From: Thermoproteota archaeon
Lineage (GTDB): Archaea > Korarchaeota > Korarchaeia > Korarchaeales > Korarchaeaceae
DNA: 34,457 nt
Direction: 5' to 3'
Assembly (NCBI GenBank): GCA_027491395.1
Contig: JAOZFI010000018.1
Span: 1 to 34,457, forward strand
Position numbers and translations under genes: made by a program. Positions 1 through 34,457 of the stretch are shown here, one piece after another (position 1 is the first letter of the stretch; every line of letters begins with the position of its first letter). Under the pieces are notes generated by a model. The model saw only the letters and a list, made by a program, of their open reading frames with translations, was not told where the DNA came from and made no database searches.

Positions 1-39
1 GGATTGCCAGGCTGGCTGCACGGCTCGCCCTTCTATGGG

Positions 40-468
40 TCAGATCGCCCTCTTATCCCCTAGATTGTCTCCCAGCGACTGGAGAAGTTCTATCAGATCG
101 TCTCCAACACCTACTATGGGCATCCTCCTTCCCCCACGGTCTACAAGTACGTATTTCCTGCCTAGAAAGCGCAGCGCACTCCTCTCCTCGATCACCTCCG
201 AGATGTCCCCTATCCTCATGGACATGTCTCCCCTGATGGTGCTCACCACCACCTCATCGCCAGCCACGTACACCCTGTAGAGCCGGGATTCTGCGAAGCC
301 GAAGGCGACGCCGGTGAGTCCGAACACTGCCACGTAGGGGATCTGAAAATAGAAGCCCGCAAGCGTGATCACGAGGCCGAGGATGAGGTCCCTCATCCCG
401 AAGGCCAGCCCATTAACCCTGATCCTCTTCCAGACCATTGGAGCACTCCATCCGTGGTCAAACATCAC
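40..468 (-). CDS. Small hypothetical membrane protein (2 TM helices followed by a soluble, possibly PH-like, beta domain)
   Basis: 142-aa ORF with a hydrophobic hairpin (LILGLVITLAGFYFQIPYVAVFGLTGVAFG); codon usage matches the host. Confidence 0.65.
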   Translation of the reverse strand: MMFDHGWSAPMVWKRIRVNGLAFGMRDLILGLVITLAGFYFQIPYVAVFGLTGVAFGFAESRLYRVYVAGDEVVVSTIRGDMSMRIGDISEVIEERSALRFLGRKYVLVDRGGRRMPIVGVGDDLIELLQSLGDNLGDKRAI

Positions 469-727
469 TTAAAATGTTTCCAGAGTGGACGCGGCTGAGC
501 TAGAGGAGGATGGATCAAGTGCAGTGCCGGAACACCGATACCGTGCACGCGCTCTGATCTCGGTGGGCTTCAGGGCCGGGGGATCAGCGGCCCACATGGG
601 AGTTCTGGTGGGAGGTACTGGCAGGCCCCCTCCATGGAACGGATACCTCGGAGAGCCGATGGGTGGGTCATCCCCCCATCCGTCCCATCCTCGACGCATC
701 AGTCCGTGATACGTGCTTCCAGCGGGT

Positions 728-1234
728 TCAGGGTTCGCGGTGTGAGCAAGACCTCCTCTCCAGTTCTAGGAGCCTTCTCTTCACCTCCACTCCCAGGGGA
801 TAGAAACCCATCAGGGTCCCCTTCTTGGTCAACAGGCGGTGACATGGAATTAGAACCTGGAAGGGGTTCCTCATGAGAGTCTTCAGCATATCAACGTACC
901 TGACCCCGGTCCTCCTGGATAGTTCGCTGTAGGTCGTGGTCTCACCGCACCTCAGCTTGAGGAGCTCCTCGTAAACCTCCCTCATCCTGTACATCACATC
1001 AGGGAGTTCGAAGGACCCTCCCTCGATCAGGACATTCCTGAGGTTGCTCTCGAGCCACTCCTCCAAGTCCGGCGATCTCCTTAACTCACCCGAGAGGGAG
1101 TGATATTTCATTATGCTCCTCAGATGATTCATCGACTTCTCCTCTGAGTAGTGCCAAGAATAGGCTATGACCTTCCCGCCGGAGATGAGGAAGTTCACGA
1201 CCACGGGTTTACCCACAAGCGCTTGGATCGGCAT
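728..1234 (-). CDS. ogt: Methylated-DNA--protein-cysteine S-methyltransferase
   Basis: Active-site NPFQVLIPCHR motif, GETTTYSEL helix-turn-helix and C-terminal K..LL.LE. ATG at 1234 after a G-rich RBS is preferred over TTG at 1312. Confidence 0.92.
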   Translation of the reverse strand: MPIQALVGKPVVVNFLISGGKVIAYSWHYSEEKSMNHLRSIMKYHSLSGELRRSPDLEEWLESNLRNVLIEGGSFELPDVMYRMREVYEELLKLRCGETTTYSELSRRTGVRYVDMLKTLMRNPFQVLIPCHRLLTKKGTLMGFYPLGVEVKRRLLELERRSCSHREP

Positions 1235-1612
1235 CCCCCAACACCCCACATTCGACGGGGACTCGCGCATCTTAGTCCGTCGAATGTACCTCAGGCCCGT
1301 ATAGCGGGGCAACCTTGATTTAAGACGTTCAGAGGATGCGCGCTCTTGATGCCCGATATCTTCACTCGGAGGTCCCGTGGCCGATCTTCAGCCAGCATGA
1401 CCTAGACGCCTCATACATTAACCCAAACTACCCTAGAATCACGCGGGAAAGAGCTGTAAAATCGATAGATCCATAGATTTTCAGGTTTATTGTGCGTAAT
1501 TCGGTCCTCGCGCGGAACGTCGGTGTCCGGAACCGATCCATTGCGGGATCTTCCTGAGGAACAATGATGGGACGAGGCTCGCGCCCGGTGACGACGTGAT
1601 AGCATTCACCCT

Positions 1613-2062
1613 TTAGTGGGTGAGCATGTCCTCACCTAAATCCTCTAAAAACAGCAAATTCACATCGAAGGGCACCCTCTCCATCTCCCTGACGAGCTCC
1701 TTCTCCCTCTTGGCGAACACAGCTGCTGCATCCATGGTTCTGGCCAAAGCTATCACGTAGCAGTCCGCTAAAGAGATGGCCCTGTCGCATTTGAGTTCCC
1801 CTGCCACCTCATCCAAGCCATGGACGATCTCCACGGTCTCGCTATCCTTCAACGCCCTATTCAGCCTCTGTGCCACCTCCCTCCCCCTGAGCCTGCAAGT
1901 CACGTAGTATATCTCAGCCAGGGCGGTGCTGGGAAGGTACACCTCCCTGTCGGAGAAGAGGATGCACTCCTCGACCAGATCAGCCAAGGACTCCCCTAGA
2001 AGGTATGTCAGGACCACGCTGGAATCGATAGCTAGCCTACTCGGTAACTCCGAGCATTTCAA
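1613..2062 (-). CDS. vapC: PIN-domain toxin (VapC family), intact
   Basis: AIDSSVV, ALAEIYY and SLADCYVIA PIN motifs; overlaps the upstream small gene. Confidence 0.88.
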   Translation of the reverse strand: MKCSELPSRLAIDSSVVLTYLLGESLADLVEECILFSDREVYLPSTALAEIYYVTCRLRGREVAQRLNRALKDSETVEIVHGLDEVAGELKCDRAISLADCYVIALARTMDAAAVFAKREKELVREMERVPFDVNLLFLEDLGEDMLTH

Positions 2063-2306
2063 GTCTCCTCTCCTCCTCCCTCCTCAGATCCTCCAGCAGC
2101 CTCCTCACTTCACCCTCCTCCCTAGACAGTATGCCCTTGAAGGATCTCAGCTCCCTCCTCGCAGGGTAAGATCTCTTCCTCTCCCTTAACAGCGTTAGAA
2201 TTGCTTCGTCAAAGCTCACCCTCCTCCCGAGCTTCAGTTGAAGCTCGGACACGAACTTAACGAGCTCCCTTTTTGTCCTCCTGCTCACTTGGATTGTGGT
2301 AGACAT
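2037..2306 (-). CDS. vapB: Antitoxin (VapB-like, RHH N-terminus)
   Basis: TTIQVSRRTK...VSFDEAI pattern, 89 aa, directly upstream of the PIN gene. Confidence 0.82.
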   Translation of the reverse strand: MSTTIQVSRRTKRELVKFVSELQLKLGRRVSFDEAILTLLRERKRSYPARRELRSFKGILSREEGEVRRLLEDLRREEERRLEMLGVTE

Positions 2307-2598
2307 GGTATCTATAGTATCAATAGCAATTACGGTATATATGGCTTAGTGTTTTGTGACGGAGAGCCCTCCATCACTAGATGAGTGATCTCCCCTATAT
2401 CAGCGAGGGGATTGAGCTCCTTTACTCGGTAACATGGAGCAAAAGATCCTGTGGTTAATTGGCCCTTTGCGGAAGGTACTCTGTCTGCTCGGCCCATCCT
2501 TATGATCGCGCGATTCCTGTGCTGAGCGCCCTAGATGCTTGGGACTGCCAAGGCTCTAGGCGATACCCGATTAATGGGATGATGGAACGTTAGTAACA

Positions 2599-2620
2599 CT
2601 TATATTACATATATAATAAG
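2599..2620 (+). promoter_or_regulatory. AT-rich TATA-like, near-palindromic promoter of the 2636 gene
   Basis: CTTATATTACATATATAATAAG ending about 15 nt before the ATG, in a GC-rich background. Confidence 0.5.
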
Positions 2621-2635
2621 TAATACGGTGAAAGC

Positions 2636-3130
2636 ATGTCATCCAAAGGGGAGGAGACCAAGAAGGATGTGACTATAAGGGGCGTTGACGCATTCCTCTA
2701 CAGCAGGGCGGCGGAGATAGCCAAGAGGACCGGGAAGACCATGGGAGAGGTCGTGAACGAGGCGTTAAGGCTCTTCATAGATCTCACAGAGGGACTCAGA
2801 GGCGGACTCGAGCCCGTGGCCGAGGGTCTGAGGGAGGCGGGGAGGAGGGTGGACTACACCCTGTCGGCACTAAACCCCACGATCATATCCGATCTTGGGG
2901 AGCTCGAGGTGACCAAGGAGGACTTGGAACAGCTGGGCAGGAAGGTCGTCTTTCAGAGGGTGAAGAGGCTCTCTTTCGCGGACGACGTGGATGCCGAGAC
3001 CTTCGAGAGGTACGTGGCCCTGATCAGGGAATGCGAGGAAGTTAGGCCTCCCAAGGGGGTCTCCAAGCTTCTAGTGCTGTCCAGATGCAGGAAGGTGGAC
3101 AGGCTGATCCCTCCCGACGGCGGGAAGTGA
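2636..3130 (+). CDS. Ribbon-helix-helix protein with an unknown C-terminal domain
   Basis: DVTIRGVD..LY....E.AKRTGKTMGEVVNEALR is RHH-like; 164 aa. Confidence 0.7.
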   Translation: MSSKGEETKKDVTIRGVDAFLYSRAAEIAKRTGKTMGEVVNEALRLFIDLTEGLRGGLEPVAEGLREAGRRVDYTLSALNPTIISDLGELEVTKEDLEQLGRKVVFQRVKRLSFADDVDAETFERYVALIRECEEVRPPKGVSKLLVLSRCRKVDRLIPPDGGK

Positions 3131-3209
3131 GGGATAACGATGAGCGTAGGAGGGTCCACTCCCGTCAATGGGCGTAGGTTCGAGGGGGCCTAGTTCGATC
3201 GAACGTCTC

Positions 3210-4094
3210 TTAGTCATGGGCCCTCTCCGGTAGGTGCTCACTCTCCCTACCACCTAGGGTGAGGCACCGGAGCACGCACCACCTCTCCTCCCGGGCCCTC
3301 AGTCCTAGACAGATGAGCAGCCCAAGCGGGAAGATCGCGCCCCAGTAGTGGTACTTGACCACCTCCCAATGCGACTCAGCTATCCTCTCCATGGCGTTAC
3401 CGAAGCTGTCCGCATCCCTCACATTCACAAAAGTGCCTCCCGTCATTTCCGCCATCTTCACATACAGGGGCCTGACCGGTATCTTCCTCCCCGTCGGAAT
3501 TCCCTCGAAAGACGGTCCTCCCTCTATTCCCCCTCCGCCTAAGACCTCCTCTATGTATAGAGGGATCATTACGGATATCACATCGATCCTCACCCTCCTG
3601 CCGCTGTGGATCCAGAGGTCCTCAGCCGCCATCAAGGCGTCTCCACCGCAGTACTCGACACCGTCGGTTATGAGCACCACATGGTACTCCCTACCCTCCA
3701 ATGTAACGTTCCGGAGCAGCTTGTCAGCGAACCTCAGGGCTCCTGCTATGGGAGCCTGGTTCTTCGGCTCCACCCTACTGACCGCGCTCATCAGCTCTTC
3801 AGGAGGACTTCCCAGTGGGAGCTCCAGTCTTATGTCGTCACAGTCGTAGAAGACGATAAGGCCGACCCTGTCTTCCCCTCCCAGGGAGCTGGAGAAGCGG
3901 GAGATCGCCAGCTTAGCGGCCTCCATTTTGGATGTATTCGTACTGATGGAGAGCGGATCCTTCATGCTGATGGATGCGTCCAAGATCAGGAGGAAAGAGC
4001 GAGGTGGTTGGAGGTAGCTGACCGTGACGACGATGAACACCCACACCACGAAGAGGATCACCAAGGTCCTCAGCAGACATTCCCTAAGCCCCAT
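3210..4094 (-). CDS. Membrane-anchored von Willebrand factor A (vWA) domain protein
   Basis: N-terminal TM helix, MIDAS DASIS (DxSxS), DRVGLIVF, VVLITDG, MAEMTGGTF, C-terminal TM helix. Confidence 0.9.
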   Translation of the reverse strand: MGLRECLLRTLVILFVVWVFIVVTVSYLQPPRSFLLILDASISMKDPLSISTNTSKMEAAKLAISRFSSSLGGEDRVGLIVFYDCDDIRLELPLGSPPEELMSAVSRVEPKNQAPIAGALRFADKLLRNVTLEGREYHVVLITDGVEYCGGDALMAAEDLWIHSGRRVRIDVISVMIPLYIEEVLGGGGIEGGPSFEGIPTGRKIPVRPLYVKMAEMTGGTFVNVRDADSFGNAMERIAESHWEVVKYHYWGAIFPLGLLICLGLRAREERWCVLRCLTLGGRESEHLPERAHD

Positions 4095-4096
4095 CT

Positions 4097-6290
4097 TTAT
4101 CCCTCCCCGTTGGAACTGAAGGGATGGATGTCGTTCAACTCCAGTCCGGAGATGATCACGGCCATGATCAGCGGCCTATGCGAGGTTTGAATCGAGTAAC
4201 CAACGATCCCCCCTCCCGAGCCTCCTCTCCAGTTCACCCTTGGCCGCCCAGAGGTACATGCAATCACGAGGCCCTCTCATTAGGAGGAGTCCCCACGCCC
4301 TCTCCTCCCCATCGAATCCAGCCATGGAGTTGAGCAGCGTCATGGCGGCCATGTCTTTCAGGTTGTCAGGCGATGGCGCCTGCATGCAGGCCTCCGGATC
4401 GAGCATCGAAAGGCCGATGGTCCCGAAGGGGTCGACCCTCTCGGGATGACTTAACAGCTTCCCCAAAGTTGAGGCGGACAGCCTGAAGGAGGGATCGCCT
4501 CTCCTGTCGGAGCTGATGACGAGATCGAGTGCGATGGTCAGTTCGTCTAGAAAAGCCTCAACCGATTCCTCCATAGTCTCTCCCAGTGAAAGGGCTCTTT
4601 CCACATCTGCTAGAAGCACCACGTTGCTTCTCTTTCCCATCTCCCTAAGGGCGCCGTCTAGGCCCTCGCGCCTCGACGAGGAGAACATCACCAGTGATAT
4701 GAGGGGCACATCCAGAACCCTCACTTCATTGAGGATTGATGCAAGGGACCCCATCAGGCCGGGTCTGACGGCATCGACCAAGAGAAACGCTAGATCAGGA
4801 GGGTGTCCGCACCTCCACACCACATACTCCGCGAGAGACACGATATTTCTCCTGACTTCCCCTGCGGGGCCAGTGGTTGGATCGATTCTCAGCCTGAGCC
4901 TGCTGCCCGGTCTGAACTCCTTCAGCCCTTCCTCGAGCTGGGAGATGTTCCATGCGGAGTTGAGAGCCCTGTCCTCATGAGAGATCGCAATACCGAAGAC
5001 CTCTAGGGGCGACTGGGCCTCTCTCCGTGTTGGGATCCCTTTCCTCACCGAGAGAATGCAGAGGCAGGGTTCCTTCACCTTCCTAATCCTCCTCAGGAGT
5101 AACAGGACTATCAAGGCTCCAGTGACTGGTGAGCCGAGGTTCAAGCCCACTAACGGCTCTAGAGGGGATATTGGAAGTCCCAGAATGGGTGAGAAGCTGG
5201 ATACGAAGCTCAAGGCCGCTTGAACTACTGTGTAGGTCCCGGCAGCGGTGAACAGCGGTGCGGCCAGGTCCCACCTCCTATCCCTAGACAGGTACTCGGA
5301 TATGATGCCCGCGACCAGTCCGGCCAGCAGGGACAGAACGGGTATTGTAATTGCCGGGAGCAGCAGCGAGCTGTACCTCAGCTCGAATATGTAGGAGGTA
5401 AGGGTTGATGCTATGGCGCCTCCCGTGGCCATAGAGACCAAGAGCATCATGATGAGTCTCCTCTTCACCGAGATCCAGCTCTCCAGAATCAGAACCTCGG
5501 GTAACGCCGCCCTGAACTCCCTGAGGAGCCAGATCACTAACCCCGTCAGGGACCCGTAGCTCCCGAGGAGGAGGATTATTATCTCTTCCTCAAGCATCCC
5601 CGTCAAGGAGATGCTGAAAGGGAGCTGCAGGTGGGGAAGCATCAGGTAGAGATAGTCGAGGAGGAATGCAGCTCCCAGACCGGACACGTAAGTGAGATAT
5701 ACTCCGAGAAGGGATCTCACGACCTCGTCAGACGGCTGATCCGTGAAGTCCTTTCCGAAGAACAGGAGAGCGTGGAGGATAGAGGAGGGAACGGAGGAGA
5801 GGAGGAGGAATTTCAGGTATATGGACGGAGTTGATGGATCGAACGCCGCTAGCCTGATCGCTCCCAGAGCTAAGCCGATCATGCCGGCCAGTAGCATGAA
5901 GAGGAGGGGCTCGTACCACCTCGCCACCCTTCCCCTGGGGATCGCTCGCTGATAGACCTCTGCCACCGCCCTTATCTCCTCGTCCTCAGGCTCAACCCTA
6001 AGCTCACCCCTGACCTCTGGGAAGATAAGGCCTCTCTTCTTGGGTATCACCCTCAGCCTGTGGATTCCGGGGGCTAGTTTCTCCACTAGGGTTTCGCTCT
6101 CCCCGAGGAATGTATCGTCGAGCTCGTAGGATGCTCTGAGCCTCTCCCTCCTCCCAGAATCGTCCACGTAGTAGGTCTCTAGGATGAGCTTAGCACCCCT
6201 CTCCAATAAGGACGATCTCTTGACAGTGGATATGAGCCTCTCAGCTAGCCTCACTCCGAGATCTTCGACCCCGATAAGGATCGTCCTCAA
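4097..6290 (-). CDS. Polytopic membrane protein with a split, degenerate CetZ/tubulin-like domain. The ORF as read ends at 4176; a frameshift at 4208-4213 would extend it to 4097
   Basis: N-terminal TILIGVEDLGVRLAERL, about 8 TM helices, then collinear CetZ-like blocks DLAFLLVD, PLISLVMF, NVVLLAD, GETMEE, FGTIGLS, GLLLMRGP, and MAVIISGL in the +1 frame. Confidence 0.72.
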
Positions 6291-6454
6291 TTCTTCTCTG
6301 TCTTATCGAGATCTGGGTGCTAAAAATAGGTGGAAGAGTGAAGATGTAGACCTTCGCATCTGACTTGGTGCCCGGCCAATCCCTGCATGAACGCGGTTCA
6401 CCCCGGCGTGGTGAAATTTTTGTTGGACAGGTCGGGGTTACTTAGAGGGAAAAC

Positions 6455-7906
6455 TTGAGGGTAACCCTGACGCTGGGCAAGGTCTACTTGGAACCTGAAT
6501 TCGTTCCCATCCTCCATAACCGGTCAGGCAGCGATGATGTCAGGAGGGCTGAGTGGGACGAGGAGTACGTGATAAGGGAGGGGGTGAAACTCGCCACCAA
6601 CTGCTCCACATTCCTAGGAAGGGAGCTGAGAGGCTCGGTGCCCACGGTGGAGAACCCTTGCCCGGGTTTCCTAGGGAGGAAGGTGAGAAAGGTACTGAAG
6701 GATGCGATCTGGGAGGAGAGGATCTACTCGTCAGGCCTGAGGTCCATCAGACTGTCTAAGGTGGTCGAGGTCAGCCCCGGACTCTCAAGCGATCTCTATC
6801 GCCTAGCTTCTGAGTGGCCCGATTTGGCCGGGGAGTTCAAGGGAGCCATAAATGACGAACTGAAGAGAAGGGAGATCCCGAACATCAGGGCTTCGAGGTT
6901 CTTCACCGAGGTGTACTTCCCGGCCTCTGTGGAGGATATGCCCTTGGACCTAGTCAAGGAGCTGATCTCTCCTCTGAAGCTGAAGATGAGGAAACCTGAC
7001 GTTCTAGAGCACAGGCTCTACGATACCATCTTCTCCTCGGTAGACGGTGTGCTGGTGATGATGTCCCTCGGCAGGAGCAGGCAGGTGAACAAGAAGGTCA
7101 GGAAGAGGGTCAGGGGCATGCTCAGGATGGGCATAGATCTGGTGCTCGCCCAGAAGGTGTTCTACACCAGCTCATCGCTCTGGTTCCATGGGGAGTGGAG
7201 CCTCATCAACGGCCTCATGATCCTGAATCCCGAGGTGCTCAGGAACGTCACGGGATGGCGGGACGCGACCTTCGGCTCCACGTACTCCCACCTCTTGAGG
7301 AACTTCGACGTGGAGAGGAGATTTAGGAGATACATAGAGGGTTTCTGGCTCCCCACTCTGGACCTGAAGAAGGCGGTGAGGATATCTGTTAACCTCTTCA
7401 AGCTTGGAGCGTCGCAACCCAACGTGGACGACGTGCTTGTCACGCTGGAGGAGAGGGAGTGCGCCATCTTGCAGGCCCTGGCCGCCAAGGAGTTCCTGGA
7501 CGGGAAGTTCATGGGCAGGTCCGATTACGCCAAGAGGGTGGCTGAGGTCCTGTGCCTATACTTCCATCAGGGTAACTCCAGCTCCCTGAGGAACTGCGTC
7601 AGGGGAAGGGGGAGCTTGGCTGAGAAGCTGGAGGCCCGTGAAGAGAGAGAGGGCCTCAGCCTTCCAGAGATCGTGACCCTGCTCTCACCCATCTACAGGG
7701 GGGAGAGGGCGGAGTACGAGGACGACCTGGGGAAGCTCACCAGGCTCAATCTGGTGAGGTCTAGGCGCGTCAGGAGGAGGGGGAAGGGGAGCAGGACCGT
7801 CAGGATATACGAGCTGGTCGCTCTAAGGAGGTCCCTCATGCTGCTCCTCGATCAGGTCAGGAAGGAGATCATGCTCCTTCTAGAGGGCGACTTGGACATA
7901 AGATGA
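6455..7906 (+). CDS. Hypothetical 483-aa protein with a probable C-terminal winged helix
   Basis: Long ORF with host codon usage; C-terminus GLSLPEIVTLL...LGKLTRLNLVRSRRV..RGKGSRTVRIYEL resembles a wHTH. Confidence 0.7.
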   Translation: MRVTLTLGKVYLEPEFVPILHNRSGSDDVRRAEWDEEYVIREGVKLATNCSTFLGRELRGSVPTVENPCPGFLGRKVRKVLKDAIWEERIYSSGLRSIRLSKVVEVSPGLSSDLYRLASEWPDLAGEFKGAINDELKRREIPNIRASRFFTEVYFPASVEDMPLDLVKELISPLKLKMRKPDVLEHRLYDTIFSSVDGVLVMMSLGRSRQVNKKVRKRVRGMLRMGIDLVLAQKVFYTSSSLWFHGEWSLINGLMILNPEVLRNVTGWRDATFGSTYSHLLRNFDVERRFRRYIEGFWLPTLDLKKAVRISVNLFKLGASQPNVDDVLVTLEERECAILQALAAKEFLDGKFMGRSDYAKRVAEVLCLYFHQGNSSSLRNCVRGRGSLAEKLEAREEREGLSLPEIVTLLSPIYRGERAEYEDDLGKLTRLNLVRSRRVRRRGKGSRTVRIYELVALRRSLMLLLDQVRKEIMLLLEGDLDIR

Positions 7907-7952
7907 CTATTGGCAGGCTCGCGAGCGCTGCGCGGGTCCGTCGAACGCATAA

Positions 7953-8024
7953 CTTATATAAGAGGATGCTCGCTCTCTATTGGAGCGATGGGGGGCGGGC
8001 ATTCGTTCGGTCCCCCTCGCTCCA
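7953..8024 (+). ncRNA. TATA box followed by a stable 44-nt GC hairpin (candidate sRNA or 5' leader)
   Basis: CTTATATAAG at 7953-7962; 7981-7988 TGGAGCGA pairs with 8017-8024 TCGCTCCA; G run pairs with C run; CGGGC pairs with GTTCG. Confidence 0.35.
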
Positions 8025-8218
8025 TCTCCTGGTTCTCCTCCCATTTAGGCAATTGCCTCCGAGATCCTTCTCGTCGGACCCCGGGCCTCTCCTCTCCTCC
8101 CTGAGCATCGCTCAAACTGCCACTATACATCGTGTGCGAGTTGGAGGAGAAAGGCTAGACAATTTCTCCTTTCAGTGAGGGGAACGAATAAATTAATCCA
8201 GCGTTCGAAGGACTCTGA

Positions 8219-9727
8219 ATGGGCTTTATCGCTGAAGTCGAGAGGGAAGTTGAGAGGGCCTCTAGACTACTTGGCTTGGAGATTAGGAGGAGTGTCCCCA
8301 AGCGGATGAGAGTAGTCGAGGATCTTCCCAGCAATGGGTGCACTCGTAGGGAAGGCGACGCCCTCCTAGTATCCGCCAAATTGGCTGGGGACGTGCTCCC
8401 GTATGTATTGGCGAAGGAAGCTGCGATCTCTCTAATGGTGCCAGAGGTGGATGAGGTCCCCCAGGTTCATGACTTGGCGTGGATATACTCTTCAGCCCCC
8501 AGAGAACTCTGGGAGAGGTGTAGAATCCCGCCTGGGAGCCCATTTCACGATTATGATCCCTACAGGCTTTTCTCCTTGGTCCCCTCTAAGGAGAGGAACA
8601 AGGTGCTCGGAACCATCATCAGGATAGTGAACGCCTCGGCTAGGCTGGGCAACTTAGAGTTCCCGATGTACATGGCTCTCCTCTACAAGATCGTCGGTTC
8701 TAGCGTTGGTCTCTCTGACTCTGACGTGAAGCTGATCCGGATAATCTCAGAGAATCCACGCGCCACCTCTGACTACATCAGGAGGAGGGGTATGGGAGGA
8801 TCCTCCTTGACGAAGTCCATGGGGAAGTTGAGGGCTCTGAGGATGATATCCGGTCCAGAGAACGTGGATTATCTTAAACTAGGGCTGTCTACCCTTCTGA
8901 TATCGTTCTCCAACCGAAAGGAGTGCAGAAAGGCTTTATGGAGGTTTCCGTACACGCGCAGCATGCTGGTACCTGTGTCGAGCGAGATCGACGCCTATGC
9001 ATACCTCTCATACCCGTATGAAGGGATGGAGGATCTGCTCTCGCTTCGGAACCTTGGATTGGTTGTATTCCTAGTTAAGGAAACCCTCCTGAGATTCAAT
9101 TTCGACCCCGTCAGGGACCCATTCGAGGCGATAAATCTGGCCACCCCTCAAGAGTTTGGAGAAAAGGCGGAGTTCATTGCCACCTCGTCTCCACCTGTCC
9201 GAGTTGATGAGCTCGATTTGGACGTGCTTAATTTCGTCCTCGAGGAGGGAAAGGTGTCTGCCACTATCCTGACCAAGAAGGGGGTTCCGGAAGCTAGGTC
9301 CAGGCTCAGAAAGCTGAGGGGGGCCGGAATCATTACCAGTCTCTATCGGTTGACGTTTCCCATGGGCGTGGAGAAGGCGATCGTCCTAGTGGAGGGTGGG
9401 CCTAGGGAGATGGATACCCTGTTGGGGGTGCTGGGATCCGGAGGATCGGTGATGGTTCAGCACCTAGAGGGCGAGGTCTCCTACCTGATGGGCGTGCTTA
9501 TGGCCCCTCCGGAGATTAGGGGAGATATCCTCAGAGTGGTCAGGACCGTATACGGTGAAAGAGTGCTTCTGGCCGAGGATTTCGTGGACATTGAGCCGGG
9601 TTGGAGGCTCCCTACAGATCTGTGGGACGAGGGGTCGCAGAAATTCTTGTGGAGGGAACCCCTCGAGAGGTTAAAGGGTGATCTCGAGGCGTGCCTTCCT
9701 CAATCCCGGCCGATCCCACGACGATAA
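8219..9727 (+). CDS. Large putative transcription regulator with two Lrp/AsnC-like HTH-plus-ferredoxin-fold units (paralogue 1)
   Basis: LSDSDVKLIRIISENPRAT...VDYLKLGL and VDELDLDVLNFVLEEGK...RLRKLRGAGII. Confidence 0.72.
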   Translation: MGFIAEVEREVERASRLLGLEIRRSVPKRMRVVEDLPSNGCTRREGDALLVSAKLAGDVLPYVLAKEAAISLMVPEVDEVPQVHDLAWIYSSAPRELWERCRIPPGSPFHDYDPYRLFSLVPSKERNKVLGTIIRIVNASARLGNLEFPMYMALLYKIVGSSVGLSDSDVKLIRIISENPRATSDYIRRRGMGGSSLTKSMGKLRALRMISGPENVDYLKLGLSTLLISFSNRKECRKALWRFPYTRSMLVPVSSEIDAYAYLSYPYEGMEDLLSLRNLGLVVFLVKETLLRFNFDPVRDPFEAINLATPQEFGEKAEFIATSSPPVRVDELDLDVLNFVLEEGKVSATILTKKGVPEARSRLRKLRGAGIITSLYRLTFPMGVEKAIVLVEGGPREMDTLLGVLGSGGSVMVQHLEGEVSYLMGVLMAPPEIRGDILRVVRTVYGERVLLAEDFVDIEPGWRLPTDLWDEGSQKFLWREPLERLKGDLEACLPQSRPIPRR

Positions 9728-9801
9728 GTGGTAATCACATCAGACGGGCCCGGGAACTGGTGGAGGAAAGGTAATATTGGTTGGGGAGGTTGAACAACCG
9801 A

Positions 9802-11292
9802 ATGGATCCAGTTAGTGAGCTGCACGCGAAGATCGAGGATGTCTCTAAGTCGACTGGATTGGAGATCCGCAGACCTATCCCCAAGGAGGTGAGGATCGTC
9901 GACGACGTGCCTGGGGGCAGATGCACCGGTTACGATGGAGAGGCCCTCCTCGTAGCTAGGGGAGTGGTCAAGTGGCTTCCTCAGGTCCTGAAAAAGGAGG
10001 CGGTGATCCTACATACCGTCCAGGGGGTGGATGTTGTACCTCAGGTGCACGATGTGGCTTGGTACTACTCGGGATCCCCCAAGAAGCTGTGGTTGAGGTG
10101 TAGAATTCCCCCAGAAGGTCCGTTCCATGATTACGATCCATACGAACTCCTCTCGCTCATCCAGGAGGGAGAGATGGATAGGGTCGTGGGGAACCTGCTT
10201 AAGATAGTCAACCTAGCCGCTGAGAGGGGATCCCTGGACTTCGAAACTTACGTGGCACTCCTCAACAGGATCGCTGGGATGATGGTGAGGATCACCGAGA
10301 GCGATGCCAAGATAATGGAGATCATCTCAAGGAACCCTCTGGCTACCGATAGGGAGATCAGGGGCATGGGGATAACCGGAGCCACGCTGAGCAGGTCTTT
10401 GAAGAAGCTGAGGATGCTTGGCATGATATTCGGACCCGAGAACGTGGATCACTGGAAGTTAGGTCTGACGACCCTCCTCATCACGTATCCCAACAACAGA
10501 GAGTGCAGGAAGGCCTTCTGGAGGTTTCCGTACACCTATAGCGCGTACATCCCGGTCTCATCAAAGGCGCACGTGAGGGCATATTTGTCCTACCCCTATC
10601 AGGGTCTTGATGCCCTGAGAGGCGCGCTAGATGGAAGGATCCCGCTGTATCTCGTGAAGGACGCAGCCTTCGGCCTCTCTCTCGATGCTGGGAGGAGCCC
10701 GTATGATTCGGTGGAGGAGTTGTCCAGGCCCCAGCCTAGGGGGAGGGACCTGAGCATTCTCGTGAAGAGGCCAGAGTCCAACCTCGACAGGAACGATTTG
10801 AGGATACTTAACCTAGTCTTCAAGCACGGGAAGGTCACTCACAAGCTCCTGAAGAGGGAGAGAATTCCTGATCCGAAGAAGAGGCTCGGCCGACTTAGGA
10901 AGGACGGTTACATAATCAGGATGTACTTCCACGGGATCCCCAAGGGCATGGAAAAACTCATGCTGATAGTGAGGGCCTCCCATGATGAGATGGTACCTTT
11001 CCACTCCTTCCTGAGGTCGGTTGGATCGGTACTCACCCATTACATAGAGGGGGATGACTTCGAGGGACTGCTATCTCTCCTCGTCACTAGGCCAGAAGTG
11101 AGGGGGGATCTCATTTGGGCTGTGAAGTCCGTTTACGGAGATCAACTCGTCTTGGCGGAGGATTTCTTGGATATAAGTCCCGGTTGGAGGCTCCCCATAG
11201 ATCTGTGGGACGAGGAAAGTGGGACCTTCATATGGGAGGACCCGGTCATCAGATTGGAGAGGGATCTCGAGGCCTGCTACAAAAAATTGTGA
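9802..11292 (+). CDS. Large putative transcription regulator, double Lrp/AsnC-like (paralogue 2)
   Basis: Collinear with 8219-9727 (VPQVHD.AW.YS, PFHDYDPY, GPENVD, ECRKA.WRFPYT, PGWRLP.DLWDE); ATG at 9802 follows GGGGAGGT. Confidence 0.72.
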   Translation: MDPVSELHAKIEDVSKSTGLEIRRPIPKEVRIVDDVPGGRCTGYDGEALLVARGVVKWLPQVLKKEAVILHTVQGVDVVPQVHDVAWYYSGSPKKLWLRCRIPPEGPFHDYDPYELLSLIQEGEMDRVVGNLLKIVNLAAERGSLDFETYVALLNRIAGMMVRITESDAKIMEIISRNPLATDREIRGMGITGATLSRSLKKLRMLGMIFGPENVDHWKLGLTTLLITYPNNRECRKAFWRFPYTYSAYIPVSSKAHVRAYLSYPYQGLDALRGALDGRIPLYLVKDAAFGLSLDAGRSPYDSVEELSRPQPRGRDLSILVKRPESNLDRNDLRILNLVFKHGKVTHKLLKRERIPDPKKRLGRLRKDGYIIRMYFHGIPKGMEKLMLIVRASHDEMVPFHSFLRSVGSVLTHYIEGDDFEGLLSLLVTRPEVRGDLIWAVKSVYGDQLVLAEDFLDISPGWRLPIDLWDEESGTFIWEDPVIRLERDLEACYKKL

Positions 11293-11717
11293 AAGGGGCC
11301 TTTATGTGTTAGGCTCTGGCAGAGGAGGCACCGGAGTAGAAGGTGGCAGTCCCATTCACCTCCCGTTATACGTCTATTGACGAACTAAAATTTTTCATTA
11401 AGTGGTTCCATCTATGATGAAGCTGATGGCACCACAGATCCATTCAGGGAACCACGAGTCAGATCTTATGCGAATACCTGCTAGGAACAATTAGATTACC
11501 GAATAAGCTCTTTTTTGTATCCGCTTAGCTTGTAATACCGGATCTAATCTCGGTCGCCTGTCGGCATTGTGAAGGCCAATAGGAGCCGGAACCTGCTTGC
11601 ATTTTACAACAAACGACGTTCTATTTCCCGGCGAGCTGGCGGGGGCAACTAGCTGGCCTAACACCAACATCACCAGATCCTTTTTACGGGTCCATCGGGT
11701 GCTTTAGGAGAATGTGA

Positions 11718-13046
11718 ATGTTAGGGGGCTTCCTCAGGAAGCGTGCTGTACTGGCACTGATGAGGCTGACTGGCCGGGACTTCAGGCGGGAACTCAGGAC
11801 GATAGAGTCCATAATGCGCGGGGATATGCCATTGGAAGATTTCGTTAGAGAATCCCTGAGATCCCTCTTTGAGTACGCTAAAAAGAAGGTACCGCATTAC
11901 TCTCGGCTGTTGAGGGACTTAGAAGACCCACTAACCCATTTTGACAGGATCCCTGTCCTCAGAAGATCCTTCGTCCAGGCTCACATCGATGATCTAACCT
12001 CCACAGACATGGAAAGGATGATGGGGGTATTAACCGGGACCACTGGAGGATCAACGGCAAGGCCCATAAGGTTCTTCAGGGATGTGAGATCCTATCGCTG
12101 GAGTAAGGCCACGGAGGTCTTCTATTACAGTTGGTTCTTGGGGATAGATCTGCTGAAGGCTAAGAAAATGATCATTTGGGGCTCGGCTGCTGAACTCCTC
12201 GGTGGTATATCTCTTCTATCCAATATGACCCACATCCTTGATAGGGCAGTCTACTTCAACGCTTACCTCATAGATCAACGGTTAATTGAGAGGGTCCTGA
12301 GGAAGCTAGAGGATTACAGGCCGGACATCCTCAGGGGACTTCCTCACTTCCTAGCTGCTGTGGCTGAGTACGCCCTCAGGAGGGGGATTGGGGGTGTTCA
12401 GGCCGAAGGCTGTGATCTCGACTGGGGAAACGCTAAACAAATGGAGGAGGGAGATAATAGAGGAGGCATTCGGTAGGGTATACAATTTCTACGGGGCCAG
12501 AGAGGCCCCGTCCATAGCTGGAGAGTGCAGCGACGGGTCCCTCCACGTTTTCTCTTTCAACAACTTAGTAGAGATCCTCGACGACTCAGGTAGGAAGGCC
12601 CCGAATAGGGTGCTCGGGAACGTCGTCGTGACTCCTCTACACAACTACGCTATGCCGCTCATAAGGTACGAGATAGGCGACATGGCTAGGGCGGTTGAGA
12701 GGAGGTGCCCCTGCGGCTCCATCCTACCGAGGATGGGTAGGGTTGAGGGCAGGACCACCGAGTTCGTGGTGAGGAGGGACGGCTCCCTCTTGGGGGGCGA
12801 GTTCTTCGAGGGGGTGTTCAGGGTCGAGGGTTGGGTCAGGGAGTTCCAAGTTATCTAAGAGGATCTAGACACTCTGAGGATCCTCGTCACACCCGAGGAA
12901 GGTAAGAAAATTTCACTCTCCGCGGTTGAGGGAAGGTGAGGAAGGTACTAGGCGATGTGACCGTGAGGTGGGAGCTAGTGGACAGCGTGCCTAGACCAGC
13001 CTCGGGGAAGTTTATGTACGTGATATCGAAGGTCGATCGGACCTAG
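11718..13046 (+). pseudogene. Phenylacetate-CoA ligase/CapK-like adenylate-forming enzyme, disrupted
   Basis: TTGGSTARP, YGARE, MPLIRYEIGD, VEGR and SGKF motifs are spread over different frames: extra G at 12390-12394, in-frame TAA at 12856-12858, second shift near 12930. Confidence 0.85.
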
Positions 13047-13847
13047 CTGGGTAAGCCGAGCTTATGGGTGGTAATGTCCCTCTAGGGTGTCTGAAGTCCC
13101 AAGGATCATTCGTCCTCTTCCTCCTGTCTAGATGAGTAGTAGGGTGACTCTGTGGACTCCTCATTCCCCCTGAGCTCCCTAGTCGTAGTACCTAATACGT
13201 CGGCTGGATCGGAGCCTCCGACTCTAGTCTCTCCGTCTGCCACTCGTCGCTTATAGATGTGTCCAGACAGCCCATCCTGTCCCTCTTGCTGTCGCAAACT
13301 TAACCGTCACCCACATAGCTAACCTCATTCCCCTCTTCGTCCCTCAATAGGCCCTCGCTGTTCATCGCGCGAAGATATCTCCTCCAGCTCAGGGGTGAGG
13401 AGGGATTGGTAGGCGATAAATCCCTAGTCAGCTGGCCCGGACATATCCTCAAGATCAGCTTTCCTGCCAGCATCCCGAGCAGTAGGAGGCCTTGGGAAGG
13501 CGGCAAAACTGTTTTCACTTCCATAAGTTCCCCCTGATCGCTCTAACGTTTGGTAGAGGAGCTCCTAGTGTGTTCCGGACTGGTTCAGGAGCTTCTCAAG
13601 GGAGAATTCGGGTCCAGCTTGGAGATGAAAACTATGGCGAGGGGACTTGGGATTGTGGGCGGGGAGGGTGTCGGTATCCGAGGCCGCTGTCCACTCCTCG
13701 GGTATACATCCCAAGACGCCTAAGAAAATGTCCCTGACCTCCACTTTATCTCCCACATCTCTACTTGGAAGCTTAATTCCTTTCCTACATTACTTCAATT
13801 CCTCTCGAAGCGAGATGGAGTTGTGCACATTTTAAGTAAATAGGAGG

Positions 13848-14531
13848 ATGAGGCGCGTGTGGATCGCAGCCCTAGCCACGGCCATCGGCATGTGGGGGCT
13901 AGTAATATCGGTCTCGGCGATCGTAGCAACCTACATCGCAAGACTCGCACCTGAGAGGTCCTTTTACCCGACAATAGCCTCTGAGGCCCTTTATGGATTG
14001 ATCTCCTTGCTGCTCATCCACCTCACCGGTGGGGTTGGCGCTTATTCCGTTCTCTCAGGGGCTCCGCCCTACAAGTTGGGCCTAGCCGCCTCAATCTCCC
14101 TTCCCCTCTCACTGCTTATGAGCAGCCTCGCCTACAGAAGCGGCTACTACGAACCTCCACACCTCCCCAAGGGCATGACAGAGAGAGTGATTCTCCTCCT
14201 TCTTATAGCACCGATGGGGGAGGAGATGCTCTTCAGAGGTCTGCTGGAGGGCTACCTACTGCTGAGCTTGGGCGCGAATCTGACCTCGCTGGTAGTAGCG
14301 ATATCACTGCCCGCGGCCCTCTTCGCGGCAATCCACTACGTGCCCTACAGGGAGGCCCCCCCTCGCTGCCTTAGGTGGGTCCTGACGACAGCGCTGATTG
14401 CAGGTCTCGTGGCTGGCTTCTTTAGGGTCTACGCCGATTCCCTGCTGCCGGCCGTGCTGATCCACTCCTGCTTTAACTTGGGTGGCATGGTGGCCTCGAG
14501 GAGAAGGTCGGTACATCTAGGTAGCCTCTGA
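13848..14531 (+). CDS. CPBP (CAAX type II/Abi) intramembrane glutamic protease
   Basis: EEMLFRG, FAAIH and HSCFN motifs; multiple TM helices; GGAGG RBS. Confidence 0.92.
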   Translation: MRRVWIAALATAIGMWGLVISVSAIVATYIARLAPERSFYPTIASEALYGLISLLLIHLTGGVGAYSVLSGAPPYKLGLAASISLPLSLLMSSLAYRSGYYEPPHLPKGMTERVILLLLIAPMGEEMLFRGLLEGYLLLSLGANLTSLVVAISLPAALFAAIHYVPYREAPPRCLRWVLTTALIAGLVAGFFRVYADSLLPAVLIHSCFNLGGMVASRRRSVHLGSL

Positions 14532-14532
14532 G

Positions 14533-14896
14533 TCACTCCTCGCCCTCCATTCCCTTAAGACGGAGCCCGTACATCCTAAGCCTCGCGAAGTGCCTCAGGT
14601 TGCCGGTGAGTAACTCCATCCCTTTGGATATTGCCGTTGCTGCTATGAGCAGATCCGCATCGCCTATGAGGGATCTCTCCTCCTTCAGCTCCTCGTACAG
14701 TCTGCTGTACTCAGGCAGGATGGATTATCCAGCCAGATCACCTTGTAGGTCTCCTCTAACAGTCTCTTCACTTTCCCTCTCTTCTCGCTGGGTATCTCTC
14801 TAATGAACTCCAAGAGCGTGATCACCGAGATCGCATCCCCGACCCTTTTGCCCTCCTGAAGGAATCTACCAGGACATCAGTGTCGATCAGTATCAA
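14533..14896 (-). pseudogene. vapC: VapC PIN toxin, frameshifted twice (absent from the ORF track)
   Basis: Manual translation gives LILIDTDVLVD / AISVITLLEFIRE / IGDADLLIAATAISKGMELLTGNLRHF, separated by two frameshifts. Confidence 0.85.
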
Positions 14897-15111
14897 GGGC
14901 GAACCCCCCTGAACCCCCTGTGGGATTTCTCCACCTCTTCCAAGTAGGGGAGCACCTCTTCCCTCAGTTTCTCGAAGGCTCTATCTCTTTTGACTCTATT
15001 GACTTCTTCAGCCAGCTCGTTCAGAAAATCGCTCCAGTCTCTGTCTCCTTTAAGGAGCTCGAGTTTCCTCTTTACCTCCTTCTTCACGGGTATCGTAGTG
15101 TATGTAATCAT
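14893..15111 (-). CDS. vapB: VapB-like antitoxin
   Basis: YTTIPVKKEVKRKLELLKGDRDWSDFL; its stop overlaps the start of the PIN pseudogene. Confidence 0.8.
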   Translation of the reverse strand: MITYTTIPVKKEVKRKLELLKGDRDWSDFLNELAEEVNRVKRDRAFEKLREEVLPYLEEVEKSHRGFRGVRP

Positions 15112-15128
15112 GGTGTTAAATTACCATG
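15109..15128. promoter_or_regulatory. Inverted repeat over the vapB start (candidate auto-operator)
   Basis: CATGGT-N8-ACCATG. Confidence 0.45.
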
Positions 15129-15160
15129 TAATTATTAGTCTCGATGATGGTGAGATGGAT

Positions 15161-15544
15161 TCACCGCTTGAAGCCCTTTCTCCTCCTTACCTCCTCCAAG
15201 ACCTCGTCCAGCCTGCTTACCAAGATTGAGAGGGCCTCCTCCACGGTCTTCCTCCCGACCACGATGGGGTAGTGCCTCGACTCCCTGACCCTGAGGAAGT
15301 TGGGCCCCATCCTCCCGGCTAAGAAGACGTCTACATCACTCAGGAGCTCCACCACCGCTTTGAATTTCCTAGGGTCTCCGTGTTCTCTCTCCTCCATTGC
15401 TCTCACAGTATTCTCCCTCTTCTCAACAAGCCGGTAGTTCCCGTCCTCGTCGACCTCGTATATTAGGTAGTACTTGGCGTCGCCGAAGTGCTCCCCGCTC
15501 AACCTAGTCTCGTCGTCATCCACACCTACAGCCACTCTGATCAT
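15161..15544 (-). CDS. NifB/NifX-family (FeMo-cofactor-binding fold) protein
   Basis: IRVAV...EHFGDAKYYLIYEV...REN...DVDVFLAGRMGP. Confidence 0.88.
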   Translation of the reverse strand: MIRVAVGVDDDETRLSGEHFGDAKYYLIYEVDEDGNYRLVEKRENTVRAMEEREHGDPRKFKAVVELLSDVDVFLAGRMGPNFLRVRESRHYPIVVGRKTVEEALSILVSRLDEVLEEVRRRKGFKR

Positions 15545-15621
15545 TGGGAACCCGCTGCCTAGGTTCGTGGCTCATTTATAATCCATTTGTGAAGGCCTGT
15601 TCTCCCGTCCTAACGTGCCCT

Positions 15622-16926
15622 TCACTTCAAGTAGTCTTGGAGAGAAGCTTGGATGAGGTGCCGCCTCAGGATCGCTGAGTTCTCCACCCAGACATCGAGG
15701 GGGGTTATCATTTTCCTCCCCACGTGCTGGAGGCACTCCCTCAGCTCGTCGCACTTTAGCGGATCTGATCTGAGGATGTGCCTGACCGTCTCCCTCACGT
15801 TCCACACTCCCACGGGAAGGTAGCCCGGATGGGCCTCCCTGAGTATGAGCACGGTCGCCTGCCTCTTCTCCTTCCTGAGCTTCTCGGCCACGGCCAGCCT
15901 CCCGGCATAGTAGCAGCCTCCCATGCTGGCGTATCTCCATCTTCCCTCGAAGGGCTCGTAGTCCCCGGCTAGAGCCATTTCCTCCAAAAGGGTCCCGGGG
16001 AACCAGACCTCTATGGACTCGTAGCTCCATCTCTCGGGGAACATGATAATAGACCACCTGTTCTTGAGGTACTCGCCGTAGTACAGCCTGTACTCGTTTA
16101 TCTCCGGGTAGGTCCTCACCTCCCTCAACAGGTACTTGGAGAGGGTGTCGTCCACGGCGGTTATGGACCACCTGGTAGGGACGAACTTCCTGTTTCTTCC
16201 AATGCCGAGGAGGCCAGCGCTGAGCCCCTGCTGGATCTTAGAGACGGGGACCCCCCTCTCATAGAGCTCGACCATGGCCTCCGTTGCTTTGGCGTCTCTG
16301 TCGTAGTAGGCCCTCTCCAGCCTGGAATCTGACCTCCCTGGCTCAACTCTCAGCTTCTCGAGGAGGGCGGAGGGTCCGAAGGGTTGGTGCACCTCCGATA
16401 GAATCGCTCCTCTAGGGGGATGCCTGAGCCTAGCCTCCATGTCCACCGACTCCCTGGAGAGCATGGACTCCTGCAGCTCCCTCGCATACCTGTCATCTAT
16501 CTGGGTCACCTTCAGCCTCCTCTTCCCCCTGAGAAGCTGAAGCCTCATGACCACTATCTCCTTCAGGCCCTTCCCGAACCAGAGCTCACTCATCCCCATG
16601 TATTCGGTGTCGCCCCGAACGGGAGGGATCAAGGGGCCTATGTACACCTTGGGGTAGCCGTGCCTCCCCACGAATATCTCGGGAGGCGAGGAGCCCTCCA
16701 CCAGAGTGCCCGCGCTGGGTAGGTAACCGAGCAGGGAGTTTACTTCTACTCTATCAATTCTCCTGACCTTGAAGTCCTCGGTCAGCAGCTTTAGCTTCTT
16801 CACCGATCTTAATGGGGAGGATCGAGCTATAAAATCTGTGAGACCCAGACAACGGGTCCCGCCCATGGGAATATAATTCGGATCGTGCTGCCCCCCATAT
16901 AATTTCAGGCACCTAGCAACCCACAT
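15622..16926 (-). CDS. nreA: Archaeal Nre DNA repair protein (start may be ATG at 16866)
   Basis: GSSPPEIFVGRHGYPKV.IGP, FGPSA, RKFVPTRWSITAVD, GGCYYA.RL, PVGVWNVRE and C-terminal PIP box QASLQDY. Confidence 0.93.
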   Translation of the reverse strand: MWVARCLKLYGGQHDPNYIPMGGTRCLGLTDFIARSSPLRSVKKLKLLTEDFKVRRIDRVEVNSLLGYLPSAGTLVEGSSPPEIFVGRHGYPKVYIGPLIPPVRGDTEYMGMSELWFGKGLKEIVVMRLQLLRGKRRLKVTQIDDRYARELQESMLSRESVDMEARLRHPPRGAILSEVHQPFGPSALLEKLRVEPGRSDSRLERAYYDRDAKATEAMVELYERGVPVSKIQQGLSAGLLGIGRNRKFVPTRWSITAVDDTLSKYLLREVRTYPEINEYRLYYGEYLKNRWSIIMFPERWSYESIEVWFPGTLLEEMALAGDYEPFEGRWRYASMGGCYYAGRLAVAEKLRKEKRQATVLILREAHPGYLPVGVWNVRETVRHILRSDPLKCDELRECLQHVGRKMITPLDVWVENSAILRRHLIQASLQDYLK

Positions 16927-16986
16927 CTGATTTGATTAGAACCGGCCGCGGCAATACGCACTTAAGGGACTCAAGGACAATGGCCT

Positions 16987-17763
16987 GTGATAAGGGAGGT
17001 AAGGGCTAAGTCCATCCTGAACAGGAGCTCCATCGGCGACTACGTCATAAACCCATACGTGGGATGTCAGCATGCCTGCATTTACTGCTACGCCCAATTT
17101 TACGCGAGGAGGTGGGGACGCACTGAACCTTGGGGGAGCTACGTTGAGGTAAAGGTGAACGCCCCCGAGCTCCTAGCTAGGGAGATCGAGAGGAAGAGAA
17201 AGGGTATCGTCTACCTGTCCTCCATGACCGATCCTTATCAGCCCGTCGAGATGGAGTACGAGCTCACCAGACGCCTTCTAGATATATTAAGGGAGAGGAA
17301 TTGGCCCGTCCTAGTCCAGACCAAGTCTCCTCTAGTGTTGAGGGATGCCGACATCCTAGGGGGATTCGGTCAAGCTAGAGTGGGCATGACCATCGTGACC
17401 CTTAGAGAGGAGGTGAGGAAGGTCGTGGAACCTGGAGCTCCAAGGGTGGATGAGAGGATCCAAGCCCTAGAGGGGTTGAAGGAACAGGGGATAGGAACTT
17501 TCGCCTTCATTGGACCGATATTGCCGGGCACGAGTGTTGAGGAGATCTTAGAGCTGGTCGAAGCTTTGAGGGGGAAGGCCGACGTTTTGTACTTCGACAG
17601 GTTGAATGTGAAGCCCGGACTTAAATCCAAGCTGGATACAGCCATGCGTAGACTTGGAGTCGGGAATTGGGATAGAAATTTAGATTCCTATTACAGGAGA
17701 ATGAAGGCCCGGCTGACTGAAGAGTTGGGATCCACCGGAATGAGATACGTTTTCGTGTATTGA
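16987..17763 (+). CDS. Radical SAM protein, spore photoproduct lyase-like family
   Basis: INPYVGCQHACIYCYA (CxxxCxxC), VKVNAPELL, TDPYQPVE, TKSPLVLRD. Confidence 0.9.
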   Translation: MIREVRAKSILNRSSIGDYVINPYVGCQHACIYCYAQFYARRWGRTEPWGSYVEVKVNAPELLAREIERKRKGIVYLSSMTDPYQPVEMEYELTRRLLDILRERNWPVLVQTKSPLVLRDADILGGFGQARVGMTIVTLREEVRKVVEPGAPRVDERIQALEGLKEQGIGTFAFIGPILPGTSVEEILELVEALRGKADVLYFDRLNVKPGLKSKLDTAMRRLGVGNWDRNLDSYYRRMKARLTEELGSTGMRYVFVY

Positions 17764-17874
17764 TGGAGTGCGTCGTCAGGGGCCTCATGGCATTTGAGGA
17801 GCCCATCAGTTGATGTGTACGTGAATCGACCAGTAATCTGGCCCGGCATGCGCCATCAAATCGCCTTTTCAGAG

Positions 17875-18279
17875 TCAGGGTCTCAGCATCACCAGCTCCA
17901 AGCCCGGTTCTACCTCTTTTATCTTCTGGAAGTCCTCATCCAAGGAAACCAAGACTTCTCCAAGCCTCAAAGCGATGGAGGCTATTAATATGTCCGCGTC
18001 ATTTACGGGGACTCCCCTCTCCCTGAGCTTCGACCATAAGAGGGAGGCGATCCTTGCATCCTCATAGGTGAACGGGATCACCAGCAGTTCGGACAGCATA
18101 CGAACGATGGCCCTCAGCTCCCTCTCGCTTCCCCTCCTAGCCAGGTAGGCTGCTCCTCTGAGTAGTTCGTAGGCTGTTATCGAAGTGACAGATATCTCCT
18201 CGATCCCTGTTTCCTCCAGTTTGCTCACGAATCCCTCGTCCTTCAGGACCTGCAGGATTGTGGAGGTGTCAAAGATCAA
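17875..18279 (-). CDS. vapC: VapC PIN toxin, intact
   Basis: IFDTS, SITAYELLRG, DADILIASIA, LVSLDEDF. Confidence 0.92.
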   Translation of the reverse strand: MIFDTSTILQVLKDEGFVSKLEETGIEEISVTSITAYELLRGAAYLARRGSERELRAIVRMLSELLVIPFTYEDARIASLLWSKLRERGVPVNDADILIASIALRLGEVLVSLDEDFQKIKEVEPGLELVMLRP

Positions 18280-18490
18280 GCTCCCTCACCCTGAATCTCC
18301 TCCTCTCCCCCATAACTATGTCCTCTATATCTGAGCTTTTCAACTTTCCAGCGTATCTCTTCAGGATTTCAAGCGATCTCTCTCTGTTCCTCCTGAGGAG
18401 CCTCATTATCACGTCGGAGAAGGACTCCCCCTCTCTCTTCAACCTCGATAGCTCCTCGTACACCTCGTCTCTCAGGGATATGTTCTTCAT
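18269..18490 (-). CDS. vapB: VapB antitoxin (DUF217-type RHH)
   Basis: MKNISLRDEVYEELSRLKREGESFSDVIMRLL; ATG at 18490 is the likely start, not 18613. Confidence 0.9.
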   Translation of the reverse strand: MKNISLRDEVYEELSRLKREGESFSDVIMRLLRRNRERSLEILKRYAGKLKSSDIEDIVMGERRRFRVRELDL

Positions 18491-18495
18491 ACGTG

Positions 18496-18520
18496 TATAT
18501 GTAATGTGAACATATAAAAG
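18496..18520 (-). promoter_or_regulatory. TATA box and overlapping inverted repeat of the vapBC operon
   Basis: TTTTATAT on the minus strand about 25 nt upstream of the ATG; TATATGT-N7-ACATATA at 18496-18516. Confidence 0.55.
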
Positions 18521-18957
18521 GGGTGGGCCGGGGTAAGTCACCAGCTTGAAGCTCCTTGAGGACCTGAGCTTACCCTCAAGCAATCGATCAGGGCCCCGGT
18601 CACAGGTCCTCATGGATCCGGAGAGCCTCTAAGTTTCCCTAGGAGCGCGATACTTGACATTGGAAGAGACGGATAATCATCAGAAGGCTAAAGACACTGA
18701 AACTCGGAAGGAAGGTCCTGCGGTTCCATAATCCGCTTGGGAGGAAAAAGAAATGCATCACGACATCGTGAAATGCCGCTAGTGAATGAGAGCGATCATC
18801 TCCGCTATTATACTCTCTTGATACACTCGCGGAGCCCTTAAATCGTTACCCACCCATCGATGGAATGGAAAAGCGTGCGGCGCAGTAAAAGAGCGCACCT
18901 GACTTGATGAAGGTTAAGGTATTTAGCTCCCTCCTCAGATAACTGAGGGTCAACGAG

Positions 18958-20730
18958 TTGAGATCGTGGTGGTTAGTTCTCCTAACCCTTCTACTCCTAC
19001 CTCTCTCTGCTGCAGGGGTTCGGGCGGAGCCTCCCGCCCCCTTCACTCCCTACCATGTCAAACCGCTGAACGGCATCCTCTACCCGAGGATCGGCCTACC
19101 GGCCCTCGTTATCAACGGGAGCGAGTTCGCGGTATGGGTCCATCCCGATCTGGGCGAACCCAGTGAGGTGTACCTGTCCTCGATCTTCACCGGCAGGATA
19201 CCCCTAGAGGTGACCGACAGGGGGAAGACCCCTCAGGGCTACTACGTCACAGTGAGGGGATCCGCACCCTCGGGTCTCTACAACCTGACGGTGGTGGCCG
19301 GCGGTAGGTCGTACACTGAACCCAATGCGGTGGCCTTCTTCGACTCCCACAGGGAGCTCAGGGTGGCCCACTGGACGGACACCCACTTCGGGGTCAGGGA
19401 CCTGCCAAAGCACTCCATGAACGAGCTGCTCTTCAGGACGGCAATAGGCACGTTCAACTCCATGGACATCGATCTGGTCCTCCATACCGGTGATGTGATA
19501 GATGCGATCGTCTCAAAGGATGAGGAGGAGCCGTTCAAGAGGGCCTATGAGGAGCTGGTCACCCTTAGGCATCCAATCATAATGTGCGAGGGGAACAACG
19601 ATTACACGGCGATAGAGAAGAAAGCGTATTACTGGGAGAAGTACTTCGCTCCCCTAGCAGGCTACACTTCGTTCGGGGATCTGACCTTCTTCGCAACCGA
19701 CTCAGACACGGGCAAGATATTCGGTGACCAGTTCGACTTCCTGAAGACCGCCAAGAGCAAGGCGGGGGTGGGCCTCATACACTACCCATTCGACGATAAG
19801 GACATAAGGCTGTGGCTGAAGGAGGGCAACGAGACTAAGATAGTCGACTACAACGACACCATCAAATACCTCTTGGACTTCTCCCACGAGCATGGAATTA
19901 GGCTCTGGCTCGTGGGCCACTGGCATAGCGATGGGGACTGGAAGTATGGGGATGTGGAGGTCCTACTCACTGACGCTGGCCAGTACGACCACGGAACTAG
20001 TTATGGTGGACCCGCTGAGGACTACGGTCATTACAGGCTCCTCACCCTAGCGCAGGACGGATCCTACAGGTACGAGTCAACCACGACGCTCTGGAAGCTG
20101 AATGTCACCTTCCTCAGGGTGCCTGACGCCTCCTCCGGAAGCATAGCGTTCACAGTGTCCGGCAAGTCCCCCGCTGAGTTGAAGGTACCCGTTATCCTAA
20201 GCAAGTTCAATCCGGAGCCGCAGGTCAGTGGCGCCCGGATAGTGGAGGCCAAAGAGATCGGGGGGCACGGTTACTACCTTCTCTCGGTGAAGGTCTCGCC
20301 AGACCAGAGGAAGCTCGTGATCCTCCAGGCAAAGCCCGATAAGGAACCCCCTGAACTCAGCGTGAAGATTAAGGAGAGTGGTGAGGAGATCATTCTATTT
20401 TACAGGGCCTACGATAGGGGTACCGGGGTGAAGGGGGTCAAGGCCTACACATCCACCGACAACAAGAGCTGGAATCCATTAAAGCCCGTGATAGAGACGG
20501 GCTGGCCCACCTTCAAGATGCCCGCCAACCAGAGCTTCTACTACAGGATCGAGGCGTACGATGCCGTCGGCAACAAAGCGGTGAAGTACGGTCAGTACGA
20601 GCCTAGAGTTACAGAGGGGCAGACCGAAGCCCCCGCGGGAGCTGTGGGTGATATCTGGATCTACGGAGTGGTTGTTCTGCTGTTGGTCATAATTCTGGCG
20701 TTGGGCGCCAAGAGATTGAGAAGGCCCTGA
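18958..20730 (+). CDS. Secreted, C-terminally membrane-anchored calcineurin-like metallophosphoesterase
   Basis: Signal peptide; DTH, GDVID, GNND, IHYP and GHWH motifs; Ig-like C-terminal part; TM helix with basic tail. Confidence 0.88.
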   Translation: MRSWWLVLLTLLLLPLSAAGVRAEPPAPFTPYHVKPLNGILYPRIGLPALVINGSEFAVWVHPDLGEPSEVYLSSIFTGRIPLEVTDRGKTPQGYYVTVRGSAPSGLYNLTVVAGGRSYTEPNAVAFFDSHRELRVAHWTDTHFGVRDLPKHSMNELLFRTAIGTFNSMDIDLVLHTGDVIDAIVSKDEEEPFKRAYEELVTLRHPIIMCEGNNDYTAIEKKAYYWEKYFAPLAGYTSFGDLTFFATDSDTGKIFGDQFDFLKTAKSKAGVGLIHYPFDDKDIRLWLKEGNETKIVDYNDTIKYLLDFSHEHGIRLWLVGHWHSDGDWKYGDVEVLLTDAGQYDHGTSYGGPAEDYGHYRLLTLAQDGSYRYESTTTLWKLNVTFLRVPDASSGSIAFTVSGKSPAELKVPVILSKFNPEPQVSGARIVEAKEIGGHGYYLLSVKVSPDQRKLVILQAKPDKEPPELSVKIKESGEEIILFYRAYDRGTGVKGVKAYTSTDNKSWNPLKPVIETGWPTFKMPANQSFYYRIEAYDAVGNKAVKYGQYEPRVTEGQTEAPAGAVGDIWIYGVVVLLLVIILALGAKRLRRP

Positions 20731-20759
20731 GCGCGGGCGCCAGATCCGGATACACTCAC

Positions 20760-20773
20760 ATTTTTCTTTCCTT
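20760..20773 (+). terminator. Oligo-T/pyrimidine tract (candidate archaeal terminator)
   Basis: ATTTTTCTTTCCTT, 30 nt after the stop codon. Confidence 0.35.
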
Positions 20774-20785
20774 CGCCTGCAGCAG

Positions 20786-21100
20786 TTGGGGGATTGCATG
20801 GAGGCGCTCAGCGATCCTAGGAGGAGCGGTGCTCTCCTCATGGCCTTGGGCATCGTCATGATCTCCATAGTCTTCGTGTTCTCCCTCATGGAGTACACCA
20901 AGGTCAGGGTGCGCGTGGCCGGTGAGAACATAATGGACGCGCTCACCAAGAGCAGCGGACTCCTCATCGAGCTCCTGTTCAAGGTAGCCTTCTTGGGAAT
21001 AGCACTGGCTGCTGGGGGCACTCTGGTGAGGCATGCGGTCTCCCTAATCAGGGAGGAGAGGATAAGGAGGAGCGCGCGCAAAGAGGGAGAGGAGATTTGA
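20786..21100 (+). CDS. Hypothetical 2-TM membrane protein
   Basis: Two hydrophobic helices; TTGA overlap with the next gene; start may be ATG at 20798. Confidence 0.7.
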   Translation: MGDCMEALSDPRRSGALLMALGIVMISIVFVFSLMEYTKVRVRVAGENIMDALTKSSGLLIELLFKVAFLGIALAAGGTLVRHAVSLIREERIRRSARKEGEEI

Positions 21101-21483
21101 GGGGCCTTCAGGCCGCCATCACCGTAGTGGGCCTGCTCTTCCTGCTGGGAGTTAGCTATCCCCTTGTGACCTTCGTTGTCGATCTGATGAACTCCACTTC
21201 GGGCGTCTACCTGAGGCGGGAGGGACAGAGTATACTAGTGGACTTCGACTACCGTGGGAGGGTGAAGCTGAGGAATGTACGACTGGAGATCACCCTGATA
21301 GGTTCAAAACAGGTGTCCAGAGAGGCCATGGCCGATGAGATGGCGAAGGGGAGCCACTTGACCATCAGGCTGCCGGTGAGTGAGCTACCCTCCCATCTGA
21401 AGAGGATCAGGATGAAGCTGTATGCCGAGATAGGAGGCATCTTCCCTCTGTCCATCAGCAGGGAGGTGGAGGTGGGATCTTGA
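21097..21483 (+). CDS. Hypothetical protein with an N-terminal TM helix and a beta-rich (Ig/LEA-like) domain
   Basis: TM helix followed by alternating beta strands; 4-nt overlaps on both sides. Confidence 0.7.
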   Translation: MRGLQAAITVVGLLFLLGVSYPLVTFVVDLMNSTSGVYLRREGQSILVDFDYRGRVKLRNVRLEITLIGSKQVSREAMADEMAKGSHLTIRLPVSELPSHLKRIRMKLYAEIGGIFPLSISREVEVGS

Positions 21484-21917
21484 GCTGGAAGGAGAGGCTT
21501 ACGGATGTGCTGGCTGAAGGAATTCTATGGGGGGTGTACTACTGGCTCCTCTTCGCTGTAATCATTCCCCTCTTGGTGAACAGGCTGCTGGGAGGGATAG
21601 TGAGCGAGGTGATCGTTCCAGAGACAGGAGAGCTTACTGGTCTCATATTCCTGTTCATGGGCCTCTCGTTGGCAGCGACCGCCTTGAGGGGGACCATATA
21701 CTCACCGTTGATCGGGGCGCTCGAGTCCATACTGGGCTTCGCAGTGGTGGTCTACTTCTTGGATGGTGGCGTCGTCAGCGTGAGCCTCGATTACGGTGGA
21801 CCCATCTCCGTCACACTCGACCTCTCTCCCATCCTTATGGAGGTCTTCCTGTTCTTCACCCTGCCGGGCGTGGTGCTGCCTTTCGTGGAGTACTTCATCA
21901 AGAGGTCAGGTGGATGA
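21480..21917 (+). CDS. Hypothetical 4-TM membrane protein
   Basis: Hydrophobic segments; GGAGGTG RBS; TTGA overlap. Confidence 0.7.
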   Translation: MSWKERLTDVLAEGILWGVYYWLLFAVIIPLLVNRLLGGIVSEVIVPETGELTGLIFLFMGLSLAATALRGTIYSPLIGALESILGFAVVVYFLDGGVVSVSLDYGGPISVTLDLSPILMEVFLFFTLPGVVLPFVEYFIKRSGG

Positions 21918-21949
21918 CTTGATTTTATCGGGTTGATCAGTCGTGTAGA

Positions 21950-22588
21950 TCATGAAGGCTCCCTAGAAAGCCTGTCTACCTTCTCCATCCTCCCCACTGA
22001 TGCCTTCTCGTGTACTATGGCTTCTTCCACATACCTCAGGGCCTCGACCTCCGCGCCACTATCCACATGCACCTCGACCCCCTCGACCGTCCTAGCCTCC
22101 GCGCCTCTCCCGATGTAGACCTCCTCCCCGATCACATCCTGGACCTCAGCGTCCTTGCCGATCCTGACCTCCCTGCCCACTATAAGTCCCCTCACCTTGG
22201 ATCTCTTGCCCACCTCGACCTCATTTCCCGCTATCTCCTCAGCCTTGGCTGAGCCGTGAACCTTCACCTCTTCCCCAGTGATCCTCTTTGCCCTAACGCT
22301 ACCGGCGATCTCCACGTCTCCCCCTCTAATCTCCCCGTCCGACTCCAGACTACCTGCGATCTCAAGCTCTGATGCCTCTATACTGCCCGAGACCTTCATG
22401 CTTCCTGCTACCTTGATCTCCTCAGCCCTGACACTTCCCATTACCGTGCTGGAGCCACTTACCCTCATTTCATCACCTTCAGCGTCACCCTCGATCTTCA
22501 AGGATCCGCTCACCCTCACAACTCCGAATTTCACCGGTCCCTTGAGGCTGACGGATCCGCCAACGGCGAGCTCGTCTATCTCCTGCAT
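21950..22588 (-). CDS. Bactofilin-like (polymer-forming cytoskeletal) beta-helix protein
   Basis: About 17-aa repeats: VRVSGSLKIEG, MRVSGSSTVMG, IKVAGSMKVSG, LEIAGSLESDG; GGTGG RBS. Confidence 0.75.
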   Translation of the reverse strand: MQEIDELAVGGSVSLKGPVKFGVVRVSGSLKIEGDAEGDEMRVSGSSTVMGSVRAEEIKVAGSMKVSGSIEASELEIAGSLESDGEIRGGDVEIAGSVRAKRITGEEVKVHGSAKAEEIAGNEVEVGKRSKVRGLIVGREVRIGKDAEVQDVIGEEVYIGRGAEARTVEGVEVHVDSGAEVEALRYVEEAIVHEKASVGRMEKVDRLSREPS

Positions 22589-22946
22589 GTACCCACCTCT
22601 AGAACTCTCGACCCCTGCCTTTTATTCTAACTCACAATTTGTTAGTTTTGAGAACTTGGGATAGGTTACGCAGCCCCAATTTAGGCACCTGTGCGGGCAA
22701 CATAGGATCCGGCCGTCTCAATGCCTGTTTCCGGGAGGCGTTGGGTCTCACTTTAGATCCGGCTGTCCTGTGGCCGTCAGCCAGTTCCTTAAAGCGGTTC
22801 CCTCGCGCTCGAAAGATTCGATTGAGGCCGCTCCTGTGAGATTCATCCAGCTACCAAGAATCCCAGAGAGGGCTGACCGGGCCCATACCCGCAAGTGACC
22901 TCCTCCCAACGCAGGCAGCCAATCTTTTATTCCGGGCATCTCAGCC

Positions 22947-23210
22947 TTGATTGTGTACAGGAACAGATGCAGGCACGATATAGTGAGATCCGTGCTAGAG
23001 GCTTGCAGAGAGGAGTTGGGGATAACTGAGGTATGCAGGAGGGCTGGCCTTCCCGTAGACAGGGGCAGGAGGATGGTGAACCTGCTTCTCAGGTACGGGT
23101 TGCTGGTGGAACTGCAAAAGGGGAGGAGAAGAAGGTACAGGATAACTCCTAGGGGATACGAGTGGCTGGGCACATACGAGAGGCTGGAAGAGGTGCTTCC
23201 CCCAGTTTGA
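22947..23210 (+). CDS. Small archaeal winged-helix protein
   Basis: R.RHDIVRSVLEAC...ITEVCRRAGL...LLRYGLL...YRITPRGYEWL. Confidence 0.85.
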   Translation: MIVYRNRCRHDIVRSVLEACREELGITEVCRRAGLPVDRGRRMVNLLLRYGLLVELQKGRRRRYRITPRGYEWLGTYERLEEVLPPV

Positions 23211-23341
23211 GGAGGTCTCGGGAGCCCCACTATGCTAGGGGGTTGCTGAGTTAGCCTGAATCTGGCAGGTCCATTACAATCCAAGTAGTCCTACCTGAGT
23301 GTAGGTCTAACCCCTTATTATAGTCGAACTTCTTAGCAGGG

Positions 23342-23566
23342 ATGAACATGAGATCTGTTCTGAAGGTTAGGAAGAAGGGGGTCATCATCCTGCCTAAGAG
23401 AACGAGGGGGATAGCTGGCATCGGGTAGGGAGATGAGGTAATCTCTGAAGTGGATGAGGGTCTTATCATACTGAGGCCTCTTAAGTCCAAAGTGGTGGAT
23501 GTCGATCCGGAGATCGTAGAGGAGTTGCTCAGAGAGGAGTACGCCCTAGAGGGTGAGAAATACTAA
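23342..23566 (+). pseudogene. AbrB/MazE-type antitoxin with an internal stop
   Basis: VLKVRKKGVIILPKRTRGIAGIG*GDEVISEVDEGLIILRP; in-frame TAG at 23426-23428. Confidence 0.85.
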
Positions 23567-23588
23567 AGCATCTCTAAGGGCTAGGTCC

Positions 23589-24029
23589 GTGAGAATAGTT
23601 TTGGATACCGGTGTCTTGGTCGAGTACATCGTAAAAAGGGCTCCTTACAGGCACAAGGTCGTGGAGGTCTTCAGGAATGCGGATGAGGGAGATGTTAGGC
23701 TGTTTATGAGCCCAATTACATTGAGCGAGGCATTGTACGTAGTTTCAAGGATCTACCGAGATTTCATCCATCTCTAATCCCGATGAAGAAGCACTAAAAT
23801 ACGTTGAATGGTTGAAGGTAAGGGTATCCAGGTGAATATCACTGAGGAAATCGAGAAGAGGGCCGGTGAGCTGAAAAAGGAACTGCATTTAGCCCTGCCG
23901 GAATGTTACGTCATAGCCACCGCGGAGCTCATAAAGGGATCACCGCTGTTCAGAAGGGTTGAGAAGGAGATGGAACCGGTACTCGACAAGTTGGAAGAGC
24001 TGGGAGTCTTGTTCTTGGATTCCATCTAA
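23589..24029 (+). pseudogene. vapC: VapC PIN toxin, frameshifted
   Basis: RIVLDTGVLVEY, PITLSEALY, then ALPECYVIATA...PLFRRVEKEM in another frame; shifts near 23770 and 23825. Confidence 0.85.
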
Positions 24030-24098
24030 TAATCGCGCGTGGATCTCTCAGGGCATGAGGAGGTGCGTTGATGAACGAGATGAGGTTGCGCTTGGGAG

Positions 24099-24761
24099 GT
24101 GCTCGTCCTGAATGTGAAGCGGGATGTCATGAGGGTGTATAACGAGATAGCAGAGGGGTTCGATCACACCCGGGGGAGGCCCTGGCCTGAGGTGGACCTA
24201 GTTGACAGGGATCCCGTCCTGGACTTGGGGTGTGGTAACGGGAGGCATGCTAGCTATCTAGAGAGTAAGGGATACCGAGTCGTTTGCGCCGACATTTCTT
24301 GGGGCATGCTCATGGTGGCCAAGAAGAGGGTCAGGGATCTTGTGCAGTGCGATGCCTCCGCACTCCCCTTCCGCGACTCCTCCTTCGGCACGGTCCTCTT
24401 CCTAGCAACGATACATCACCTGCCTAAGGAGGACCGCCTGCGTTCTCTAGAGGAGATCAGGAGGGTTCTGAAGCCGGGAGGGAGGCTAATAGTCTCAGCT
24501 TGGGCCCTCTTCCAGCCCCGTTTCTTCGGGAAGATACCTTGGATGCTGCTCAATCCCTTGAGGGGAAGGGAGTTCGGGGATCTGACCGTCCCCTGGCACA
24601 AGAAGGGCAGGGTCTACCAGCGCTATTACCACCTCTTCACCAGAAGTGAACTGGAGTCATTGGTGGAGGAGGCCGGTCTGAAGACAGTCCGCTCCTACGG
24701 AAGGAGCTTTAAATATCGCTGGTTCGCTGAGAATCACGTAGTAGTGGCGGAGAAGGTCTGA
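24099..24761 (+). CDS. trm9: Trm9/ALKBH8-like tRNA cm5U34 methyltransferase
   Basis: VYNEIAEGFDHTRGRPWPEV, VLDLGCGNGRH, LATIHHL, VPW...VYQRYYHLF; one nucleotide separates it from elp3. Confidence 0.8.
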   Translation: MLVLNVKRDVMRVYNEIAEGFDHTRGRPWPEVDLVDRDPVLDLGCGNGRHASYLESKGYRVVCADISWGMLMVAKKRVRDLVQCDASALPFRDSSFGTVLFLATIHHLPKEDRLRSLEEIRRVLKPGGRLIVSAWALFQPRFFGKIPWMLLNPLRGREFGDLTVPWHKKGRVYQRYYHLFTRSELESLVEEAGLKTVRSYGRSFKYRWFAENHVVVAEKV

Positions 24762-24762
24762 G

Positions 24763-26196
24763 ATGGCCGTGGAGGGATTGAAGCTAAGGCCCGTCAGGAG
24801 GGCTAGGGTGGCCTCAGGGGTAGCTATTGTGCCGGTTATGGCTAGACCGTACCCTTGCCCTCACGGCAGGTGCATCTACTGCCCTGGAGGCGGGCAGACA
24901 CCTCAGAGTTATGTTGACAGGAGTCCCACCGTGATGAGGGCAGCCAAGGTGAACTACGACCCCTTCAAACAGGTCTGGGTGAGGCTCCAGCAGCACCTCA
25001 TGGCCGGCTTCTTCCCCTCAAAGGTGGAGATGATCCTGATGGGCGGCACCTTCACGGCCATGCCCTTCCCTTACCAAGAGTGGTTCGTGAGGAGAGCTTT
25101 CGATGCCCTCAACTCCTTTCCCGGCGATGAGATCAGATCTGGTAGCCTGCTGGAGGCCCATGCCTTGAATGAGTCAGCTAAAGCGAGGTGCGTGGCCCTC
25201 ACCATCGAGACAAGGCCGGACTGGGCTAAGGAGGAGCATGTCGACAGGATGCTCTACCTAGGCGCTACTAGGGTGGAAATAGGGGTACAGAGCCCCTTCG
25301 ATGATGTGCTGGAGAGGGTGAGGAGGGGGCATACCGTCCATGACGTCATAGAATCTACCCGCATTCTAAAGGATGCAGGCTACAAGGTCTGCTATCACCT
25401 CATGCCCGGGCTTCCGGGGAGCGATCTGGACAGGGATATCGAGGCTTTCAGGCTCATATTCGAGGATCCAGACTTCAGGCCCGACATGCTGAAGATATAT
25501 CCCACGCTCGTCCTACCCGGCACCCCTCTCTACGAGATGTGGAGGAGAGGGGAGTACAGGGGACTTACCGAGGAGGAGGCGCTGGAATACCTGATTAAGG
25601 TTTACCGGCTCCTTCCCAGATGGGTGAGGATTCAGCACGTTCAGAGGGACATACCGGAGGAGTACATAGCGGCCGGACCAAGGAGGAGGAACCTCAGGCA
25701 GATGGTGGAGCGCTACTTCTTGGAGAGGGGAGAGAGGATAAATGAAATAAGATATAGAGAGGTGGGCCACGCTCTAGCTAGGGGAGTCGAGCCGAATTAC
25801 GACTCAATCAGGCTGGAACGCATAGACTACGAGGCTAGCAGCGGTTACGAGGTGTTCCTATCCTTGGTGGATGACAACGACGTGTTGATGGGGGTGCTCA
25901 GATTGAGGAAGCCCTCGGTCCTAGCACATCGTTGGGAGGTGGATGAGAGGACGGCCATAGTGAGGGAGATCCACGTTTACGGCCCTTTGGTTCCGGTGGG
26001 AGAGCCTCCCGGAGACAGGGCCCAGCACAGGGGGTTTGGGAGGTGGCTCATGTCGGAGGCCGAGAGGATAGCAGTGGAGGAGCTGGATGCGAGGAGGATG
26101 CTGGTCATATCCGGTGTGGGGGCGAGGAACTACTTCAGGAAGCTGGGATATGAGCTTATCGGGGGCTCCTTCTACGTGGCAAAGGAACTCTCCTGA
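24763..26196 (+). CDS. elp3: Elp3 tRNA U34 carboxymethyltransferase (radical SAM plus KAT domain)
   Basis: SGVA, CPHGRCIYCPGG, PQSY, MGGTF, ETRPD, HLMPGLPG, KIYPTLV, REIHVYG, QHRGFG, ISGVGARNYFRKLGY. Confidence 0.97.
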   Translation: MAVEGLKLRPVRRARVASGVAIVPVMARPYPCPHGRCIYCPGGGQTPQSYVDRSPTVMRAAKVNYDPFKQVWVRLQQHLMAGFFPSKVEMILMGGTFTAMPFPYQEWFVRRAFDALNSFPGDEIRSGSLLEAHALNESAKARCVALTIETRPDWAKEEHVDRMLYLGATRVEIGVQSPFDDVLERVRRGHTVHDVIESTRILKDAGYKVCYHLMPGLPGSDLDRDIEAFRLIFEDPDFRPDMLKIYPTLVLPGTPLYEMWRRGEYRGLTEEEALEYLIKVYRLLPRWVRIQHVQRDIPEEYIAAGPRRRNLRQMVERYFLERGERINEIRYREVGHALARGVEPNYDSIRLERIDYEASSGYEVFLSLVDDNDVLMGVLRLRKPSVLAHRWEVDERTAIVREIHVYGPLVPVGEPPGDRAQHRGFGRWLMSEAERIAVEELDARRMLVISGVGARNYFRKLGYELIGGSFYVAKELS

Positions 26197-26208
26197 TCTG
26201 AATATTTT

Positions 26209-26226
26209 ATATTCTCATGGGAATAT
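26209..26226. promoter_or_regulatory. Palindrome between a TATA-like tract and the start of the ATPase gene
   Basis: ATATTC-TCATGG-GAATAT, overlapping TTTTATA at 26205-26211. Confidence 0.45.
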
Positions 26227-26229
26227 TAG

Positions 26230-27474
26230 TTGGTAATAGATAGGTGGGAAGGTGATGAGATAAAGAGGAGGAAGGGATGGCTCCTTCTCTATGGCAGGAG
26301 GAAGGTAGGTAAACCCTTTCTGCTACGTCGTCTCACGAAATAGGATGCTTACGTGACGATCACAAGATCAAGAGCTGCGCTCGTGGAGGGGGAACTGAGG
26401 CCCATCGAGGAAGCGATCCGTCTCGTCGTGGAGACCCTATACTCTGGTGGAAAGGCCGTGATAGACGAGTTTCAGAGGCTCGATGACTCGTATTGGGAGA
26501 GACTAGCCGAGATACACCCGAGTGGGAGGCTCTACCTAGCGAGATCAAGCTCAGGGATAGTGAGGAAGGTGTTCAACAGGAGGAGCCCTCTTCTGGGGCT
26601 TGTCGAACCCTTAAGACTCGACATAATCTCTTACTCGGACATGCTGGCGAATCTCAGGCCGAAGGATAGGGAGGGCTTCGTGTGGGCCGCTCTCATGAGG
26701 GATCCATGGGTGATACCGCTCACGAGCCATGAGGACCCGGTTAGCTTCTTCGTGGATAGATCATTCGGGCTCTTCATGTCGGCTCAAGGACTCGTGGGGG
26801 AAGTCTTCAGCGAGGAGGAGAGGATGCTCACATCCCTCTACGACTCGATCCTCCTTCTAATGGGAGAGGGGGTCTGGAGCGCCAAGGAGATGGCGGGAAT
26901 CCTCAGCTCTAGAGGGCTGCTGTCTGGAGGAACGGCTGCAGTTACCGGAATCCTATCGAGACTTGAATCCATGGGATTAGCGATGAAGATACCTCTGTGG
27001 AAGAGTGGAAGGGCCAGGTACCTTTACCGGCACAGATCTCCCCTGCTATCAGTCCTCTACTACATGGAGGCCAAGTTCGGGGTGAGCGACGGTTACCAGC
27101 CTGAGGAGGGTGCGATTAAGAGCATTTTGGGCAGGGAGATCCAGCTGTCGGTGGGGGAGATGCTGGCCAGGCGGGAAGGGGCGAGGCTAGCCTACCATGT
27201 GTCGCCCGAGAGCGATGTGGATGCAGTTCTCCTGAGGAGGAAGAGGGTTATGGCTGGATATGAGATCAAGCTGGGACCAATAACTGAGAAAGAAGCCGAG
27301 AAATCGGTGATGAGGATGAGGGAACTTGGTGTACCCTACGCAGGCCTCGTCAGCTTGACTGAGAGGCCGCCTGAAGTAGGAGACGAGTCTCTAGGCCCGG
27401 ATGATCTCGTTTCCCTAGCTGAAAGGATCAGATTTGCCCCCAGAGATGGGGACCCTCTCAGCCCTCACCCTTAG
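26230..27474 (+). pseudogene. Archaeal ATPase (P-loop, wHTH and PD-(D/E)XK-like C-terminus), disrupted
   Basis: Walker A LLYGRRKVGKP lies upstream of an in-frame TAG at 26341-26343; Walker B VIDEFQRL; DVDAV...YEIK. Confidence 0.82.
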
Positions 27475-27792
27475 GTTCTCCAAGTAGAATCTAGCTCCGT
27501 CCCTGTCCACTATGTGCAGCTAGAAAGGAGACCTAGTTTCCAAGCCAGCTCCCCTCAATATCCTCTCCTTGAGATCCTCGTATTCCTCAAAGTCTTTAGG
27601 GGCTCTCTCGCACACAATGAGCAGGTCAACGTCGGAAGAGGCGGTGAGCCTTCCCTCCACAGCGCTACCGAACACATATACCTCCACATCACCCAAGAGG
27701 CTCCTAGCTGATTGGGCGATCTCTCTCACGTGCTCCCTCCATCTCTTTACCATTTCAGCTCTCTCTATCCTTTTCCTCACATAGGCCCGCAA
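27440..27792 (-). pseudogene. Minimal nucleotidyltransferase (MNT), prematurely stopped; 3' end approximate
   Basis: VYVFGSAVEG...SSDVDLLIV; SPF*LHIVD with TAG at 27520-27522 where Glu is expected. Confidence 0.82.
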
Positions 27793-28156
27793 CTCTAATC
27801 ACCTCCCGAGCCAGTTCGACGAATGAGATGGCTAACTCGCGCCTAAAGTTCCTCCCACCGTACCTAGAGCTGAAGTAGGCATCTGTGAGGTGCTCTATCC
27901 TCTCACCCCTCTCTTCCAAGAGTTTAGATACGAGATCACATTACTCGGAGAGCCAGTCACCTAAGAGCTCCATCAGATCGTGAGTCCTCGGATATGTGCC
28001 CACCACCTCAAGCAGCACTCCTTTGACGAATAGTTCGATGGCCTGATGGACGTGAAACACGGCCTTGTCATGAAACCCTCTGGATAGGCTGTACTCAGCT
28101 AGCTCTAGGAACGCCCTGCCCCTTCTCTTCAGGTTCTCGGACTCCCTGTAGCTCAA
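27755..28156 (-). pseudogene. HEPN-domain protein with an internal stop
   Basis: AVFHVHQAIELFVKG..YPRTHDL, in-frame TAA at 27941-27943, then LTDAYFSSRY. Confidence 0.85.
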
Positions 28157-28157
28157 T

Positions 28158-28466
28158 TCATTCGGCCTCCTCGAACTTCCCCTCCTCCTTGTCCAGCTTC
28201 TTGGCATCCCTCAAGGTGATCGGCCTACCGCCCGTACTCGGCCTCTTCACGACCGCGTAGTAGAGGGCCCCTACTGCAGCGGCGAAGAAGCCCACAGTAG
28301 TGACGAGTACCCCGACCAGTACCAGAGCGACGAGGATAGCCAGTATGAGGGCAGCGATCAACGGGAGGTATTTGAGGACCAGCCAGAGCACTATACCTCC
28401 AGCCAGCAGCCCTATTAGGGTGAGAAGCAGGAGAGCCGCAACTTCCCTCCCACTCAAATCAATCAC
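28158..28466 (-). CDS. Small hypothetical membrane protein
   Basis: Long hydrophobic stretch; overlaps the AIM24 gene stop. Confidence 0.7.
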   Translation of the reverse strand: MIDLSGREVAALLLLTLIGLLAGGIVLWLVLKYLPLIAALILAILVALVLVGVLVTTVGFFAAAVGALYYAVVKRPSTGGRPITLRDAKKLDKEEGKFEEAE

Positions 28467-29169
28467 CCAGTGTTATGGTGAATCCCCTGTTCCCAGATTG
28501 GGGTATGTGCCTCGCTATCTCCTTAGCCATGGCAGCTATGTTCAGGGACTGGAGTATCACCCTGCCCGGGCCCCTCAGCACCGCGAAGAAGAGGCCCTCC
28601 CCACTGAAAAGCATGGACTTCACGCCGCCGACCCTCTCTATGTCGAAGTCCACCGAGTCCTCCAAGGCCACCAAGTGCCCGGTGTCTACCTTGAGCACAT
28701 GATCTGGCTTCAGATCGTACTCTATAAAGTCCCCGGCCGCGTGGATGAACACCTTCCCAACGCCGCGTACCCTCTCCATTATGAGTCCCTCTCCACCGAA
28801 GAGAGCAGCTCCCAGCTTCCTGGCCATGCCGGCAGTGATCTCAACGCCATCCTCCGCAGCCAAAAAGCCGCCCCTCTGGATAAGGTACTCCTCAGTGCCG
28901 TCCAGTTCCAGCACCGCTATCTTACCAGGAGCTGTGCCGGCGAAGGAAACTACTCCCGGTCCTCCTTCGGCGGAGAACTCCGTTACGAAGAATGTTTCTC
29001 CAGCTATGGCCCTCTTCAGGCTGGCCACGAACCCTCCACGGGCCTTAACATCCATCTTTACGTTGCCGGACATGTGGTTGAGGGCCCCGGCCTCTGCGTA
29101 GATTCTCTCACCGGGAGACAGTTCTATTACGAGGACTTGAAGATTATCCCCTACTATCCGGTACTTCAT
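28459..29169 (-). CDS. TIGR00266/AIM24-family protein
   Basis: L.PGE.IYAEAGA, AGETFF, FGGEGL, VDTGHLVA, SGEGLF, GPGRVILQS; GAGG RBS. Confidence 0.92.
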   Translation of the reverse strand: MKYRIVGDNLQVLVIELSPGERIYAEAGALNHMSGNVKMDVKARGGFVASLKRAIAGETFFVTEFSAEGGPGVVSFAGTAPGKIAVLELDGTEEYLIQRGGFLAAEDGVEITAGMARKLGAALFGGEGLIMERVRGVGKVFIHAAGDFIEYDLKPDHVLKVDTGHLVALEDSVDFDIERVGGVKSMLFSGEGLFFAVLRGPGRVILQSLNIAAMAKEIARHIPQSGNRGFTITLGD

Positions 29170-29255
29170 GCCTCCTCAGGGATTGTGGACAGGGGTGGCT
29201 TATTAAGATCCCGAATCAGCGGCCGTCTCGAAAACCGTATGGCGAGGAGATGCGG

Positions 29256-29750
29256 TCACGGTGGCTTGAAGATCTCCCTCAGCATGCATATAGGATTAGG
29301 TATGATCATGGGTACTCTCCTCCTGTACTCCTCGTAATCCTCCCCGAACTTCTCCAACGCCTCGGGTTCCTCTACCCTGATCAGGAATAAGATGACGCTC
29401 GCCCAGATGGTGAGGGTGAGTAGGAGGAATGTGAAGGGGCCACCGGGTAGTAGGCCGAAGGAAGTGACGAAGAGCCCGATACCGAGGTGGTGAGGGTGCC
29501 TGACGCAGGAGTATATTCCATGGGTCACCAGCTTCGTGGTCCATCCCCACTCCTCCGGCTGCCCAAACTTCCTGAGCATTCTACCTGATGTCCTCAGGAT
29601 CAGCGCTGCAACTATCATCCCGAGTAATCCGAGGACCCTCACCCATAAAGGTAGAATGAAGCCATATATAGAGTCCAGCGAGTATCCTAGTACTAGGGGG
29701 ATCAGCATCACGAATAGCCAGAGGAAGAATCTCCTCTTCACCTTCTCCAT
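29256..29750 (-). CDS. Isoprenylcysteine carboxyl methyltransferase/PEMT-family membrane protein
   Basis: KLVTHGIYSCVRHP, EE...L.EKFGEDYEEYRRRVP. Confidence 0.88.
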   Translation of the reverse strand: MEKVKRRFFLWLFVMLIPLVLGYSLDSIYGFILPLWVRVLGLLGMIVAALILRTSGRMLRKFGQPEEWGWTTKLVTHGIYSCVRHPHHLGIGLFVTSFGLLPGGPFTFLLLTLTIWASVILFLIRVEEPEALEKFGEDYEEYRRRVPMIIPNPICMLREIFKPP

Positions 29751-30286
29751 TAAGATCGCCCAGATTAACGATTGACCAGCAGGATCTTTAAGGTTTCAGG
29801 ATGGGCAAGGGTGCTTCTACATAAGAGATACTCGTGTTAGCCAAGGATTATTGGCTTGTTCCCGTGTGAGGGCTTTTATAACCGACTTGAGCGTTTCCGA
29901 ACTCAATTATATCGTTTGTAGGAAATCTAATGGGAGAGGAGTCGAGGGATATCGGGCAGGTGCCTCTCATCGGGTTATGACGAAATCCTGAGTGAGAGTG
30001 GACAACATCTCTGAAAGAGCCCCGAAGATGAAATGTAAGCGCTTCCTTTCGCCGGTAGATCACTTCATCAAAGCAGTGGAGGTGTTGAAGATGAAAATAA
30101 CGTTCGTAGCGTGATAAGAAGCTGAGTAGAAGGCATGTGAGGTGGGATATTGTTCACCGAGGATCTTATTGAAAAGGAGCGCGGTGCAGTGGAAAAGCAC
30201 GAGTTCGATATGGGGGCCATCCCGGGGTGAGGAGGACTGCGGAGAGACCTGAAACCGGCTTGGTGATGGAAGTGGCCTGCTCTAGC

Positions 30287-30568
30287 CTACATGCTGGAGA
30301 TTCGATATAGAATGGCCGATCCCAGTGCACCCAATCCCGAGACCATCAGAAGCGGTCCCGCCACACTGACGGTGTAGCCCATCTCCGCCCAGTGGAGGAA
30401 GAATATGAACATCAATGTGGATTGTATCAGAAATATGGCCGATACTGCCACTAAGAGCCTGCCCACAGGGGTATTCCCGAGGGTAAAGTAATTCCTCAGG
30501 GTGAGCATCAGGAAGAGGATCTCCACGAGAACGAGAACCAGATCCACAATCCAGTAAACACCTATCAT
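30287..30568 (-). CDS. Small 3-TM membrane protein
   Basis: Hydrophobic 93-aa ORF starting 4 nt downstream of the ArsR gene. Confidence 0.75.
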   Translation of the reverse strand: MIGVYWIVDLVLVLVEILFLMLTLRNYFTLGNTPVGRLLVAVSAIFLIQSTLMFIFFLHWAEMGYTVSVAGPLLMVSGLGALGSAILYRISSM

Positions 30569-30572
30569 TAGA

Positions 30573-30854
30573 TCACCCCGTAAGGGAGTTTACAACCTCC
30601 CAATTCCTCTCCAAGACGTCGGAAAGGAAGTATGGAGCGCCGTAGCCGCTCTCCAATCTCACGATTAAACCGTGTCTCTCCAGCACAGTTAAATGATGGA
30701 TCACGGTCTTGTAGTTCAGATTCAGCACTCTTGCGAGTTGATTCGGGTTCATGGGCTTCTCCTTTAGTGCTCTTAATATCTTCAGCCTCGTGGGCCCGCC
30801 TCTCGAACCATTCAACAGCCACGTTAGTATCTTCCTGAGCCTCAGGGGATCCAT
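30573..30854 (-). CDS. ArsR-type winged-helix regulator
   Basis: GSRGGPTRLKIL..L..KPMNPNQLA..LNLNYKTV.HHL.VL...GLI. Confidence 0.9.
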   Translation of the reverse strand: MDPLRLRKILTWLLNGSRGGPTRLKILRALKEKPMNPNQLARVLNLNYKTVIHHLTVLERHGLIVRLESGYGAPYFLSDVLERNWEVVNSLTG

Positions 30855-30983
30855 TTAATACCTCAAGAGGTGACGACTTGGACCTTAAATCCCTTGGCAT
30901 AGGATATTTCGTAGATTCCTCATAAAAACATTAATACAATATCGATGTAAGAGGTAATCATCGATACTCTATAGGAGTAGTGC

Positions 30984-31024
30984 TAAATTTATGGTAAATT
31001 TATATGTAAATTTGGGGAAAATTG
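30984..31024. promoter_or_regulatory. Phased TAAATTT repeats in a divergent promoter
   Basis: Copies start at 30984, 30995 and 31007, with a degenerate copy at 31018. Confidence 0.55.
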
Positions 31025-31061
31025 GGTCTCACATTTATCATTCCGTGGTTCTGCTCTCATT

Positions 31062-31694
31062 ATGAGCAAGTCGATCCTTATAGGAGCAATCGTCGTGTTG
31101 GTCACCCTCGCTGCTGCTCTATTCTACGTAGCATCGAGGCCGGCTGAGAAGACTCCTACCGTGATGGTGACGCCCAAACAGACTGCCTTTCAGAAAGCCG
31201 TGGGATGGAAGCCCGATGGCGATGTAACTGAGGGGGAGTACGATCAAGAGCTGGAGCTGGCGGGCGGCAGATTCAAAGTATACTGGAGGGTTGATGGTGA
31301 GTATCTCTACGTGGCCCTAGTGGGTAGGACGACAGGCTGGATTGCGATAGGCTTCGAACCGACGAAGAGGATGAAGGATGCAGACATGGTGATAGGGTGG
31401 GTCAAGGACGGTAAGGCCACGGTAATTGACGCCTATTCCACGGGCGAAACTGGACCCCATCCGCCGGATGAGAAATTAGGGGGAAGGAACGATATCCTAT
31501 CGTATGGAGGATCGGAGAAGGATGGTGTGACCACTATAGAGTTCAAGAGGAAGCTTTCCACGGGAGATAAGTACGATAAGGACCTGAAGCCAGGATCGAC
31601 GATCAAGTTCATCTTCGCCATGGCGGACGAAGATATTTTCACCAAGAAGCATAATGTAGCCAAGGGATCCGGCGAGCTCAGCCTAAGGGGCTGA
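31062..31694 (+). CDS. Membrane-anchored DOMON-domain protein
   Basis: N-terminal TM helix; TTGWIAIGF...MKDADMVIGW, TTIEFKRKL.TGD.YD, C-terminal His. Confidence 0.88.
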   Translation: MSKSILIGAIVVLVTLAAALFYVASRPAEKTPTVMVTPKQTAFQKAVGWKPDGDVTEGEYDQELELAGGRFKVYWRVDGEYLYVALVGRTTGWIAIGFEPTKRMKDADMVIGWVKDGKATVIDAYSTGETGPHPPDEKLGGRNDILSYGGSEKDGVTTIEFKRKLSTGDKYDKDLKPGSTIKFIFAMADEDIFTKKHNVAKGSGELSLRG

Positions 31695-31730
31695 CTCACT
31701 CCCCTGAGAAGGAATCGTGTTCAATTCGTC

Positions 31731-31742
31731 CTTTTTTATTTT
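31731..31742 (+). terminator. Oligo-T terminator candidate
   Basis: CTTTTTTATTTT downstream of the DOMON gene. Confidence 0.45.
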
Positions 31743-31804
31743 CACATGGCATTGCCCCAACTGCTCCCTTGGACCTCTAATAGCGAGAGGAGGGGAGGGA
31801 ATCC

Positions 31805-32488
31805 TCAGCTGAGGAGCACAGCAAGGACCCCTGAGAGGAATATCCCGTCGAACACTCCAGCCCCTCCTATGCTCACCAGCCCGCTCCCTATCTTCTCCAC
31901 TTCCCTGAGCCTCAACAGGTCCGCTCCGATCAAGGTTCCCAAGGTTCCGGATACATAGGCGCTAACGCCTGTGAAATGAGGGGCCAGTATGAGGGAGGAT
32001 AGGGCCGCGGCTATAGGGGCTATGTAGAAGGGCATCACTATGCCCACACCCCTCACCGGCCGGCTGAAGGCGTAGCTCACCAGCGTCACTATGATCAGAG
32101 AGGCTATGATCCCCGGCCTGGGACCCACTTTCGACAGGAGGAAGAGGGAGAATGCTGTGGGGATGAGCGCCCCTCCTAAATTAACCGCTATTATAACCCT
32201 CCTCTCTATCCTGACCGGAGGGAGTTTAATCCTGAGGAAAAGTACTTCGACCTCGTCCACGACCTCGTAGGTCCTCTTCTCCCACACAGGGATGTTCACC
32301 GCACTGCCCAACAGCGTGGAGAGTAGGAGAATCCATGTCTGCCAAGGAGTCAGACCTATCTTGGTGAATGCTCTTCCCACCATGCCCAAGAAGAGCAGGA
32401 ACATTATGGGGAGTAAGAAGAGGAAGAGGAGCATTATCAGCATCATGGCGAGGGGGTAGTATATGTAGGACCTGTCCACCTGAACCAT
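31805..32488 (-). CDS. DUF1614-family membrane protein
   Basis: GSAVNIPV, IAVNLGGALIP, GTLGTLIGADLL, SIGGAGVFDGIFLSG. Confidence 0.9.
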   Translation of the reverse strand: MVQVDRSYIYYPLAMMLIMLLFLFLLPIMFLLFLGMVGRAFTKIGLTPWQTWILLLSTLLGSAVNIPVWEKRTYEVVDEVEVLFLRIKLPPVRIERRVIIAVNLGGALIPTAFSLFLLSKVGPRPGIIASLIIVTLVSYAFSRPVRGVGIVMPFYIAPIAAALSSLILAPHFTGVSAYVSGTLGTLIGADLLRLREVEKIGSGLVSIGGAGVFDGIFLSGVLAVLLS

Positions 32489-32621
32489 CAGAGGGGGAGA
32501 GTAATAAAGAGCCTCCTTACCCCTCGCTGGGTAAGTTTCATGTTTCCGAGCTTGAATGAGATCTGCGGTCTATCGCCAGATTAAGGTCGCATCGCGCCCG
32601 TCTTGGCATGGTCTATACCAA

Positions 32622-32913
32622 CTACTCAACGAATCCCCTAGAGATGGCGACCAAGATTCCCCCCTCCTTATCCTCATTCAGTGCAGCTAGTCGGATGGCC
32701 ATGGCGTAGGGGACCTTCATCATTCTTTTCTCTCTCATTTCCGGTCTCAGTCTGAGCAGCTTCTTCACCCTTTCATCGAACTCCTTGACTCGCCTAGCGC
32801 TGAGTCCGGCCTTAACCTCACCTGTAACGATGATGTCGTCAGTCTCACCGTAAATGGTACTCCTCATAATCCTTCAGCGCCTTGAGGAACTTCTCCTCCA
32901 AGGAGAGGGACAT
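32622..32913 (-). pseudogene. Remnant of an archaeal coiled-coil/PD-(D/E)XK protein with an internal deletion
   Basis: MSLSLEEKFLKALKDYEE start joined out of frame to DIIVTGEVKA...V..F...V..L. Confidence 0.55.
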
Positions 32914-33271
32914 CACTCATAGGTCCCAAGACGATATAGAATCTCTTTCGTGGGTTCAAGTACTTTCCCATATGGAATGAAAGTTATATGAAAAACGCTA
33001 GCTCGCGCGCTACTGAAATGCTTGAGAGGGCGCGCGAGTCAACCTACCTCACTCATAAAGGGCAGGGAAATTAGATCCCGGATCGAGCCTGATGGGCGAA
33101 ATTGAATTCTAACGGAATCTCCTGCATAAATCTCGCATACGACATGACGGGCCTCTCCATCGGGTTCTTCACCGGTCATATGACTATTCTTTATCATCCT
33201 AAACCCTCAACCTGCAGGTTTAGATTGAAATGAGGAGTGGGTGCGTCTGGATCCGGCCATGGAGGGATTCA

Positions 33272-34183
33272 TCAAGGAACTTCAAGGAAGGAGAGGTCTT
33301 TGTCACTTAGTTCCATCTCCGCAGCTTCAGCATTTTCTTGGAGCTGCTCCAAGCTCTTAGCTCCGGGGATTGCGACCACTCCCTTCTCCCTTATCACCCA
33401 CGCCAGAGCGAGTTGGGCCGGGCCTGTCCCTCCTCCCTTCCTCTTCGCTAGTTCCTTCAGCCTCTCAACCACAGTCCAGTCGATCCTTCCGTAAAGGTGC
33501 CATATGTTCAGCCTCCTCTGCAGTCCTTTGGGTATTCTCCCCGGCCCGTATTTCCCGGTAAGCAATCCCTGCGCCAGGGGGCTATAAGCTATTATCGTGA
33601 TTCCCTCCCTCCGGCAGTGAGGGATCAGATCCCTCTCCGGATCCCTCTTCAACAGGTTATACTCAATCTGGTTGCTGGCTAGGTCGTGCCTCTGGAGATA
33701 GCTCCTAGCCTCCTCCATCTGCTTCAGGGAGAAATTGCTCACCCCTATCGCCCTTATCCTCCCTTCCTCCAGCTCCCGCTCTAGTGCCCTCAACGCGCCC
33801 TTCAGGGGAAATATGGGACTGGGCCAGTGGATCTGGTAGAGGTCCACGTAGCTGGTGTTAAGCCTCCTCAAACTGTTCCTCAGCGCCTTCAATACCCCTG
33901 AGACGGTGACCCTGTATGGAAAGACCTTCGTAGCTATTACTACTTCTTCCCTGTCCACTTGGCTCAGCGCCTTCCCTATGACCCTCTCGGATCTCCCCCA
34001 TCCGTATATCTCCGCAGTATCTATGAAGTTGATTCCAAGCTCCAAGGCCCTCCTTATTATGGAGATGGCCTCCCCTTCATCTATTTCCTTCCCCCAACCC
34101 CAATAGCTGGCGCCGAACTGCCAAGTCCCCAGCCCTATTTTGGAGACCCTTATACCCGTCCTCCCCAGCTGCTCGTACCTCAT
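33272..34183 (-). CDS. Aldo/keto reductase
   Basis: IGLGTWQFG, GINFIDTAEIYG, VIATKV, YVDLYQIHWP, IGVSNF, AYSPLAQG, IPGAK. Confidence 0.96.
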   Translation of the reverse strand: MRYEQLGRTGIRVSKIGLGTWQFGASYWGWGKEIDEGEAISIIRRALELGINFIDTAEIYGWGRSERVIGKALSQVDREEVVIATKVFPYRVTVSGVLKALRNSLRRLNTSYVDLYQIHWPSPIFPLKGALRALERELEEGRIRAIGVSNFSLKQMEEARSYLQRHDLASNQIEYNLLKRDPERDLIPHCRREGITIIAYSPLAQGLLTGKYGPGRIPKGLQRRLNIWHLYGRIDWTVVERLKELAKRKGGGTGPAQLALAWVIREKGVVAIPGAKSLEQLQENAEAAEMELSDKDLSFLEVP

Positions 34184-34331
34184 ATGAATCCCGAGAGATC
34201 CTAGCGATACGGGATTTTAAAGCGAGCTGTCAAGGACCGGCTGGGAAGGTAGGGGCCTGAAGGTAGCCGAGAGTCATTCCGAGCCTTAGCTATCAGCTTT
34301 ACGAGTTAATTAGGGGTGGTGTTAGAGACCA

Positions 34332-34457
34332 CTACTTTATCCCCAACCTCTCCTTTATCAGCGCCACGTCCCTCTCCAAGGCCGTGAGCCTCTCATCCAG
34401 CATGGACTTGAGGTCCTTCCTGACCCCCTTGAGCTCCTCCAGCGTCTCATCCTGCTT
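34332..34457 (-). CDS. 3' end of a coiled-coil protein (partial; runs off the window)
   Basis: KQDETLEELKGVRKDLKSMLDERLTALERDVALIKERLGIK*. Confidence 0.65.
   Translation of the reverse strand, partial: KQDETLEELKGVRKDLKSMLDERLTALERDVALIKERLGIK

Follow-up and report, generated by a model that had tools for sequence, protein, structure and literature searches.

Gene layout, linkage and distribution

Do two adjacent genes in a 34,457 nt stretch of archaeal DNA (the window, to which all coordinates refer) encode a membrane complex that connects an outward-facing vWA domain with a tubulin-like domain in the cytoplasm? Both genes, and all of the features described below, are on the minus strand. 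The gene for the vWA membrane protein (3210–4094, stop included; 294 aa) begins with an ATG at 4092–4094. Upstream of it is a gene encoding a second membrane protein, here called the pseudo-tubulin. As assembled, this ORF (4176–6290, 704 aa) runs from a TTG start to a TAG stop at 4176–4178, and a gap of 81 nt separates that stop from the vWA start. A candidate archaeal promoter, an A/T-rich TATA-like box recognised by eye only, was found at 6321–6329, approximately 31–39 nt upstream of the TTG. Genes for PIN-domain and antitoxin-like proteins were seen near the pair in a Pfam scan.

The pseudo-tubulin family is very small. A full scan of 1.84 billion representative proteins produced eight matches, word-indexed searches returned the protein itself and one homologue, with nothing new added by a profile of the C-terminal domain, and scans of genome and metagenome contigs recovered only the contig from G002, a sister lineage of the window genome (G000). 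The family was patchily distributed in the phylum and found in 4 of 43 genomes, all belonging to one genus. Whether the two genes stay together in related genomes was a question raised by the first-pass annotation, and for close homologues they do. The pair is adjacent in all three genomes with a close pseudo-tubulin homologue (G000, G002 and G006), and a vWA orthologue was found in exactly these three genomes out of 41. In G003, however, the gene downstream of the distant homologue does not encode a vWA protein, and the linkage is therefore not universal. Comparison of G000 with G002 gave dN/dS values of 0.17–0.21 for the pseudo-tubulin gene and 0.34 for the vWA gene (0.04–0.71 for the neighbours), showing that the pair is under purifying selection.

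The pair could instead be a conflict or defence system, or some other dispensable accessory module, in which the vWA domain is an outward sensor for viruses or foreign cells, its polytopic partner a membrane effector and the tubulin-like domain only a regulatory plug. The restriction to four genomes of one genus would fit this explanation, as would the nearby PIN-domain and antitoxin-like genes, the frequent disruption of the pseudo-tubulin reading frame (see below), and the situation in G012, which lacks the pair and has a different neighbour next to the orthologous flank. However, PADLOC found no match for either protein or for six neighbouring genes, no recognisable effector domain was detected using Pfam and NCBIfam, the G+C content of the pair is in line with that of its surroundings, and no mobile-element genes adjoin the pair in the neighbour scan. 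We consider a defence or accessory module of this sort unlikely.

A frameshift near the gene junction

The first-pass annotation had placed a corrected stop of the tubulin-like gene 2 nt from the vWA start. There is indeed a TAA at 4097–4099, 2 nt from the ATG, but it lies in a different frame from the assembled ORF and is reached only if a 1 nt frameshift in a G6 run is read through. This run, containing the extra base, is at 4208–4213 and reads as C6 on the plus strand, and the out-of-frame 3′ tail extends over 4097–4216. The final ~36 residues, encoded in the frame that ends at the TAA, match the C-terminal ends of three homologues (P0004, P0006 and P0010). The family profile also matches the tail at 4106–4216 (E 1.7e-5, profile positions 693–729). 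The tail corresponds to the two β-strands that close the FtsZ-type C-terminal domain, and in the tubulin-family profile it lines up with the last strands. In G002, there is a G5 instead of the G6 at the equivalent position, and contigs of the public runs X2 and X3 have one base fewer at 4208, though the three public runs compared provide contigs of related strains (95–99% alike) and not reads of the window strain. The homologues and the G5 of the sister genome identify the tail as part of the pseudo-tubulin gene; with G5 in the window genome, this gene would be intact and encode 730 aa.

With the frameshift read through, the TAA at 4097–4099 is followed by AG (4095–4096) and then by the ATG. 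The junction in G002 consists of TAG, 2 nt and ATG, and in G006 the two genes overlap at ATGA. The tight juxtaposition of the genes, previously noted as a sign of translational coupling, is thus found in all three genomes, in G000 after correction. The Shine–Dalgarno-like motif GGGGAGGG reported just upstream of the vWA start was also located, at 4101–4108, by reading the sequence, and G002 and G006 also have GGAGG motifs before this start.

The reading frame of the family is interrupted in three of the four genomes that carry it. The pseudo-tubulin gene has one indel in G000 and two others in G002, the latter also seen in contigs from the runs of two studies, and the homologue in G003 is split into two ORFs. 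In the window assembly, another G run also carries a +1 base, which breaks up a CoA-ligase-like gene that G002 has intact. As both changes are +1 in G runs, this split and the frameshift at 4208–4213 may be homopolymer errors.

If the frameshift were real, the gene may have decayed in this genome, with the last two strands of the fold removed and the MIDAS Thr of the partner lost, such that the pair no longer works here. The presence of the frameshift in the assembly, the recurrent indels in G002, the split homologue in G003 and the replacement of the MIDAS Thr by Ala in the window vWA copy all lend themselves to this explanation. Set against them are the possible homopolymer origin of both shifts, the intact full-length homologues P0004 and P0006, and the dN/dS of 0.17–0.21, seen across all three segments, which argues for function until recently. 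Decay of the pair in this genome therefore appears distinctly unlikely.

The vWA protein

The product of the downstream gene matches the Pfam VWA_2 model (E 2.7e-14; 54.1 bits, cut-off 27), and its orthologues are 94% (G002) or 69% (G006, P0013 and P0014) identical to it. The MIDAS motifs described earlier, DxSxS…TDG, were found, with the DxSxS motif (D39, S41 and S43) at 3966–3980 and the TDG at T143-D144-G145. D39, S41, S43 and D144 are present in the window copy, but the MIDAS Thr, which is part of an NQT in three orthologues, is replaced by Ala114. The two cysteines that had been singled out, Cys85 (in FYDCDD) and Cys149 (in EYCGGD), are there and are kept in all four orthologues.

Transmembrane (TM) helices had been reported at both ends of the protein. 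The first lies at 4011–4076 (residues 7–28, hydropathy 2.76). The C-terminal hydrophobic segment (3297–3350, residues about 249–266, or 251–266 in the hydropathy scan) is shorter, and in the window copy its hydropathy of 1.69 is only just above the threshold, compared to 1.83–1.85 in the orthologues; it is followed by an Arg-rich tail that includes WCVLRC. Using hydropathy and charge rules only, the vWA domain probably faces outward. The two tails contain six K+R versus two on the domain side, and two sequons (N53-x-S and N129-x-T) are kept in all four orthologues, so that the external orientation originally proposed is consistent with the positive-inside rule and with conserved N-x-S/T sites.

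A cytoplasmic vWA domain would bind the pseudo-tubulin domain directly, in the manner of cytoplasmic vWA proteins from other archaeal systems, and leave nothing exposed outside. Such an arrangement could draw on the N-terminal flank, which has only two Arg and gives a small charge difference across TM1, on the short C-terminal segment that is barely over the threshold in the window copy, and on cytoplasmic vWA regulators, ArnB among them, that are cited in the available part of PMC5898192. The overall charge distribution and the two conserved sequons speak against it, as does the best PDB relative and closest solved vWA structure, 4rck_A (E 0.002), which is named a 'hypothetical membrane spanning protein'. 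We regard a cytoplasmic location as improbable.

Relationship of the pseudo-tubulin to the tubulin superfamily

The window protein (P0002) has no Pfam or NCBIfam match, with none to Pfam Tubulin (PF00091) at E ≤ 0.01, and P0004, P0006 and P0010 have no match to Pfam Tubulin (PF00091), CetZ_C or Tubulin_2 at E ≤ 1. CetZ_C (PF21011) did not match these four pseudo-tubulins, but did match true CetZ ORFs from other archaea using the same library, and a plain HMM built from FtsZ seeds did not match the family. Profile-profile comparison, with probabilities of 97–99% against <2% for controls, places the cytoplasmic parts of the pseudo-tubulin in the FtsZ/CetZ/tubulin superfamily. Using hhalign, the family alignment (A2) matched an alignment of 35 FtsZ/CetZ/tubulin-family ORFs from relatives at 97.3% (E 2.5e-11, 237 columns) and one of 46 ORFs at 97.5% (local) or 98.4% (global), and the comparisons with the superfamily as a whole ranged over 97.3–99.0%. 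The homology extends through the GTPase-type domain into the C-terminal one, with the order kept. The reversed alignment scored 1.6%, all 20 column-shuffle controls were at or below 0.9%, and the vWA alignment, included as an unrelated α/β control, scored 0.1–0.3%.

The top PDB sequence-profile match was 4b45_A (E 0.0074), which we take to be the structure of Haloferax CetZ2. CetZ was also the highest scoring subfamily (92.7%, four sequences only), followed by FtsZ (71.7%, 30 sequences). Language-model neighbours fell in Tubulin/CetZ/TubZ clusters at 0.86–0.88 and are treated as leads only. AlphaFold2 models were of low confidence, with a pLDDT of 38.3 for full-length P0004 (three-sequence alignment; almost no residues reach pLDDT 60) and 34.2 for the C-terminal domain (five sequences). 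In a Foldseek search with the low-confidence model of P0004, FtsZ chains took 11 of the 12 top positions listed, but none reached E ≤ 0.001. The fold assignment is one made from profile comparisons of a family of three to five sequences. With the controls, the hhalign and PDB profile results uphold the original description of a CetZ-like membrane pseudo-tubulin, in the sense of a degenerate FtsZ/CetZ-like domain carried by a membrane protein. A spurious similarity, with the C-terminal domain being an unrelated α/β domain, would agree with the lack of Pfam matches at E ≤ 1, the failure of the FtsZ-seed HMM and the poor AlphaFold models, but is very improbable given four independent lines (PDB profile, language model, hhalign and Foldseek) indicating the same superfamily, uniformly negative controls (reversed, shuffled and vWA alignment) and an alignment that spans both domains in order.

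In the aligned sequences, the signatures for GTP binding and hydrolysis are lost. The T4 position (GGGTGSG) reads DAVRPGLMGS and T7 reads FRLSAS in the window protein, and both are equally degenerate in P0004, P0006 and P0010. Besides T4 and the acidic residues of T7, the T6 Asn is replaced, as is part of T1.

An apparent split of the tubulin fold by a membrane insertion

The part of the pseudo-tubulin aligned by hhalign to FtsZ/CetZ from strand S2 onward is at its C-terminus (4179–5009, residues ~428–704). Eight TM helices are predicted ahead of it (5094–5915, residues ~126–399) from hydropathy, model helices and conservation among the homologues, which include P0004 (66% identical) and P0006 (36%). 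Seven TM segments were above the hydropathy threshold and one was weaker (residues 344–366), and helices in this region also appear in the low-confidence AlphaFold model. A conserved EYLSRxRRW loop is predicted to be inside, as is the RRIRKVK stretch that follows TM8. Preceding the helices is a putative β-rich cytoplasmic domain (5946–6203, residues ~30–115), whose strands are from the same low-confidence model. It has no Pfam match, and an atlas search with the N-terminal 125 residues gave no usable match.

The tubulin fold looks split, with S1-H1 at the N-terminus, S2 onward after TM8, and the β-rich domain and eight TM helices in between. Residues 1–26 (6213–6290) would comprise strand S1, a degenerate T1 loop (GVEDLG) and helix H1, based on hhalign and a splice test. 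With hhalign, an N-terminal window of the protein aligned to tubulin columns 28–48 (S1-H1) with P 6.9e-5, and all other windows of the N-terminal domain gave P 0.12 or worse, except one that overlaps it. Alignment of residues 1–26 to the first 26 residues of 4b45_A was not significant alone. In silico removal of residues 28–427 increased the global score (79.0 to 92.2) and lengthened the local alignment from 235 columns to 300, and neither of two control splices brought a gain. A fold broken by a membrane insertion of 400 residues would be an unusual domain architecture in the tubulin superfamily, and a literature search turned up no account of a member of the tubulin family that carries a polytopic membrane part within its fold.

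A possible role for the pair

It is plausible, though somewhat short of probable, that the two genes form an operon encoding a membrane complex of the tubulin-like/vWA type, composed of a nucleotide-blind scaffold and an outward vWA domain. The two cytoplasmic ends of the pseudo-tubulin would jointly form one FtsZ/CetZ-type fold, with S1, the T1 loop and H1 contributed by the first 26 residues, S2 to the last strand coming after TM8, and ~400 residues (the β-rich domain and eight TM helices) inserted in the H1-S2 loop. Because the residues for GTP binding and hydrolysis are replaced, this fold would be a scaffold that does not respond to nucleotide and is pinned under the membrane, rather than a dynamic polymer; its apparent independence of GTP points to a scaffold or adaptor role over a dynamic filament. 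The MIDAS vWA domain would be held between its two TM helices, most likely facing outward, and the two proteins may associate via their TM helices. The vWA domain may bind an acidic ligand on the outside, either the invariant Glu that its partner carries at the outer end of TM4 or a component of the envelope, a virus or another cell. The state of the vWA domain would be passed to the cytoplasmic pseudo-tubulin domain. That domain could self-associate or could dock, as a non-hydrolysing subunit, on the cell's own two FtsZ proteins, which are encoded on contig C37 of G000. The module would be accessory rather than part of the core division function.

A more specific version, in which the 8-TM tubulin-fold protein, having lost GTP binding, is a fixed docking or capping subunit for FtsZ filaments, with its state set outside by the MIDAS vWA domain, is speculative and improbable as it stands. 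If true, it would provide an archaeal outside-in link from surface binding to a cytoskeleton of the tubulin family, and FtsZ would have a membrane anchor of a second type, in addition to SepF. The weight of these findings is limited by the tiny size of the family, the frequent frame disruption and a fold derived from profile comparisons only.

Comparison with known systems

The first-pass annotation knew of no described archaeal system of this form, but this is wrong in kind. Operons pairing FtsZl1 (Pfam Tubulin_2) with vWA proteins were predicted in bacteria and archaea by Makarova & Koonin in 2010 (PMC2875224), and are restated in PMC5898192; the available parts of both papers are the basis for the comparisons below. 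The pairing type had thus already been predicted computationally, and the locus is a rare, unusual version of the FtsZl1-vWA kind. Tubulin-like and vWA gene pairs are widespread and have never been tested experimentally, and the 2010 paper, in its available part, describes the FtsZl1-vWA systems as patchy and likewise without an experimental test. A reviewer of that paper queried how a surface-exposed vWA protein talks to a cytoplasmic tubulin relative (PMC2875224). In the window, a physical route across the membrane is offered by the location of the tubulin-like domain in a polytopic protein adjoining the vWA gene.

In both cases, as far as the available text describes them, a divergent tubulin-superfamily gene adjoins a vWA gene and the distribution is patchy. 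The vWA proteins of the FtsZl1 systems have an intact DxSxS and are often membrane-bound or secreted; that of the window also has the DxSxS and is TM-anchored. The pseudo-tubulin is set apart from FtsZl1 by its failure to match the Tubulin_2 model (PF13809), which had no match over the cut-off in 41 related genomes. It also lacks the GTP-binding signature that served to find FtsZl1, and, unlike FtsZl1 as described, is itself polytopic with the membrane part inside the fold. The N-terminal TM helices of the archaeal FtsZl1 SSO1376 are a fusion and not an insertion (PMC2875224, available part). The window operon also differs from the FtsZl1 systems, as they are described there, in having two genes only and lacking any additional GTPase, kinase or OmpA-like gene.

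CetZ, the top-scoring subfamily, differs in that its members are soluble GTPases, whereas the pseudo-tubulin is a membrane protein with no CetZ_C or Tubulin match, and the available part of a CetZ survey (PMC9856176) does not mention membrane-inserted forms or vWA neighbours. Unlike in MoxR-vWA systems of the BatA type, neither a MoxR AAA+ ATPase nor a DUF58 protein was detected by Pfam among the 33 ORFs of the window, and the partner of the vWA protein is the pseudo-tubulin. Membrane-spanning vWA proteins resembling 4rck_A are presumably of the BatA type, and the window protein shares with this type a single vWA domain that has MIDAS residues and is anchored by TM segments.

Junction of the gene pair

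The vWA gene (window 3210–4094, minus strand) has an ATG start and encodes a 294 aa protein with a match to Pfam VWA_2 (E 2.7e-14). The ORF upstream of it, as assembled (4176–6290, minus strand), has a TTG start and encodes a 704 aa membrane protein for which no match was found in Pfam, NCBIfam, PADLOC or, using a plain sequence search, the PDB. The first-pass annotation had corrected the stop of this gene to the TAA at 4097–4099, 2 nt from the vWA start, with GGGGAGGG just upstream. In the assembly, the ORF ends with a TAG at 4176–4178, 81 nt short of the vWA start, and the TAA is in a different frame. Every full-length homologue has a C-terminal tail that aligns with the 36 residues encoded in the frame of the TAA, and the family profile recognises this out-of-frame tail (E 1.7e-5). 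The frame changes at a run of six G on the coding strand (4208–4213, minus strand), and five are found at this site in G002, a related genome that is 94–96% identical, and in contigs of two public sequencing runs. When the frameshift is read through, the upstream gene has 730 codons and the junction consists of the TAA, then AG, then the vWA ATG, with GGGGAGGG at 4101–4108, as had been proposed.

The shift at 4208–4213 may be a homopolymer error, because a second extra base is present in a G run (at approximately 12394) in the window assembly. This extra G is the second homopolymer frameshift of the assembly and breaks a CoA-ligase-like gene (11718–12858, plus strand), which has a weak match to the NCBIfam DVU_1553 family, into two overlapping ORFs. 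The gene is in a single frame in G002.

A divergent relative of the tubulins

A profile of three full-length family members matched a single sequence in a PDB profile search, 4b45_A (‘cell division protein FtsZ’), with an E value of 0.0074. When compared using hhalign with FtsZ, CetZ and other tubulin-family ORFs gathered from 41 related genomes, the family alignment matched over 237 columns (97.3% probability, E 2.5e-11), with residues 478–725 of P0004, a homologue of the upstream protein, matching family columns 84–333. A separate profile–profile run with 46 ORFs gave 97.5% (local) and 98.4% (global). The controls gave 1.6% with the alignment reversed, 0.9% or less in 20 of 20 column shuffles and 0.1–0.3% with the alignment of the vWA protein, an unrelated alpha/beta protein. 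On this sequence evidence, we consider the upstream protein to be a relative of the tubulin superfamily. The highest subfamily score was for CetZ-type sequences (92.7%, n=4) versus 71.7% for FtsZ (n=30). Membership of neither CetZ nor the FtsZ-like 1 (FtsZl1) family was supported, as Pfam matches to CetZ_C and Tubulin_2, respectively, were absent.

Language-model neighbours of the C-terminal part fell in Tubulin/CetZ/TubZ clusters (0.86–0.88), a score that serves only as a lead. Both structures predicted by AlphaFold were of low quality (pLDDT 38.3 and 34.2). Foldseek with the first, low-confidence model (pLDDT 38.3) found nothing at E <= 0.001, and the predominance of FtsZ chains in 11 of the 12 best listed ranks is a weak signal.

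The nucleotide-site loops are degenerate. The T4 motif GGGTGSG is replaced by DAVRPGLMGS, the T6 Asn by Val (VDIER in P0004, ADVER in the window) and the T7 motif N-x-D-x-x-D by FRLSAS, while T1 reads GVEDLG. The remaining family members are just as degenerate, the only exception being a fragment (P0011) that has GVGGKA at T1. With these motifs lost, ‘pseudo-tubulin’ is a fair name for the protein.

Tubulin-family matches number two in the window's own genome (G000) and four to seven in G001, G005, G007, G013 and G015–G018 of the genus. One locus (L045, G013:C1:899500–906800) is a cluster of five tandem FtsZ-like paralogues of 323–342 aa.

A probable split fold with a membrane insertion

When aligned globally, the C-terminal domain begins at strand S2 (GIAIS versus iAiNT in the family) and S1-T1-H1 is missing. 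Precisely these missing columns (28–48) are matched by columns 1–21 of the protein, which read RTILIGVEDLGVRLAERL in the window (P 6.9e-5), while the remaining windows of the N-terminal domain gave P values of 0.12 or worse, except for an overlapping one offset by 10 columns (P 0.00089). In silico deletion of residues 28–427 raised the global score from 79.0 to 92.2, improved the E value from 1.4e-14 to 5.3e-17 and extended the local alignment from 235 to 300 columns; there was no gain when either of two other 27-residue pieces was substituted. The tubulin fold therefore appears to be split, with S1-T1-H1 at the N-terminus and S2 onward in the C-terminal part. Between the two parts are a beta-rich domain (residues ~30–115) and eight hydrophobic helices (residues 126–399), seven over the hydropathy threshold and one weaker. 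Arg/Lys-rich stretches are found before TM1, in a conserved EYLSRxRRW loop and after TM8, and by the positive-inside rule both ends of the protein are predicted to be cytoplasmic.

The vWA protein

The MIDAS metal site reported in the first-pass annotation is present in part: the motifs D39-x-S41-x-S43 and T143-D144-G145 were found, but the MIDAS Thr is Ala114 in the window copy. Three orthologues have NQT here, aligned with the Thr of 4rck_A, the closest PDB relative. The two Cys that had been pointed out (FYDCDD and EYCGGD) correspond to Cys85 and Cys149 and are conserved in all four orthologues, as are Cys6, a Cys in the second hydrophobic segment, the tail motif WCVLRC and the sequons N53-x-S and N129-x-T. 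Because the two tails carry six Lys and Arg versus two on the domain side, and the two sequons are conserved, we favour a domain that faces outward.

A genome-wide search of G000 found another VWA_2 match (contig C37, 47290–47586, minus strand) and overlooked the window's own vWA gene, though hmmscan places the latter over the Pfam cut-off. This looks like a sensitivity gap of the six-frame search.

Linkage, distribution and selection

The pseudo-tubulin family was found in four of 43 genomes of the phylum, all from one genus. Close homologues are in G002 (95%) and G006 (66%) and a distant one (~30%) is in G003; a search of 37 further related genomes gave no match. The vWA orthologue was found only in G000, G002 and G006 (3/41 genomes), and in all three it adjoins the membrane-protein gene. 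The junction in G002 is TAG, 2 nt, ATG, and the G006 contig (C218) opens with the codons for the C-terminal 57 residues of the membrane protein, followed by an ATGA overlap into the vWA gene. The proposed linkage thus holds in these three genomes but does not extend to G003, where the gene is broken up into a pair of overlapping ORFs and the next gene encodes, instead of a vWA protein, a 401 aa membrane protein whose sole match, a CorA-like one, is weak. G012 lacks the pair, and its orthologue of the pair's divergent neighbour (83% identical) adjoins a different gene. The G+C content of the pair is unremarkable.

Between G000 and G002, dN/dS was 0.17–0.21 in all three pseudo-tubulin segments and 0.34 in the vWA gene. 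These values are inside the range of the neighbours (0.04–0.71). Until recently, purifying selection acted on both genes. The G002 copy (L008, 7799–9997) contains +1 and −1 indels 905 nt apart that throw residues 196–497 out of frame and then restore it. Both indels were seen again in contigs of sequencing runs X1 and X2, which come from two studies.

Comparison with known systems

The gene pair seen in the first-pass annotation is confirmed and its interpretation is partly supported. The statement that no archaeal system of this form had been described does not stand, as FtsZl1-vWA operons have been known since 2010. FtsZl1 is a divergent tubulin family of bacteria and archaea, and its predicted operons usually encode a vWA protein whose MIDAS is intact and which is often membrane-bound or secreted (Makarova and Koonin 2010; PMC2875224). 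Membrane remodelling was the proposed role, and a reviewer's question there was how components on opposite sides of the membrane cooperate. The association is repeated in PMC5898192. Because such operons were already described, the integrin-like logic repeats the accepted guess about an established type of system and does not define a new type. Homology, architecture, adjacency and selection are established for the pair, whereas a complex of the two proteins and any link to FtsZ filaments are putative and the vWA domain is probably oriented outward.

Three features of the tubulin-like component in the window are new: it falls outside the FtsZl1 and CetZ models, it is nucleotide-blind, judged from its motifs, and it appears to be part of a polytopic membrane protein through an insertion within the fold. 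No account of such a protein was found in the literature searched, which included passages of a CetZ survey (PMC9856176) and of the Culexarchaeia paper (PMC9723716). The pair is a variant of an already known, experimentally unproven kind of system in which a tubulin-like protein is encoded together with a vWA protein.

Other genes in the window

Divergent from the pair is a gene (6455–7906, plus strand) whose 483 aa product matched no known family. The product is one of a lineage-specific group of proteins that are present several times per genome and gave matches in 13 of the 21 genomes from the genus. Downstream are tandem paralogues of ~500 aa (8219–9727 and 9781–11292, plus strand), 46% identical, which match the winged-helix family HTH_24 and, weakly, Csa3/CARF-like entries of PADLOC; G012 has another copy, the third, upstream of the orthologue of the pair's divergent neighbour. 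PIN-domain genes are at 1613–2062 and 17875–18613 (both minus strand), the second adjoining a VapB-type antitoxin gene. A 212 aa protein (21950–22588, minus strand) matched bactofilin (E 9.8e-8), another polymer-forming family.
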